Below, piece by piece: positions 1 through 64,000 of a DNA stretch of 64,000 nucleotides. The notes under the pieces were generated by a model, which worked only from the letters and a program-made list of their open reading frames with translations, searched no databases and was not told where the DNA came from. Every line of letters begins with the position of its first letter. Position 1 is the first letter of the stretch. Location: assembly GCA_963770565.1 (NCBI GenBank), contig CAVYQE010000002.1, forward strand, positions 830,949 through 894,948. Reading direction: 5' to 3'. Made by a program: the position numbers and the translations under genes. Origin of the DNA: an uncultured Actinomycetota bacterium (GTDB lineage Bacteria; Actinomycetota; Actinomycetes; JAFAQI01).

Positions 1-433
1 GCTGCGGTTCACGCCGTCGGGTGCGGCGGTAGCGAAGTTCCGGATCGCATCGACGCCTCGATTCCTGGACAAGACCACCAACGAGTGGAAGGACGGCGAG
101 AGCCTGTTCCTGTCGTGCAACGTCTGGCGGCAGGCGGCCGAGAACGTCGCCGAGTCGCTGCAGCGCGGCATGCGGGTGATCGTCTCGGGCCGGCTCAAGC
201 AGCGCTCGTACGAGACCAAAGAGGGCGAGAAGCGCACGGTCTACGAGGTCGAGGTCGACGAGGTCGGCCCGTCCTTGCGCAATGCGACCGCGAAGGTCGT
301 GAAGGCCCAGCGCAGCGGCGGTGGGTCCTACTCCGGTTCCTCGGGCGGATCGGCCGGCGCGGCCCCGGCCGGGGACGACCCGTGGGCCACCCCGGCCTCC
401 GGCGGCGGGCTCACCGACGAGCCGCCGTTCTGA
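1..433 (+). CDS. ssb: Single-stranded DNA-binding protein (5' truncated by window)
   Basis: Frame from nt 2 reads [20 protein letters not shown]...[12 protein letters not shown]...[18 protein letters not shown], with a Gly-rich linker and C-terminal DEPPF tail; sits upstream of rpsR-rplI. Confidence 0.97.
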
Positions 434-509
434 TCTGTCGCCGCTGAGGCGCGTTCCCCACCCGACCATCCCCTCGTGCTGAGGGGCTCGCACCGACTGG
501 AGCACCACG

Positions 510-746
510 ATGGCCAAGCCTGTCGTTCGAAAGCTGAAGAAGAAGGTCTGTCAGTTCTGCAAGGACAAGACCGCCTACATCGACTACAAGGACACCAACC
601 TGCTGCGGAAGTTCATCTCCGACCGCGGCAAGATCCGGGCCCGCCGGGTGACCGGCAACTGCTCGCAGCACCAGCGCGACATCGCGATCGCGGTCAAGAA
701 CAGCCGCGAGATGGCGCTGCTTCCCTACACCAGCACGGCGCGCTGA
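510..746 (+). CDS. rpsR: 30S ribosomal protein S18 (Cys-containing, zinc-binding form)
   Basis: KKKVCQFC...[33 protein letters not shown]...REMALLPY; synteny with ssb and rplI. Confidence 0.98.
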
Positions 747-757
747 GGGGCACTGAG

Positions 758-1207
758 ATGAAACTGATTCTCACTCAGCAGGTCACCGGCCTCGGTGAGC
801 CGGGTGACGTGGTCGAGGTGAAGGACGGCTACGGCCGCAACTTCCTCGTCCCGCGCGGCCTCGCGATGCGCTGGACCAAGGGCGGCGAGAGCCAGGTCGC
901 GGCGCTTCGCCGTGGCCGCGAGGTCCACGACATCCGCTCCTTGAGCGAGGCCCGCGAGCTTGCCGGCCAGCTTGCCGCGTTGCAGGTCACGCTGGCTTCG
1001 CGCGCCGGTGCCGGTGGCCGGCTGTTCGGCTCGGTGACCACCGCCGACGTCGTCGAGGCGGTCAGCGCCGCGGGCGGCCCCAAGCTCGATCGGCGCCGGC
1101 TCGAGCTGCCGAGCGCCCACATCAAGACCGTGGGCACCCACCCGGTCTCGGTGCGGCTGCACCCCGAGGTGACCGCCTCGGTGACGGTGGAGGTCGTCCC
1201 GGCCTGA
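758..1207 (+). CDS. rplI: 50S ribosomal protein L9
   Basis: [34 protein letters not shown]...GRLFGSVT; start re-called to ATG 758 inside ORF 476..1207. Confidence 0.98.
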
Positions 1208-1358
1208 CCGCCGGCCCGGGCCGGGTGGCGTTTGCCGGTCGTTGGTCCGGTGTTCGCCGCCCCGAGGTGCGGCGTAGCGTCGACAATCCTTTGGGCACAC
1301 ACCTGTGAACCGGCGTCTTCGCAGGTCGCCACGCGTGTCGCCGGGTCGATCAACAGCA

Positions 1359-1434
1359 TCGTCCACACCTGTGCACAGATTCGTGCACAGCGCCACGACG
1401 GGGCGTGCACACCGCCTGCACACCGGCGTCCACA
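1359..1434 (+). promoter_or_regulatory. Cluster of degenerate DnaA-box-like 9-mers upstream of dnaB
   Basis: TCGTCCACA (1359), CTGTGCACA (1369), TCGTGCACA (1381), GCGTGCACA (1403), GCCTGCACA (1414), GCGTCCACA (1426); all same orientation and similar to the actinobacterial DnaA box TTGTCCACA. Confidence 0.55.
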
Positions 1435-1565
1435 CCACGGGCAAACTGCTCGGTTCCAAGCGGGTCGCAGCGTGCGCCACCGACCTAACGTCTCGAGGAG
1501 CCTGTCGTACCCGGGTGCTTGCGTAACGGGGGACAGTACGGCGAGTCGGGGAGGCAGGTTCAGCA

Positions 1566-2942
1566 GTGAGCATCGCCGACGTTGTATCGATGCCGAGTGG
1601 GCCGCGCATCGACATCGACCGCACTCCGCCACAGGACATCCTTGCCGAGCAGTGCGTGCTCGGCGGGATGCTGTTGAGCAAGGACGCGATCGCCGATGTC
1701 GTCGAGGTCCTGCGGCCGAGCGACTTCTACCGGCCGGTGCACCAGACGATCTACGACTCGATCATCGACCTGTACGGCAAGGGCGAGCCGGCTGACCCGG
1801 TGACGGTTGCGGCCGAGCTGACCCGGCTCGGCACGCTCGAGCGGACCGGCGGCGGGCCCTACCTCCACACCCTGATCGAGTCGGTGCCGACCGCGGCCAA
1901 CGCCGGCTATTACGCCCAGATCGTGCGCGAGCGGGCGATCCTGCGCCGGCTGGTCGATGCTGGCACGAAGGTCGTGCAGCTCGGGTACGGCGCGGCCGGC
2001 GGTGCGGGGGGCGACGTCGACGACGTGGTCGACCGAGCCCAGGCCGCGGTCTACGAGGTGGTCGAGCGCCGGACCAGCGAGGACTACGTCGGGCTCGAGG
2101 ACGCGATGATGTCCACGCTCGCCGAGCTCGAGGCGATCCAGACCCACCAGGGCGCGCTGTCCGGCGTACCGACCGGGTTCCGCGACCTCGACGAGCTGAC
2201 CAACGGGCTGCACCCGGGTCAGCTCGTCGTGATCGCCGGCCGGCCCGGTCTCGGCAAGTCCACCCTCGGCATGGACATGATGCGGGCCGCATCGATCCGC
2301 ACCCGGCTCGCCTCGGTGCTGTTCTCCCTCGAGATGGGCAAGAGCGAGATCACCATGCGGATGCTCTCGGCCGAGGCTCGGGTGCAGCTGCAGCGGATGC
2401 GCACCGGCGGCATGTCCGACGACGACTGGACCCGGATGGCCCGGCGGATGAGCGAGGTCGCCGACGCGCCGATGTTCATCGACGACTCGCCCAACCTGAC
2501 CATGATGGAGATCCGGGCGAAGTCCCGCCGGCTCAAGCAGCGGCACGACCTCAAGCTCATCGTCGTGGACTACCTCCAGCTGATGACGAGCCCGAGGCGG
2601 GTCGAGAGCCGCCAGCAGGAAGTCGCCGAGATGAGCCGGTCGCTGAAGTTGCTCGCCAAGGAGCTCGACGTTCCCGTGGTCGCGATCAGCCAGCTCAACC
2701 GTGGTGCCGAGCAGCGCGCGGACAAGAAGCCGCAGCTGTCCGACCTGCGGGAGTCCGGCGCGATCGAGCAGGACGCCGACATTGTGATCCTGCTGCACCG
2801 CGAGGATGCCTACGAGCGGGAGTCACCCCGCGCCGGCGAGGCAGACCTGATCGTGGCCAAGAACCGCAACGGCCCCACCAAGGAGATCGCGGTGTCGTCG
2901 AAGTTGCATTACTCATGCTTCGTCGACATGCAGAGATCCTGA
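1566..2942 (+). CDS. dnaB: Replicative DNA helicase DnaB (no intein)
   Basis: PPQDILAEQCVLGGMLLS, Walker A GRPGLGKS, FSLEM, VVDYLQLM, SQLNR, DLRESGAIEQDAD, AKNRNGP. Confidence 0.98.
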   Translation: MSIADVVSMPSGPRIDIDRTPPQDILAEQCVLGGMLLSKDAIADVVEVLRPSDFYRPVHQTIYDSIIDLYGKGEPADPVTVAAELTRLGTLERTGGGPYLHTLIESVPTAANAGYYAQIVRERAILRRLVDAGTKVVQLGYGAAGGAGGDVDDVVDRAQAAVYEVVERRTSEDYVGLEDAMMSTLAELEAIQTHQGALSGVPTGFRDLDELTNGLHPGQLVVIAGRPGLGKSTLGMDMMRAASIRTRLASVLFSLEMGKSEITMRMLSAEARVQLQRMRTGGMSDDDWTRMARRMSEVADAPMFIDDSPNLTMMEIRAKSRRLKQRHDLKLIVVDYLQLMTSPRRVESRQQEVAEMSRSLKLLAKELDVPVVAISQLNRGAEQRADKKPQLSDLRESGAIEQDADIVILLHREDAYERESPRAGEADLIVAKNRNGPTKEIAVSSKLHYSCFVDMQRS

Positions 2943-2971
2943 CGCTCAGATCCTCGCTCGCGGCGTTTTCC

Positions 2972-3105
2972 CTCGCTTGCGTGCTTCAGCACGCGGCGCT
3001 CGGTGCGGCCTTGCGAGCAAGAATCTGACCGCCAGGCTCGGCCGTGCGGTTCGGTGTCTCTCGCTTGCGGCTTCGAAGCACGCGGCGCTCGGTGCGGCCT
3101 TGCGA
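2972..3105. repeat. Two imperfect ~45-bp direct repeats downstream of dnaB
   Basis: CTCGCTTGCG(T)GCTTC(GA)AGCACGCGGCGCTCGGTGCGGCCTTGCGA at 2972-3016 and 3060-3105. Confidence 0.85.
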
Positions 3106-3143
3106 TCGACCACCTGAGCACCCGCCTAGCGCGCGACTGCGTT

Positions 3144-3227
3144 CCAAGCAATGTCACATTGCCCCCACTTTGTGGGGGGCAATGCGACATCACCCCCGGG
3201 AAAGGCTGGGCAATGACACATTGCTTT
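3144..3227. repeat. Dispersed ~85-bp palindromic element, copy 1 (three 15-bp motifs, 31-bp period)
   Basis: GCAATGTCACATTGC 3148, GCAATGCGACATCAC 3179, GCAATGACACATTGC 3210; homologous to 8466-8552 and 41918-42003. Confidence 0.9.
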
Positions 3228-3302
3228 CGGGGGGCACCGAATCCGGTTCGGATCGTGATCGTTAGCATCGGGTGACCGAGCGCGCACTCCTGTCGCGCCA
3301 GC

Positions 3303-4649
3303 GTGGTGAGGTGCGACAGCGGCGTGGCCGACTCATTCCCCGACGACACCTCACGTCCTGCTGCCTCGGTCTCACCCGAATCCCTGCGGATTGCGCTGCT
3401 GTCCTACCGCAGCAAGCCGCACTGCGGCGGTCAGGGTGTGTACGTCCGGCACCTCTCGCGCGAGCTGGTCGAGCTCGGCCACCAGGTCGAGGTCATCAGC
3501 GGCCAGCCCTACCCGCGGCTCGACCCGGGTCCCGAGCTGCTGGAGCTGCCGAGCCTCGACCTCTATCGCGAGCCGGATCCCTTCCGTACGCCGAACTGGC
3601 GCGAGATCCGGGACTGGATCGACGTGGCCGAGGTCCTCTCGATGTGGACCGGCGGTTTCCCCGAGCCGCTGACCTTCTCGCTGCGAGCGGCCCGGCTGAT
3701 GCGCTCGCGCGCCTCCGAGTTCGACGTGGTGCACGACAACCAGACCCTCGGCTACGGGATGCTCTCGCTCGGCAAGGCCGGGCTTCCGCTGATCGCGACC
3801 GTGCACCACCCGGTCAGCGTGGATCGAGTCGTCGAGATCGCGAACGCGCCCAACCTGCGGCAGCGGCTCGGCAAGCACCGCTGGTACACGTTTACCCGCA
3901 TGCAGGGCCGGGTGGCCCGCCGGATGACCTCGCTCGTTACGGTCTCGACCAACTCCGCGGCCGACATCGTGCGCGACTTCCGGGTCAGCCCCGAGGTGAT
4001 GCGGGTCGTCCCGATCGGGGTCGACACGCTCACCTTCCGGCCACCGAGCGTGCCGCGGGTGCCGGGCCGGATCGTCGCGGTGTCGAGCTCCGACAGCCCG
4101 ATTAAGGGCGTCAAGGTGTTGCTCGAGGCGGTCGCGAAGCTGCGGACCGGGCACGACGTCGAGCTCGTGGTGGTCGGCACGCCGCGCCCGGAGGGTCCGG
4201 TCGCAAGAGCGGTCGAGGACCTCGGCTTGGCCGATGTGGCCCGGTTCGTGGCCGGGCTCACCGACGACGGCATCGCCGCGCTGCTCGGCTCGGCCGAGAT
4301 CGCGGTGGTCCCATCGCTCTACGAGGGGTTCTCGATCCCGGCGGTGGAGGCGATGGCGTGCGGTACGCCGCTGATCGCGAGCCGGGCCGGCGCGCTCCCC
4401 GAGGTCGTCGGCGACGACGGGGTCTCGGCGGTGCTGTTCGAGCCGGGCGACGCCGCGGATCTGGCTGACAAGCTCGGTGCGCTCTTCGACGACGACGAGC
4501 GGCGGCTCGCCCTCGGTGCGGCCGGCCGCCGCCGGGTGGAGCAGTCCTACAGCTGGCGTCGGGTCGCGGAGTCGATGGTCGAGGTCTATCGCGACGCGAT
4601 CGCCGCGAAGGCGGCGAGCATCGCTGCCGCGCGCGGGTCGAGGCGGTAG
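3303..4649 (+). CDS. Glycosyltransferase family 4 (GT-B)
   Basis: LRIALLSYRSKPHCGGQGVY N-terminus; C-terminal PSLYEGFSIPAVEAMACGTP (E-x7-E) motif. Exact start uncertain. Confidence 0.92.
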   Translation: MVRCDSGVADSFPDDTSRPAASVSPESLRIALLSYRSKPHCGGQGVYVRHLSRELVELGHQVEVISGQPYPRLDPGPELLELPSLDLYREPDPFRTPNWREIRDWIDVAEVLSMWTGGFPEPLTFSLRAARLMRSRASEFDVVHDNQTLGYGMLSLGKAGLPLIATVHHPVSVDRVVEIANAPNLRQRLGKHRWYTFTRMQGRVARRMTSLVTVSTNSAADIVRDFRVSPEVMRVVPIGVDTLTFRPPSVPRVPGRIVAVSSSDSPIKGVKVLLEAVAKLRTGHDVELVVVGTPRPEGPVARAVEDLGLADVARFVAGLTDDGIAALLGSAEIAVVPSLYEGFSIPAVEAMACGTPLIASRAGALPEVVGDDGVSAVLFEPGDAADLADKLGALFDDDERRLALGAAGRRRVEQSYSWRRVAESMVEVYRDAIAAKAASIAAARGSRR

Positions 4650-4657
4650 GTCGCGAC

Positions 4658-5392
4658 GTGCTGACAGTCGACTTCTCGCAGTTCCCGGTCTCGCCGGGTG
4701 ATCGGGTGCTCGACCTCGGTTGTGGTGGCGGCCGGCACGCCTTCGAGCTGTACCGCCGCGGGGCCAACGTGGTCGCGCTCGACCACGACGGGGATGAGTT
4801 GGCTGGCGTCGAGACGATGTTCGCGGCGATGCGCGCGGCCGGTGAGCCGCCGGCCGGCGCGACCGCGACGGTGGTGCAGGGCGACGTGCTCGCGCTGCCG
4901 TTCCCGAACGCCTCGTTCGACGCGGTGATCGCGGCCGAGGTGCTCGAGCACATCCCCGACGACGTCCGCGCGATGGCGGAGATCGCCCGCATCGTCCGGC
5001 CCGGTGGTCACGTCGCCGTGACCGTCCCGCGCTGGTGGCCGGAGCAGATCTGCTGGGCGCTGTCGCGCGAATATCACGAGGTGCCGGGCGGACACATCCG
5101 GATCTATCGAGGCGACCAGGTGACGTCGCGGCTGGCCGCGACCGGCCTCGAGCCTCGGGCCACGCATCACGCCCATGCGCTGCACTCGCCGTACTGGTGG
5201 CTCAACTGCGCGCTCGGCCGGGAGAGCCTGCCCTCCAAGGCATGGCACCGGATCCTGGTGTGGGACATCGTCAAGGCGCCGACCTTGACCCGCACCGCCG
5301 AGCGGTGGCTGAACCCGGTGATGGGCAAGAGCCTGGTCGTGTACGCGGACAAACCGGTCAACGGCTCGGGGCGGGCACATGCCCACGCCTGA
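4658..5392 (+). CDS. Class I SAM-dependent methyltransferase
   Basis: VLDLGCGGGRH motif I; GDVLALPFPNASFDAVIAAEVLEH; RPGG. Confidence 0.92.
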   Translation: MLTVDFSQFPVSPGDRVLDLGCGGGRHAFELYRRGANVVALDHDGDELAGVETMFAAMRAAGEPPAGATATVVQGDVLALPFPNASFDAVIAAEVLEHIPDDVRAMAEIARIVRPGGHVAVTVPRWWPEQICWALSREYHEVPGGHIRIYRGDQVTSRLAATGLEPRATHHAHALHSPYWWLNCALGRESLPSKAWHRILVWDIVKAPTLTRTAERWLNPVMGKSLVVYADKPVNGSGRAHAHA

Positions 5393-6452
5393 CCGGCTCG
5401 ACCGGGCCGACGTTCGCAGCAGCGCGGCTTCGATCGCGCGGGTGCAGGAGCCGAGCGGGGCGGTGCCGTGGTTCCCGGGCGGCCACGTCGATCCGTGGGA
5501 CCACATCGAGTGCGCGATGGCGCTGACGGTGGCCGGGATGCGCGACGAGGCGCGGGCCGCCTTTGAGTTCCTGCGCGAGACGCAGCGGCCGGACGGGTCG
5601 TGGCCGGCGAAGGTGATCGGCGGCGTGGTCGAGGACGCGTCGTTCGAGACCAACCAGTGCGCCTACATCGCGGTCGGGGTCTGGCATCACCTGTTGGTGA
5701 CCGGGGACGTGGACTTCGCGGCCCGGATGTGGCAGACCGTTCGCGACGCGCTCGACCTGGTGACCGGCTACGCCACCGACCGCGGCGAGATCTCGTGGTC
5801 GGTTGGCGCCGATGGCCGGCCCAGGCAGGAGGCGTTGCTGACCGGGTCGTCGTCGACGTACCACTCGCTTCGTTGTGGCTTGGCGCTGGCCGACCGGCTC
5901 GACATCCCGCAGCCGGAGTGGGAGATCGCGACCGGCCGGCTCGGCCACGTGATCGTCGAGCACCCCGAGGCCTTCCTCGACAAGTCCCGGTTCTCGATGG
6001 ACTGGTACTACCCGGTGCTCGGTGGCCCGGTGCGCGGCGCCGCCGGTCGGGAGCGACTGGCGAGTCGATGGGACGGCTTCGTGGTCCCCGGCCTCGGCAT
6101 CCGCTGCGTCGACGACGAGCCATGGGTGACCGGCGCCGAGACGGCCGAGCTGGTCATCGCACTGGACGCGGTCGGCATGACCGATCGCGCTGCCGCGCTA
6201 TTCGCCGACGTCCAGCACCTCCGCACCGACGACGGGTCGTACTGGACCGGTTGGCAATATGCGGCCGAGGTCAACTGGCCGGCTGAGCAGTCAACCTGGA
6301 CGGCGGCCGCAGTGATCCTCGCGGCGGACGCGCTGCTCGGCATGACGCCGGGCAACGCGGTGTTCGTCGGAGCCGACCTTCCGTGGGGTGTCGGCCTCGG
6401 CACGATGTCGTGCGGGTGCGCGTCGTCAGACGCCGCGACCGCGCGACGCTAG
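5379..6452 (+). CDS. Prenyltransferase/squalene-cyclase-repeat-like (alpha/alpha barrel) protein of unknown function
   Basis: QEPSGAVPW, QRPDGSW and RTDDGSYW QW-like repeats; DPWDHIECAMAL, SMDWYYPVLGG; overlaps the upstream methyltransferase stop. Confidence 0.7.
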   Translation: MPTPDRLDRADVRSSAASIARVQEPSGAVPWFPGGHVDPWDHIECAMALTVAGMRDEARAAFEFLRETQRPDGSWPAKVIGGVVEDASFETNQCAYIAVGVWHHLLVTGDVDFAARMWQTVRDALDLVTGYATDRGEISWSVGADGRPRQEALLTGSSSTYHSLRCGLALADRLDIPQPEWEIATGRLGHVIVEHPEAFLDKSRFSMDWYYPVLGGPVRGAAGRERLASRWDGFVVPGLGIRCVDDEPWVTGAETAELVIALDAVGMTDRAAALFADVQHLRTDDGSYWTGWQYAAEVNWPAEQSTWTAAAVILAADALLGMTPGNAVFVGADLPWGVGLGTMSCGCASSDAATARR

Positions 6453-7096
6453 CTGCGGCGCAGGATCCGCAGGCTGCCGACCTGGCGCGCTCCGCTGAAA
6501 CCGTCTTCGAGTGCGCGCAGATAGACGTGGTACGGCGCCTGACCGCCGTCCGCCGGGTGCTCGAAGACGTCGTGAATCGCCAGAACCCCTTGTGGGACAA
6601 CGAATTCGGCCCACCCGGTGTAGTCGTTCTGCGCATGCTCCTCGGCGTGACCGCCGTCGATGAACAGCATTGCCAGCGGCGTCGACCACAGCGCTGCGAC
6701 CGTCGTACTGCGTCCGATGATCGCGGTGACCACGTCCTCGAGGCCCGCGTCGTGCATGGTGCGGCGGAAGAACGGCAGGGTGTCCATCACCCCGGTGTCG
6801 GGGTCGACCAATGATGCGTCGTGATGCTCCCAACCGGCCTGATTCTCCTCGGAGCCGTGGTGGTGGTCGATCGTCACCACCCGGCCGCCGCGCGCCTGCG
6901 CGGCCGCGCCCAGCCAGGTCGCCGACTTGCCGCAATAGCTGCCGATCTCGAGGATGACGCCGACCGGCGCCATCGCCCACGCGGCATCCCAGAGCGCCTC
7001 GGCTTCAGCCTCGGGCATGAAGCCCCGAGCGTCGTCCGCGATCTGCTTGAGCCGCGAGTCGATCCGGACCGGCGCGACGGCCGCTGGGTCGTCCAT
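6449..7096 (-). CDS. Class I SAM-dependent methyltransferase (Methyltransf_24-like)
   Basis: ILEIGSYCGKSA, TIDHHHGSEE, LFIDGGH, IHDVF; probably leaderless (TAGGGT 7 nt before ATG). Confidence 0.88.
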   Translation of the reverse strand: MDDPAAVAPVRIDSRLKQIADDARGFMPEAEAEALWDAAWAMAPVGVILEIGSYCGKSATWLGAAAQARGGRVVTIDHHHGSEENQAGWEHHDASLVDPDTGVMDTLPFFRRTMHDAGLEDVVTAIIGRSTTVAALWSTPLAMLFIDGGHAEEHAQNDYTGWAEFVVPQGVLAIHDVFEHPADGGQAPYHVYLRALEDGFSGARQVGSLRILRRS

Positions 7097-7156
7097 CCGT
7101 AGAACCCTACGGCGGTTACCCAGCGGCCATCGCGGCGTCGGTGCGTTCGCGAAAGG

Positions 7157-7861
7157 TCAGCCTTCGCCCTGCAGCGCGTTGCTCGTGACGTGCACGCCTT
7201 CGGCGAACGCGACGATCTGGTCCGCGGACCAGTGCAACGCGAGCGGCGCCTGGATGACCACGCCGAATCCGGACGGGTCGTTGTAGGTCAAGTTCTCGCC
7301 GTACTTGCCTTGGTCGCTCACTACGCCCGGCTGTCCGTCGACCGTCACCGGAGTGCCAGGGGGCAGGTGGTGGACGTCCTTCGACTGGGTGAGCACCGCG
7401 AGCTTGCCCTCGAAGGCATCCGGGTCGTTGTCGGTGCTGCCGTCGGGGTCTATCAGCAACGCGTACTGCGTCGACGTCGAGAGGAACCAGCCGGCCGGGA
7501 CCTTGTCGACGGTGAAGCCGTTGAGCTGCTTCCCGTCGTAGGAGACCAGCTTCACCGCGGCCTTACGGGTGTGCACCTGCGGCTTGGTCTTGTGGTGCGG
7601 GCTCGGGGCGACCGCTCCCGGCTGCTTCTGGGTCTGCCGCTTCGGTGCCGACCCGTTGCCGGCCTGTGTCGCGACGACCGCGATGACGGCCGCGGCGGCG
7701 ATTGTCGCCGTGGTTGCCATCGACCGGCGGATCGTCCGCCGGCGGTGGTCGCGGGCAAGAGCCCGGTGGCCGCGAACGAGATCGGCCTCGATGGTCCCGG
7801 CCGCGGCCTCGTCGTCGATGTGGGGCGCGACGCGCTTGAACAGTTCGGTGATGTCACTCAT
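7157..7861 (-). CDS. Membrane-anchored protein, probable anti-sigma factor
   Basis: Short cytoplasmic N-terminus, Arg-rich stretch, then one hydrophobic helix (IAAAAVIAVVA) and an extracellular domain; ATGA overlap with the upstream ECF sigma gene. Confidence 0.6.
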   Translation of the reverse strand: MSDITELFKRVAPHIDDEAAAGTIEADLVRGHRALARDHRRRTIRRSMATTATIAAAAVIAVVATQAGNGSAPKRQTQKQPGAVAPSPHHKTKPQVHTRKAAVKLVSYDGKQLNGFTVDKVPAGWFLSTSTQYALLIDPDGSTDNDPDAFEGKLAVLTQSKDVHHLPPGTPVTVDGQPGVVSDQGKYGENLTYNDPSGFGVVIQAPLALHWSADQIVAFAEGVHVTSNALQGEG

Positions 7862-8445
7862 GTCGATCCTCGATAGGTAGTGCGGACGGTGTCGTCGACG
7901 TGCCGGGGATCAACCGAGAGATCGAGCTCGGTAGGCAGGTCGGAGGGTGCAAGCAGATCGGGGCTGAGGGCGACGCGCAGCTGGGCGAGGCCGCGCGCGG
8001 TCTGGCTCTTGACCGTGCCTTCGCTGCAGTTCAGCGCGTCGGCGGTCTCGGCGACGCTGAGCTCGGACAGATGGCGAAGGACTACCGCCGCCCGCATTCT
8101 CGGCGGCAGCTCGGCGAGCGCGGCGAAGACCGCCGTCTCGGCCGGGTCCGTGGCCGGCGCCTCGGTCGCGACCACTTCGGGCAGCTCGGCATGGGCGCGT
8201 TCATGCCGGGCGAACGCCCGCCGCCGGGAGTCGATCAGCGCGTTGAGCAGCGCCTTGCGGGTATACGCATCGATCGTCTCCGGCCGCACCCGCGGCCAGG
8301 CGACGTACAAGCGCATCAGGGCGGTCTGGACCAGGTCCTCGGCCGCGAACCGGTCGCCGGAGGCGAGGAAGGTCGCGATCCGGACCAGCTGGCCGCGGCT
8401 GGACGCGACGTACGCGCGGAACTGCTCGTCGCGGCTGCTGGTCAC
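7858..8445 (-). CDS. ECF RNA polymerase sigma factor (SigE-type family)
   Basis: AEDLVQTALMRLYVAWPRV (region 2); LPPRMRAAVVLRH...VAETADALNCSEGTVKSQTARGL (region 4); start re-called to GTG 8445. Confidence 0.93.
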   Translation of the reverse strand: MTSSRDEQFRAYVASSRGQLVRIATFLASGDRFAAEDLVQTALMRLYVAWPRVRPETIDAYTRKALLNALIDSRRRAFARHERAHAELPEVVATEAPATDPAETAVFAALAELPPRMRAAVVLRHLSELSVAETADALNCSEGTVKSQTARGLAQLRVALSPDLLAPSDLPTELDLSVDPRHVDDTVRTTYRGST

Positions 8446-8465
8446 CTCGGCCCTTCCCGGTGGGC

Positions 8466-8552
8466 CCAAAGCAATGTCACATTGCCCCGCACTTCGTGGG
8501 GGCACTGTGACATCACCCCGCATTGTGCCGGGGCAATGTGACATTGCTTTGG
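8466..8552. repeat. Dispersed ~85-bp palindromic element, copy 2
   Basis: CCAAAGCAATGTCACATTGCCC...GGGCAATGTGACATTGCTTTGG terminal inverted repeat; motifs at 8471, 8502, 8533. Confidence 0.9.
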
Positions 8553-8640
8553 CGGTTCGTGGTCGGCCCACACGTCGGATATACGGCGTACGGCGCTCAA
8601 GGGTTGCATCGCCGGCACAGCGGCCGGAACGGCCGCTCGG

Positions 8641-9426
8641 TCAGGACTCGGCGGTCAGCGCGAGCTGCCGCGCCTGGGCGACCAGCCGCCCGGTCGAGTC
8701 CCAGACCGCGGCCTCCTCGTCGAACCACCCGCCGGCCAGCTGATGCGCGCGGCTCTCGACCAGCAGCCAGCCGGGCGCTGGCAGGCCGCGGACGAGGGTG
8801 GTCAGCTCGACGGTCGGCGCCCAGCCGATCCGGTCCAGGTTGAACACCGTCGGCGGCCCGCTGTCGGCCGCGAGCAGCACGGTGCGCACGTCCGGGTCTG
8901 AGCCGTCGCGCAGCCGGAACCAGAACCGGATCACCGGCTCACCGGTCGCGACCGGGAACGGTGCGGTCGCCGGGTCTACCCGCAGCTCGATGTGCTCGAA
9001 GAGTTCGACGTCGAAGTGCGGGTTGTAGCTCGCCACGCAGTCCTCGGGCGTCGGCATCGTGGGTGCGGGCGCAGAGTTCCACTCGATGGGCGCGTCGTGG
9101 ACCAGCGCGCCGCTGGTCACGAGTGCCTCGATGCACGGCTTGCCGCCCTGCCAGATCGACGCCCGCGAGGTGCTGACCCGGCGGCCGTGGCGCAGCGCTT
9201 CGGCCCGCACCTCGACCGGCCCGGCCGAGGGCGCGCGCAGGTAGTGGGCCGAGACCGCCAGCGGGTCAGGCGTGTCCACGACGTCGCAGGCGGCCCGGGC
9301 CAGGATCGCGAGCAGGTAACCGCCGTTGGGCTTGCCGACGATGGCCCAGCCGGGGTGCAGGTCGGCGTCGTAGCTGCCGGAGTCGCCGCGCCGACGGATC
9401 GCGGTGACGTCGTCGAAGTCGCTCAC
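8641..9426 (-). CDS. Thioesterase family protein (double hot-dog, TesB-like)
   Basis: WAIVGKPNGGYLLA, SAHYLR, DSGPP, GWAPTVELT, WDSTGRLVAQARQLA; start re-called to GTG 9426. Confidence 0.88.
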   Translation of the reverse strand: MSDFDDVTAIRRRGDSGSYDADLHPGWAIVGKPNGGYLLAILARAACDVVDTPDPLAVSAHYLRAPSAGPVEVRAEALRHGRRVSTSRASIWQGGKPCIEALVTSGALVHDAPIEWNSAPAPTMPTPEDCVASYNPHFDVELFEHIELRVDPATAPFPVATGEPVIRFWFRLRDGSDPDVRTVLLAADSGPPTVFNLDRIGWAPTVELTTLVRGLPAPGWLLVESRAHQLAGGWFDEEAAVWDSTGRLVAQARQLALTAES

Positions 9427-10346
9427 AGTGCGAGCAACCCGGGGGCCAGCTCCGCCCATTCCCGTCGCGGCAGCCCTCGCCGGTCGTCGACCAGGACCTG
9501 TACGGCGACCTGATCCGCCCCGGCGTCGAGATGCGCCTGGACCCGCGCGGCGATCGCCTCGACCCCGCCCCAGGCGCAGATCGTGTCGACCAACCGGTCG
9601 TTGCCGCCGTCGCTGAAGTCGTCGCTGTCGAAGCCGAACCGCTGCAAGTTGGCGGTGTAGTTCGCCAGCCTGAGGTACGACGTGGTGTGCCGGCGGGCGA
9701 TCTCGCGGGCCTCGGCCGGGTCGCTTGACAAGACGCACGCCTGCTCCGGCACGAGCAGCTTGCCCGGGCCGAGAATCTCCCGGGCGCGCGCGGTGTGCTC
9801 CGGCGGGACGAAGTAGGTGTGCGCGCCGTCCGCGCGAGTGCCGGCGAGCTCGAGCATCTTCGGGCCGAGCGCGGCGAGCAGCCGCGGTGGCCGGTTCGCC
9901 GGCGCGACCGCGCGGTAGACGTCGTACCCCTTGTCCATGCCGTCGAGGTAGTCGCGCATGAACCCGAGTGGCTGGCGGTAGTCCTCACCTCTGACGTCGA
10001 GCAGGGGCTTGTGCGAGACGCCGATGCCGAGCACGAACCGGTCCGGGTAGGCCTCGCCAAGCGCGAGCTGGCCGGCCGCGGTGGCGAGCGCGTCGCGGGC
10101 CCAGATGTTGGCGATGCCGGTGCCGACGATCAGCGAGTCGGTGGCGGCGAGCAGCAGCTGCGCCGCCGACAGGACCTCGCGGCCGACCGCTTCGCCGGTC
10201 CAGAGCGCGCCGTATCCGAGCGTTTCGACCTCGCGCGCCGCCTCGCGCACCACGTCGGCAGGGGAGAAGTCGAGCTGGCCGGTCCACACCCCGACCCGGC
10301 CGAGCCGGGCGGCCCACTCCGGCGCCACCCCCGCCTGGTTCGTCAC
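9423..10346 (-). CDS. LLM-class (probably F420-dependent) oxidoreductase
   Basis: LGRVGVW, ETLGYGALW, GTGIANIWAR, RFVLGIGVSH, LAALGPKMLELA, GAHTYFVPPEHT. Confidence 0.9.
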   Translation of the reverse strand: MTNQAGVAPEWAARLGRVGVWTGQLDFSPADVVREAAREVETLGYGALWTGEAVGREVLSAAQLLLAATDSLIVGTGIANIWARDALATAAGQLALGEAYPDRFVLGIGVSHKPLLDVRGEDYRQPLGFMRDYLDGMDKGYDVYRAVAPANRPPRLLAALGPKMLELAGTRADGAHTYFVPPEHTARAREILGPGKLLVPEQACVLSSDPAEAREIARRHTTSYLRLANYTANLQRFGFDSDDFSDGGNDRLVDTICAWGGVEAIAARVQAHLDAGADQVAVQVLVDDRRGLPRREWAELAPGLLAL

Positions 10347-10357
10347 GACGCCCGACG

Positions 10358-11239
10358 CTACCCGGCGTCCTCGCCCTTCTTGAACCCGGACGCGATTGAC
10401 TGCATCGCGGCGGTCAGCTCGCTCGGGATGACCCAGACGGTGGCCGCGTTCGACTCGGCGATCTTCGGAAGCGCTTGCAGGTAGGTGTAGGCGAGCAGCT
10501 CGGAGTCGGGCCGACCCTCGTGGATCGCGGCGAACACGGTCCCGATCGCCTTAGCCTGGCCTTCGGCGCGCAGGATCTCCGCCTCTCGCGCGCCTTGCGC
10601 GGTGAGGATGGCCGACTGCTTCTCGCCCTCGGCGGTGAGGATCGCCGACTGCTTCACACCTTCGGCGGTGAGGATCGCGGCGCGCTTGTTACGGTCCGCG
10701 CGCATCTGCTGCTCCATCGACTCCTTGATGCTGGCCGGCGGGTCGATGGCCTTGATCTCGACCCGGTTGACCCGCACCCCCCACTTGCCGGTCGCCTCGT
10801 CGAGCACGCCGCGGAGCTGGCCGTTGATCTGGTCGCGGCTGGTCAGCGTCGCCTCGAGGTCCATGCCGCCGACGACGTTTCGCAGCGTCGTGACGGTGAG
10901 CTGCTCGATCGCCTGGATGTAGTTCGCGATCTCATACGTCGCCGACCGTGGCTCGGTGACCTGGAAATAGATGACCGTGTCGATGCTGACGACCAGGTTG
11001 TCCTCGGTGATCACCGGCTGCGGCGGGAAGCTGACCACCTGCTCGCGCAGGTCGATCAACGGCCGCATCCGGTCGATGAACGGGGTCAGGATGTTGAGCC
11101 CGGCGCTGCACGTCCGCTGATATCGGCCGAGTCGCTCGATCACACCGGCGCGGGCCTGCGGCACGATCCGCACCGAACGCACGACGACGAGGATCACCAG
11201 GACGAGGACCACCAGTACGACGATCAGGACTGCACTCAC
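10358..11239 (-). CDS. SPFH/band 7 (stomatin-like) membrane protein
   Basis: N-terminal TM helix; IVPQARAGVIERLGRY, DLREQVVSFPPQPVITEDN, MEQQMRADR, repeated AEGEKQSAIL. Confidence 0.95.
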   Translation of the reverse strand: MSAVLIVVLVVLVLVILVVVRSVRIVPQARAGVIERLGRYQRTCSAGLNILTPFIDRMRPLIDLREQVVSFPPQPVITEDNLVVSIDTVIYFQVTEPRSATYEIANYIQAIEQLTVTTLRNVVGGMDLEATLTSRDQINGQLRGVLDEATGKWGVRVNRVEIKAIDPPASIKESMEQQMRADRNKRAAILTAEGVKQSAILTAEGEKQSAILTAQGAREAEILRAEGQAKAIGTVFAAIHEGRPDSELLAYTYLQALPKIAESNAATVWVIPSELTAAMQSIASGFKKGEDAG

Positions 11240-11335
11240 AACAGCGCTCCGTTCATTCGCCCAAGCCGGGCCGATCAGTCACGTGCCGGGTTGCGGCTGT
11301 CTTGATCACGCGCCGGGTCCCGGCTCTGTTCACCA

Positions 11336-11785
11336 TCAAGTGGTCCCGGGCAACGTGGTCGGATGGACCACCGCGGTCGCCCCGTCGATCGCCAGCACAT
11401 CCACCCACTCGCCGGCCCGGATCTGCAGCCCCTCGTCGTACGGGCGAGCGCTCCAGGTCTCGCCGCCGATCCGGACCCGTCCGCCGTCCGCGGTGTTGAT
11501 GTCGGACAACGCCATCGCCCGGGAGCCGATCAGCCGCGCAGTCCCGGTCCGGATCGAGGCCGGCATGTGCCGGTGGCGGCGGGCCGCCGGCAGGACGAGG
11601 CCGAGCAGGAAGACGTCGCCGACCGCGAACACCACCACCTGCGCGACGACCGGTGCGCCGAGCGCGGCGGCGATTGCGGCCGCCGCGGCGCCCCCGGCAA
11701 CCATGCCGAGTACGAAGGTCAGCGTGAGCACCTCGGCGATGGCCAGCACGACCGCCACCACGAGCCACACCAACCACGGGTCCAC
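11336..11785 (-). CDS. NfeD family protein
   Basis: Hydrophobic N-terminus (WLVWLVVAVVLAIAEVLT) and OB-fold GRVRIGGETWSAR; directly upstream of the SPFH gene; start re-called to GTG 11785. Confidence 0.88.
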   Translation of the reverse strand: MDPWLVWLVVAVVLAIAEVLTLTFVLGMVAGGAAAAAIAAALGAPVVAQVVVFAVGDVFLLGLVLPAARRHRHMPASIRTGTARLIGSRAMALSDINTADGGRVRIGGETWSARPYDEGLQIRAGEWVDVLAIDGATAVVHPTTLPGTT

Positions 11786-11982
11786 GGGCCGAAGCGTAAT
11801 CCCCGCTCGGCCATGGCCGCTCGGGCCCGATCGCGTGACCGCCGGCGGCGGTGTCTGCGACCATGGGATCGAGCGTCGTACGGCGCTTGCACGATCGGCC
11901 GGACACACCCTGTACGGTCGCGGGTCAACACCGGCACAACTGGCGATCCCAGTCGCACCGGTGAGATGACGAGGAGCGATCC

Positions 11983-13110
11983 ATGCCGCCTATGGCGCCG
12001 CCCGAAACGGCTACGGCACTGCCCCCGCCGCAGCCATCCGAAGGGCGGGACTTCGTTCAGCTGCTGACGCCCGAGGGCGAGCGGGTCACGCATTCGAAGT
12101 ACTCCCTCGACATCACCGACGAGGAGATCCGCGACCTCTACCGCGATCTCGTGCTGGTCCGCCGGATCGACTCCGAGGCGACCGCGTTGCAGCGCCAGGG
12201 CGAGCTGGGCCTGTGGGCCAACCTGCTCGGGCAGGAGGCCGCCCAGGTCGGGGCCGGCCGGGCGCTCACCGACCGTGACTTCGCGTTCCCGACCTATCGC
12301 GAGCACGGGGTCGCCTACTGCAAGGGCGTCGACCCGGTCACCCTGATGGGGTTGTTCCGCGGCACCAGCCAGGGCGGCTGGGACCCGCAGACCAACGGGT
12401 TCGGCCTCTACACGATCGTGATCGGCTCGCAGACCCTGCACGCGACCGGGTATGCGATGGGCATGCAGCGCGACGGCGGCGACGGTGCCGCGATGGCCTT
12501 CTTCGGCGACGGCGCGTCCAGCCAGGGCGATGTCAACGAGGCGTTCGTCTGGGCCAGCGTGTTCAACGCGCCGGTTGTCTTCTTCTGCCAGAACAACCAG
12601 TGGGCGATCTCCGAGCCGCTCGAGCGGCAGACCCGGATCCCGCTCTACCAGCGGGCGCAGGGCTTCGGCTTTCCCGGCGTACGGGTCGATGGCAACGACG
12701 TGCTCGCCGTGCTCGCGGTCGCGCGGGCCGCGCTCGCCCGGGCGCGCGAAGGCAGCGGACCGACCCTGGTCGAGGCCTACACCTATCGGATGGGCGCGCA
12801 CACCACCTCCGACGACCCGACCCGCTACCGGGTGGCGGCCGATCTCGAGATCTGGAAGCTCAAGGACCCGATCGAGCGGGTCAAGGCATACCTGTCCCGC
12901 ACCGGCGCGGGCGACGCGGCCTTCTTTGCCGGCGTCGAGACTGCGGCCGATGAGCTCGCCGCGCACCTGCGGGCCGGCACCCTCGCCCTCGCCGACCCGG
13001 ATCCGATCTCGATCTTCGACCACGTGTACGCCGGCGGTTCGACGTTGCTCGACGAGGAACGCGCGCAGATGTCGGACTACCTGGCGTCGTTCGCGGATGC
13101 GAGGCACTGA
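11983..13110 (+). CDS. pdhA: Pyruvate/branched-chain 2-oxoacid dehydrogenase E1 alpha subunit
   Basis: LQRQGELG, GQEAAQVG, PTYREHG, TPP motif GDGASSQGD...NNQWAIS, YRMGAHTTSDDP. Confidence 0.93.
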   Translation: MPPMAPPETATALPPPQPSEGRDFVQLLTPEGERVTHSKYSLDITDEEIRDLYRDLVLVRRIDSEATALQRQGELGLWANLLGQEAAQVGAGRALTDRDFAFPTYREHGVAYCKGVDPVTLMGLFRGTSQGGWDPQTNGFGLYTIVIGSQTLHATGYAMGMQRDGGDGAAMAFFGDGASSQGDVNEAFVWASVFNAPVVFFCQNNQWAISEPLERQTRIPLYQRAQGFGFPGVRVDGNDVLAVLAVARAALARAREGSGPTLVEAYTYRMGAHTTSDDPTRYRVAADLEIWKLKDPIERVKAYLSRTGAGDAAFFAGVETAADELAAHLRAGTLALADPDPISIFDHVYAGGSTLLDEERAQMSDYLASFADARH

Positions 13111-13111
13111 G

Positions 13112-14086
13112 ATGGCGACGATCACCCTCGGCAAGGCGATCAACGAAGGCCTGCGCAAGGCGATGGAGGACGACCCCAAGGTCGTCATCATGGGCGAGGA
13201 CGTCGGCCGGCTCGGCGGCGTGTTCCGGGTCACCGACGCTCTGCAGAAGGACTTCGGCGAGGACCGGGTGATCGACACGCCGCTCGCCGAGTCCGGGATC
13301 ATCGGGACCGCGATCGGCCTGGCAATCCGGGGCTTCCGGCCGGTGTGCGAGATCCAGTTCGACGGGTTCGTCTTCCCGGCGTTCGACCAGATCGTCAGCC
13401 AGGTCGCGCACATGCACTACCGGTCGGCCGGCAACGTCAAGGTCCCGATCACGATCCGGATCCCGTACGGCGGCGGGATCGGCGCGGTCGAGCATCACAG
13501 CGAATCGCCGGAGAGCTACTTCACCCACACCCCCGGGCTGAAGGTGGTCACCTGCTCCAACCCGGCGGACGCCTACTCGATGATCCGGCAGTCGATCGCG
13601 TGCGACGACCCGGTGGTGTTCTTCGAGCCGAAGCGGCGCTACTGGGACAAGGCCGAGGTCGACCTGAGCGCCGAGCTCAGCCCGTTGTGGAAGGCCCGGG
13701 TGACCCGCGAGGGCAGCCTCGCGACCGTGATCACCTACGGCCCGAGCGTGCGGACCTGCCTGGAGGCAGCCGCGGCCGCGGAGACCGAGGGGCAGGACCT
13801 CGAAGTGATCGACCTGCGGGCGCTCTCCCCGATCGATTGGGACACGGTGTTCGCGTCGGTGCGCAAGACCCGGCACGTCGTGGTCGTCGCCGAAGCGCCG
13901 GTGTTCGGCTCGCTCGCGGCTGAGATCGCGGCCCGGATCAGCGAGCGCTGCTTCTACTCGCTCGAGGCTCCAGTGCTGCGGGTCGGCGGATACTCCACGC
14001 CGTACCCGACCTCACGGGTCGAGGAGGACTACCTTCCTGACCTCGACCGCATCCTGGACGCGGTCGACCGATCGCTCGCTTTCTAG
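13112..14086 (+). CDS. pdhB: 2-oxoacid dehydrogenase E1 beta subunit
   Basis: MATITLGKAINEGLR, GEDVGRLGGVFRVT, DTPLAESGI, EIQFDGF, EHHSESPE; start ATG 13112 inside ORF 12452..14086. Confidence 0.95.
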   Translation: MATITLGKAINEGLRKAMEDDPKVVIMGEDVGRLGGVFRVTDALQKDFGEDRVIDTPLAESGIIGTAIGLAIRGFRPVCEIQFDGFVFPAFDQIVSQVAHMHYRSAGNVKVPITIRIPYGGGIGAVEHHSESPESYFTHTPGLKVVTCSNPADAYSMIRQSIACDDPVVFFEPKRRYWDKAEVDLSAELSPLWKARVTREGSLATVITYGPSVRTCLEAAAAAETEGQDLEVIDLRALSPIDWDTVFASVRKTRHVVVVAEAPVFGSLAAEIAARISERCFYSLEAPVLRVGGYSTPYPTSRVEEDYLPDLDRILDAVDRSLAF

Positions 14087-14145
14087 TGAGGAGAGGCGAA
14101 AGTATGTTCACCGTTCGGCAAACGACTTCCACCTCTCCTCACTAG
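14083..14145. repeat. 63-bp inverted-repeat insertion between E1 beta and E2 genes
   Basis: CTAGTGAGGAGAGG (14083-14096) and CCTCTCCTCACTAG (14132-14145) form a perfect 14-bp IR, extendable to ~21 bp with 2 mismatches. Confidence 0.85.
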
Positions 14146-14158
14146 GAGGCTTCCCGAC

Positions 14159-15583
14159 ATGCCGAGCTTCCGCGACTTCGCGCTCCCCGACCTGGGCGAG
14201 GGGCTGACCGAGGGCGAGATCCTCGCCTGGTTCGTCAAGCCGGGCGACGAGGTGACGCTGAACCAGCCGATCGTCGAGGTGGAGACCGCGAAGGCGGCCG
14301 TGGAAATCCCGTCGCCGCATGCCGGTGTGGTCAGCGCGCTGCACTGTGCAGTCGGCGACACCGTCGATGTCGGTACGGCGATCATCACCTTCGACGTCGA
14401 CCCGGGCGGCGCGGCCGCTCCCGAGGTCGACCTCACCGTCATCGAGGCGTCGATCCAAGGCGGCGACATGGTGCCCTCGGAGCCCGGCATCGCCGGATCG
14501 CCGGCGCCGAAAGCCGGGAGCGAGGAGAAGATCCAGATCCTGGTCGGCAGCGGGGTGAAGGCGTCGAAGCTGACCCGCCGGGCACGGGTGCCGGCCGGCG
14601 CGGCGCCGCCGGCCGAGGCGAACGGCGAGCAGGAGCGCCAGCCAGCCCGGGTGTCGGCGGCCGCGGTCGGCGCGCGGGCCCAGCAGCTCGCCGACGTCCA
14701 CGTGCTGGCCAAGCCTCCGGTGCGCAAGCTGGCCCGCGACCTCGGGGTCGACCTGCGGGTGATCGGCGGCACCGGGCCCGACGGCACCGTGACCCGGTCC
14801 GACGTCGAGGCCGCAGCGGCCGGCGGCACGAGCGGGGTCCGCCGGGTCGCGCCGGCACCGGAGTTCGACCCCGCCACGCGAGAGCAGCGGATCCCGATCA
14901 AGGGGGTGCGCAAGCTCACCGCGGAGGCGATGGTGGCGAGTGCGTTCACCGCACCGCACGTCACCGACTTCATCACCGTCGACGTCACGGCCTCGATGGA
15001 CCTCGTTGCTCGGCTGCGCGAGCACCCGGACTTTGCCGGCGTCAAGGTCTCACCGCTGCTGCTGGTCGCCCGCGCACTGATCCTCGCGGTCGAGCGCTAC
15101 CCGATGGTCAACTCGGCGTGGGACGAGGACGCCCAGGAGATCGTCGTCAAGGAATACATCAACCTCGGCATCGCGGCCGCCACCCCGCGCGGCCTGATCG
15201 TGCCGAACATCAAGGACGCGGCCCGGCTCTCGCTCCCCGAGCTCGCCCATGAGTTGCAGGCGCTGACCGACGTTGCGCGCGAGGGTCGTACTTCGCCGGC
15301 CGACATGGCCCGCGGGACGATCACGATCACCAACGTGGGTGTGTTCGGTGTCGATTCCGGCACTCCGATCCTCAACCCCGGCGAGACCGCGATCCTGTGC
15401 CTCGGCGTCGTCCGCGACACCCCCTGGGTGCACGAGGGCGAGATCGCGATCCGCAAGGTCACCCAGCTCGCGTTGTCCTTCGACCACCGGATCGTCGACG
15501 GCCAGCTCGGCAGTGAGTTCCTGGCCGACGTCGCCGGGATCCTCGCCGACCCCTGGCGCCTGGTGAGCTGGCACACACCGTGA
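14159..15583 (+). CDS. pdhC: Dihydrolipoamide acyltransferase (E2)
   Basis: Lipoyl domain LPDLGEGLTEGE...VETAKA; E3-binding AKPPVRKLARDLGVDL; catalytic SFDHRIVDG. Confidence 0.95.
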   Translation: MPSFRDFALPDLGEGLTEGEILAWFVKPGDEVTLNQPIVEVETAKAAVEIPSPHAGVVSALHCAVGDTVDVGTAIITFDVDPGGAAAPEVDLTVIEASIQGGDMVPSEPGIAGSPAPKAGSEEKIQILVGSGVKASKLTRRARVPAGAAPPAEANGEQERQPARVSAAAVGARAQQLADVHVLAKPPVRKLARDLGVDLRVIGGTGPDGTVTRSDVEAAAAGGTSGVRRVAPAPEFDPATREQRIPIKGVRKLTAEAMVASAFTAPHVTDFITVDVTASMDLVARLREHPDFAGVKVSPLLLVARALILAVERYPMVNSAWDEDAQEIVVKEYINLGIAAATPRGLIVPNIKDAARLSLPELAHELQALTDVAREGRTSPADMARGTITITNVGVFGVDSGTPILNPGETAILCLGVVRDTPWVHEGEIAIRKVTQLALSFDHRIVDGQLGSEFLADVAGILADPWRLVSWHTP

Positions 15584-15590
15584 CGCGCGG

Positions 15591-17021
15591 GTGAAGGTCC
15601 GGGCGGTCGCGCCGCTCGCGGTCGCAGCCATGCTGCTGCTCCCGGCCGGAAACGCAGCCTCCGCCGCCGCTGTCGGCCGGTACGCCGCGGCGATCTCGTC
15701 CCCGCGAGCCGATCCGTACTACCCGGCCGAGGGCACGACGAGTGTCGACGTACTCCACTATGGCCTTGACCTGACGTGGGACGCCGCAACGAGACGGCTC
15801 AGCGGGACCGCGACGATCCGGTTCAGGGCCACCCGGGCCGAAACCCGGATCTCGCTCGACTTCGGCGACCAGCTGAGCTTCACCTCGATTCGCCTCGACG
15901 GGCGGGTGCCGCCCGGCAGTGGCTACGGCCCGAACACGCTGATCGTGGTCACCGGCCCGCTGCAGCGCGACAGCCTGCATACCCTCGTGATCCGGTATCA
16001 CGGCTCGCCGGGACCGGTCCGGGCGCCGAGCGAGCGCAGCGACCTCACCTACGTCGGGTGGACCGTCCAGCCCGATGGCGAGGTGTGGTCGATCCAGGAG
16101 CCGTTCGGCGCCTTCACCTGGTACCCGGTCAACGACCAGCCCTCGGACAAGGCGTTCTACGACATCACCTGGCACACCAAGGCGGCCTGGCGCGGGGTGA
16201 GCAACGGCGACCTGCTCAGCGACACGGTCAGCCATGGCGAGCGGACGATGCACTGGCACCTCGCCTCGCCGGCCGCCAGCTATCTCGTCACCGTGGCGAT
16301 CGGCCCGTACCACGCGTATCACCAGCGTGGTCCGCACGGCCTGCCGATCACGTACTGGGTGCGCAACTCCGACCGGGATCTGCTGCCCGAGCTGCGGCAC
16401 AGCCCGGCACTGATCCGCTGGCTGGAGGCCCGGCTCGGTCCCTTCCCGTTCGACCGGATTGGCGCGGTGGTCGCGCCGACCACGTCGGCCGAGGAGACCC
16501 AGACGTTGGTGACGATCGGCAGATCGGTGCTGACCAGGCGCGGCGGTGGACTGTCCGACCTGCTGCATGAGTACTCCCACCAGTGGTACGGCGACGAGGT
16601 GACGCCGAACAACTGGAAGGACCTCTGGATGAACGAGAGCTTCGCGATGTATTTCCAGATCCGCTGGGAGGCCTCGCACCGTGGCCTTAACATGGCGAGC
16701 TGGCGGCGGGTGCTCAACGCGGCGGATCAGGTTCTGCGCAACGTATTCGGCCCACCCGGTGAGTACATCCGCAACGACTTTGCGGAGCTCAACGTCTACT
16801 ACTGCGGTGCCCGGATGCTTGACCGGCTGCACGCGATGCTGGGTTCGACGCTGTTCTGGTCGGTCGTTCGCGGCTGGCCGGCGTCGCGACGGTTCGGCAA
16901 TGCCGACCGCGGCGACTGGATCCGCTACCTCGACCGCACCACCGGGCGCAACCTGGCGCACTTCGTCCGGCACTGGCTCGACGCGAGGCGTTCTCCCGTC
17001 TCACCGATCAGCACTCTGTAG
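15591..17021 (+). CDS. Secreted M1 family metalloaminopeptidase
   Basis: Signal peptide; DPYYP, WYPVNDQPSDKA, HEYSHQWYGD-x-WMNE zinc motif; GAMEN-equivalent reads SAEETQ. Confidence 0.9.
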   Translation: MKVRAVAPLAVAAMLLLPAGNAASAAAVGRYAAAISSPRADPYYPAEGTTSVDVLHYGLDLTWDAATRRLSGTATIRFRATRAETRISLDFGDQLSFTSIRLDGRVPPGSGYGPNTLIVVTGPLQRDSLHTLVIRYHGSPGPVRAPSERSDLTYVGWTVQPDGEVWSIQEPFGAFTWYPVNDQPSDKAFYDITWHTKAAWRGVSNGDLLSDTVSHGERTMHWHLASPAASYLVTVAIGPYHAYHQRGPHGLPITYWVRNSDRDLLPELRHSPALIRWLEARLGPFPFDRIGAVVAPTTSAEETQTLVTIGRSVLTRRGGGLSDLLHEYSHQWYGDEVTPNNWKDLWMNESFAMYFQIRWEASHRGLNMASWRRVLNAADQVLRNVFGPPGEYIRNDFAELNVYYCGARMLDRLHAMLGSTLFWSVVRGWPASRRFGNADRGDWIRYLDRTTGRNLAHFVRHWLDARRSPVSPISTL

Positions 17022-17028
17022 CTTTCGG

Positions 17029-18867
17029 TTAGAAGGCGGACTCCGGCAGGTCCATGACCTCGAGCGTGGTCGTCTCGACGACGAGTCGCTCGGCGTGCAG
17101 GAGCGGGAGCCGGGTCTGGGCGAAGAACCTTGCCGCGGCCACCTTGCCCTCGTAGAAGTCCTTGTCGCCGGGCGTCGCTGGGCCTGCGGTGAGCGCGTTG
17201 AGCGCGACCTCGGCCTGGCGCAGCAGTAGCCAGCCGACCACGACGTCGCCGAGCGCGGCGAGCAGCCGCGAGGTGTTGAGCCCGACCTTGTACAGGCTGC
17301 GCAGGTCCTCGGTCGCGCCGGTGAGGTAGCCGACCATCGTCTCGACCATCGCCTGGGCGTCGCCGAGCGCGGCGCCGAGCAGCGCCCGCTCGGTCTTGAG
17401 CTGGCCGTTGCCGGCGTCGGAGTCGACGAACGCCTCGATCTGGCCGACCAGCTCGGTCAGCGCTGCGCCCTGGTCGCGGACGATCTTGCGGAAGAACAGG
17501 TCCTGACCCTGGATCGCCGTCGTGCCCTCGTAGAGCGTGTCGATCTTCGAGTCGCGGATGTATTGCTCGATCGGGTAGTCCTGCAGGAAGCCCGACCCGC
17601 CGAAAGTCTGCAGCGACTGCGACCCGAGCAGCTCGTAGGACTTCTCCGAACCGAAGCCCTTGACGATCGGCAGCAGCAGATCGTTCATCCGGACCGCGTC
17701 GTCGTCCTGCTCGCCGCGACCCGCCGCGATCATGACCGCGTCCTGGTAGGTCGCGGTGAACAGAACGAGCGCGCGCATCCCCTCGGCGTAGGCCTTCTGC
17801 AGCATCAGCGACCGACGGACGTCGGGGTGGTGGGTGATCGTGACGCGCGGCGCGGCCTTGTCGAGCATCTGGGTCAGGTCGGAGCCCTGCACGCGGGTCT
17901 TCGCGTACTCCAGCGCGTTGAGGTAGCCGGTCGACAGGGTCGCGATGGCCTTCGTGCCGACCATCATCCGGGCCATCTCGATGACCTCGAACATCTGCGC
18001 GATGCCGGCGTGGACGTCGCCGACCAGCCAGCCGACCGCCGGTACGCCGGACTCGCCGAAGGTCAGCTCACACGTGGTCGAGACCTTCAGCCCCATCTTC
18101 TTCTCGAGGTTGGTGGCGAAGACGCCATTGCGCTCGCCGAGCTCGCCGGTGGCGAGGTCGACGTGGAACTTCGGTACGACGAACAGCGACAGGCCCTTGG
18201 TGCCGGGGCCGGCACCGACCGGCCGCGCCAGCACGAGGTGCACGATGTTGTCGGGAATGTCCCAGTCACCGCTGGTGATGAAGCGCTTCACGCCCTCGAT
18301 GTGCCATGAGCCGTCCGGCTGCTCGGTGGCCTTGGTCCGCCCGGCACCGACGTCGGACCCGGCGTCGGGCTCGGTCAGGACCATCGTCGAGGCCCAGCGG
18401 TGCTCGATCGCGAGTTCGGCTAGCCGCTTCTGGTCGGCGTTGCCCAGCCGGTGCAGGATCGCGGCGAAGGCCGGCCCGGCGGCGTACATGTGGATCGCCG
18501 GGTTGGCGCCGAGCACCATCTCGTTGGCGGCCCAGATGATCGACGGCGGAAGTCCCGGGCCACCGAGCTCGGCGGTCAGCCCGAGCCGGTCCCAGCCGCC
18601 CTCGAGGAATGCGCGGTAGGACGCTTTGAACGACTCCGGGAGCGTGACCGAGTGGGTTTCGGGGTCGAACACCGGCGGGTTGCGGTCGGCGTCGGTGAAC
18701 GACTCGGCGAGCGGCCCTTCGGCCAAGTGCCGGATCTCCTCGAGGATGCTGTGCGCGGTGTCGACGTCGACGTCGGCGAAGCCGCCCGAGCCCAGGATCG
18801 AGCCGCGGTCGAGAACCTCGAACAGGGTGAACTCAATGTCGCGCAGGTTCGACTTGTAGTGAGCCAT
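17029..18867 (-). CDS. Acyl-CoA dehydrogenase, FadE5-like
   Basis: [56 protein letters not shown]...[21 protein letters not shown]. Confidence 0.95.
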
Positions 18868-18942
18868 GTCCACTCCGTACGCCTGGACCGCGGCGCCGAT
18901 CGCCGGGTTGGTGCCGTGCTACCGGTCGAGCGCTGTTGCCGT

Positions 18943-18982
18943 GCTACCCGCCGGTAACATCTCCATATTACCCACAAGTAAC
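18943..18982. promoter_or_regulatory. Two tandem TAC-N8-GTAAC palindromic boxes overlapping a putative -10 (TAATAT, minus strand)
   Basis: GCTACCCGCCGGTAAC 18943-18958 and ATTACCCACAAGTAAC 18967-18982, upstream of the acyl-CoA dehydrogenase. Confidence 0.55.
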
Positions 18983-19150
18983 CTTCGGTGCCCGGCACTT
19001 CGCCACTGATCCGCCATCCGGCCGCATGGTTCGGCCCGATGCCTAGGCATCTTGCGCTCACGGCTGCGAGCGTTAACCTCAGACCGAGCCGCAGCACTCC
19101 ACCCCGTTCATCGCTGAGAAGTCGGCCGAGCCGACAGATTCGAGGCCGCA

Positions 19151-19666
19151 ATGGCGCGCGTGAGCATGAAGGTCGATGGGACCACGTACACCGACGAGGT
19201 CGAGCCCAGACGGCTGCTCGTGCACCATCTGCGCGACGGTCTCGGGCGGGTGGGCACGCCGATCGGATGCGATACCTCGAACTGCGGCGCATGCACGGTC
19301 CTGCTCAACGGCGAGAGCGTGAAGTCGTGCTCGATGCTCGCGGTGCAGGCCGACGGCGCCGAGATCACCACGATCCAGGGCCTCGCGACCGACGGCGTCT
19401 GGCACCCGGTCCAGCAGGCGTTCAAGGACAACCACGGCCTTCAGTGCGGCTACTGCACGCCGGGCATGATTCTGGCCGCCGTCGACCTGCTGTCCACCAA
19501 CCCGAACCCGACCGAGGCCGAGGTCCGCGACGGCCTCGAGGGCAACTTGTGCCGGTGCACCGGCTACGTGAACATCGTCCGCTCGGTCCTGGCCGCGGCC
19601 GCCGTGATGCGCGGCGAAACCCCGGCCGCCTCTAGCCCTGCCGACGAGAAGGTGGGTGCGGTATGA
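19151..19666 (+). CDS. coxS: CO dehydrogenase-like molybdenum hydroxylase small (2Fe-2S) subunit
   Basis: [26 protein letters not shown]. Confidence 0.93.
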
Positions 19667-19752
19667 GCGAGTACCGAAGCGAAGCGAAGGTGGCTCGCTC
19701 CAATGTGATTGGCGTCTCCGCATCGGGGCGCCCGGCAGGGGCGCACCGATGA
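19663..19752 (+). repeat. MIRU-like 86-bp junction insertion encoding a 29-aa coupling ORF
   Basis: ATGAGCGAG duplicated at 19663 and 19749; [32 protein letters not shown] overlaps the coxS stop and the coxL start through ATGA at both ends. Confidence 0.7.
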
Positions 19753-22118
19753 GCGAGACGACGATGGAGGTCGGCCGGCGTCGTACCCGCAAGGAGGACG
19801 CCAAGCTCGTCACCGGGCAGACCATGTGGACCGACAGCATCGCAATGCCCGGCCTGCTGCAGTTCGCGCTGCTGCGCAGCCCGATGGCGCACGCGAAGAT
19901 CACCCGGATCGACGTCTCCCCTGCGCTCGAGATGCCCGGCGTGATCGCGGCGTTCTCGGGTGCCGATCTCGCCGAGCAGCTCGGCTCGCTGCCGTGCGCG
20001 TGGCCGGTCACGCCCGACATGGTGACCCCGGCGCACCCGCCGATCGCGGTCGAAGAAGTGCGGTACGTCGGTGACGCGGTCGCCGTCGTGGTGGCACGTG
20101 ACCGCTACGCCGCGGCCGATGCGCTCGAGGCGATCGAGGTCGAGTACGAGCCGCTGCCGGCGGTCACGAACATGGAGGCGGCACTCGCCGACGGCGCGCC
20201 GCTCGTGCACAGCGACAAGGGCACGAACCGCTGTTTCGACTGGCCGTTCGCGGCCGGCGACTACGCCGCCGCGAAGGCGGCCGCGGACGTCGTGGTCTCG
20301 CGCCGATTCATCCAGCAGCGGCTGTTGCCGTCGGCGATGGAGCCGCGCGCGGTCGTCGTCGCGCCGATCGCAGCGGCCGACGAATACACGGTCTACTCCT
20401 CGACCCAGATCCCGCACGTCCTGCGGGTCATGTTGGCGTTGACTACCGGCACGCCCGAGCACAAGCTGCGCGTCATCACTCCCGACGTCGGCGGCGGTTT
20501 CGGGTCGAAGCTCAACGTCTACGCCGAGGAAGTCATCGCGCTCGTGCTCGCCAAGAAGCTCGGCCGGCCGGTGCGCTGGACCGAGTCCCGCAGCGAGGGC
20601 TACCAGGCGACGATTCACGGCCGCGACCAGATCCAGGACATCGAGATCGCGGCCCGCGCCGACGGCAAGATCCTCGGCCTGAAGGTGCACCTGCTCGCCG
20701 ACATGGGCGCCTACCTGCAGCTGGTGACTCCGGGCGTCCCGTTGCTCGGCGCCTTCATGTTCCCGGCGATCTACAAGATGGACGCCTACGACTTCCACTG
20801 CACGGGTGTCTTCACGACGAAGACCCCGACCGACGCTTACCGCGGTGCCGGGCGACCGGAAGCGACGTTCGCGATCGAACGGATCATGGATGAGCTCGCG
20901 GCCGAGCTCGGCCGCGACCCGATGGAGCTGCGCCAGCAGAACTGGATCACCCATCCCGAGTTCCCGTTCGAGACGATTGCCGGCCTGACCTACGACTCCG
21001 GCAACTACGAAGCGGCGACCGACGAGGCGATGCGGCTGTTCGACTACGCCGGCCTACGCCGCGAGCAGGCCGAGCGGCGTGAGCGCAACGACTCGGTCCA
21101 GCTCGGCATCGGTATCTCGACCTTCACCGAGATGTGCGGCCTTGCGCCAAGCCGGGTGCTCGGATCGCTGTCGTACGGCGCCGGTGGCTGGGAGGCCGCG
21201 AGCATCCGGATGTTGCCGACCGGCAAGGTCGAGGTCGTGACCGGTTCGTCGCCGCACGGTCAGGGTCACGTCACGTCGTGGAGCCAGATCGCCGCGGACG
21301 CACTCGGCGTGCCCTTCGAGGACGTCGAGGTGATCTACGGCGACACGCAGTCCAGCCCCAAGGGCATGGACACCTACGGCTCGCGGTCGCTCGTGGTCGG
21401 CGGGGTAGCGATCCATCACGCGGCCGCGAAGGTGATCGAGAAGGCCAAGCGAATCGCCGCGCACCTGCTGGAGGCAGCCGAGTCCGACGTCACGTTCGCC
21501 AACGGTGCGTTCTCGGTGGCCGGCTCGCCGGAGGCGTCGATGTCGATCCAGGAGATCGCGCTCGCGACCTTCGCCGCGCACAACCTGCCCGACGGCATGG
21601 AGCCGACGCTGGACTCGGACTACGTGTTCGACCCGGAGAACTTCTCCTTCCCGCACGGTACGCACCTGTGCGCGATGGAGGTCGACACCGAGACCGGCCG
21701 ATCCACCATGCGCTCCTACGTCTGCGTCGACGACATCGGCAACGTGGTCAACCCGCTGATCGTCGAAGGCCAGGTGCACGGCGGCTTGGCGCAGGGCATC
21801 GCGCAGGCGCTCTTCGAAGAAGCCGTGTACGACGAGGACGGCAACCTCACCACCGGCACGATGGCCGACTATCTCGTGCCGAGTGCGGCCGACCTGCCGA
21901 CCTTCGTGACCGGGCGAACCGAGACCCCCGCGACGTCGAACCCGCTCGGCGTCAAGGGAGTCGGCGAGGCGGGGACGATCGCTTCGACACCGGCGGTCAT
22001 CAACGCGATCGTCGATGCTTTGCGGCCACAGGGAGTCACCGACGTGTTGATGCCGGCCACCCCGGAACGGGTATGGCGCGCATTACAGACCGCACGCAGC
22101 GAGGGAGGCAACCGATGA
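19749..22118 (+). CDS. coxL: Molybdopterin large subunit, form II CoxL-like
   Basis: RKEDAKLVTG, DVGGGFGSK, AYRGAGRPEA (form II motif), GQVHGGLAQG, GVKGVGEAG; start re-called to ATG 19749. Confidence 0.92.
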   Translation: MSETTMEVGRRRTRKEDAKLVTGQTMWTDSIAMPGLLQFALLRSPMAHAKITRIDVSPALEMPGVIAAFSGADLAEQLGSLPCAWPVTPDMVTPAHPPIAVEEVRYVGDAVAVVVARDRYAAADALEAIEVEYEPLPAVTNMEAALADGAPLVHSDKGTNRCFDWPFAAGDYAAAKAAADVVVSRRFIQQRLLPSAMEPRAVVVAPIAAADEYTVYSSTQIPHVLRVMLALTTGTPEHKLRVITPDVGGGFGSKLNVYAEEVIALVLAKKLGRPVRWTESRSEGYQATIHGRDQIQDIEIAARADGKILGLKVHLLADMGAYLQLVTPGVPLLGAFMFPAIYKMDAYDFHCTGVFTTKTPTDAYRGAGRPEATFAIERIMDELAAELGRDPMELRQQNWITHPEFPFETIAGLTYDSGNYEAATDEAMRLFDYAGLRREQAERRERNDSVQLGIGISTFTEMCGLAPSRVLGSLSYGAGGWEAASIRMLPTGKVEVVTGSSPHGQGHVTSWSQIAADALGVPFEDVEVIYGDTQSSPKGMDTYGSRSLVVGGVAIHHAAAKVIEKAKRIAAHLLEAAESDVTFANGAFSVAGSPEASMSIQEIALATFAAHNLPDGMEPTLDSDYVFDPENFSFPHGTHLCAMEVDTETGRSTMRSYVCVDDIGNVVNPLIVEGQVHGGLAQGIAQALFEEAVYDEDGNLTTGTMADYLVPSAADLPTFVTGRTETPATSNPLGVKGVGEAGTIASTPAVINAIVDALRPQGVTDVLMPATPERVWRALQTARSEGGNR

Positions 22119-22972
22119 TCCCCGCGTCGCTCGAGTACGTCGCACCCACATCCATCGCGGACGCAGTGTCGGCGCTGACAAACGGCGGCGACGAGGCGAA
22201 GGTCATCGCCGGCGGTCAGAGCCTGATGCCGGTCCTGCGGCTTCGGCTGGCCTACCCGACCACGCTCGTCGACCTGCGCAACGTGGCCGACCTGCGCGGG
22301 GTCCGCGAGGACAACGGCGACCTCGTGATCGGCGCGATGACCCGGCACTGCGACGTCATCACCGACGGCCTGATCGCGCAGCACGCACCACTGATCGCCG
22401 CGGCGACGAAGACGGTTGCCGACCCCGCGATCCGGCATCGCGGCACCTTCGGCGGCGCGCTGTCGCACGCCGATCCGGCCGGCGACCTTCCCGCGGTCAC
22501 GCTCGCTCTGGACGCGACCTTCGTAGTTGAGGGCCCGAGCGGGCGTCGTACCGTGCCGGCCAGCGAGTTCTTCGTCGACTACCTGCAGTCGGCGCTGGCA
22601 CCGGATGAGCTGCTGGTCGAGGTCAGGGTGCCGAAGCTGACCGGCTGGGGCGTGCACTACGAGAAGTTCCAGCGGGTCGCGCAGGCCTGGGCGATCGTCG
22701 GCGTCGCGGCCGCAGTGCGGATGGAGAACGGCACGATCGCGGAGGCGCGGGTCGGGCTCACCAACATGGGCCCGACACCGGTCCGGGCGTCGGCAGTCGA
22801 GGCGGCCCTGGCCGGCGCTGCAGCCGAGCCGGGTGCGGTCGGTGCGGCAACCGCCGCGACGGCTGAGGGCACCCGGCCGCCGTCGGACCTCGGCGGCGCG
22901 GCTGACTATCGGCAACATCTTGCGCAGGTGCTCGCCCGCCGCGCGGTGCTGGCTGCGGCCGGGAGCGAGTGA
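22115..22972 (+). CDS. coxM: FAD-binding medium subunit CoxM-like
   Basis: MIPASLEYVAP, AGGQSLMPVLRLRLA, RHRGTFGGALSHADPAGD; ATG 22115 overlaps the coxL stop. Confidence 0.92.
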   Translation: MIPASLEYVAPTSIADAVSALTNGGDEAKVIAGGQSLMPVLRLRLAYPTTLVDLRNVADLRGVREDNGDLVIGAMTRHCDVITDGLIAQHAPLIAAATKTVADPAIRHRGTFGGALSHADPAGDLPAVTLALDATFVVEGPSGRRTVPASEFFVDYLQSALAPDELLVEVRVPKLTGWGVHYEKFQRVAQAWAIVGVAAAVRMENGTIAEARVGLTNMGPTPVRASAVEAALAGAAAEPGAVGAATAATAEGTRPPSDLGGAADYRQHLAQVLARRAVLAAAGSE

Positions 22973-23907
22973 GCCCGCCGCCAGCTGACCGGCAGGGACT
23001 GCTGCCGGCGGACATCACGTCGCCGGCCGAGTTGCGCGTGCGTCTGGAGGCCTACGACTACCTCGCCGACGACGGCCTGGCGACTGCGGCGTACTTGTCG
23101 CTGGCGATGGGGCGGCCGCTGTTCCTCGAAGGCGAGGCGGGCGTCGGCAAGACCGCGCTGGCCGATGCGCTCGGCGGGTTGCTGTCGGCCGAGGTCATCC
23201 GGCTGCAGTGCTACGAGGGGATCGATGCCTCGCAGGCGCTCTACGACTGGGACTTCCCCCGCCAGCTGTTGCACCTGCGCGCGGTCGAGGCCGCCGGTGC
23301 GCCGACCGATGAGGCCGGCGTCGACCGGCTGGACCGCGAGGTCTACGACCGCCGGTTCCTGGTGGCCCGGCCGCTGCTCGCGGCGCTCGAGACGACGCCG
23401 TGCGTGCTGCTGATCGACGAGGTGGATCGGGCCGACGACGAGTTCGAGGCCTTCCTTCTGCAGCTGTTGTCGGACTACGCCGTGACGATTCCGGAGCTCG
23501 GCACGATCCGTGCCGAGGTGCCGCCGGTTGCGGTGCTGACCTCCAACCGCACCCGCGAAGTGCACGACGCGTTGAAGCGTCGTTGCCTCTATCACTGGGT
23601 GGAGCACCCGTCGTTCGAGCGCGAGGTCGCGATCGTCCGGCGCCAGGTCCCGAAGGCGAGCGATGTGTTGGCGCGCCAGATCTCGGCCGCCGCGCAGCTG
23701 CTGCGGGAGGAGGGTCTGGCGAAGCCGCCCGGGGTCGCCGAGTCGATCGACTGGGCGCTGGCCCTCGTCGCGCTCGGCGCCGAGCGGCTCGACCCGGACA
23801 CCGCGATCGCAACGCTCGGTGCGGTGCTGAAGTATCGCGAAGACCTGGATCGGGTCCGCCGGATGGATGTCGGCGCGCTGATCGCGGTGGCCGTCAGCGG
23901 TGGTTGA
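22969..23907 (+). CDS. coxD: MoxR-like AAA+ ATPase CoxD
   Basis: LFLEGEAGVGKT, RLQCYEGID, LLIDEVDRADDEFEAFLL, SNRTREVHDALKRRC. Confidence 0.9.
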   Translation: MSPPPADRQGLLPADITSPAELRVRLEAYDYLADDGLATAAYLSLAMGRPLFLEGEAGVGKTALADALGGLLSAEVIRLQCYEGIDASQALYDWDFPRQLLHLRAVEAAGAPTDEAGVDRLDREVYDRRFLVARPLLAALETTPCVLLIDEVDRADDEFEAFLLQLLSDYAVTIPELGTIRAEVPPVAVLTSNRTREVHDALKRRCLYHWVEHPSFEREVAIVRRQVPKASDVLARQISAAAQLLREEGLAKPPGVAESIDWALALVALGAERLDPDTAIATLGAVLKYREDLDRVRRMDVGALIAVAVSGG

Positions 23908-25060
23908 GACGACCGACCGCTTCGACGGTGTCGACAGCGTGGTCGGGTTGGCGCGAGTGCTTCGAGCCGCCGGCGTTCCGGCCTCGCCGGACCGGGTCCA
24001 CAACACGGTGGCCGCGCTCCGAGAGCTCGACCCGGCGCGCCGGGACGACGTCTACTGGGCCGGCCGGTTGACCCTGTGCGACAGCCCGATCGACATCCAG
24101 CGCTACGACCGGGTGTTTGCGGCGTACTTCGGGGATCGGCCGCTCTCGGTGGAGCGGCGGTCGCGGGTGGCCCGGTCACAGATCCAGCTGGTGGCAACGG
24201 ACAGTGGGACGAGCGAGGAAGAGGACGAAGCCGGCGTCGAGCAATCCAGCGCGCGCGCCGCGGCGAGCACCGAAGAGGTGTTGCGGCACCGCGACATCGC
24301 CTCGCTGACCGGGACCGAACGCGAGCAGCTGCGGATCCTGATCGCCCGGCTGAGCCTGCCCGGCGAGCTGCGCACCAGCCGCCGGATGCGCCCGGCTCGC
24401 CGCGGGCCGATCGACGGCCGCCGGACGGTCCGGGCCTGGCTCGCCGCCGGCGGTGAGCCGGCCCGGCTGAAGCGGCACCGGCAGACCGAGCGGCCGCGCC
24501 GTGTCGTCCTGCTGGTCGACGTGAGCGGGTCGATGGCGTCGTACTCCGATGCGCTGCTGCGGTTCGCGCACGCGGCCGCGCGGCGCGGGCAGGCACCGTC
24601 GGAGGTGTTCACCTTCGGGACCCGGCTGTCCCGGGTGACCCGCGAGCTTCGGCATCCGGATCCGGACATCGCGATGGCCGCGGTGGCCGGTGCGACCCCG
24701 GACGCCGGCGGGGGCACCCGGCTCGGCGAGCTGCTGAAGGAGTTCCTCGACCGGTGGGGGCAACGCGGGATGGCGCGCGGCGCGGTGGTGGTCGTGTTGT
24801 CCGACGGGTGGGAGCGGGGTGACCCGACCCTGCTCGGCGAGCAGGCCGCACGGCTGCATCGGCTGGCCCACCGGGTGGTCTGGGCCAACCCACGCAAGGC
24901 CGGGGCCGGCTTTGCGCCGGTCGCCGGCGGGATGGCCGCGGCACTGCCCTGGGTTGACGACTTCGTCGAGGGGCACAGTCTCGACGCACTGATTACCCTC
25001 GCCGCAGTGGTGCGCGGTGCCCGCTGGTCGCCCACGACGCTGACCTTGGAGGATCTGTGA
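23900..25060 (+). CDS. coxE: VWA-domain protein CoxE
   Basis: MIDAS motif DVSGSM, GGTRLG, VLSDGWERGD. Confidence 0.9.
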   Translation: MVETTDRFDGVDSVVGLARVLRAAGVPASPDRVHNTVAALRELDPARRDDVYWAGRLTLCDSPIDIQRYDRVFAAYFGDRPLSVERRSRVARSQIQLVATDSGTSEEEDEAGVEQSSARAAASTEEVLRHRDIASLTGTEREQLRILIARLSLPGELRTSRRMRPARRGPIDGRRTVRAWLAAGGEPARLKRHRQTERPRRVVLLVDVSGSMASYSDALLRFAHAAARRGQAPSEVFTFGTRLSRVTRELRHPDPDIAMAAVAGATPDAGGGTRLGELLKEFLDRWGQRGMARGAVVVVLSDGWERGDPTLLGEQAARLHRLAHRVVWANPRKAGAGFAPVAGGMAAALPWVDDFVEGHSLDALITLAAVVRGARWSPTTLTLEDL

Positions 25061-25767
25061 AGCTTGAGAACTCGTTCACCGTGCCGGTGACGGCTGACGT
25101 TGCCTGGCGGGTGCTGCTTGACGTCGAGCAGGTTGCGCCGTGCATGCCGGGCGCCACGTTGACCGGCCGCGACGGTGACAACTTCACCGGCACGGTCAAG
25201 GTGAAGGTCGGACCGGTGAGCCTGACGTACGGCGGCTCCGCGATCTTCGCGTCGCTCGACGAGGCGAGCCGGACCGCGGTGATCGAAGCATCCGGCAAGG
25301 AGACCCGCGGTTCCGGTACGGCGAAGGCGGTCATCACCACGACATTGACCGAGAGCAACGGCTCAACCCAGGTCGACGTCGAGACCGACCTGATGATCAC
25401 CGGGAAGCCGGCCCAGTTCGGCCGCGGCGTGATGACCGAGATCAGCGGCCGGCTGATCGACCAGTTCGCGGAGTGTCTCGCCGCCAAGATCACCGCCGAC
25501 GGGACCCCGCCGGCCGACGCTGCCACCGTGTCACCGTCCGACGAGGCGTCGCCGGAGCCGACCAGTGCCGGCCCAGGGGGCAGTTCCGCACCTCAAGCGG
25601 CGCCCGCCGCAACGTCTCGACCGGCGGCCGCGGCCGCCGCCGAGCGGCCCACGCCCGAGGCGATCGACCTGATCGGCACAGCCGGGATGCCGGTGCTCAA
25701 GCGGCTCGCACCGCTCGCCCTGGCTGTGCTAATCCTCTTCCTCGTGTTCCGCCGCCGGTACCGCTGA
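25057..25767 (+). CDS. coxG: CoxG/SRPBCC protein with C-terminal membrane anchor
   Basis: VAPCMPGA, KVKVGPV, GKPAQFGRGVM, Ala/Pro linker, C-terminal TM followed by RRRYR. Confidence 0.88.
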   Translation: MKLENSFTVPVTADVAWRVLLDVEQVAPCMPGATLTGRDGDNFTGTVKVKVGPVSLTYGGSAIFASLDEASRTAVIEASGKETRGSGTAKAVITTTLTESNGSTQVDVETDLMITGKPAQFGRGVMTEISGRLIDQFAECLAAKITADGTPPADAATVSPSDEASPEPTSAGPGGSSAPQAAPAATSRPAAAAAAERPTPEAIDLIGTAGMPVLKRLAPLALAVLILFLVFRRRYR

Positions 25768-25849
25768 GCCCTCGACCGCCGCGCTCGCGGCCGCGCTGGA
25801 TTCCCGCCGGAGCCATCGGTCGCGGCCGGAGTCGGGGCAGACTAGATCG

Positions 25850-28075
25850 ATGAGCCGGAGCAGCGAGATCGCGCGCGAGCAGGAACTCGTGACGCGGCTC
25901 TACCACCGGCTCGACGCGCTACGGGACCAGGCCCGCGACCGGTTGGCCGAGGTACGGCGGCGCGGTGCATCGGGCACGCCGCAGGCCCGGAGCGAACGCG
26001 ATGCGTTCGCCACCCTGTACGAGGACCGGCTGGCCCAGCTCGAGGCGGTCGAGCCGAACCTGTGTTTCGGCCGGCTCGACTTCACCACCGGCGATCAGCT
26101 GCATGTCGGCCGGATCGGGCTGACCGACGATCACCTCGACACGTTGCTGGTCGACTGGCGGGCTCCGGCGGCCGAGCCGTTCTACCGCGCGACACCGGCC
26201 GAGCCGCACGGGGTGAGCCGGCGCCGGCACCTGCGCACCCGCGGCCGGGCCGTGCTCGACGTGGAGGACGACGTCTTCGACGTCGACGAGCTCACCGACG
26301 CCGACCGCGAGACGCTCGGCGGCGGCGGCGCCCTGCTGGCCGCGCTCAACGCCTCGCGTACCGGCCGGATGCGCGACATCGTGGCCACGATCCAGGCCGA
26401 GCAGGACCGGGTGATCCGCGCCGACCCGGCCGGCGTCCTGGTCGTGCAGGGCGGTCCGGGCACGGGCAAGACTGCGGTCGCGCTGCACCGCGCGGCGTAC
26501 CTGCTCTACACCCACCGCGACCGGTTGGCCCGCACCGGCGTGCTCGTGGTCGGACCGGGGCCGGCGTTCGTGCGTTACATCGAGCGGGTGCTGCCCTCGC
26601 TCGGTGAGACCGGGGTGCTGCTCTCGACCGTCGACGGGCTGGTCTCCGACGTCAAGGTCACCGGCCGTGACTCCCCCGCAGTCGCTGCCCTAAAGGCGGA
26701 CCTGCGGATGGCGGAGCTGGTCGAGGCCGCGGTGACCGCGCGGCAACGAGTGCCCGAAGAGCCGGTGGTGATCGGCTTCGAGGAGCACGAGCTCGTGCTG
26801 ACGCCAAACGACATCGCAGCGGCTCGCGCGCGCGCCCGCCGCTCGCGCCGGCGGCACAACCGGGCTCGCTACGCCTTCGCCAAGCAGCTCCTCCGGCTCG
26901 TGGTCGGGCGGCTCAGCGAGGTCGATGCCGAGCTCGCGCGGGAGCGGTGGGTCGTGCGCACGCTGATGGCGGCCGACGACTTCCGTGCGGTGGTCGACGA
27001 CTGCTGGCCGCGGCTGAGCCCCGCCGACCTGATCCGCGACCTGCTGACGACCGCGGGTCTGGCGACGGTGGCCGGGGACCTGCTCTCGCCCGAGGAGGCG
27101 CGGCTGCTGGCCAGAGAGCCGGACGCGCCGTGGACCTCGGGCGACGTACCACTACTCGACGAGGCGTGGTCATACCTCGGTGACCCGGACGAGGTCTTGC
27201 GCGCCGCGGCCGAGCGTCGTCGGCTGCGGGCCGACCGGGAGTACGCGCAGCAGGTCGTTGCGGCCGGGGGCCTGCGCGGGCAGGTTGACGCGGACCTGCT
27301 CGCCGAGCGGTACGCCGGGCCGGGCGTCACGAGTCGCGCGGTCGTGGAGCGGGCGTCGACCGACCCGGACTGGGAGTACGGCCACGTCATCGTCGACGAG
27401 GCACAGGAACTATCGCCGATGGCGTGGCGGATGCTGATCCGCCGCTGCCCGTTGCGGTCGATGACCGTGGTCGGCGACATCGCGCAGACCTCCGCACCGT
27501 GGGGCGTGCGGTCCTGGGGTCAGGCGCTCGATCCGGTCGCCCCGCAGCGCTGGCGGGTCGCCGAGCTCACCGTGAACTACCGCACGCCGAGTGAGGTCAT
27601 GGCGGTTGCCGCCGACGTACTGGCCGCGGTCGACCCCGCCGCCGAGTCACCGTCGTCGGTGCGCGAGGCCGGCCAGCAGCCGCTGTCGCATCGGGTCCCC
27701 CAGGGCGCGGACCTGCCCGGTTGCGTCGCCGACGTCGTCGCGCAGGCGCGGGCCGCGGTCGGCGACGGCAAGGTGGCGGTCATCACGCCGGAGCGGTGGT
27801 ACGACGCGCTGGTCGGCGCGGTCGGCGACCGCTTCCCGGGCGAGGTCGGCACCGGTGCGGCCGGCCTCGACGCGGCGATCGCCGTACTCGGGGTGACCGA
27901 GGCCAAGGGCCTGGAGTTCGACGCGGTCGTGCTGGCCGAGCCGGGCGACTGGATCGCGACCGGTGACCGTGGCCTGCGCGACCTCTACGTCGCGCTGACC
28001 CGGGCGACGCAGCGCCTCGACGTGGTCCATTCCGGCGAGGTCCCTGCGGTGCTCAGTCGGTTGGTGCCGGCGTAG
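25850..28075 (+). CDS. helD: HelD-family helicase-like RNA polymerase recycling ATPase
   Basis: LCFGRLD, HVGRIG, LVDWRAPAAEPFY, MRDIVATIQAEQD, QGGPGTGKTAVALHRAAYLLY, VDEAQE, KGLEFD, LYVALTRATQ. Confidence 0.9.
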   Translation: MSRSSEIAREQELVTRLYHRLDALRDQARDRLAEVRRRGASGTPQARSERDAFATLYEDRLAQLEAVEPNLCFGRLDFTTGDQLHVGRIGLTDDHLDTLLVDWRAPAAEPFYRATPAEPHGVSRRRHLRTRGRAVLDVEDDVFDVDELTDADRETLGGGGALLAALNASRTGRMRDIVATIQAEQDRVIRADPAGVLVVQGGPGTGKTAVALHRAAYLLYTHRDRLARTGVLVVGPGPAFVRYIERVLPSLGETGVLLSTVDGLVSDVKVTGRDSPAVAALKADLRMAELVEAAVTARQRVPEEPVVIGFEEHELVLTPNDIAAARARARRSRRRHNRARYAFAKQLLRLVVGRLSEVDAELARERWVVRTLMAADDFRAVVDDCWPRLSPADLIRDLLTTAGLATVAGDLLSPEEARLLAREPDAPWTSGDVPLLDEAWSYLGDPDEVLRAAAERRRLRADREYAQQVVAAGGLRGQVDADLLAERYAGPGVTSRAVVERASTDPDWEYGHVIVDEAQELSPMAWRMLIRRCPLRSMTVVGDIAQTSAPWGVRSWGQALDPVAPQRWRVAELTVNYRTPSEVMAVAADVLAAVDPAAESPSSVREAGQQPLSHRVPQGADLPGCVADVVAQARAAVGDGKVAVITPERWYDALVGAVGDRFPGEVGTGAAGLDAAIAVLGVTEAKGLEFDAVVLAEPGDWIATGDRGLRDLYVALTRATQRLDVVHSGEVPAVLSRLVPA

Positions 28076-28328
28076 CGGTCGAGCTGGCCGGACGGGCGGC
28101 ACCGACCTGATCGAGGTCCTCGCGGGCCAGTTGCTCGATGACGGCGATGACCGCCGGGATGCCCTCGGCCTTCGGGTCGAGCTTGCCGTCGGGCCCGGCG
28201 GTCGTGTCGACCGCTTCCCGGACGGCTCGGGTCACCGTGCGGAGCGGGATCGAGGCGTAGTCCTCGGCGAGCCGCTGGGTGAGCTCCAACACGAGCCGGT
28301 CCGGCGTCGCTCGGCGCAGGCCGGGCAC
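28053..28328 (-). CDS. Small helical hypothetical protein (three-helix-bundle-like)
   Basis: Strong RBS AGGAGG before GTG 28328; LTQRLAEDY...TVTRAVREA...IEQLAREDL pattern. Confidence 0.6.
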   Translation of the reverse strand: MPGLRRATPDRLVLELTQRLAEDYASIPLRTVTRAVREAVDTTAGPDGKLDPKAEGIPAVIAVIEQLAREDLDQVGAARPASSTATPAPTD

Positions 28329-28456
28329 GGTGAGCCTCCTTGAAGGGGGTGGGCGGTGCAACCAGTACGTAGTCCTTCCCACCCGCGGGCGGGTCAACCC
28401 CGCCGGACCGCCATCGGGGTGTTGACCCGCTGGGCCGGGCTCGTAACCTGACCGAC

Positions 28457-30532
28457 GTGACAGCACCGGCAGAGTCGTTCCCGCGGCAGCGTGCCCGCAC
28501 CCAGCGGTTCACCCTCGGCGAGCCGCGCACGGTCTCGATCTGCGCGGACGGCCGCCGGATCCTGTTCTTGCGGGCGGCGGCCGGCGACGATGCCCGGACC
28601 GGCCTGTGGGTGCTCGACCTGCCGGACGGGGACGAGCGCGCGGTCGTGGATCCGGCTGCCGACGACAACCTGCCGGCGGCCGAGCGGATGCGTCGTGAGC
28701 GGGTCCGGGAGGGTGCCTCGGGCGTCGTGTCGTACGCCTGTGACGACGCCGGGCGGGTGGGGGCGTACGCCCTCGGCGGCCGATTGCACGTAGTCGACGT
28801 CGATACCGGCGAGGTGCGGGCGCTCGGCGACGCGCAGTCGTGCTTCGACCCGCGGCCGGACCCGACCGGGCGGCGGGTGGCGTACGTCGATGGCGGCGAC
28901 CTTCGTCTGGTCGGCGTCGACGGCGCCGATGACCGGGTGCTCGTCGGCGAGCCGGCCGAGGCCGTGTCGTGGGGGCGGGCCGAGTTCGTCGCGGCCGAGG
29001 AGATGAACCGCTTCCGGGGGTTCTGGTGGTCCCCCGACGGCGACGCACTGCTCGTCGCCCGGGTGGACGAGGCTCCGGTTCAGCAGTGGTGGATCGCCGA
29101 CCCGGCGCACCCGGACCGGCCGCCAACCCCGGTCCGCTATCCGGCGGCCGGGACACCCAACGCCGACGTCACGCTCTGGCTGGTCGGCGTTGACGGAGCC
29201 CGTCGCGAGGTCGAGTGGGACCGCGAGCGCTTCCCCTACCTGTGCCAGGTCGGCTGGCGCGAGGCCGGCCCGCCGCTGGTGACCGTCGCGACCCGCGACC
29301 AGCACGCGATCGCGATGCTTCGCGTCGACCCGGCTGCGGCGACCACTGCGGTCTTGTGCGAAGACACCGACGAGTGCTGGGTCGATCTGCAATCCGGTGT
29401 GCCCATCTGGCTCGGCGATCAGCTGGTCCGGATCTCGGTCGCGGACGGTGGCTATCGGCTCTTTGTCGGCGACCGGGCGGTCACGGCGCCCGAGCTCTAT
29501 GTCCGATCCGTGGTCGGCGTCACCGACGACGCGGTCGTGCTGACCGCGTCCGCCGGCGAACCGACCGAGGTCGGGGTCTATCGCTGGAGCGAAGCCGGCC
29601 TCGAATGCCTGACCCCGGAGCCCGGCGTCCATCGGGCCGTGGTCGGTGGCGGTACAACGGTGATCAGCTCGGCCACGATGGGCACCGACGGCAGTTGCGC
29701 GGTGGTGCACGCCGAGGGATCGACCCGGCGGCTTGCGTCGTACGCCGTGGTGTCGTCGTTGCAGCCGGCGGTGCGGATGCTGAAGCTCGGGGCGCGCGGG
29801 CTGTCCGCGGGTCTGCTGCTGCCACGCGACCACCGGCCGGGCACGCCGTTGCCGGTCGTGCTCGATCCGTATGGCGGCCCGCATGCGCAGCGAGTGCTGG
29901 CGGCCAAGAGCGCCTGGCTGGAGCCGCAGTGGCTCGCCGATCAGGGGTTCGCGGTGCTGGTCGTGGACGGCCGGGGCACGCCGGGACGGGACCCGGCATG
30001 GGAGCGGGAGATCCACCTCGATTTCGCCGGACCGGTGCTCGACGACCAGGTCGATGCGCTGCATGCCGCGGCCGAGATCGAGCCGGACCTCGACCTGCGG
30101 CGGGTCGGGATCCGCGGCTGGTCATTCGGCGGTTGGTTGACGGCGCTGGCGGTGCTGCGACGGCCCGACGTGTTCGCGGTCGGAGTCGCGGGCGCTCCGG
30201 TCACCGACTGGGCGCTCTACGACACCTTCTACACCGAGCGCTACCTCGGGCTGCCCGCGGAGCAACCGGAGGCGTACCGGCAGTGCTCGTTGCTCGACGA
30301 TGCGCCGTCGCTGTCGCGGCCGCTGATGGTGATCCACGGACTGGCGGACGACAACGTGGTCGCCGCGCACACCCTGCGCTTCTCGCAGCGGCTGACCGAG
30401 GCCGGCCGGCCGCACACCGTCCTGCCGCTGACCGGGGTCACCCACATGACGCCGCAGGAAGCGGTGGCGGAGAACCTGCTGCTGCTCCAGGTCGAGTTCC
30501 TGCGCCGGCACCTCGTCGACGTCGACACGTAG
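28457..30532 (+). CDS. S9 family peptidase (dipeptidyl peptidase IV-like)
   Basis: AEFVAAEEM, PYGGPHAQ, nucleophile GWSFGG, IHGLADDNV, GVTH; TAACCT 7 nt before GTG suggests a leaderless mRNA. Confidence 0.93.
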   Translation: MTAPAESFPRQRARTQRFTLGEPRTVSICADGRRILFLRAAAGDDARTGLWVLDLPDGDERAVVDPAADDNLPAAERMRRERVREGASGVVSYACDDAGRVGAYALGGRLHVVDVDTGEVRALGDAQSCFDPRPDPTGRRVAYVDGGDLRLVGVDGADDRVLVGEPAEAVSWGRAEFVAAEEMNRFRGFWWSPDGDALLVARVDEAPVQQWWIADPAHPDRPPTPVRYPAAGTPNADVTLWLVGVDGARREVEWDRERFPYLCQVGWREAGPPLVTVATRDQHAIAMLRVDPAAATTAVLCEDTDECWVDLQSGVPIWLGDQLVRISVADGGYRLFVGDRAVTAPELYVRSVVGVTDDAVVLTASAGEPTEVGVYRWSEAGLECLTPEPGVHRAVVGGGTTVISSATMGTDGSCAVVHAEGSTRRLASYAVVSSLQPAVRMLKLGARGLSAGLLLPRDHRPGTPLPVVLDPYGGPHAQRVLAAKSAWLEPQWLADQGFAVLVVDGRGTPGRDPAWEREIHLDFAGPVLDDQVDALHAAAEIEPDLDLRRVGIRGWSFGGWLTALAVLRRPDVFAVGVAGAPVTDWALYDTFYTERYLGLPAEQPEAYRQCSLLDDAPSLSRPLMVIHGLADDNVVAAHTLRFSQRLTEAGRPHTVLPLTGVTHMTPQEAVAENLLLLQVEFLRRHLVDVDT

Positions 30533-30667
30533 CCGCTGCTGCCGATCTTCGCCCTCGTCGCCGATTCTTGCTCTACGCCGTAGGACCGGTCGTAAGCGCG
30601 CAGGTCCAGGAGTGCTTCGTTCGTGAACAGGTCATGGGGGTCGAGTTGCTGTGAAATCATCCGTTCC

Positions 30668-32650
30668 ATGAGGCGGGGTGGGTTTCTGGCGGTGCTCGCA
30701 CTTGGGGTCGCGTTGTTGATCGGGATGCCAACGGCGGTCGCGACGAGTAACGCGTTCACGCCGAAGGCGGCACCGTCGCTGAACGGCAATGGCAGCGGCT
30801 TGCAGCTGAACGCGGTCGACTGCTCCTCGCCCGGGAACTGCGTCGCCGTCGGGACCGATTCGGGCTCCGGTGCGATCGACGTGGAGTCTGACGGCAAGTG
30901 GACGGCGGTGCCCTTGAGCGCGCGTACCGGGGCCGAGTCGACCGACCTCATGTCGGTGTCTTGTCCCGCGGCCGGGGCGTGCGTGGCGGTGGGGACGTCG
31001 GGCAGTCAGGGAGTGATCGAGACCCAGAAGGGCCACACCTGGAGCGGAACCATGGTGACCGGCCCCGAGGGATTCTTCGCGTCGTACGAGGGCTCCTTTG
31101 CGTCTGTGTCATGTCCGGCGGTGGGGTCGTGCGCAGCCGTGGGGCAAGCGATCATCAACAACACGCACACCGGCTTGTTGGACACCGATGGCCTGATCGC
31201 GGACCTCATCCCCTCCGGCAAGGCGAGCGCCTGGTCGGCGCGGAAGGCCCCGGAGAACTACCGCGACGCGACCGAGGGCGCCACGCTGGCCGGCGTCTCG
31301 TGCTCGGCTCCGGGCGAGTGCCGAGCCGTCGGCTACGCGCTGGACGACACGTCGAACAAGACCAAGTACGCGCTGGTCGACGACGAGAAGCACTACGCCT
31401 GGGCTCATGGTGCCGCGGCCGTTCCGGCAGACGCGAGCGGCGGCCCGGCCGCTCTGGTGTCAATCTCCTGCATCGGAGACACGTTCATCTGCATGGCCGG
31501 CGGCAGCTACTCCGCGAAGAACCAGGGATCGGCGCCGATGATCCAGACCATCGACGCGGTCGACCACGCCCAGGTCACCGCTGGACTGGTGCCGATCGAG
31601 GACACCTCAGCCGAGCTGCTCGCGACCTCGTGCGCGACCGACGGGACCTGCGAGTCGGTGGGTGACGCTTACGACAGCCCGGGCGATCCGACCTACGGAT
31701 ACGGCTGGGATGGCTACATCGTCAGCCACACCTACGGGGCACCCGCCGGCAAGAGCGCGGGGGTCGTCGCGTCGAACACCCGCAGCCCGGGCGACGCCAA
31801 CACCATCCAGCACAACGAGGTGCTGACCGCCGCGTCGTGCGTGGTGGGTGGAGTCTGCATCGCGGTCGGGCACTACGTGGACAACTACAACAACAACACT
31901 GGCCGCGAGGCGGGTGTCATCGACACCCGCACCTACGACAGCGACGGCAACATCACCCACGAGACCGACGTCAGGGCCCCTGAGCCTGCGAACGACCCCT
32001 CGACCGATGACCAGGCGCCGCTGAACGGCGTGAGCTGCAACACCTCCACCCACTGCGTGGCGGTGGGCAGTTACCTCAACGACTCGAATCCGCGCGGCGT
32101 GATCGAGTCGTTGGGCGGGGCGACCAAACCGCCGCCGACCATCACCCACATCAGCCCCGCCCACGGCCGCCCGGCGGGCGGCACGAAGGTGACGATCAGC
32201 GGCCTACAACTGACGCACGTCACCGCGGTGAAGTTCGGCAACAAGTCCGGCACCGGACTCCATGTGGTCAGCTCCACCCAGCTCACGGTCAAAGCGCCCG
32301 CCCATGCGGCCGGCGTCGTCGACGTGCGGGTCCTGATCGGCGGTGGGGTCAGCAGTGCGATCACGCCCACTGATCACTACACCTATGTCGCGCCGCCGGT
32401 AGTCACGAACATCAGCCCAGCGAAAGGCACCCGGCACGGTGGCACCAAGGTGACCATCACCGGCCACCACCTCTCCGGTGCCACCAAGGTGAAGTTCGGC
32501 GCTGTGGCCGGCACCCAGGTGAAGGTTCAGTCGGCCGGCACCATCGTCGTCACCGCACCACCGCACTCCGCGGGCGAGGTGGACGTGCGCGTCGTCACCA
32601 AGGGGGGCACCAGCAGGACCAGTAAGAACGACACGTTCCGCTTCACCTGA
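30668..32650 (+). CDS. Secreted protein with 8 Cys-pair repeats and two C-terminal IPT/TIG domains
   Basis: Signal peptide; eight L-x2-VSC-x5-C-x-AVG repeats; two P-x-I/V-T-x-ISP-x2-G...GGTKVTI-x-G...VKFG IPT-like domains. Confidence 0.85.
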   Translation: MRRGGFLAVLALGVALLIGMPTAVATSNAFTPKAAPSLNGNGSGLQLNAVDCSSPGNCVAVGTDSGSGAIDVESDGKWTAVPLSARTGAESTDLMSVSCPAAGACVAVGTSGSQGVIETQKGHTWSGTMVTGPEGFFASYEGSFASVSCPAVGSCAAVGQAIINNTHTGLLDTDGLIADLIPSGKASAWSARKAPENYRDATEGATLAGVSCSAPGECRAVGYALDDTSNKTKYALVDDEKHYAWAHGAAAVPADASGGPAALVSISCIGDTFICMAGGSYSAKNQGSAPMIQTIDAVDHAQVTAGLVPIEDTSAELLATSCATDGTCESVGDAYDSPGDPTYGYGWDGYIVSHTYGAPAGKSAGVVASNTRSPGDANTIQHNEVLTAASCVVGGVCIAVGHYVDNYNNNTGREAGVIDTRTYDSDGNITHETDVRAPEPANDPSTDDQAPLNGVSCNTSTHCVAVGSYLNDSNPRGVIESLGGATKPPPTITHISPAHGRPAGGTKVTISGLQLTHVTAVKFGNKSGTGLHVVSSTQLTVKAPAHAAGVVDVRVLIGGGVSSAITPTDHYTYVAPPVVTNISPAKGTRHGGTKVTITGHHLSGATKVKFGAVAGTQVKVQSAGTIVVTAPPHSAGEVDVRVVTKGGTSRTSKNDTFRFT

Positions 32651-32674
32651 TGCTCTGCCCACGCCGGCTCGGAA

Positions 32675-32761
32675 GCGATTAGCCCGGCGCCGTACCCGCC
32701 TGTCTTCGCCGCCCCTGCGGCCGCGCGCTCCCGCGCGAAGTCGAGCGACTCGGCCCAGGTC
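32675..32761 (-). repeat. Duplicated 3' end of the ferredoxin reductase gene (direct repeat of 35863-35948)
   Basis: 87 vs 86 bp, differing by one inserted C and one substitution; encodes TWAE(S/A)LDFARERAAAGAAKT. Confidence 0.92.
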
Positions 32762-32809
32762 CCGCCGAGGTCTACGCCGACCACTTCCACTACACCTGAC
32801 CCAGGTCGC

Positions 32810-33837
32810 TCAGATGATTCGGCGGGCGAGCACTGGGCGGCGCATCGGGGCGACCCGGACATTGCTACCGCTGCCAGGCGATTCGATCATTCGGTCGGGT
32901 CCGATGTAGATCGCCACATGGGTGATCGCTCCGTTTGAGCCGAACAAGAGCAGGTCCGCTGGCCGAAGGTGTGACAGCGCGGCGGCTCTGCCCGCAGTTG
33001 CTTGGTCCTGGGAGTCCCGCGGGATCGTCACTCCGTGCAGTGCGTATGCGAGCTCGGTCAGGCCGCTGCAGTCGACTGCAAAGCCTGATCGGCCGCCCCA
33101 CAGATAGGGGCGTCCGAGGAACTGTCGTGCACTGTCCACGATGCCCTGCGGGTGGGAGGCAGCGCTGCTGTCGACGGATCGTGAACAACGACGGTCTTGG
33201 AGCGGAGGTAGCGGCGCTGGCCGGTGGGCGTCACCACCTTGACCGTCGACCCGACGATGCCCACCACGGGCAGTTGCGTGCCGATGCTGAGTTGGATCAC
33301 TCGGCCACCGTCTGCAGTACGCAACCAGCTAGTCGGTCGGATCACGGTGGCGATCGTCGGCCTTGCTACCGGGTGGTGGGTGGTGACCTGCCGCGCCGGG
33401 ACCCAACCGGGATACCCCCTGCTGTTGCGTCGGGTTGGCTGTGCGGCTGCGACCACGTGCAGCCAGCCGCGCCTGATTCCCGTGACCCGCAGCCGGTCGC
33501 CGTACAGTGCCTGCGTTTGCACCCGCCCGACCAGGTCGCGACGTAGCGGCGTCGACATCGACCGGAGCCACCTCGGGATGTCGACCGGGTTGGTTGTCGC
33601 GGGTGCGTCAATCGGCCGAGGTGCGCTCCGCGACGTCCACAGCGTGGCAACGGCGACGTCCACCCACACGCTGCTGCCGACGCGCACAGTGGCCGGCCCG
33701 GCGACTCGGGCTGCACGGTGGTTGTCGGCTTGTCCGGACGGCCCGCAGGCCGTAGCGGCCATCACGAGCAGGGAGAGCAGGTAACCCGCACGCAACCGGC
33801 GGGATCTCACCCGGTCGCTTCGGGGCCAGCTCGTCAC
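32810..33837 (-). pseudogene. Secreted/lipoprotein NlpC/P60 peptidoglycan endopeptidase (YkfC-like), split by a frameshift near 33145
   Basis: N-part ORF 33058..33837 (ATAC lipobox-like, TQALYGDRL, GYPGWVP) and C-part ORF 32810..33139 (FLGRPYLWGG, DCSG, IPRDSQDQ, HVAIY) lie in different frames. Confidence 0.8.
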
Positions 33838-33971
33838 ATTGTCATCGTGTGCCTGGTACGGAGCACTGTTCCAGAGGACTTGGTCCCGCTGTATCGCACC
33901 CGGTCGCCAACTCGCCCCTGCAGGTCATGAGTCCGACGAGCCCGACGTACGAGCCGAACGCGGGTGCAGCC

Positions 33972-35675
33972 CTAGTCCGCTGTGACCGTGAGCACGAGTC
34001 GGGGCGACGCGTAGCGCACGCGGTGCGCCGTCGCCGGCTTAACAATGCGGTAGGTATGCATGCCGACGCCCGAGGTAGGCAGGCGGAAGTTGAAAAGCAG
34101 GTTCCCTGCCGTCGTCGTGTGGCGCTGGATCGTGCGCCAACCCTTGCGTGTGTGCCGCTGGAGGTTGATGGGCTGGCCGGCGACGTTCGGCTGCACCGTC
34201 CCGTACACCCTGGCATGCCCGCCCTGGCGAACGGTGCCTTCGGCGGGAACGAGGTTCACGTACACCTGCGGACGCACGTGCACGGTGACGACCGGGCTCT
34301 TGCTGGAGAGGTGGAACGGGGCGGCGAACCGGACCTGGTAGTCGACGTTCCAGTGTGGCCGCTGGAGGAAGGTGAAGTCACCCGTAGGACCGGTCTCGGT
34401 CGTCGCGACGCTCGTCCAGGTCCCGCCCTCGTGCCGGCGCTGGAACAGTTCGACGGTCCGGTCGGGGAGTCCGGTCTTGGACGGGTCGGTGAGTGTGCCG
34501 CTCAGCGCGTCCGCGCGGTCCCAGGTCACGGTGGTCCCGCGCACGTGCACCGTCAGCGCGGTCGCGACGATCGCCGCTGCAACCCCGACGGCCGGCTCGG
34601 TGCCGGGCACGAGAGTGGTCGCGAGCCCTCCGGCGACGGGAACGCGTTGGACCACGGCCGGAGCCGGGTCCTCCCCGCTGAGCGCGGCGAAGACGAGGTT
34701 CGCCGCATCAGAGGTCCAGGAGGCGGTGAGCGTGGCGTCGTCGCGTGCGGTGTCGCCGTAGATGTAGTAGTGCCTCGACCCGAGCAGCACGTGCGCGTTC
34801 GCACCGTCGCTGCCCACGACTCCGAGGCACTCGGCGAACTCCGGTGGCGAAACCGGGCCGCACTGGCTCGTGGTCGGTGGGTAGGGCCAGCTCTCGGCAT
34901 CGAAAGCGATCATTGAGCCGTCCGGAGACCACACTGGCCGCCGGCCCTCGGCAAGCAGGCTCGAGGCGCCGCCCGCCGGGTCGACGACACGGACCTCCCC
35001 GGCCCGTGTGTAGGCGATCAGGTCGCCGCCCGGCGACCAGCTCGGCTCGCTCCCAGCGGCGATCGCCGTCGCGTTCGACCCGTCCGTACCGGCCACGGTC
35101 ACGTAGTCGGTGCCGTCCTCCGCGTCGCGCCGAGTGAACGTCAGTTGGCCGCCGTCCGGTGAGTATGAGGGATGCGCCCCGAGCCCGAGGTCGGTCGGCG
35201 TGCCCCCGGTGCTCGGTGCAGTGAACAGGTGCGACGGTCCGGACCAGGCACCGGAGAACGCGACCGTGGAACTGTCCGGCGACCAGGTCGCAGAGAGGTC
35301 GCGCGCGAACGTGATCGGAGCGAGCCGGTGGGGGTCGGTGCCGTCGACGTTGACGACGAAGGGCTCGAGCCCACCGGCAGGATCGTCCACGTGCCGGCTG
35401 ACGAGCAGATGCCGACCGTCGGGTGAGAGCACCGGCGTCCTGTAGTCGACCCCGGGCTGCTCGGGCAGCACCGTGGTGACGCCCTGAGTCACCAGGTCGT
35501 AGCGATCGATGCCGCCTCCGGGGTGTCCGTTGACGGCGGCGGTGTAGTAGATGACCGGGTCACCCCCGGTCGAGGTCGCCTCGGCGGTGACAGCGCCGAC
35601 CAACCCCGTGAACGCGAGACCTCCGGCTGCTACAACCGCGATCATGCGCAGCCTGGCCCTCGTCACTGCAATCAC
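33972..35675 (-). CDS. Secreted TolB/PD40 beta-propeller protein with C-terminal Ig-like domains
   Basis: Signal peptide; repeated P-x-WSPDG/LSPDG/YSPDG motifs; basic C-terminal beta-rich domains. Confidence 0.82.
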   Translation of the reverse strand: MIAVTRARLRMIAVVAAGGLAFTGLVGAVTAEATSTGGDPVIYYTAAVNGHPGGGIDRYDLVTQGVTTVLPEQPGVDYRTPVLSPDGRHLLVSRHVDDPAGGLEPFVVNVDGTDPHRLAPITFARDLSATWSPDSSTVAFSGAWSGPSHLFTAPSTGGTPTDLGLGAHPSYSPDGGQLTFTRRDAEDGTDYVTVAGTDGSNATAIAAGSEPSWSPGGDLIAYTRAGEVRVVDPAGGASSLLAEGRRPVWSPDGSMIAFDAESWPYPPTTSQCGPVSPPEFAECLGVVGSDGANAHVLLGSRHYYIYGDTARDDATLTASWTSDAANLVFAALSGEDPAPAVVQRVPVAGGLATTLVPGTEPAVGVAAAIVATALTVHVRGTTVTWDRADALSGTLTDPSKTGLPDRTVELFQRRHEGGTWTSVATTETGPTGDFTFLQRPHWNVDYQVRFAAPFHLSSKSPVVTVHVRPQVYVNLVPAEGTVRQGGHARVYGTVQPNVAGQPINLQRHTRKGWRTIQRHTTTAGNLLFNFRLPTSGVGMHTYRIVKPATAHRVRYASPRLVLTVTAD

Positions 35676-35825
35676 CCATTCCGCCTCACCTCAGCGTCGA
35701 TGGACAGCCCGCAACCTGCCAGAGGCGGAAGTCCCGTAGCAGGGCTCTCGATTGGTTCAGGATCTGGCTTACGTCTGCGGTCAGAAACTGTGAGGCACGA
35801 CCAGAAGCACGGCGGGCCACGCGGG

Positions 35826-35850
35826 GGCAGCGCTCCGACCGCGCTGCCTT
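35826..35850. terminator. GC hairpin downstream of the ferredoxin reductase stop
   Basis: GGCAGCGC-TCCGACC-GCGCTGCC; no clear U tract on the minus strand. Confidence 0.35.
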
Positions 35851-35866
35851 CTACTTCACCAGGCGA

Positions 35867-37120
35867 TTAGCCCGGCGCCGTACCCGCTGTCTTCGCCGCC
35901 CCTGCGGCCGCGCGCTCCCGCGCGAAGTCGAGCGCCTCGGCCCAGGTCGCGCCCTTGCCGATCATCAAGCGGTACTTCATGATCTGCCCGCGTTGCTCGA
36001 GGCCGAGTGCCCCGATCAGCCGGTCGCCCGCGCGGTAAAGGGTGAGGAAGGTGTCGCCATCAACGTCTCCGGCGACGACCTGCACCTCTTCGACTCCGGC
36101 GGCGATGCCGACGAACTGGATCCGGCGGCTGTACCAGTCCGACCAGAAGTACGGCACGGTCGAGTACGCCGTCGCGCCCGCCGGGTCGATCGCGTGCCGG
36201 CCGGCGACCCCGCCCTGCTCGGCCGCGATCGTCCAGTGCTCGAGCCGCATCCGGGTGTCGAAGACCGGGTTGAGCCAGCTCGCGAGGTCGCCAGCCGCGT
36301 AGACGCCGAGGGCGCTGGTCTGGAGGGTCTGGTCGCATTCGATGCCGTTGTCCAGCCGCAGTCCTGAGTCGGACAGCCAGTCGATGGTGGGGGCAACGCC
36401 GACGCCGACCACGACGAGGTCCGCCTCGATCCGGGTGCCGTCGGCCAACCGGACCGCCTCGACTGAGTCGACCCCCTCGATGGCCTCGACGCCGACCCCG
36501 CACCGCAGGGTCGTGCCGTGGCGCTCGTGCAGACCGGCCAGTACGACGCCCATCTGCTCGCCGACCGGTCGGGCCAGCGGGGTCGGCAGCGCCTCGACGA
36601 CGGTGACGGTCGAGCCGCGCTGGCGCGCAGACGAGGCGATCTCCGAGCCGATGAAGCCGGCGCCGACGACGACCGTGCGGGCGCCGGCGTCGAGTGCGGC
36701 CCGGATCCGGCGGGCGTCGTCGAGGGTGCGCAGGGTGTGCACGCCGGCCAGGTGGTCCGAGCCCGGCAGGGTGCGCGGGGTCGCGCCGGTCGCCAGTACG
36801 AGGCCGGTGTAGGAGATCGGCTCCGAGCCGACCCAGACGACCCGGTCCGCGGTGTCGAGAGCGGAGGCCGGGGCGCCGAGCCGCAGGTCGATGTGGAGCT
36901 CGTCGCGTAGTACGGCCGGGTCGCGAAGCGTCGGCGCCGGTAGCGCCTCGACCGAGGTCAGGAACTCCTTCGACAGCGGCGGCCGGTCGTACGGCAGGTG
37001 TTCCTCAGCGCCGACCAGGGTGATCGCTCCGGCGAAGCCGGCCCGCCGGGCCGACTCGACCGCGCGGAGACCGGCGAGTGAGGCTCCGACGACGACGAGA
37101 TGCGGCTCGCCCTCGGCCAC
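35867..37120 (-). CDS. NAD(P)H:ferredoxin reductase (FAD-dependent)
   Basis: VVVGASLAG, PYDRPPLSK, LATGA, VGAGFIGSE, YAAGD, RLEHW, VPYFWSD. Confidence 0.93.
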   Translation of the reverse strand: MAEGEPHLVVVGASLAGLRAVESARRAGFAGAITLVGAEEHLPYDRPPLSKEFLTSVEALPAPTLRDPAVLRDELHIDLRLGAPASALDTADRVVWVGSEPISYTGLVLATGATPRTLPGSDHLAGVHTLRTLDDARRIRAALDAGARTVVVGAGFIGSEIASSARQRGSTVTVVEALPTPLARPVGEQMGVVLAGLHERHGTTLRCGVGVEAIEGVDSVEAVRLADGTRIEADLVVVGVGVAPTIDWLSDSGLRLDNGIECDQTLQTSALGVYAAGDLASWLNPVFDTRMRLEHWTIAAEQGGVAGRHAIDPAGATAYSTVPYFWSDWYSRRIQFVGIAAGVEEVQVVAGDVDGDTFLTLYRAGDRLIGALGLEQRGQIMKYRLMIGKGATWAEALDFARERAAAGAAKTAGTAPG

Positions 37121-37121
37121 G

Positions 37122-37313
37122 TCAGCCCTCGAGGCGCAGGGCTTGGGTGGGGCACTCGGCGACAGCCGCCTCGAGATCGCCGCGCCAGTCCGGCTCGAAC
37201 TCCTCGGTCAGCAGGTGGACGATGCCGTCGTCGCCGACCTCGAACACCTCGGGCAGCAGCGACTCGCACACGCCGTGCCCGGTGCACCTGTCGGTGTCAA
37301 CGTGGATCTTCAT
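37122..37313 (-). CDS. 3Fe-4S ferredoxin (CxxHxxC...CP type)
   Basis: DRCTGHGVCESLLPEVF...AECPTQAL; RBS GAGGAG; adjacent to the reductase. Confidence 0.92.
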   Translation of the reverse strand: MKIHVDTDRCTGHGVCESLLPEVFEVGDDGIVHLLTEEFEPDWRGDLEAAVAECPTQALRLEG

Positions 37314-37351
37314 CTCACTCCTCGGGGCCGGTGCCGCTCACCGGGTGACGA

Positions 37352-39340
37352 TCACGGTAGGGGTTCACCATGAAACGCCGCCACCGCGAGCTCCACTTCG
37401 GCATCGCCGGGGGGCCAGGTGCCATAGCACTCCTGCTCGAGCGTCGCGACCGCCGCGTCGAGCTGCCCGGCCGGCGCGACCCGGTCGACGTACTCCCGCG
37501 CGGTTTCCGCACGCTCCCGCTCGGGCGCCCGGCGCCGGGTGGTGAACCGCAGGAATGCGGCGAGCACCGGCCGGGCGTCGGCGTCGGCCGAGCGCCGCGA
37601 TCGAGGGCGGCCCCGCCGGCCGCGCAGCGCCTGGCCGATCGCGATCGCGAACAGCAGAGCGGCGATCGCCAGCCCGAGCAGTGCGGGCCGGCCGCCGGGC
37701 AGCGCGGCGGAGATCCGGTGCAGCACTGCGGTGAGGGTCGACCGCGAGCCGGCCGACGACGGTGCGAGCGGGACCCCCGCGGTCGGGTCGGTGGGCGACC
37801 AACCGATCCCCGGGTAGAAGACCTCCACCCACGCATGCGCATCGGCGGCGGTGAGCAGCCGGGTGTTGCCCTCGGGGGTGCCGTAGGCGAGGCCGGTCAC
37901 GACTCGAGCCGGTACGCCGAGGGTCCGCAGCATCACCGCGGTCGCCGACGCGAACTGCTCGCAGAAGCCGACGTGGTCGCGGAAGAGGAAGTCGGACACC
38001 GCGTCCTGGCCGGGACCCGGCACCGGGGAGTTGAGCGAGTAGGTCTCGTGCGCGCGCAGGTAGGCCTCGATCGCCCTGACCTGGGCGTAACGGGTCGGGG
38101 CGTGCGCCGTGAGCCCGTGGGCGAGCTGGGACACCCGGGCCGGCAGCTCGGCGGGCAGCGCGGTCCACATCGGGTTGATTCGGTCGGGCCCGGTGGCCGC
38201 GTCGAGGCGGCCCGGTGACATGGTCGCGACCGCGGAGGTCACGCGGTAGCCGGAGACCTCCTGCGAGCCCACGATCCGGACGTTGGTGGTGCCGCGGATG
38301 ACCCCGCGCAGTTGCCCGCCGATGCCGCGGACTTCCAGCGGTACGCCGGGGGCCCACATCAGCGAGCTGTGGAACCCGTTGGCGAAGATCGCCCGGTCCA
38401 CTCGGGTGTTGCCGGACGGCACCGGGTCGACCGGCGTCGTCGGCACGGTCGCCTGGGTGGCCGGCACGAACGACAGCCGCTCGTCGGGATCGGCCAGCCA
38501 CTCGTCGCCGGTGTAGGTGGTATAGATGCTGCCGCGCCACAGCGGCGGCGAGTCGGCCGGGACCCGGAGCAACGGGGTGGTCGGGAGCGACCCTCGGACC
38601 AGCAGGTCGAGCGTGCCCGCGCCGACCGTGTCGACGCCCACCGCACCGCGGGTGGTTGGTGCCGCGCTCGGTGTCGTGCCGACCGCGTCGTGCACCAGGT
38701 GGCTCGCCAGTCCGCCACCGCCCACCCCGGCCGGCAGGGCGAGGAAGACCAGGATGCCGGCCGCGAGCGAGGCGAGCACCGGCATCGCCGTACCGATCCG
38801 CCCGGGTTGAGGCGGCCTGGCCGGTTCCTTCTGGGTCGTTACGCTGGCGGCGAGCGCGGCGCGCTGGATGGCGGCCATCGCGAGCAGGACCAAGACCCAC
38901 GCGGTGACGAGCAGGATGTCGGTGGTGAGGCTCTGCGACCCGACCGCAGCCGCGATCAGGATGCCCGTGGTGACGCACAACCAGACCCGGTAGTCGCGGG
39001 CCGAGCGCCACGACGGCGCCATCGCCAGGGACAGCACCACGAGGGCTTCGGTGAACGACCGCATCGTCGACACCGGATTGGCGCGGATCGACACGTCGAG
39101 GATGTCCCGGGCGGTCACGAAGATCGCGAAGACGCCGATCACCGATACCGCGACGCCACGGACGATCCGGGCCAGCGCCTCGTCGACCGGGCCGGTCCGG
39201 CGGGCCACCGCGAGGGTGATGGTCACGGTGACCGGGAGCACCCACCACGGCAGCATTCCGGCCCGCGCCGCTGCGACCTGGGCCAGGCCGGCGGCGATGA
39301 CCACCCAGCCGCGGGTCTGCTGCAGGGACGAGGTGGTCAT
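37352..39340 (-). CDS. Membrane transglutaminase-like protein (TgpA type)
   Basis: Several N-terminal TM helices; catalytic GFCEQFA...HAWVEVF...DPT; start re-called to ATG 39340. Confidence 0.88.
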   Translation of the reverse strand: MTTSSLQQTRGWVVIAAGLAQVAAARAGMLPWWVLPVTVTITLAVARRTGPVDEALARIVRGVAVSVIGVFAIFVTARDILDVSIRANPVSTMRSFTEALVVLSLAMAPSWRSARDYRVWLCVTTGILIAAAVGSQSLTTDILLVTAWVLVLLAMAAIQRAALAASVTTQKEPARPPQPGRIGTAMPVLASLAAGILVFLALPAGVGGGGLASHLVHDAVGTTPSAAPTTRGAVGVDTVGAGTLDLLVRGSLPTTPLLRVPADSPPLWRGSIYTTYTGDEWLADPDERLSFVPATQATVPTTPVDPVPSGNTRVDRAIFANGFHSSLMWAPGVPLEVRGIGGQLRGVIRGTTNVRIVGSQEVSGYRVTSAVATMSPGRLDAATGPDRINPMWTALPAELPARVSQLAHGLTAHAPTRYAQVRAIEAYLRAHETYSLNSPVPGPGQDAVSDFLFRDHVGFCEQFASATAVMLRTLGVPARVVTGLAYGTPEGNTRLLTAADAHAWVEVFYPGIGWSPTDPTAGVPLAPSSAGSRSTLTAVLHRISAALPGGRPALLGLAIAALLFAIAIGQALRGRRGRPRSRRSADADARPVLAAFLRFTTRRRAPERERAETAREYVDRVAPAGQLDAAVATLEQECYGTWPPGDAEVELAVAAFHGEPLP

Positions 39341-40410
39341 CGGCGTACCGAGGTCGGATCGATGCCGATCGCCATGATGCTCACGCCGGCGGTGCGGGCG
39401 GCGTGCTGCAGCTCGGCCGGTGCGGCTTCGGTCGAGAGCCAGAGCAGGGTCGTGCCCGGCCCTTGCTCGCGGACCAAGGGGATCACCCGGGCCGGGTCGC
39501 TCGCTGCGGTGTCGTCGAGCTCGGCGAACCAGTCCAGGATGTCGCCCGCGGCCAGGGGCGCGCCGGCCTCGGACCCGCGGACCAGCGTGACCGGATTGCC
39601 CGACCGCCGGGCGGCGACCGCGGTGGCCGCCGTGCGTGCCACCGCCGACTCCCAGCCGGGCGTGGCGGCGCTCGGGCCGACCACGACGACGAGCGCGGCT
39701 CCGGCCGGCCGCTCGCGCTCCATGACGATCAGCTGGTTGCGTCGCGCGGAGGCGCGCCAGTGGACGTTGGCGGCGGTGTCGCCCGACCGCCACTCGCGGG
39801 TGCCGTAGAACTCGATCCCGTGCCCGCTGCGACTCGACCCTGGCATCGCCGCTGCGCTGCCCGCCGCGAGCTCGGGCAGCGGGATCGGGCCGGCCGGCGC
39901 CGGGTGGACCCAGGCCGGCTCGGCGATCGGGAATCGCCGGCGCCGGACGAAGCCGCCCAGCGGCGAGTGCGCTTCGAGCACATCGCTCCCGCCGGCCGGC
40001 CAGTGCCCGCGCAGCGTCGGCCGGCCCCGCAGCTCGATCGCGACCTCGGCGCCCGGATGCAACGTCGGGGTCATCGCACGGATCGGGCTGAACGCCGGGT
40101 GGTCCTCGATCAGCAGGATCGGAGCGAGCTCGGTACGCCGTCGGCGCGGCAGCGTCACGATGACCTGGATCGGCACCTCGACGCCGGCCGTCATCCGGCT
40201 CGGGCTGTGCCGGATGAGGGTGACGCCCTCGATGTGCGGGGTCAGCGCTGCGTCGCCGATCACCGCGCCGAGCGCGGCCGCGGCAGCGACCGTGATCGAG
40301 GTCGAGCCGACCAGCCGGCCGAGCAGCTCGAGCAGGCTGGAGGCAGCGAACAGCAGCGCGGCGGTTCGGGTTGGCCGCGGGATCGCGGTGGCCCGCAGCA
40401 GGTTAGGCAC
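39337..40410 (-). CDS. DUF58 domain protein
   Basis: EFYGTREWRSGD...VHWRASAR...MERE; lies between MoxR and the transglutaminase. Confidence 0.85.
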   Translation of the reverse strand: MPNLLRATAIPRPTRTAALLFAASSLLELLGRLVGSTSITVAAAAALGAVIGDAALTPHIEGVTLIRHSPSRMTAGVEVPIQVIVTLPRRRRTELAPILLIEDHPAFSPIRAMTPTLHPGAEVAIELRGRPTLRGHWPAGGSDVLEAHSPLGGFVRRRRFPIAEPAWVHPAPAGPIPLPELAAGSAAAMPGSSRSGHGIEFYGTREWRSGDTAANVHWRASARRNQLIVMERERPAGAALVVVVGPSAATPGWESAVARTAATAVAARRSGNPVTLVRGSEAGAPLAAGDILDWFAELDDTAASDPARVIPLVREQGPGTTLLWLSTEAAPAELQHAARTAGVSIMAIGIDPTSVRR

Positions 40411-41368
40411 CGGACAGCGGCGCGGGCGCCGTACGGATCACCTCGGCGACGATCCGGGCCGCGGTGGTCCGGTCACGGTCGTTGGCGGCCAGGGTGAGGC
40501 GGTGGGCGAGCACCGGGACCGCGAGGGTCTTGATGTCGTCCGGCAGCACGTGCGGCCGGCCGGCCAGCAAGGTGAGCGCCTGAGCGCAGCGCACCAGGGC
40601 GATGCTGGCCCGAGTGCTGGCGCCGATGCCGACCAGCGGATGCGAGCGGGTGAGCGCGGTCAGGGTCACCGCATAGGCGAGCACCGAGTCGGCGACGTGG
40701 ATCTGGCGCACTGCCCGGCGCAGGGCCGCGACCTGGTCAGGGGTCATGACCGGCTGGAGGGCGTCGACGGTCGGTCCGGCTAGCTGCTCTCGCACGATCT
40801 GGCGCTCGACCTCTTCGGTGTTGAGCCCGGGGTGGATCAGCGCAGTGAAGCGGTCGAGCTGGCCCTCGGGCAACGGGTAGGTCCCCCACTGCTCGTACGG
40901 GTTCTGGGTGGCGAGCAGTACGAACGGCTCGGGCAGCTGGTGACGGACGCCGTCGACGGTCACTGCGCCCTCGTCCATGGCCTCGAGCAGGGCCGACTGG
41001 GTCCGAGGTGAGGTGCGGTTCAGCTCATCGACGAGGACAACGTTGGCGAAGATCGGGCCGGGGACGAAGGTGAACCCGCCGTGGGCCGGGTCCCACACGG
41101 CCGAGCCGGTGATGTCGGCCGGCATCAGGTCGGCGGTGCCCTGGATCCGGCGGAAGCTGCCGCCGAGGGCGTGCGCGAGCGCGCGGGCCAGCGTGGTCTT
41201 GCCGGAGCCGGGGACGTCCTCGATCAGCACGTGCCCGCCCGCGATCACCGCGGCGATGGTCAGCTCGACCGCGGCCCGGCGGCCGATGACGACCTCTTCG
41301 ACGGCAGCGACGAGCGCGCGAGCGTCGTCATGGGCGCCCGTGTCCCGGGCCACCGGTGACGCGGTCAC
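40403..41368 (-). CDS. MoxR family AAA+ ATPase
   Basis: [61 protein letters not shown]; start re-called to GTG 41368. Confidence 0.93.
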
Positions 41369-41500
41369 GGGGCTGCCTCCAGAATCGACATCACGTATTT
41401 CTTCGACCCAAACTGGGCACAACTTCAGCCGTGGCGTGATCGGGTGGCCGGGTACTGGCAGAATCAACGAGGACGGGTCGATGCCGTCAGGAGGTTACGG

Positions 41501-41893
41501 GTGCCAGACCAGACTCAGGTCATCCGCCCGGCTGCGGTGCTGCGCGAGACCGAGGCCCGGCGGGTGGTCACTGCGCTCACCGCGCTGGACGTCGCCGATG
41601 GCGGGGTCTGGAACATCAACCCCGGTCTGTGGCAGCGCTACGACAAGCCCTGGGACGGACCCGGCGGGATGGCCGGCAACTCGAAGCTGATCGGCACGAT
41701 CGGGTCGACGTACGGCGTACCGACCCGCTACGACATCACGCTGTATCGCGTCACGGTCACCGTGCACGGGCTTGAGATCGGCTGGACGGTCGACTCGCTG
41801 TGCAACGACGCGCTGGGTTACGCGGGGCTCACGCTCCAGAGCTGCCATCGCGCCGAACTCAAAGAACCCCCGCGCCAGGACCCGTTCCACTAA
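41501..41893 (+). CDS. Hypothetical protein (130 aa)
   Basis: RBS AGGAGG at 41489 before GTG 41501; typical high-GC3 codon use; no recognised motif. Confidence 0.7.
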   Translation: MPDQTQVIRPAAVLRETEARRVVTALTALDVADGGVWNINPGLWQRYDKPWDGPGGMAGNSKLIGTIGSTYGVPTRYDITLYRVTVTVHGLEIGWTVDSLCNDALGYAGLTLQSCHRAELKEPPRQDPFH

Positions 41894-41917
41894 TCTACCC
41901 CAAGGCACTAACCCGTA

Positions 41918-42003
41918 CCAAGCAATGTCACATTGCCCCGGCAAAGCCGGGGGCAATGTGACACCACCCCGACAAATCTCTGGGCAATGTGACATTGCTT
42001 TGG
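41918..42003. repeat. Dispersed ~85-bp palindromic element, copy 3
   Basis: GCAATGTCACATTGC 41922, GCAATGTGACACCAC 41953, GCAATGTGACATTGC 41984; between convergent genes. Confidence 0.9.
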
Positions 42004-42028
42004 CCCAGGTCGGCGGGGGTCGCGTTCG

Positions 42029-43147
42029 TCAACTGATCGTGGACTTGATCACTTTCAGGCGGGGGCCGCTCTGGTAGAAGATGCCGGGCTGGGTCTGGAA
42101 GCCGAGGCTGGGGTTGTCGTGCAGGGTTGAGTGCGAGATCGTCGCCGAGCCGCTGTTGTCGTCGCTGACGAAGAAGATCGCGCCGCCGCCTTCCTTCGCG
42201 TGGTTGTTGGTCATCGAGCTGCCCTGGACCAACAGCGTCATCAGGTCGCCGTCCATGTAGATCGCGCCGCCGCTGCCGCCGCCCGGACTTCCATGCGGTG
42301 CCGGGTTGGCGCCATGGCCGATCGCGCGGTTGTTGGTGAACAGGCTGTTGGTCACGACCCAGGACACCCCGATGCTCGACAGCGCGCTGCCGTTGGAGCA
42401 CCGGCCGCCGCGGAAGGTGTCGTTGGTGATGTAGACCGGCCGGTTGTGGAACTGCTCGAGCGCGCGGATCGCCGCGCCGCCGAGGTCGGGCCCGACCCGG
42501 TAGCAGCGGTTGTCGAGGAAGGTCGTGTCGACCACCTTGAGCTGGCCGCCGAGGTCGAAGATCGCGCCGCCGCCGTAGTTCGAGGTCGGCGTCTGCGTCA
42601 CCTGCGAGTTGCCGTCCTCGAGGGTGATGTGCTGCAGGATCAGGTCCGGCCACATCTGGTTGTTGCAGTGGTCAGTGGTCCACTTCCGGCTCTGGTCGCA
42701 GGTGTTCTTGTAGAGGATCCGGCGCTTGCCGCCGCCACTCAGCGCAACTTTGCCGCCGCCGTCCAGCACGACCTGGTGCTCGGTGTTCCACAGCTTTGCG
42801 GTCGCCTTCATGACGATCGTCACGGGCTTCGGGCCGCAGTTGAACGTGATCACGCCGCCCTTGGCGACCGCCTTCACCACGGCCGCCGACGTACAGCTGG
42901 CCGGGGTGCCGTGGCCGATCACGTGGTTGGGGTGGCTGGTGTTGACCGCTCCGCCGCCGGGTGGCACCGGGACGTTGCCATTCGGATTGCCGGCTTCGGG
43001 CCGCGCGGTGGTCGACGTGGTGGTGCTCGGATGCGTCGCGTGGGCACCCACCGACACCCCGGCCGACGCGATTCCGGCACCGCTCGTGACAACCGCGAGT
43101 CCGGATGCCGCAACCGTGACCGCCAAGCCCCAACGCACGGATCCCAT
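42029..43147 (-). CDS. Secreted parallel beta-helix protein with GGAI/F-x2-N repeats
   Basis: Signal peptide; GGGAIF, GGAAIR, SGGAIY, GGGAIF plus FLDNRC and FTNNRA motifs typical of Pmp-like beta-helices. Confidence 0.75.
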   Translation of the reverse strand: MGSVRWGLAVTVAASGLAVVTSGAGIASAGVSVGAHATHPSTTTSTTARPEAGNPNGNVPVPPGGGAVNTSHPNHVIGHGTPASCTSAAVVKAVAKGGVITFNCGPKPVTIVMKATAKLWNTEHQVVLDGGGKVALSGGGKRRILYKNTCDQSRKWTTDHCNNQMWPDLILQHITLEDGNSQVTQTPTSNYGGGAIFDLGGQLKVVDTTFLDNRCYRVGPDLGGAAIRALEQFHNRPVYITNDTFRGGRCSNGSALSSIGVSWVVTNSLFTNNRAIGHGANPAPHGSPGGGSGGAIYMDGDLMTLLVQGSSMTNNHAKEGGGAIFFVSDDNSGSATISHSTLHDNPSLGFQTQPGIFYQSGPRLKVIKSTIS

Positions 43148-43212
43148 GGAATTCGATGCTAGGTGCGCGACCGGCCTGCGGCCGTAGGCGTACTGGGTGA
43201 AACGCCGCCCGG

Positions 43213-45732
43213 CTATTCGCTGGCGATCGCCGCGAGGACGTCGAGCTTCGCCGCGCGCCGGGCCGGCCAGCTCGCCGCGACCAGCCCGAGTACGGCGGAC
43301 AGGATCAGGAAGATCACCAGGCTGGAGATCGGTACGACGGTGTCGGTGATGCCCTGCGCGTGCAGCGAGGCGACGAGCGCGATGCCCAGGCCGGTGCCGA
43401 TGACGACACCGATGATCGCGCCGAAGACCGCGAGGATGACCGCTTCGGAGCGGATCATTGCCCGGATCTGGCGCCGTCTCATGCCGACCGCGCGGAGCAG
43501 GCCGATCTCGTGGGTGCGCTCGAACACCGAGAGCATCAAGGTGTTGACGATCCCGATCAGGGCGATGATCACGGCCAGCCCCAGCAGCGCGTAGATCAGC
43601 CCGAGCAGCTTGTTGACCTGCTTGGTCTGCGCGTGTTCGAACTCGGCCCGGCTCTGCACCTGCACGGTCGGGAACGCCGCCAGCGCGGCCTTGACCCGCT
43701 GCTCCACGCCAGCGCTGCCATCGGTCTTGACCAGCGTGGCGCCGGGCAGTGGGTTCAGGAAGTGTGACCGGTAGAACCCGTCACCCACGAGGTAGCTGCC
43801 GATCAGCGCGTTCGGTTTGAAGATCGCACCGATCCGCATCTGTGCCGCGCCGGTACGTGCGAACTTCACCGGCACGCTGTCGCCGACCGAGAGGTGGTCG
43901 GACTTCGCCGTGGTGGAGTCGACGAGCAGGTTCCCCGCCGCGAGTGCGCTGGTCCTGCCCGCGGTCAACCGCAGGATCACCGTCTCGGCGAGGCCCTTGG
44001 TCGGTACGGCGATCAGGTTCTCGATCGAGTGGCGGACTTCGAACTGGCCGCCGTACCCGGTGACCGTCGCGGTCACGCCCGGGACCGCGGCAACCAGCTT
44101 CGGCACGGCGTTGCTGAACGAGCCGGACGACGCGCTGTTGGTCGTGATGAGCAGGTCTGCGCTGATCGCGTTGTCGACGCTGCTCGTCGCCGACTTCGAG
44201 GTCGAGGCGCCGAACACCGCCATTGCCGAGACGAGGGCGAGACCAACCATGAGGGCCGACGCGGTCTGCGCGGTGCGCCGCGGGCTGCGCATGGAGTTCT
44301 CCCGGCCGAGCTTGCCGGCAACACCCAGGACCGATGCGAGCGGTCGGCCGAGCGCGCTGGACAGCGGCCGCGCGATCGCCGGGGCCAGCATCGCGACCCC
44401 GATGAACAGCCCGAGCGCGCCGACACCAACCAGTTGGATCGCCGGCTTGGCGAGCCCGATCGCCAGGGCGAGCGCGCCGAGCAGTGCGACGCCGGCGCCC
44501 CACAAGACCCGGCGCCGGATCGAGACTTCGCGACCGGCGTACTGCTCGCTGATCGCGGCGACCGGCGCGATCCGGACCGCGCGCCGGGCCGGGCTGATCG
44601 CCGCGATGACCGTCACTCCGACGCCGACCGCCAGGGCCACGACGACGGTGCGAGTCTCGAAGACCGGCGAGCCGGAGGGCAGCGCGATGCCGAAGCCGCG
44701 CAGGATCGCCTCGAGACCGATCGCGGCGAGGACACCGAGCCCGAGGCCGATCAGCGACGACACGAAGCCCACGATGGCGGCCTCGCCGAGGACCGATCGG
44801 AACACCTGCCGGCGGCTCGCGCCGACGATCCGGAGCAACGCGAGCTCGCGGGTTCGCTGGCCGACGATGATCGAAAATGTATTGAGGATCGTGAAGGCGC
44901 CGACGAACAGCGAGATGAACGCGAAGACCAGCAGCGCGGTCGAGAAGAAGCCCAGCGCCTTGTCGATCGACGTGGTCTGCTCGTTGACCACGGTCTGGCC
45001 GGTGACGACCTCGACGCCCGGCGGCAGCACTTGCCTGATCCCGCGCTCGACCGCGGCCTGGTTGGCGCCGGGCGAGGCGACGATGCTGATCGTGTCGAAC
45101 TTCCCGTTTTCGCGCAGCAGCGACTGTGCGGTCGGGAGGTCGAACGCCGCGAGCGTGGCGCCGGCCAGGTTGTTGGCGCTGCCGAACCGCGCGATGCCGC
45201 TGATGGTGAACGTTTTCGGCTCGGGCAGCAGGACGCGGACCTGGTTGCCGACCGCGAAGTGGTACTTCTGCGCCGTACCTGCATCCATCACGACGTCGGT
45301 CGCGGTCGTCGGGGCGCTACCGCTCACCAGGTGCAGCTCGGAGAGCCGTTGGTCGGGATCGAAGGAGAGACCTATGGTCGGCGCGCCGCCGTTCGAGATC
45401 GCCTTGCCGGCGCGGGAGATGAACTGCGCGTAGCCGCCGACCGATCCCGCCGCAGCCTCGACCCCAGGCACCCGTTGGACCGCAGGAAGGATCGACTCGG
45501 GGATCGGGTTGCGGGTCGCGCCGGCGCCGTTGTCGGAGAACTGCGCGACGCCACGGACCTGGAAGTCGATGTTCTGGTAGATGTTGCTGACCAGACCGGT
45601 GAACGTGCTGTGCAGGGTGTCGGTGAGGATGTAGGTCCCCGAGATGAACGTCACGCCGAGCACGATCGCGATCGCGGTCAGCGCGAGGCGGAGCTTGTGC
45701 GCGAGCAGCCCTTTGATCGTGACTCGCCACAT
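43213..45732 (-). CDS. ABC transporter permease (FtsX/MacB-like)
   Basis: HKLRLALTAIAIVLGV, NTFSIIVGQRTRELALLR, NTLMLSVFERTHEIGLLRAVG; start re-called to ATG 45732. Confidence 0.93.
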   Translation of the reverse strand: MWRVTIKGLLAHKLRLALTAIAIVLGVTFISGTYILTDTLHSTFTGLVSNIYQNIDFQVRGVAQFSDNGAGATRNPIPESILPAVQRVPGVEAAAGSVGGYAQFISRAGKAISNGGAPTIGLSFDPDQRLSELHLVSGSAPTTATDVVMDAGTAQKYHFAVGNQVRVLLPEPKTFTISGIARFGSANNLAGATLAAFDLPTAQSLLRENGKFDTISIVASPGANQAAVERGIRQVLPPGVEVVTGQTVVNEQTTSIDKALGFFSTALLVFAFISLFVGAFTILNTFSIIVGQRTRELALLRIVGASRRQVFRSVLGEAAIVGFVSSLIGLGLGVLAAIGLEAILRGFGIALPSGSPVFETRTVVVALAVGVGVTVIAAISPARRAVRIAPVAAISEQYAGREVSIRRRVLWGAGVALLGALALAIGLAKPAIQLVGVGALGLFIGVAMLAPAIARPLSSALGRPLASVLGVAGKLGRENSMRSPRRTAQTASALMVGLALVSAMAVFGASTSKSATSSVDNAISADLLITTNSASSGSFSNAVPKLVAAVPGVTATVTGYGGQFEVRHSIENLIAVPTKGLAETVILRLTAGRTSALAAGNLLVDSTTAKSDHLSVGDSVPVKFARTGAAQMRIGAIFKPNALIGSYLVGDGFYRSHFLNPLPGATLVKTDGSAGVEQRVKAALAAFPTVQVQSRAEFEHAQTKQVNKLLGLIYALLGLAVIIALIGIVNTLMLSVFERTHEIGLLRAVGMRRRQIRAMIRSEAVILAVFGAIIGVVIGTGLGIALVASLHAQGITDTVVPISSLVIFLILSAVLGLVAASWPARRAAKLDVLAAIASE

Positions 45733-45733
45733 C

Positions 45734-46492
45734 TCAGCTGCCCAGCGTCCGCATTCGCTCGAGCACCGAGTCGGCGGTGGGTTGCTCGAGCTCGTCGACC
45801 ACGTTGCCGTCGGCGAGGAACAGCACCCGGTCGGCGTACGCCGCTCCACGCGGGTCGTGGGTGACCATCACGATCGACTGGTTCAGCTCGCTCACTGAAC
45901 GGCGGAGGAAGGCCATCATCTCGGCCGAAGAGTTGGAGTCGAGGTTGCCGGTGGGCTCATCAGCGAAGATCAGGTCCGGCCGATTGATCAGCGCGCGCGC
46001 ACACGCGACCCGCTGCTGTTGCCCGCCGGACATCTCGGTGGGTCGATGGGTCAGCCGGTCGCCGATGCCCAACGCGGCGACCAGGTAGTCGAACCAGGCT
46101 TGGTCGACCTTGCGCCCGGCGAGGGCGAGCGGAAGGGTGATGTTCTCCGCTGCCGTCAGCGTGGGCACCAGGTTGAAGGACTGGAAGACGAAGCCGATCC
46201 GGTCCCGCCGCATCTGGGTCAGGTCGTCGTCGTTGAGCCCGCCGATGTCGAGCGATCCGACGAAGCACTGGCCGGACGTCGGACGATCAAGGCCCGCCAT
46301 GCAGTGCATAAGCGTCGACTTGCCCGAACCCGACGGGCCCATGACAGCGGTGAACCGGCTGCGCTCGAAGGACAGCGTGATCCCGGACAGGGCGTTGACC
46401 GTCGCCGGCCCGGTGCCGTAGGTCTTGCGCAGGTCGACCGCATGCGCGGCCGATCCGCCGTTCTGACCGACTGGTTGGGTCGTGTCCGTCAT
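45734..46492 (-). CDS. ABC transporter ATP-binding protein (LolD/MacB-like)
   Basis: [31 protein letters not shown]. Confidence 0.96.
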
Positions 46493-46616
46493 CAGCTCTC
46501 GTCCTCGCCCGGTCCTCGGACCGGCTCGACCCCCGTGCGACCGGCAGCGTACCTACCCACCCGTACGGCGGGTCTACCCGGTCGGCTGGGTGGTCGGGCG
46601 GTCGTGCGGTCTCTCG

Positions 46617-48776
46617 CTAGCTGGTGACCTTCACGTGGTGCTTCGATGTCGTCACCACGCCGCTGCTGTCCTTGATCGTCAGCGTCACGGTGAACTTGCC
46701 GGTGTGCGAGTACTTGTGATGCGCCGACTTTCCGCTCGCGGTGTGCCCGTCACCGAAGTTCCAGCTGAAGCTCTTGATCGTCGCGCCGGTGTTCGGTGTG
46801 GTCGTGCCGCTCGCCGAGAAGGAGCCGCTGTGGTGCGCTTTCAGGCTCTTCGGGCCCTTGTAGTGCACCGACGCCTTCTCGCCGACGGTGATCGTGACCG
46901 ACTTGATCACGACCTGGAACATGCTGTCGGTGACCGTAACTGTGGCCGAGTACTTGCCCGCCTTGGTGTAGGTGTGCTGGACCGCCGGTCCGATGGCGGT
47001 GTGCCCGTCGCCGAAGTTCCACGCGTAGCTGGAGTTCGACAGGGTCGCGCTGACCCCGCTGAGCTCGGTGCCGACTGCGGTGAAGTTGCCCGCGCTGTGC
47101 AGCTTCGGGTGCGCGGGACTGGTCATCGTCACGGTCGGCGCCGTAGACGTGAACAGCCGCAGCCCGCCTTTCGGCGTGCCAACGCCGGAAGGCCCGTCGT
47201 ACCCGGTCGCGGTATTGCACTCGGTGCTCGCGACCGACTCAGTGACGTCGGTGGACGTGTGTGGCCAGCTGCAGTCCAGCAGCCCGACCGACCTCTGGGT
47301 GTCGTTGTAGACCAGGCCGTTCGGGTTGTGCGTACCCGTCTCCCCGAACAGGACGGTGCCGCAGTTCGTCACGCTCGTGTCATCGCAGAAGGAGTTGCCG
47401 GTCTGCGTCACGGTCCCCAGCAGCGACGTGGTGATGCTCGCGGGGACGATGTCCTTCAGCGAGCTCGGCGTCAGCGCCGCGTTCGTGTAGAGCGTTGTCG
47501 CCGGGTAGGCCGCGCCGCCCGAACCGCCGGCCAGCGCGAACATCGCCGCGGTGACTGGCGACGCCAGTGACGTGCCGCCGATCGGGAACCATGGCGGGTT
47601 GAAATCGGCCGGCGCGTCGGTGTCGATGATGTCGAAGCCGGTCTCCGGGTCGGCGATCGCGGCAACGTCGGCGGACAGGCGATCTGACCCGCAACCGGCC
47701 GTTGAGAAGCCGGGATAGTGCGACTGCGCGCCCAGGGCACTGAACTGGGTGCTGCAGCCGCCGCCGGTCGCGCCCCTGAAGCCGCTGCCCGCCTCAACGC
47801 CGTTGTTGTTCCAGACCGTCTCAGCGGTTCGGGCGCCGGTGCCCGTGTTGATGTCGATGCTCGTGCCGCCGACGGCGACGACCTTCGAGTCGGTGGCCGG
47901 GTACGACGCGGCGTTCTGCGAGCCGTCCTCGTTGGAGTCGTCGGCGAAGTCCCAGCCGAACCAGCCGTCGTCACCGGTGGAGGCGGTGATCACGACACCG
48001 GGGTGGTTGAAGGCGGCGAGGCTGGCCTTCGATGCGCCACCCTCGGGGCGGCCGAAGGAGTTGCTGATCTCGGTTGCACCGAGTCGCACCGCGGTGTTCT
48101 CGGCGACCGCGAGGTCGCTGTCGGTCGGGCTGCTGGCCTCGACGAGCAGGACCTTGCAGGTGTGGCACACGGCGCGCGCAGATTCGACGTCGAGCGAGAT
48201 CTCGACCGAGCCTTCCTGGTCGTTCTGGCTCGGCAGTGGTGAGGCCTGCCCCTTCTGATTCACGACCCGGAACGTTTTGGCTGTCTCTGCCGGGAAGCCG
48301 TAGCAGGCGTCGAAGGTGTTCAGGTCGGTCTTGACGTTGGGGTCGTTGTGCCAGTCGATGATGCCGATCACCTGGCTGGCGCGGCTCGTGTTGGCGTTGT
48401 AGCCGTACGCGCCGGCGAGGTCAGCCGGCGTGTAGCCCAGCCCGCTCGGGCCGAAGCCGAGTGCGTCGCTGCCTGGGCAGCTCCCCGACGTGTCGGCGCG
48501 GATGCCACCCGGCGTACCGGTGCTCGTGCTCGCGGGCACGGTCACCTTGTGCGCGCCCGGCGTGCCCTTCGCGACGGTCACCTGGGCGATCGCGTAGCAC
48601 TGCATGGTGTGCGGCGTCGTCGGCGGCGGGCAGACCCGCACGTCCTTGACGTATCGGATGGTGCCGGTCGGCGACGCCGAGGCGGTTGCGGCCGCGGTCG
48701 TGAGCAGTCCTCCGGCCAGAACGACGGCTCCGAAGATCGATGTGTTGCGACGCCAAGCACGGCGGGTCCCAGTCAT
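46617..48776 (-). CDS. Secreted S53 (sedolisin-like) peptidase with two PKD domains
   Basis: EISLDVE, ISNSFG, STGDDG, GGTSLASP catalytic motifs; two WNFGDG...H-x-Y PKD motifs. Confidence 0.88.
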   Translation of the reverse strand: MTGTRRAWRRNTSIFGAVVLAGGLLTTAAATASASPTGTIRYVKDVRVCPPPTTPHTMQCYAIAQVTVAKGTPGAHKVTVPASTSTGTPGGIRADTSGSCPGSDALGFGPSGLGYTPADLAGAYGYNANTSRASQVIGIIDWHNDPNVKTDLNTFDACYGFPAETAKTFRVVNQKGQASPLPSQNDQEGSVEISLDVESARAVCHTCKVLLVEASSPTDSDLAVAENTAVRLGATEISNSFGRPEGGASKASLAAFNHPGVVITASTGDDGWFGWDFADDSNEDGSQNAASYPATDSKVVAVGGTSIDINTGTGARTAETVWNNNGVEAGSGFRGATGGGCSTQFSALGAQSHYPGFSTAGCGSDRLSADVAAIADPETGFDIIDTDAPADFNPPWFPIGGTSLASPVTAAMFALAGGSGGAAYPATTLYTNAALTPSSLKDIVPASITTSLLGTVTQTGNSFCDDTSVTNCGTVLFGETGTHNPNGLVYNDTQRSVGLLDCSWPHTSTDVTESVASTECNTATGYDGPSGVGTPKGGLRLFTSTAPTVTMTSPAHPKLHSAGNFTAVGTELSGVSATLSNSSYAWNFGDGHTAIGPAVQHTYTKAGKYSATVTVTDSMFQVVIKSVTITVGEKASVHYKGPKSLKAHHSGSFSASGTTTPNTGATIKSFSWNFGDGHTASGKSAHHKYSHTGKFTVTLTIKDSSGVVTTSKHHVKVTS

Positions 48777-48899
48777 GATTCGCCCTCTTCCCCGGATCGA
48801 TCCGGCGGCGACAGTATGCCGCTTATGCGGAGGCCTGGAAAGTGCCTCCGACCGGCTACTGCGTCCGGTCGAGGACTGAGCGGGCGATCTGCTGATCAG

Positions 48900-49430
48900 C
48901 TACCGGACATCGTTGTGCCAGCCGGTCTCCGCGAAGCTGAACAGCCACCGCGGGGTCATCTGCAGCCAGGCCGTTGCCCACTCCAGGCTGCCGCCGGTGT
49001 TGCGCAGTTCGGTGCTGTCGCGGACGTCCTGTGGCACCGCGGTCAGGACCTCGGCCGGGCCCTCGGTGAGCACGGCCGCATGGTTGTCGTGCTCACCTTC
49101 GATGATGGACAGTGCCAGCCACGGATTGGCCCGGACGTTGCCGACCCGGACCGCGCCGCCGAGCGTGGGGAGCCAGAACGCCTCGGCGTAGATGGTGAAC
49201 AGGGTCGGGGCGGCGTGCGCCCGCCCGTCGGGCCGAGTAGTGGACGCGAGCGCGTAGGTCCGGCGCGTCAGGTAGTCGGCCAACCGGGGACCGCTCATCC
49301 GCCGCTCCGGCGGGTAGGCATTGCGTACCGCCGGCCCGGCCCGGTCGAAAGACGCTTCCTGGAGCTGGCCCAGCCAAACCGCCAGAGCCGGATCGCCCGA
49401 ACCCGCGGACGGCTCAGGAGGCTCGGACAC
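48900..49430 (-). CDS. Pyridoxamine 5'-phosphate oxidase-like (split beta-barrel) protein
   Basis: LASTTRPDGRAHAAP, RVGNVRANPWLAL, VLTEG; start uncertain. Confidence 0.7.
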   Translation of the reverse strand: MSEPPEPSAGSGDPALAVWLGQLQEASFDRAGPAVRNAYPPERRMSGPRLADYLTRRTYALASTTRPDGRAHAAPTLFTIYAEAFWLPTLGGAVRVGNVRANPWLALSIIEGEHDNHAAVLTEGPAEVLTAVPQDVRDSTELRNTGGSLEWATAWLQMTPRWLFSFAETGWHNDVR

Positions 49431-49529
49431 TGTCCATGCCAATCCTGCTCGGCGCCTCCCAGGTGAACCCGTCCGGGTCTGTGAACGACCCGCCGGCACC
49501 GACGATGACGATCCGGTGCGCTCCGGCCG

Positions 49530-49931
49530 CTACCACTCCATCCCCTTGTCGGTCCACGTGACCCCTTCGTGGCGGCACAGGCAGAAGGGATGCCCGACCG
49601 GGTCGGTGTAGACCTGCCAGCCGTAGCCCTCGGGTCCGATGCAGTCCTTCTGAAGTGTCGCGCCGAGATTGACGACGCGGCGCTGTTCGGGCTCGATTTC
49701 GCGCACTTCGAAGTCGAGGTGGAACTGCTTAGGGTGTTCGTTGTCGGGCCAGCGTGGAGGGCGGTAGTCCGCCACCCGCTGGAAGGCCAGATCGACCTCA
49801 CCGAAGGTAATGCCGGCAGAGTCGTCAGAACTACCCTCCATGACGGCGCGGCCTGTCACCTCTGAGTAGAAGGCCGCCAGCTCCATCGGGTCGGGGCAGT
49901 CGATGCTGAAACCCAAGAGTTGTAGCACCAT
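49530..49931 (-). CDS. VOC/glyoxalase family protein
   Basis: IDCPDPMELAAFY, LAFQRV, PPRWP, QFHLDF, DPVGHPFCL. Confidence 0.88.
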   Translation of the reverse strand: MVLQLLGFSIDCPDPMELAAFYSEVTGRAVMEGSSDDSAGITFGEVDLAFQRVADYRPPRWPDNEHPKQFHLDFEVREIEPEQRRVVNLGATLQKDCIGPEGYGWQVYTDPVGHPFCLCRHEGVTWTDKGMEW

Positions 49932-49953
49932 GCGATGTTGCCACGGAGCAGCA

Positions 49954-50000
49954 TGGAGCGGGTGACGGGAATCGAACCCGCACTGTCAGCTTGGGAAGCT
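49954..50000 (-). tRNA. 3' fragment of tRNA-Gly(CCC), attachment-site duplication
   Basis: Minus strand AGCTTCCCAAGCTGACAGTGCGGGTTCGATTCCCGTCACCCGCTCCA gives anticodon arm, T arm and CCA; upstream sequence cannot form the acceptor stem or D arm. Confidence 0.88.
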
Positions 50001-50181
50001 AAGTACGTCCCAACCATTCGTTGGGTGTTTGCGCAGCTCAGACCGCCTTTTCGTCGACCTGCGTGATCTTGGTGATGGCTGTTGGGCCACACCTGGGCCA
50101 CATCTCTCGGCGAGTTTCGGTGAACGGCGGCGAACCACAGCCGGCCAACCTCCCCCGCGACAGGCTGTCACTGTTCGGCTT

Positions 50182-50571
50182 TTAGCTGGCTTCCAACAAC
50201 TGTTGGACGCGCTGGTGCGAGAGGCCGAGTAGTTCGGCAGCGTCACGTCGGCTCAGCCCGAGGTCGGTCAGTTGCTTGACGGCGTGCGCTGTCCGCTCTC
50301 GCGCCTCGGCGCCGGCCCGGTCAGCAGTACGCCGCGCTTTCGCGACGCCGTCGGCGACGGCTCGCACCGCGGCCGGGACCTGGTCCCGCACCGTGAGGCT
50401 GTCGGCGTCCGCGTCTAGCCATAGCGCGAGGGCTTCCCGGATCCGGCCCTGTGCCTGGCGCAGGCTGCGACCGTAGGTCTGGCATCCGGGCAAACCCTTG
50501 ACGTGGACGTTCCAAGCGTCGTCGTGTTCGTCGCGTTGGTACACGGCGACGTAGGTCTTGGCTTCACTCAT
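50182..50571 (-). CDS. hicB: HicB family antitoxin with C-terminal HTH
   Basis: WNVHVKGLPGCQTYGRSLRQA...IREAL HicB fold; GLSRRDAAELLGLSHQRVQQL HTH; coupled to hicA. Confidence 0.85.
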   Translation of the reverse strand: MSEAKTYVAVYQRDEHDDAWNVHVKGLPGCQTYGRSLRQAQGRIREALALWLDADADSLTVRDQVPAAVRAVADGVAKARRTADRAGAEARERTAHAVKQLTDLGLSRRDAAELLGLSHQRVQQLLEAS

Positions 50572-50771
50572 CGCAACCACCCTTTACCCAAGCATCGTTC
50601 CAATGCCCGCTCGATCGCGCGCAATGTCCCGATCGGGATGTCCTGGCCAGCGTGGACGGGGATCACGCTTTGACATCCGCCGGGGCATCGGACGATCACG
50701 TGCGAGCCGCGTTGACGGAGCCGGCTACAACCGCGCCTTAAGGCTTGACGCAGAACGTCCCGGCCCGTCAT
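50568..50771 (-). CDS. hicA: HicA family toxin
   Basis: 67 aa; RQRGSHVIV, VIPVHAGQDIPIGTLRAIER. Confidence 0.88.
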   Translation of the reverse strand: MTGRDVLRQALRRGCSRLRQRGSHVIVRCPGGCQSVIPVHAGQDIPIGTLRAIERALERCLGKGWLR

Positions 50772-50773
50772 CT

Positions 50774-50789
50774 GTCTAGCCTACTAGAC
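50774..50789. promoter_or_regulatory. Palindrome overlapping the putative hicAB -10 element
   Basis: GTCTAG-CCTA-CTAGAC; minus strand reads TAGGCT-AGACAG-ATG. Confidence 0.6.
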
Positions 50790-50811
50790 GACTTATGTCG
50801 GCGCGGGCCGG

Positions 50812-52068
50812 TCATGGCGATCCTTCCAGTGGGAACAGTGCCTCCTGCGCGTCGTTTGAAGCGGGTCCGCGTACACGGCGTCGGCGATCGACGCGGCGCG
50901 GCCGCCCTCCGTCGACCGGCTCGCCTGTGGGAGCGCCGGGAGCGCTCCTCGCGGCGGGTAGCTGGGCCTGCTCGACGAGATCCGACAGCGCCTTCGCGAT
51001 GGCGGCGTCGCGGTCGCGGGTGGCGTGCTGGTAGCGCAGCGCGGCCTTGGGGCTGGCGTGGCCCATCCGCACCATGAGCTCGCGCAGGCTGGCACCGGTC
51101 GCGGCGGCCAGCGTGTTGCCGGTGTGGCGGAGGTCATGGAAGTGCAGATGCTCGAGCCCGAAGTTGCGGGTGGCCGGCCGCCAGACGTCGTTGACGAAGT
51201 TCGCATCACGCAGCACCCCGCCGCGTGGCCCGCGGAAGACCAGCCCGTCCGGCCCGCGGTCAGCGTAGGTCTCGAGATGCGCGGAGACGGCATCGAGGAT
51301 CGCCTCGGGGATTGTGACCGTGCGTCGTCCTGCCTCGGACTTCGGCGGACCGATGTGCCGGTGTCCGCCGGGCAGGTCGGCAGCGGAGGCCCGGACTGTC
51401 ACGGTGCCGGCGTCGAGGTCGATGTCGCGTCGGGTCAGGGCGGCGAGCTCACCCATGCGCAGCGAGCAGAAGGCTGCGAGTAGCACCAGCGTCCGCCACC
51501 GGTCGCCAACCGCGGTGGCAAGCGCGAGGACCTGCGGGACGGTGGCGATCGGTCGCTCGGGGCTGGACTCCTGCCCGGCGCCGGGAATCGTGCCCGGGTT
51601 GCGGGCGATCTCCTGGTCGCTGACCGCACTGGCGCAGACGGTGTGCAACAGCCGGTAGCACTTCGCCGCGGTAACTGATCCCCGGCCCTGCGGGCCGGTG
51701 ACCTTGGGGTGCCAAGCCCGGACAGTGGCCGGGGTGAGCTGCCGGAGCTGCAGGTCGCCGAGGGTCGGCAAGATGTGTTTGTCGAGCTGCCACCGGTACT
51801 GCACGACCGTGCGCGCTGCTAGCGGTCGGCCTCGAACCCGGCGGGTCTTGAGCCAGATATCGGCGAAGTCGCGTAGCGGGATGCGGCCGGCGCTCGGGTC
51901 GAACCAGTCACCGCGGTCGAGGTCAGCGCGGATCCCGGCGAGGTAGCGGCCAGCGTCGCCGCGGGTGGCGAACATCCGGTTGTGGACCCGGCCGTTCGGG
52001 TCGCGGTAGCGGGCCTGCCAGCGGCCGTTGTCCCGTCGGCGGATGCTGCCGAAGTCGCGCCGGGTCAT
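50812..52068 (-). CDS. Tyrosine recombinase/integrase (phage-type, with N-terminal arm-binding domain)
   Basis: FGSIRRRDNGRWQARY N-domain; catalytic LRMGE, PKS, HDLRH, MGH, ALRYQH all present. Confidence 0.95.
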   Translation of the reverse strand: MTRRDFGSIRRRDNGRWQARYRDPNGRVHNRMFATRGDAGRYLAGIRADLDRGDWFDPSAGRIPLRDFADIWLKTRRVRGRPLAARTVVQYRWQLDKHILPTLGDLQLRQLTPATVRAWHPKVTGPQGRGSVTAAKCYRLLHTVCASAVSDQEIARNPGTIPGAGQESSPERPIATVPQVLALATAVGDRWRTLVLLAAFCSLRMGELAALTRRDIDLDAGTVTVRASAADLPGGHRHIGPPKSEAGRRTVTIPEAILDAVSAHLETYADRGPDGLVFRGPRGGVLRDANFVNDVWRPATRNFGLEHLHFHDLRHTGNTLAAATGASLRELMVRMGHASPKAALRYQHATRDRDAAIAKALSDLVEQAQLPAARSAPGAPTGEPVDGGRPRRVDRRRRVRGPASNDAQEALFPLEGSP

Positions 52069-52250
52069 GGAGCCTCACAGAAGCTGACGATGTCCGCTCA
52101 GCACAACGCAGGGAGTTCGACGCGCAGGAGCTGCTCGCCTTCGCGTGCGGGTTCGACCTACCGATCCTCTGGTTCCTGATCCCACCACCAGGGGATCACC
52201 GCAACCTGCAAGGAACGAGCGAGCTGGTCAGCGAGCTGTATCAGCTCGCG

Positions 52251-54400
52251 ATGGGCCGCAACGACCAGCTCGACTACCTCCGCGACCGGTTCGCCGAGCT
52301 CGGGCACGTCGAGCCGGACGAGTCCGATGCCACGCTCGAACGCGTCCACGGCGCTCCGACCGACCGGACGCTGGCGGATTACCCGACGCGGCGCAAGGAG
52401 CTGCTACTCGCGCTGCTCGACTCCCGCGCGGACAAGCGGAGCGCACGGCGGTGATGAAGATCGCGGTGCTGAAGACGAGACCTGACAAGGACCAGGTTGA
52501 CATCGTCGCTCTCTCGGATCGGTGGACAGCAGAGGCGGCCGTGCTGGGATGGGACGGGCTGAGTGTGCAACGGGAGATTGGTCGGGCGAGCCGCCCATCG
52601 GCGCCAACCGCAGCGCTGGTCGAGCAGATGGACCGGGCGATTGTTGAGGCGGTCCGGGCGGCTGGGGCTCGGCGGGCGGTGTTCTCTCGCTCCGATCTGG
52701 CGGCGGAGGTCGCGACCCGGCTGCGGACCGGCGGGTTCGACGCGCACCTGGTCCGGACTCTCATCGAGCAGCTGACCGACCAGGCCCTCGGCACCCCGGA
52801 CGCGGTGACACTGCGCCCGCAGGTCGAGGGATGTCATCGCGGCTCCGACGCCCGCTACGCATCCCGGTCCACGGTGGATGCGGAGCTGCGGATCCTGGGT
52901 GTCGCCGACGCCGGCTGTGCTCGGGGTGTGGCCGTTCTTGACCCGCAACAGGTCCGGGCGGTCGCGAAGCGCCGCGGGCTGGACGCCTCCCAGCAGGCCG
53001 CGCTCGTTCAGGTCACGGGCAGCGGGGACGCGGTCTCGGTGCTGGTCGCGCCGGCCGGGACCGGGAAGACCACCGCGCTCGGCGCCGCGGTCTATGCGTG
53101 GCGTGCCGCCGGGTATCGGATCGTGGGGCTCGCGCCGTCGGCCCGGGCCGCCGCCGAGCTACGGGATGCGACGTTCGCCCCGGCCGACACGGTCGCGAAG
53201 TTCCTCCACGAACACCACAAACCCCCAAGCCCGTTCGCCCTCGAGACCGGCCGGTACCGGCTGCACCCTGGGACGGTGGTGCTCGTCGACGAAGCCTCCA
53301 TGCTCGCCACCACCGACCTCGACGCATTGACCCGAGCAAGCTGGGAGGCGGGAGCGAAGCTGCAGCTGGTAGGTGACCCGGCGCAGATCGGTGCCGTCGA
53401 CGCGGCCGGCGGGATGCTCCCCGCCCTCGCCGAACGCCTGGACGCGCCGACGTTGGACACGGTGCACCGGTTCACCGAAGCCTGGGAGCGCCGCGCATCC
53501 CTAAGGTTGCGGGCCGGAGATCGGACGGTCATTGACGACTACATCGTGGCTGGCCGGGTTCATCACTGCCCCGATGAGACCGCGGCCTGCCAGGCCGTCC
53601 TCGCCAGCTATCTCGACGCGAGCGCTGCGGGGCGCCGGGTGTTGATGCTCGCCCGGACGCACCACGACGTCGACGCCCTCAACACTCTCGCCCGCGCTCA
53701 CGCGATCGAGACCGGGCAGGTCCACGGGCCAGTGCTCCTCGACGGGCCGATGCAGTGGCGGGCCGGGGACCGGCGCCGCGCCACCCGCAACAACCGCACC
53801 ATCACCGTCGGTGCGGACTACCTGCGCAACGGTGACCAGTTCGTCGTCCTCGGCGCCGACCGCGACGGACTTCTTGTCCAGACCGTCGACAGTGGCCGGG
53901 CTGCAAGGCTGCCTGCTGACTACGTGGCTGCGCACACCAGCTACGGGTGGGCCTCGACGATCGACGCCGCGCAAGGCGCCACCGTCGATCACGCGATCCT
54001 GCTTGCCCGACCCGGCATCGACCGCGAACATCTCTACGTCGGGCTCACCCGCGGCCGCCACGCCAACCATGTGGTCGTCTCCCAACCCATCAGCGACGTC
54101 GATCACCACGGGCTGCCGAAAGCCGGGGTGCCTCTGGCGGCCAGAGCAATGCTTGCCGACGCGCTCGGTGTCAGCAGCGTCCAGCAAGCCGCTCACACTC
54201 GGCTCCCCAAGCACCTCCAGGTCGAGCCGGCCACCAAGCGGGTACCAGCTCGGCCCGTGGTTCGACGGCCAACCCCGGCCAGGTCACCGCTCCGGCGGAT
54301 CGAACGGCACCAGCGCAGCATGGAACCCGACCACCACTACCGCGGACTCACACACGATCACGGGCCCGACCACGATCGAGACTTCGGTCGCGGACGATAA
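52251..54400 (+). pseudogene. Truncated MobF/TrwC relaxase-helicase (helicase part only)
   Basis: AVFSRSDL, APAGTGKTT, GLAPSARAA, LVDEASM, VGDPAQIGAV, STIDAAQGATVD, LYVGLTRGR; no N-terminal HUH relaxase motifs; 5' remnant in another frame. Confidence 0.8.
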
Positions 54401-54819
54401 CGAAGAACTATTCGACGGTCCTAGATCAACACGAATCACGCCGAGCCGGCGTTCGCGCTCGCTGGGCATGGGCTCAACTGATGCTCGATATTGACGGTTC
54501 TGATCGGTGATATGGGCAGCCGTGGTTCGCGAGTACGCGACCAGCCTCGGCCGAGGGATGTCGGAAGTGAAGGTCATCGGCACTGCCCGGTGGACCGGTG
54601 AGCGTGAGTGAAGCGGCTAGGATGGTCAGGCCGAGCTTGCCAGCACGCTGCGTGCGAGCACCGGTAGTGGCGCGACCCTTGGTCCAGCATGGCCGCGTGG
54701 TATCAGCGGGTCGGTTCAGTCAGCGCCGTGGGTTGGGGTGCGTGCGACCGGCTGCGACTGAGTTGCGACTGGGGTCGGCGAGGGTCTCCGCAGACCGCAC
54801 ATCTCGCCCGGAGGTTGTC

Positions 54820-56364
54820 GTGACGGCTTGCCCCAGTCTGTTTAGTGCCCGCGCGCGCGCGCCACGTCGAGTTACGGTCTTCGCTGTGGCTGTGGCTGTG
54901 GCTGTGGCTGTGGCTGTGGCTGTGGCTATGGCCATGACCTCGCTGGCTGGGGCCGCGGCGTCGCCGGCCATACCTGGCGTTCATTCGGTCTCGGCTGCGA
55001 AACCTGGGCTGGCCGGTACGCCAATCACCCTCGCCAACAAGGTGAGCTTCGACGGCGACGGTCGGGCCTACTCGATCGCGTCCGACAAGTCAGGCAAAAC
55101 CTACATCGCGTGGCTCTCCTCGAGCGTCAACCACCCGTCCGCACGCCAGCTTCACTTCTGCACGCTGGTGTTGCATGCCACCGGTTGCACGGGTGGCATC
55201 CAGACGCTCACCCCGACCGACCCGCAAACCTCGGCCGGCCTGCGGCTGCTCGTCACACCGGCCGGCGCCGTGACCATCGTCTGGTATCGCACGGCTGCGG
55301 GCGGCGGCGAGATTGCGGAGGCAACCTCGGTCTCAGGCGGTCCACTCTCGGCAGAGCACGACGTGGCGACTGCGCCGATCAACGGCTACCTGCTGGACGC
55401 CGAGCTCGCGCCGAATGGCAGCGTGTGGACCGTGGCGGAGTCGTCGACCGCATCAACGCTGCAGGTCCGCGAGGGGTTCACCAGCTCCCCGACGACGGTG
55501 AAGACGCCGTATCACGTGGGCTATGCGCAGCTCGCGTTCGCCGGTTCGACGCCGATCCTCGCAATCACCAAGAACGCGGCGATCTCGCAGGCAGCCGCGT
55601 TCTCCTACCAGCACGGAGGGTCCTGGACCTCGTTCAAGAATGTCCCCGGCACCGGCACAGCAGGGCAGAACGTCGCGCTGGTGCGCACCCGTTCGGGTGT
55701 CCGACTGATCACCGACATCGGCGACGCGGGCTACACCCCGGTTGTTGCAAACTGGAATGGGCACGGGTTTAGCCACCGGACACCGACCGGCGACACCTGT
55801 GTGTTGGGTGCGTATGACGCGGCAACGGACGCGAGCGGTCGGCTCGTCGATGTCAGCAGCGAGTGCGACAAGATCGCGGTCAGCGACTTCGGGTCCGGGA
55901 GTCACCCCGCGATTCTGCGCTTCTCACCGCACGGATTCGCAGCCGGCGGACAACCGCAGATCGCCAGCGTGCCACGCGGTTACGCGTGGGTCGCGTGGTC
56001 CACCGAGCAAGGCTCCTCAGGAACCCAAGGCGACAACCTCAAGGTCGTTCTGGTGCGGCTGCCGGGAGTGCATCACCGGGTTACACATCGCGGTCGGCAC
56101 GGCAGCGTCACGGTCGTCGGACCCGCGTCCTGCCTGCCCGCCGATGCGATCTCGGTCAGCGTCAAAGGCCACCCGAAACACGGCTGGAACGTCACCTCAC
56201 ACGAGCTCGTGCTCGGGCACAAGAAGCTGCACACGAGCCTGAACGGGGCCGCGCTCAAGGCAGGCAAGAAGTACTCGCTGAACGGCACGGTCGTCTTCTC
56301 CAGGGGCTCATCGCACGAGAAGGTGTCGGCAAAGGTGAAGTTCAGCTCCTGCCCGAACCCCTGA
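54820..56364 (+). CDS. Secreted hypothetical protein with (GCTGTG)7 repeat in the signal peptide
   Basis: RBS GGAGG before GTG 54820; (AV)7 h-region, AAA cleavage site, beta-rich body, K/H-rich C-terminal domain. Confidence 0.75.
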   Translation: MTACPSLFSARARAPRRVTVFAVAVAVAVAVAVAVAMAMTSLAGAAASPAIPGVHSVSAAKPGLAGTPITLANKVSFDGDGRAYSIASDKSGKTYIAWLSSSVNHPSARQLHFCTLVLHATGCTGGIQTLTPTDPQTSAGLRLLVTPAGAVTIVWYRTAAGGGEIAEATSVSGGPLSAEHDVATAPINGYLLDAELAPNGSVWTVAESSTASTLQVREGFTSSPTTVKTPYHVGYAQLAFAGSTPILAITKNAAISQAAAFSYQHGGSWTSFKNVPGTGTAGQNVALVRTRSGVRLITDIGDAGYTPVVANWNGHGFSHRTPTGDTCVLGAYDAATDASGRLVDVSSECDKIAVSDFGSGSHPAILRFSPHGFAAGGQPQIASVPRGYAWVAWSTEQGSSGTQGDNLKVVLVRLPGVHHRVTHRGRHGSVTVVGPASCLPADAISVSVKGHPKHGWNVTSHELVLGHKKLHTSLNGAALKAGKKYSLNGTVVFSRGSSHEKVSAKVKFSSCPNP

Positions 56365-56568
56365 CCACCCCAGGTCGAGCCACCTGGTACAGAGTGCATC
56401 GCGATGAGGCTGAAGGTGGCGCGGTCGTGGTGACCGCGCTGCGGCCTGGTCATAGTCGTCGTTGAGGTGCTCGCCTGCCTCGACGAAAGCGCTCGATGGT
56501 CAGCTCTGGTCGGCTAAACGGAAACGAGCTCGATCCGTCTTTCGTGCACCAGAATGCCAGTTCCGATG

Positions 56569-56620
56569 CTCCGACAAGGTCGGGCCGAATGCACCTCCGA
56601 CAAGGTCGGGCCGAATGCAC
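56569..56620. repeat. Perfect 26-bp tandem duplication
   Basis: CTCCGACAAGGTCGGGCCGAATGCAC x2. Confidence 0.9.
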
Positions 56621-56625
56621 CCGAG

Positions 56626-56677
56626 GTGCCGTTCTTCGACACTCGATCGTCGCGCACTTCGTGCACGTGATCCGGCG
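56626..56677. repeat. 52-bp direct repeat, copy 1
   Basis: GTGCCGTTCTTCGACACTCGATCGTCGCGCACTTCGTGCACGTGATCCGGCG; one mismatch to 57597-57648. Confidence 0.9.
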
Positions 56678-56759
56678 CTATACGACACTGGTCGCGCTCG
56701 GGAAGTCGCGATTGATATCAGCAGGCATGATGACGTACTCGCCCGGAGATCGCACGAAA

Positions 56760-57330
56760 TTTAAACCCCTCCCTAATGAAGCCGCTCCATTGAGACCACC
56801 AGCCACTCTCCTCCCCCGCACGGCCCCCCTTCCCACTACCCCCTCCCCTCCTCACTACCCCTCGGAGACTCTCCCGCTCTCAACAACTTTTCCCCCCCTC
56901 TCCCGCGCCCCTCACTCGTCCTTCCGCCGCCAACCGTCCCCCCCCGCCCCTGTCTCCTGTTACCCCCCCCCCCGAACAACCTCCCCTCCCCCCTTAGCCA
57001 GTTGAATCCTATGGCGTTTCGTTTCCCTAGCCCGGCGACCACCGCAACGCTCGATCGCGGGCGGATGAGGTTTCTCTTCAGGTGACAGCCTGATCCAGCC
57101 ACGCCGACCCCTCCTCCATCTGGGTCGCATGCACGTCGCCGAAACTCGCCCACCACCCCCCCCTCCCGCCCACAAACCCACTCGCCCCATTCCGATCCGT
57201 CGAGATATCCTCCACTTCTCGGAACCCAACCTTCATCACCTCACACTATTCTCATTCTCCAAACGTCCCTCGTCGCGCACATAGTGGCCCAGTCGACCCA
57301 TCTCCCCCCCCCCCCCCCCTCCCTCCGGCT
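56760..57330. other. C-rich, G-poor low-complexity stretch (probable low-quality sequence)
   Basis: Long C runs (e.g. 57304-57319), extreme strand skew and no credible ORF. Confidence 0.65.
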
Positions 57331-57596
57331 TCTTGCCGCTGATCGCAGGCGCCGAAACGGTCATGCCCGTGTGCGGAGTGCCAGAACATCGAACTCGCGG
57401 GCTCGCCAGCCGCCGCTCTGAAGGCGCTCTCGGGTCTGAGAGCAAGGAAGATCACAAGCGGCGCCGTGGCTGTACCGATCCGTCCGAACCGGCTTCCCAG
57501 CCGGGATCGCTCCTCTAGCGCGGATCAGCGGGCCATAAACGCAGAGCCAGGGCTGAGGTCAGTCCGAGAGGCCGAGGGCCGGTATCGACCCCATAC

Positions 57597-57648
57597 GTGC
57601 CGTTCTTCGACGCTCGATCGTCGCGCACTTCGTGCACGTGATCCGGCG
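57597..57648. repeat. 52-bp direct repeat, copy 2
   Basis: Immediately followed by TAGCGT-N6-ATG of the VOC gene. Confidence 0.9.
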
Positions 57649-57660
57649 TAGCGTGCGCGA

Positions 57661-58047
57661 ATGGCACGCCTTGCTGACATCGTGTTCGACTGCGAACATC
57701 CCGCCTCGCTGGCGCGGTGGTGGGCCGCGGCGCTCGATGGCTACCGGGTCGCTGCTTACGACGAAGTTGAACTTGAGCGGTTGCGGGCCCGGGGGGTGTT
57801 CGATCCTGAGGATGACCCGAACGTCTTGGTCGAACCGAAGAGTGGCGAAGGGCCGCGCTTTTGGTTTCAACGGGTGCCAGAGCACAAGGAACATAAGAAC
57901 CGGCTGCACCTCGATCTGCGCGCGGACGACCTCGAAGTTGAGGTGAGCCGCTTCGTTGAAATGGGCGCGACGGAGCTTTACCGACTCGGGACCAACGTGA
58001 CCTTGACGGACCCTGAGGGCAACGAGTTCTGTCTCGGACCGGGCTAG
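57661..58047 (+). CDS. VOC/glyoxalase family protein
   Basis: IVFDCEHPASLARWWAAAL, FQRVPE, KNRLHLDL, DPEGNEFC. Confidence 0.9.
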   Translation: MARLADIVFDCEHPASLARWWAAALDGYRVAAYDEVELERLRARGVFDPEDDPNVLVEPKSGEGPRFWFQRVPEHKEHKNRLHLDLRADDLEVEVSRFVEMGATELYRLGTNVTLTDPEGNEFCLGPG

Positions 58048-58231
58048 CGCGAGGCGATGTCGCGGCCGGTCGGTCCGTTTCAGGGCGCCCGCGAAGTGTG
58101 ATCGCATGTGCTTGCCGGCGTTCACACTGTCGCTATTCGTCTGCGAGGCTGTATTCGACGATCACAACTTGGGATCGGGACGGCGGGCATTGCATCGGAG
58201 TTGAGGGCGTGAGGGAGGGAGCGGAAGCGGT

Positions 58232-58882
58232 ATGCGCATCATCGGAGCTGGCCTCGGTCGGACGGGAACCAACTCGCTGAAGCTGGCGCTCGAGCGGCTT
58301 CTTGGTCGCCCGACCTATCACATGATTGAGGTGCAGCGGCATCTTGACCATGTCCCCACCTGGCGCGCAGCCCTGCGCGGCGAGGCCGTCGACTGGGAGC
58401 CGGTCCTCGGCAATTACGCGGCGACTGTGGACTGGCCAGGTGCGGCGGTCTGGCGTGAGCTAGTTGCCGAGAACCCGGAGGCGGTCGTCCTGCTCTCGAC
58501 GAGACGTGACGCGGCCACCTGGCTGGCGAGCGCGCGGGCGACGGTTATGGACAGCTCTGATCGGCTGGAGGACGAGCCCGACATGCCGGGATACATGGCG
58601 ATGGTCCGAGAGATGTACGAGATGTTTGACCCCCTCTGGCGGGATGACGGCGCTGCGATGACTGCTTATCAGCGGCATGCAGCGTCAGTGCGTCGCGAGG
58701 TCCGCGCGGATCGGCTCGTCGAGTGGCAACCGGGCGACGGTTGGGGGCCACTATGCGTCGCGCTCGGCGCGGCGGTGCCGCCAGAGCCTTTCCCACATGT
58801 CAACTCAACAGAGGAATACCGCGCGCGGCTCAGTCAGATCGAGAGCCGGCTGGCTGCTTCGGGAGACACCATCCACGAATGA
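58232..58882 (+). CDS. Sulfotransferase-like P-loop protein
   Basis: IIGAGLGRTGTNSLKLALERL, YHM, ATVDWP, GDGWGPLC, PFPHVNS. Confidence 0.85.
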   Translation: MRIIGAGLGRTGTNSLKLALERLLGRPTYHMIEVQRHLDHVPTWRAALRGEAVDWEPVLGNYAATVDWPGAAVWRELVAENPEAVVLLSTRRDAATWLASARATVMDSSDRLEDEPDMPGYMAMVREMYEMFDPLWRDDGAAMTAYQRHAASVRREVRADRLVEWQPGDGWGPLCVALGAAVPPEPFPHVNSTEEYRARLSQIESRLAASGDTIHE

Positions 58883-59593
58883 TCGCCATACAGGTGCCGA
58901 CATGGTCACCGGCTCGCGCGAATTGTCATCGAGCTGGTCGTTCTCGATCGTTCGCGTCTCTCTCGACGCGACGGTCTGGGAGGCCGCTATGTTCGGCCGT
59001 GCTGACCCGGGAGGTTGATGTGCGGATCCGAGTCTGTAACCAGTGTCGCTGTCATCGCTCGGACGCGCCAGCGAGCCGCGCGGGCTACATGGAGGCTCTC
59101 GGGCTGGCCCTCAAGCAGCTGGACGGTAGCTCCCTGCTGCCGGCGCGCGCGCGCGCCCGCGCGCGCGCAGTCCTGCGGGTGCAATCACTTCGGAGTGTGG
59201 CCCATGGAACGAGCTACCGCGAGGCTCCTTCGGCTAACGGTGGTGTAGCAGGAGGGGCATAGCAAGACCTCAGGTGAGCGTGGAGTTTGAGCTGGCATCT
59301 GCGCGGCCAGGGCTGTGAGCGACGGCGTGCGGGAATTGCGGTCCCGTGGATACGAGATGCTGCACAATGCCAAGGTCAGAACCGTGGGGAACGGAGCGGC
59401 GCACGTATTCATCACCCGGAAGGCGCCGTCTTGGGCTCTCGTACGCCCCGTCGCTGCACGAGCATGCTGGACATGACGAACGCGATGCACGGCGGGTAGT
59501 GCCGGTTCGCGAGGGCGGCTGGGTTTGGTCGTGACGCAATCAAAACCGCGCTGAGCCGGCGTAAACGATCCTGGGCTGCGGCAGACTTCCAGC

Positions 59594-60422
59594 ATGTCGC
59601 TGTGGGATGTCAGCCGTCCGCAAGTCATCTGCGGTCGCTCGCCACTGCTTGCAGCGGCAGGGTTTGCTGCGCTTGCTGGCCGGGATGACGCCGTTGCCGA
59701 GTGGCTCAGCGCGAACTGCCATTCCGGGATGGACGGTCAAAGACATCGCGCTTCATTTGCTCGACGATGACCTGACATGACCTGGCTTTCTCAGGAGCGT
59801 GATGGCGAACTTAGCGGGCAGATCAACATGTCAGATCGTCGGATCTTTCCGAGGTGCTCGCAGAGAAGAACCAACGGTGGGTAGACGCGGCTCGGGTGAT
59901 GAGCCGACGCGTGGTCGAGGACCTGCCGCAGTGGAGTGGCGAGCAAGTCGACGCGCTTCACGCGGGCCGGGACCTACTTGACGAAGGCTGGGTCTCATGG
60001 GCCAGCGACGAGCCGGTGCCCTACTGGTTCAACCTGGCGCAGGAGTTCACCGAGCGTTGGGTCCATCAACAGCAGATGAGAGAGGCCGTGGACCGCGTGG
60101 AGGACCACGACGTGACCCTTCCGGACGTGCTACGTACCTTCTATTTGGGCCTTCCCTCACCAATTCCGCGGTGCCGTCGGGGCGCGCGTGATCCGAATGA
60201 GGATCGACCCCCTGGGCGACTGGACGCTCAGCGCCACGGACGACGGCGGCTGGAACCTCTCCACAGGATCGCCCGGCAGTGCAGATGCCCGTTTGCATCT
60301 GACGGCTGATGCGGCGTGGCGCATGCTTACCGGCGCCGAGGTGCCTGCAGCGTCGATTACGGCAGAAGGTGACGCCGCCATCGTCGAGGCGCTCGAGCAT
60401 GGTGCGCGCAATCATCGTGTAA
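59594..60422 (+). pseudogene. Maleylpyruvate isomerase N-terminal (DinB-like) domain protein, several frameshifts
   Basis: PGWTVKDIALHLLDDDL, EFTERWVHQQQMREAV and DAAWRMLTG fragments in different frames; ends RAIIV*. Confidence 0.7.
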
Positions 60423-60769
60423 GTGATGCCGGTCCAGATCTGTCGGATTCGCCGCGACAGCCGAGCGCCAGTGCAAGTTCTGCTCAAGGCCGCTCGAGGA
60501 ACAGAAGTGCCGTTTACCTATGCCGACCGTCCGCCTGTCAAGGGTTTGTGTTCTTTTCGTTCTTGTTCTTCGGCGTCGTTCTCGCAGGCGCGTTCCTTCT
60601 GGCGGGCGGAAACGGGGTCAAGGTGGAGCGCCCTACTGGACGAACGACCTTGACGCCGGCGCCGCCCGCCAGATTGTTGTGCGCTGAGAAGAACGCCAGG
60701 TGTTTGTTCGTTAGCGCATGGCGTGTCCTCACCGGTCGTGGGTCTGATTGTGTCGACGGTTGACGGTGA

Positions 60770-61005
60770 GAGCGCCGCGGGCGCCCCAGGCTTACCTTGG
60801 CGCGCGGGCGCATCGTGTCGCCCGGTCACAAGAGGAGTGATGGGGTGCCCCGCGACGGGCATGAGGGTGCGGCCGTTCAATCTAGTACGGGTCGTCCAGC
60901 CGGGGCTGGCGAACAACGGCATATTGGGAGTTGGTCGGCGCACGGTCCCTAAGGTCCTCGGTGGTGGGCTGGTAGGCGGACACGGTCACCGTCCCTCGTC
61001 GTTGG
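60770..61005 (-). ncRNA. Candidate IS1111 bridge/seek RNA
   Basis: Non-coding, structured-looking region 3' of the transposase with short matches to the target flank (TGCCGTT) and to the circle junction (CCATC, AGGTA); boundaries approximate. Confidence 0.55.
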
Positions 61006-61009
61006 TTTG

Positions 61010-62044
61010 CTAGGTGGGAATCTCGATCCAGGCCTGGTCGCCGAGCGCACGTAGCCGGTGGTGACAGCGGCGTGCGAGTTTACGGGCGACCGACAGCCGC
61101 GCTCGACCGCCACCGATGCGATGAGCCAATCGCAGGTAGTAGCCGTTGTCCGGGCTGGTCTTCTTGTGGGCATGCAGCGCGCCCTCATAAAGCGCCCAGC
61201 GCAGCACTGGTGGTCCTTGGCGGGTGAGCCTCGGGCGGCCACGGTTCTTGCCGTCGGAGTCATAGACGGAGATGTCCAGTCCGGCGTGACGCACCGCTTG
61301 TCTAGACGCGGAGAACCGGCGGGTGTCGCCGAGTTCTTCCCAGACCATCGTGGCGAGCAGCGCACCCAACCCGTACTCATGAGACAGCTCCCGCGGTCCG
61401 GGATGACGGCGACCAAACGCGGTGAGCTCCGCGCGCAGCGGCACCAGATCGGCGTCGATCGCCGCGATCATCCGCACCGCCACGTCAACAGCCTGCGCGC
61501 CGGCCGGGGACAGGTCCGGATCGTCAAGCCCGATCTGCACCCGGTCTCCTCGCAACAGCTTGCCGTCAGGCTTGGGCACGCCCTGATGAAAGAAAGTGGC
61601 ATGAGAATTAGTTTGCTGCCATGCCTGCTTGCCCTGGACCAAATCCAGATACAGCCGGACCTTCTCCCGGATCTCCAGGACCTGCCGCGGCGGGATCCAC
61701 GAGTCGTGGATCTCACCCTTCTCCAGTTGCTCCCGAAGCTTCCGTGCATCGATCCGGTCAGTCTTCGCCCCACTGCTTACGGCTTCGTGCACCGGCCACC
61801 TCGGCCGGATCAGCGACATGCACCTCGGCGCCAGCGGCGAGACATTCCTCCGCGATGAACCGCCAACCGGTGCAACCCTCCACCACCAAGCCGACCTTCT
61901 TCTCATCGAACTGAGCGAGCCACTCCGGAAACCGACCCGGTCCGCCGGGCTGATCCGACCCCGCCCAGACTCCCAGTTATCGCAGTCCACCCAATCGAAG
62001 GTGATCTGTTGCCGATGAATGTCCAACGCTCCTACGATCGCCAT
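61010..62044 (-). pseudogene. IS110 family transposase with two compensating frameshifts
   Basis: GALDIH (first D), AKTDRIDA and the C-terminal GLGALLA...GDTRRF...AGL...RQGPPVLRWALYE are in frame; the VVEGCTGWR (E motif) segment ~61770-61920 is in another frame. Confidence 0.85.
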
Positions 62045-62532
62045 ACCCGGACCTCCTCCAGCTCCTGCTGAGGAGACCCGGCCTCACGACCGCAGATCCT
62101 TCTCTGTGCGGAGGGGGTCCGGCATATGCCATCTACTTCACACAGTTGACCCAGCAAGCAAAGCGTGAGTAACGCACCTATAGTCTGCCGCCGACAAGCG
62201 GCGGACGGTGCCGCGGGCAAGAGCGGCGCATATCGTTCAGAGGGTGTCCTTTGCTGCGCTTGCGCCGCTGGTCATTCTTGGTATCGGGATAACCGCGGAC
62301 CTGTGGGGTCTACGCGGACGCGAAGAGGCGTGCAGACTCCGGGAGTCCGGTCGTTTTCGAGGCGGGCACGTTCGTTATCGACACACCCGCCGCATGGGCA
62401 AGCGGGATGCCTGATCCTCTGGATCCTGTTTTTCCCGCTCTATCTCACGTCCCGCGAATAGGCCCATCGCGTGCGGGCAAGTGTCGGCCGCTATGGGCAC
62501 TTCTTGTGACGTTCTTGATAAGGAATGAAGGC

Positions 62533-62945
62533 GTGAACGAGTTTCACATTTCTCGCGGGTGGCTCCGGTTATCCCGGTGGCCAATCTCAAGCGGGCGCTG
62601 CGGCGATATCGCATGCTCGGCTTCTCCTGAGTGCGCTCGTATGGCGGACCGGCCGAGTATGGATACGTCGAGCGAGATGGCGTCGAACTTCATGTGAGCG
62701 AGTCGCCGGATCACGACCGCCATCACGGCGCCGAGGTGTACCTGTTCGTCTCTGATGCTGACGCGGTGTACGCCGCTTGGTTGGCTTCCGGCGTGAAGGG
62801 CCGGTTCATCCGGCCCCACGACCAGGACTACGGCGTTCGCGAGTTCGCTTTCGTCGATCGCGACGGGACGGCGCACCGAGTCGGCTCGCCGCCAACCCAG
62901 AACGGACGAGTCATCGGCCATTCGGGATCGGAACCCGGCGAATAA
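62533..62945 (+). pseudogene. Bleomycin-resistance/VOC family gene with internal stop
   Basis: FSRVAPVIPVANLKRALRRYRMLGFS*VRSYGG...YLFVSDADAVY...DYGVREFAFVDRDG; TGA at 62628. Confidence 0.7.
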
Positions 62946-63017
62946 CGCCGGCTCGCGGCGCTGGCTGTGGACAAGCTCGCGCCTATTGTTCGCTCTTATG
63001 ATCGGATCGTGGTGCGA

Positions 63018-63737
63018 TCAGCGCCGGGGTGGGAGGGCGTCGAACCCCGCGTCGGCCAGCCACTGTCTGGCCCTTCCGGTTCGGGTCTCTGCCGAGTACG
63101 AGTACCAGGAGGAACGCAGGTCGTCGTGGTCATCGAGGACTCGGCGAAAGCGGGAGAAGGCGCCACGGCCATCGATGGCGTCGAGTAGCCGGTCGCGGAG
63201 CGCGGGATCCTGAACTGTCGTGGCGAACTCGCGCATGTCCTCCCACGCCTCGCGCGAACCCTCATTGGGGATGAACAGGTACCGATCCGGATCGTCCTCC
63301 GGGTCCGGTCGCTCCCCGTCGCCCACCCAGTCATCAAGGGCCCCCTCGGGCCAGGCATCGCCGGTGTTGCAATCCAGCACACCGCCGAAGCCCATCTCGA
63401 GAAGGTGTCCTCGAGCAGGTCGGAGACACCGTCGAGGTCGGTGCGGATGCGGCGCCGGCCGGGCGGTAGACCGTCGACGATGGCGAGGAGCAGCTCCGCC
63501 AGCTCAGCGTCGCCGACCCATGACCGTTCAGTGAGTCGCCTCGCGAGGGCCTTGCAGGTGTCCGCGCAGCCGGAGGGGTTGTCCGGAGCGAGCGCCAAGA
63601 TCGTCTCCCCGGCTTCCTGCAAATGCGGCTGCAGTGACTCGGCCTGGACGAGCCCGACAGCGGCATGAGGTTGACCAGGTGGCGGCCGCGATGCGCCATG
63701 ATCCGACCAGATTTCGCGCGCCCTCGTCCGTCGTCAT
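63018..63737 (-). pseudogene. UPF0158 family protein, frameshifted
   Basis: C-part SREAWEDMREFA...LLDAIDGRGAFSRFRRVL...W...ARQWL; N-part (RSWVGDAELAE...DLDGVSDLLE) in another frame, join near 63400. Confidence 0.7.
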
Positions 63738-63942
63738 GAGCCGAGCCTTGCCCAGTCGCCGACCGCCCGCAACTTCGACGTTCTTGGTACGGGTCCCGGG
63801 CCGTCGACCAAGATCGTTGGGCCACATCTGGGCCACGTCTCGTGGCCCAAGGCGGTAAATCAGGGTCTCTGGCGGGCAAGGACGCCGCACTTGTGGAGGC
63901 TCGAAAACCGGCCGTGACCTGCGAAAACACTCCGAAAAAGCC

Positions 63943-63993
63943 TGGAGCGGGTGACGGGAATCGAACCCGCACTGTCAGGTTTGGGGAAGCTGA
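63943..63993 (-). tRNA. tRNA-Gly(CCC) 3' portion (second att copy; runs to window edge, anticodon arm has extra bases)
   Basis: TGGAGCGGGTGACGGGAATCGAACCCGCACTGTCAG identical to 49954-49989, followed by GTTTGGGGAAGCTGA instead of CTTGGGAAGCT. Confidence 0.8.
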
Positions 63994-64000
63994 CAAGTAG

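Follow-up and report, generated by a model that had tools for sequence, protein, structure and literature searches.

The window, by which we mean the whole 64,000-nucleotide stretch analysed, carries on its minus strand an insertion sequence of the IS110 family and IS1111 type, which is present in three copies in the 4.43-Mb genome. The IS body spans positions 60515-62132 (1618 bp), as placed by aligning the three genomic copies with the related elements L013 and L014 and with an empty site, and a circle carrying one copy of the core would measure 1620 bp. The transposase gene is flanked by 88 nt of non-coding DNA upstream and 495 nt downstream, close to the ~490-nt 3' non-coding end described in an earlier first-pass annotation of this DNA. 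Subterminal inverted repeats of the form TATGCCG(G)ACC, which differ by one indel, lie at the transposase-proximal end (62116-62126, 11 nt, GGTCCGGCATA on the plus strand) and at the non-coding end (60519-60528, 10 nt, TATGCCGACC on the plus strand), within the 7-17 bp range of the IS1111 group; in the relatives they run to about 12-13 nt, as read by eye from the termini. The assignment to the IS1111 type of the IS110 family, already made in the first-pass annotation, is supported by these repeats, by the 3' non-coding RNA and by the domains of the transposase. In light of the evidence set out below, we consider it very likely (a probability of roughly 0.88) that 60513-62134 is a decaying IS110-family, IS1111-type copy with a 3' bridge RNA (seekRNA) built as in IS621.

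The transposase gene in the window (61010-62044, minus strand) is a pseudogene. Its frameshift, suspected earlier from the window alone, is seen against the intact 343-aa transposase of copy B on contig C6: one nucleotide is missing near 61926, one is added near 61771 and a net three are added at 61605-61615, and about 52 codons, the catalytic Glu region included, are out of frame. Copy B matches PF01548 (E 3.9e-09, 36.9 bits, cut-off 29), PF02371 (E 1.1e-13, 51.8 bits, cut-off 21.3) and NF033542, 'IS110 family RNA-guided transposase' (147.2 bits, cut-off 140), and has both the N-terminal DEDD/RuvC-like domain and the C-terminal Transposase_20 domain. It also matches the IS621 chain 8wt6 (E 1.9e-08), where the Ser of YDSDG aligns with the Ser of YESGS in IS621. 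The DEDD residues and the serine (D8, E56, D96, D99 and S262) do not vary among 32 aligned sequences, and S262 would correspond to the catalytic S241 named in PMC11208158, the deposited chain being offset by 2 residues. The C-terminal GL-P----S(t)G pattern given in PMC11187229, which is a logo and not a strict definition of the IS1111 group, is not matched here: GLDISVYDSDG keeps its G, L and S, with P replaced by I and the final G displaced by one residue.

The copies differ in what they retain. The window copy has cognate ends, but a broken transposase and a mutated RNA stem, P1; copy B has an intact enzyme and RNA, with an altered terminus; and copy C is heavily decayed. The window copy by itself is an ordinary, decaying IS copy, and any movement of it would depend on copy B supplying enzyme and RNA in trans. 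At strict thresholds, no close relatives were found in 4 other genomes of the genus (E<=1e-30), in 37 other genomes of the order (E<=1e-40) or, for the class, in a sample of 400 genomes (E<=1e-50), and a scan of genome contigs with one protein returned a single relative at 49% identity. Named relatives, at 50-61% identity, come from a Mycobacteriales MAG, Pseudonocardia and Rhodococcus, and where sources name the host this subfamily of IS1111-type elements is largely actinobacterial. The sequencing runs listed for this stretch included no RNA run. Six DNA runs contain at most 0.18 of the sampled words, and the four of them that were examined yielded only short fragments, with no contig spanning a junction, an empty site or a circle junction.

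Structured RNA downstream of the transposase gene

The choice of landing site by a guide RNA was described for IS110-family elements in 2024 (PMC11187229, PMC11208160, PMC11208158). According to these papers, the RNA of the IS1111 group lies 3' of the gene, its top-strand match being on the 5' side of its bottom-strand match (PMC11187229); the bases that bind the donor sit, in RNAs of this group, in a multiloop (PMC11208160); and handshake guides are described for IS621 (PMC11208158).

The corresponding bridge RNA here is predicted to be encoded by the first ~220 nt of the non-coding region after the transposase stop codon. Our covariance model, R1, matches the minus strand at 60787-60962 (85.4 bits, E 1.6e-20), where it lays out stems P3, P1, P2 and P4, a target loop and a donor multiloop. 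In the R1 structure, hairpin P2 (60892-60912, minus strand) closes the target loop, and hairpin P4 (60804-60825, minus strand), in which 3 of 5 pairs show compensatory change, stands in the donor multiloop. When the structure was given by hand, 87.4% of cells were paired and 19 of 29 pairs showed compensatory change (shuffled controls: 11.2 +/- 1.6); with partners shifted by 1-3 columns, no more than 53.4% of cells paired. The corresponding values for alignment A4, which was fitted to the model's own structure, were 92% of cells and 23 of 29 pairs. R1 has exactly three matches in the 4.43-Mb genome, one for each IS copy. Among 81 loci of relatives, it finds an RNA 3' of the gene in 70, and 9 of the 11 loci that it misses have <150 nt beyond the gene. 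A covariance model of the 3' end over homologs had been suggested as a check in the first-pass annotation, which also placed a bridge RNA 3' of the gene with its target loop ahead of its donor loop; covariation and structure both bear this arrangement out.

Rfam offered no other identity for the region, with no match at E<=1 in a 3.5-kb scan and nothing near any gathering score in a 506-nt scan. The best match, a glutamine riboswitch, scored 18.5 bits where the gathering score is 35 (E 0.24) and was rejected, since the hairpin flanks of relatives lack its 3' pairing strand GAAGGAACGC. As a separate observation, RNA column 41 covaries with variable positions of the subterminal repeat, a pattern that neighbouring columns do not continue. 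The RNA also contains TATGCCG, matching the subterminal repeat of the window copy, and we treated this as chance because L013 lacks it.

A long accessory hairpin, noted in the first-pass annotation at 60598-60673, was found at 60599-60672 on the minus strand (-54.2 kcal/mol, z -6.4) and is conserved in relatives. It occurs in 26 family loci, at ~102-133 nt from the 3' end where that end is defined, and combines an invariant core (GUCAAGGUCGUUCGUCC ... GGGCGCUCCACCUUGAC) with a variable outer stem; 90.9% of its cells are paired and 6 of 18 pairs are compensatory. Family members with short non-coding regions (336-400 nt) are without it. A U-G pair is found in 25 of 25 hairpins, which fits an RNA in the transposase sense. 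No description of such a hairpin appears in the portions of PMC11187229, PMC11208160 and PMC11208158 at hand. On this pattern of conservation, the hairpin reads as an accessory RNA module in the transposase sense, and its most likely role, on which we would put about even odds, would be to form the 3' end of the transposase-RNA transcript, to stabilise this transcript or to bind a protein to it.

Somewhat less probable, yet a serious competitor, is the view that the hairpin is no partner RNA of the recombinase at all, but only an intrinsic terminator or insulator without a U-tail, or a DNA site for protein binding or cruciform formation. Its great stability and its position, with the bridge RNA on one side and the outward -35 box on the other, would suit such a role, and its absence from the members with 336-400-nt non-coding regions makes it dispensable for recombination as such. 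A plain terminator, however, needs no invariant 8-bp stem, internal loop (CGUU/CUCC) and inner stem, features kept here while the enzymes share only 50-60% identity; the terminator scan shows no U-tail at the hairpin, and the constant U-G pair favours transposase-sense RNA over a symmetric DNA site. Starting from an accessory RNA module, one may go further and suppose that a large soil subfamily uses this 75-110-nt invariant-core hairpin as a third RNA part, and that labour is divided within this genome, copy B providing enzyme and RNA and the window copy the ends. We regard this broader idea as speculative and rather unlikely. If true, it would mean that the production, stability or loading of the bridge RNA, or else control of the recombinase, depends on the hairpin.

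Recombination core and circle junction

An empty paralogous site in the same genome (C6:6157) reads GTGCCGTTACTTCAC. Set against it, the occupied window site contains an insert of 1620 bp, and the empty sequence GTGCCG-TT-ACTTCAC is reproduced exactly by a 2-nt core plus this insert; at 96-97% identity, this site is a paralog and not the true pre-insertion allele. The 2-nt core is present at both junctions and nothing further is duplicated, the pattern of an IS110 insertion. At the non-coding-side junction (60513-60514) the core copy is TT on the plus strand (AA in the transposase sense), which the empty site marks as target-derived, and at the transposase-proximal junction (62133-62134) it is of donor type, CT on the plus strand (AG in the transposase sense). 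Among relatives, the dinucleotide at the homologous place on the non-coding side is AA or AG in the transposase sense in 42 of 42, and the base preceding the core at the transposase-proximal junction is variable. For these two reasons the shared core reads as CT on the plus strand (AG in the transposase sense), as in IS621, and not as TA; the window target bore TT at the core, a tolerated mismatch at one core position. A single-A overlap was also tried and replaced by the 2-nt AG core with one mismatch, because L013 and L014 have AG at both junctions and the first flank base in the family is G.

The first-pass annotation had instead described an element at 60517-62133 flanked by TA. The TA dinucleotides are indeed there, at 60515-60516 and 62134-62135, but the body is 60515-62132 and a TA core lies one base out of register; the circle junction rebuilt from it is off by one base, and the empty site is one T shorter than the rebuilt target GTGCCGTT-TA-CTTCAC. 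To keep the TA core, the 60517-62133 boundaries and that target, one has to suppose that the empty paralog simply lost one T. This is very improbable. It is true that TA stands at both junctions in the window copy, copy B and L014, with a shorter form in copy C, and that a 1-nt indel is possible in a paralog of this identity. Yet the transposase-proximal dinucleotide is GA, AA or CA, not TA, in L013 and most of the family, while the opposite junction stays in the AA/AG register throughout the 42 relatives. The variable pre-core base agrees with an RNA column in 33 of 33 and is therefore a base of the target, not of the core. Reading the core as CT, moreover, matches the empty site exactly and yields a TAAGAT -10 hexamer at the junction in 32 of 37.

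That hexamer points to a promoter at the circle junction. The outward TTGACA, reported earlier, is present on the minus strand (60541-60536); it forms a -35 box that in the predicted circle lies 19 nt upstream of TAAGAT, the -10-like hexamer assembled across the junction. In relatives with both ends, the arrangement of TTGNNN, 16-19 nt and a junction hexamer recurs in 37 of 37, the hexamer being TAAGAT in 32. The linear element yielded no sigma-70-like promoter. By analogy with IS621 and ISEc11, the element would be excised as a 1620-bp circle, whose junction would assemble a promoter from TTGACA and TAAGAT; this promoter would drive a single transcript for transposase and RNA, and the transposase-RNA complex would then pair the circle with its target and exchange strands at the core.

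Target and donor guides

The guides were compared with the flanks of 36-42 relatives that have different targets, among which there are 36 distinct guides, and permutations were run on non-redundant elements. Target guide 1 (LTG in the IS621 convention), UGCCGUU at 60915-60921 on the minus strand, has the letters of plus-strand TGCCG+TT (60508-60514) and so pairs with the opposite strand of the left flank plus core. It covaries with the left target flank: 201 of 288 positions pair, against 120.9 +/- 7.3 with targets permuted, and in 31 of 39 rows 6 or more of the 9 flank positions pair with the guide. The second target guide (guide 2), with core and handshake, is (GUAC)U-AG-AU at 60880-60888 on the minus strand, complementary to plus-strand AT|CT|A at 62131-62135. 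Its U-AG-AU part (60884-60880) is complementary to the core and first right-flank base and, through the handshake, to the final two bases at the left end of the donor. Here 76 of 105 positions match, against 39.3 +/- 4.5 permuted, and the pre-core base is the same letter as one RNA column in all 33 relatives compared. For either guide 0 of 20000 permutations reach the observed value, although such tests overstate independence, as related elements share descent. Covariation is thus seen with the flanks on both sides of the core. In a blind test, guide GAGGUUCCU was read first from the RNA of the relative on pRHL2, and the flank, fetched later, proved to be AG-GAACCTC, a match at 9 of 9 positions.

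In the window itself the fit is less complete. Beyond the first flank base, guide 2 matches the target at 2 of 4 positions, and the fit is similarly poor for copy C and L014. The first-pass annotation had called the right-target guide weak, with only GTA near 60886; the weak fit stands, but the guide itself is found, as U-AG-AU. Its reading of TGCCGTT (60921-60915) as the left-flank guide was correct in position, and that position covaries across relatives. Less fortunate was its proposal that the element is aimed at TGCCGTT repeats such as those at 56626 and 57597, which offer a matching half-site, but with G at the pre-core base against the guide's U. Both repeats are unoccupied, and none of the three IS copies lies in a repeat of the TGCCGTT type. 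The 24 other TAACGGCA sites in the genome are also all empty, so guide matches alone do not explain the choice of site. An ideal 15-nt target composed from both target guides has no genomic match with fewer than 2 mismatches.

On the donor side, the right donor guide with core and handshake, AGGUA-AG-C (60790-60797, minus strand), is complementary in turn to plus-strand TACCT (60515-60519), to the core and to the final base of the left target flank. It covaries with the donor's right end: 7 of the 8 rows with an AGGT donor end have AGGUAA in the guide, and 30 of the 32 with an AGAT end have AGAUAA; overall, the G/A of the guide agrees with the donor end in 37 of 40 rows. L032 and L053, with donor ends AGTT, retain AGAUAA and are mismatched. 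Matches number 171 of 192 for this guide, against 157.6 +/- 2.6 permuted, and 57 of 64 for the handshake bases, against 41.9 +/- 2.5, with 0 of 20000 permutations reaching either figure. AGGTA (60797-60793) had been recognised earlier as the complement of core plus right donor, with the right coordinates, and this position too covaries across relatives. The candidate left donor guide lies in the invariant motif CACCCCAUC (60839-60847, minus strand), where CCAUC has the letters of plus-strand CCAT+C (62129-62133). CCATC (60843-60839) falls within a family-invariant CCCAUC opposite an invariant donor end and so has no variation to follow; the base just 5' of AUC varies among relatives without compensating change. 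CCAUC probably reads the donor's left end. When the three guides proposed in the first-pass annotation are set against flanks across homologs, as it had advised, TGCCGTT and AGGTA covary and CCATC is invariant.

That annotation had also cautioned that such short matches may be partly chance. When the non-coding region was shuffled 5000 times with its dinucleotide composition kept, TGCCGTT occurred in 99 of the shuffles, CCATC in 1753 and AGGTA in 654, and the ordered trio TGCCGTT-CCATC-AGGTA in 0. The caution therefore holds for CCATC and AGGTA, which alone are at chance level because they are so frequent in shuffles, but the comparison of relatives, through covariation, supports the guides. 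The idea that the matches are coincidental, the non-coding region being untranslated or regulatory sequence and the protein alone picking the target, can draw on those 5-nt frequencies in the window copy and on the many unoccupied half-sites in the genome, but is next to impossible to reconcile with guide columns that track unrelated flanks over 36 distinct guides (0 of 20000 permutations), a pRHL2 flank predicted at 9 of 9 positions, stems with compensatory change and an enzyme in a family named for RNA-guided transposases (NF033542).

Comparison with known systems

The analysis provides ~40 natural guide-flank pairs for a high-GC IS1111-type subfamily, in which guides, CT core and handshake bases can be read directly, and suggests that the logic of IS621 holds also with the RNA 3' of the gene. 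For bridge-recombinase engineering, it points to candidate enzymes native to high-GC actinobacteria, and Rhodococcus jostii RHA1, with its plasmid pRHL2, is a cultured and non-pathogenic host for testing the predictions.

As described by Siddiquee et al. 2024 (PMC11187229), ISEc11, ISPa11 and ISKpn4 resemble our element in their long non-coding region 3' of the transposase and their subterminal inverted repeats, and the 343-aa transposase falls within the 330-350 aa range of that group. Shared as well are the order of the RNA segments, where the complement of the top strand comes first, 5' of the complement of the bottom strand, and the two overlap at the insertion point; a need for the flanks; and a promoter at the circle junction, which for our element is a predicted one. 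Unlike the ISEc11 group, the element belongs to a different, high-GC subfamily, with GLDISVYDSDG in place of GL-P----S(t)G, and its non-coding region of ~495 nt includes an extra conserved hairpin.

With IS621, as presented by Durrant et al. 2024 (PMC11208160) and Hiraizumi et al. 2024 (PMC11208158), the element shares a two-loop RNA in which each loop holds a left-flank guide for one strand, in our donor loop the candidate CCAUC, and a right-flank plus core guide for the other, followed by 1-2 handshake bases; the CT core, in the plus-strand reading of the window, and the conserved DEDD residues and Ser are also common to both. It differs from IS621 in that its RNA is encoded at the opposite end, 3' of the gene, in that its donor guides sit in a multiloop and not in a simple internal loop, and in its long subterminal repeats. 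Similarity between the proteins is distant, the match at E 1.9e-08 being significant in the C-terminal domain only.

A further counterpart, of the same architecture, is the Rhodococcus jostii RHA1 element on pRHL2 (NC_008270.1, 'IS110 family transposase'). Its core is AG in the transposase sense, its bridge RNA scores 112 bits with R1, and it too has the accessory hairpin, together with a TTGAC-like box and the CACAGATA end. Its transposase is 50.6% identical and its target differs, TTCGAA-AG-GAACCTC; unlike the window element, its RNA has the donor-loop half tandemly duplicated.

Genomic copies, ends and core of the element

To place the 1.6-kb element, which lies on the minus strand of the region, we searched its own 4.43-Mb assembly with window positions 60450-62200 as the query. 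This revealed two further copies, copy B on contig C6 (184153-185821; 97% identical to the window copy, A) and copy C on contig C1 (971454-973032; 93% identical), together with an unoccupied paralogous site on C6 in which both flanks abut (direct reading ...GAAGTGCCGTTACTTCACAC...). The flanks of the window copy are part of a 4.7-kb segment occurring twice in the assembly, with window 57598-60514 matching C6:3297-6164 at 96% and window 62127-63993 matching C6:6158-8011 at 97.5%, and subtracting the empty from the occupied site gives an insert of 1620 bp. The element that the first-pass annotation had proposed at 60517-62133 is real.

The segment carrying the insertion sequence (57598-63993) and its duplicate lacking it (C6:3297-8011) are 96-97.5% identical and are bounded by 51-53-nt repeats (56626-56677, 57597-57648, 49950-50000 and 63939-63991) of which further copies exist elsewhere. 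This could be a mobile or integrative segment that was duplicated, or a sign that the assembly mixes strains (contamination estimate 3.97%). Another repeated element, a window stretch of ~2 kb (52435-54450), recurs at 82-87% identity at C1:965845-967862 and, on contig C11, at 315149-317020 and 537027-539057.

Relatives' loci came from a metagenome scan with transposase alignment (80 loci) and a genome scan (one), and the non-coding-side end could be located in 42 elements, copies A and B included. In transposase sense this end has the form cTTGAC-N-(subterminal repeat)-CACAGATA, with AA or AG next in 42/42, and the end near the transposase has the form (flank)-N-AG-ATGACATGTG, where N is variable (N and the next A together being AA, GA, CA or TA). 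Because a single RNA column copies N in 33/33 elements, N lies outside the core; this leaves AG (transposase sense) as the common core, or CT on the window plus strand, the dinucleotide that PMC11208158 gives as the core of IS621. In the same sense, the transposase-proximal junction of the window copy is GTGAAGT-AG-ATGGCA, its non-coding-side junction CATAGGTA-AA-CGGCAC and the empty site GTGAAGT-AA-CGGCAC; thus the target has AA where the donor has AG, one version being kept per junction. The closest metagenomic relatives with both ends (loci L013 and L014) have AG at each junction.

A TA core, as first suggested, was not borne out: that TA joins the final base of the flank to the opening base of the core, and it stands at both junctions only because the donor end of this clade, too, finishes ...GGTA. 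The target rebuilt on that assumption was also one T longer than the empty site. Since the empty site is a paralog and not the ancestral allele, a 1-nt indel would be possible judging by this site alone; the question is decided by the register across the family.

Guides that follow their flanks

We sought the reverse complement of the flank in the non-coding region of each element. The match (guide 1) falls at one homologous place, 60-110 nt past the stop codon and framed as cccgN-[guide]-U-GCCGCC, and the flanks matched are unrelated to each other (GTGCCTG, GGGGACC, GGAGCA, ACAGGGC, CCGCGT and others). The corresponding window sequence is TGCCGTT (60921-60915), at the very coordinates given in the first-pass annotation. 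Guide 2 lies just 5' of the closing stem and holds letters of the other flank, N, the core and then the first 1-2 donor bases; the window sequence is (GUAC)U-AG-AU (60888-60880, minus strand). An unbiased column-by-position scan ranked the guide diagonals at the top. In permutation tests that exchanged the flanks within a non-redundant set (one element for each distinct guide), guide 1 paired at 201/288 (permuted 120.9 +/- 7.3, maximum 155) and guide 2 at 76/105 (permuted 39.3 +/- 4.5), values reached in 0/20000 permutations each, figures that overstate independence because the elements share descent, if less so with one element per guide. The comparison of homologs indicates that the guides follow the flanks; in the window alone, the 5-mers are no better than chance, and 2% of shuffles contain the 7-mer. 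The central idea of the annotation was right, with core and boundaries each shifted by one base.

The donor guide, CC-N-AG[A/G]UA-AG-[G/C], consists of donor-end letters, the core and one target-flank base. It reads AGGUAA in 7/8 rows with donor end AGGT and AGAUAA in 30/32 rows with AGAT; two rows with AGTT retain AGAUAA. It scores 171/192 (permuted 157.6 +/- 2.6), and the handshake bases of the donor loop, which follow the core and read the partner DNA, score 57/64 (permuted 41.9 +/- 2.5), again with 0/20000 permutations reaching either value. The candidate fourth guide, CCATC, lies inside the motif CACCCCAUC (60847-60839, minus strand), which is nearly invariant, and the donor end that it would read is invariant, so that no covariation signal is possible; the base 5' of AUC in this motif varies among relatives without compensation. 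Separately, RNA column 41, just 3' of the P3 5' strand, tracks a variable position of the subterminal inverted repeat, being able to pair with donor position 12 in 73% of rows versus 40% expected, a pattern that adjacent columns do not share.

RNAalifold, applied to 39 sequences, predicted a target-loop closing stem, an inner hairpin and a donor hairpin, with 15/20 pairs compensatory. A hand-built structure of 29 pairs (stems P3, P1, P2 and P4) has 87.4% of cells paired and 19 compensatory pairs, compared with 11.2 +/- 1.6 in shuffles (0/500), and sliding the partners by 1-3 columns leaves at most 53.4% paired. Most of the family has UGAUG/CAUCA as P3, and in the clade of the window copy GAGGA/UCCUC takes its place. 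R1, our covariance model of this bridge RNA (seekRNA) at the 3' end, matches the genome at exactly three places, the three copies (B 95.9 bits, window 85.4, C 84.3), and detects the RNA in 70/81 loci from relatives. Of the 11 loci missed, nine offer <150 nt of sequence after the gene, and the other two are L060 and L078. In the model-fitted alignment, which leans towards the model, 92% of cells are paired and 23/29 pairs are compensatory.

A prediction could be made for plasmid pRHL2 of the cultured Rhodococcus jostii RHA1, which carries a related element (50.6% identity; R1 score 112 bits). Guide 1 of this element, GAGGUUCCU, was read before the flank was fetched; the flank proved to be CACAGATA-AG-GAACCTC, so the prediction held at 9/9 bases. 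At the other junction, TTCGAA-AG-AT, there is a match to the second guide, GGAAAGAA. In this plasmid locus (L096), positions 2650-2860 hold the donor-loop half of the bridge RNA twice in tandem, with a second R1 match of 47.2 bits and a ~100-nt repeat visible in the sequence.

Transposase and state of the copies

Copy B has an intact reading frame (343 aa), whose protein matches Pfam PF01548 and PF02371 and scores 147.2 bits against NCBIfam NF033542, "IS110 family RNA-guided transposase" (cut-off 140). Compared with solved transposases, it matches IS621 (E 1.9e-08) and ISCro4 (E 6e-07), the Ser of its YDSDG aligning to the Ser of IS621 YESGS, and D8, E56, D96, D99 and S262 are shared by all 32 sequences that were aligned. 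Among 8000 candidates scored in a large protein collection, 2174 proteins matched at E<=1e-20 (best 95% identity), nearly all from metagenomes, the few named sources including a Mycobacteriales MAG and Pseudonocardia; the nearest plasmid-borne relatives are from Rhodococcus (~51% identity).

Relative to copy B, the window copy lacks 1 nt near 61926, has 1 extra nt near 61771 and carries a net excess of 3 nt at 61605-61615, and because of these indels ~52 of its codons are out of frame. Its ends are cognate, but its enzyme is disrupted and its RNA carries mutations in P1; in copy B, enzyme and RNA are both intact. The transposase-proximal terminus of copy B (here taken as C6, about 184160-185775) reads AA-CGG-ACATATG where all relatives have AG-ATG-ACATATG, so that five target bases, AACGG, flank copy B as a direct repeat. 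This resembles the product of an aberrant strand exchange that took place 3 nt inward of the end, and the terminus no longer matches the RNA handshake bases or the candidate left donor guide. Copy C (C1:971454-973032) carries many 1-nt deletions; losses of single bases in short homopolymer runs make up most of its differences from the other copies and represent either genuine decay or local assembly error.

In the clade of the window copy, guide 2 matches the flanks poorly past one base, and 24 other TAACGGCA sites in the genome are unoccupied; this suggests insertion at partly matching sites, or low activity. Both repeats earlier suggested as a possible aim (56626 and 57597) carry AACGGCAC but have a G ahead of the core, and neither is occupied.

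Conserved hairpin, predicted junction promoter and known systems

A hairpin at 60599-60672 (-54.2 kcal/mol, z -6.4) belongs to a module found in 26 family loci, ~102-133 nt from the 3' end where that end is defined, and also in pRHL2; family members with short non-coding regions (336-400 nt) are without it. Its 8-bp stem GUCAAGGU/ACCUUGAC, internal loop CGUU/CUCC and inner stem CGUCC/GGGCG are invariant, the tip is variable, and the outer stems differ in sequence with pairing kept. Across the hairpin core, 90.9% of cells are paired and 6/18 pairs are compensatory, and a U-G pair in 25/25 sequences fits an RNA in transposase sense. From these sequences, the hairpin can be read as an accessory RNA element with candidate roles in 3'-end formation, stability or protein binding. 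An Rfam glutamine riboswitch match overlapping the inner hairpin (60587-60648, minus strand; 18.5 bits versus a gathering score of 35, E 0.24) is probably chance, because relatives do not conserve its 3' pairing strand.

The linear element gave no sigma-70-like promoter. If its ends are joined according to the CT-core model, a hexamer forms across the junction and is preceded, at a distance of 16-19 nt, by a TTGNNN box; the spacing is 17 nt in 22/37 elements (19 nt in the window copy) and the hexamer is TAAGAT in 32/37. Junction promoters are described for ISEc11 and others (PMC11187229; PMC12288879).

The 1.6-kb element belongs to an already known class of insertion sequence, which accounts for all of its parts but the conserved hairpin. 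Read on the window plus strand, the 5' guide of the target loop holds left-flank letters and the core, the 3' guide can pair with the right flank and the core and is followed by two handshake bases matching the left end of the donor, and the donor part has the same pattern. This layout fits the descriptions of IS1111-type elements in PMC11187229, where the match to the top strand is placed 5' of, and overlaps, the match to the bottom strand, and in PMC11208160, where the donor bases of the IS1111 group are located in a multiloop, and it is the same RNA layout as that described for IS621 in PMC11208158.
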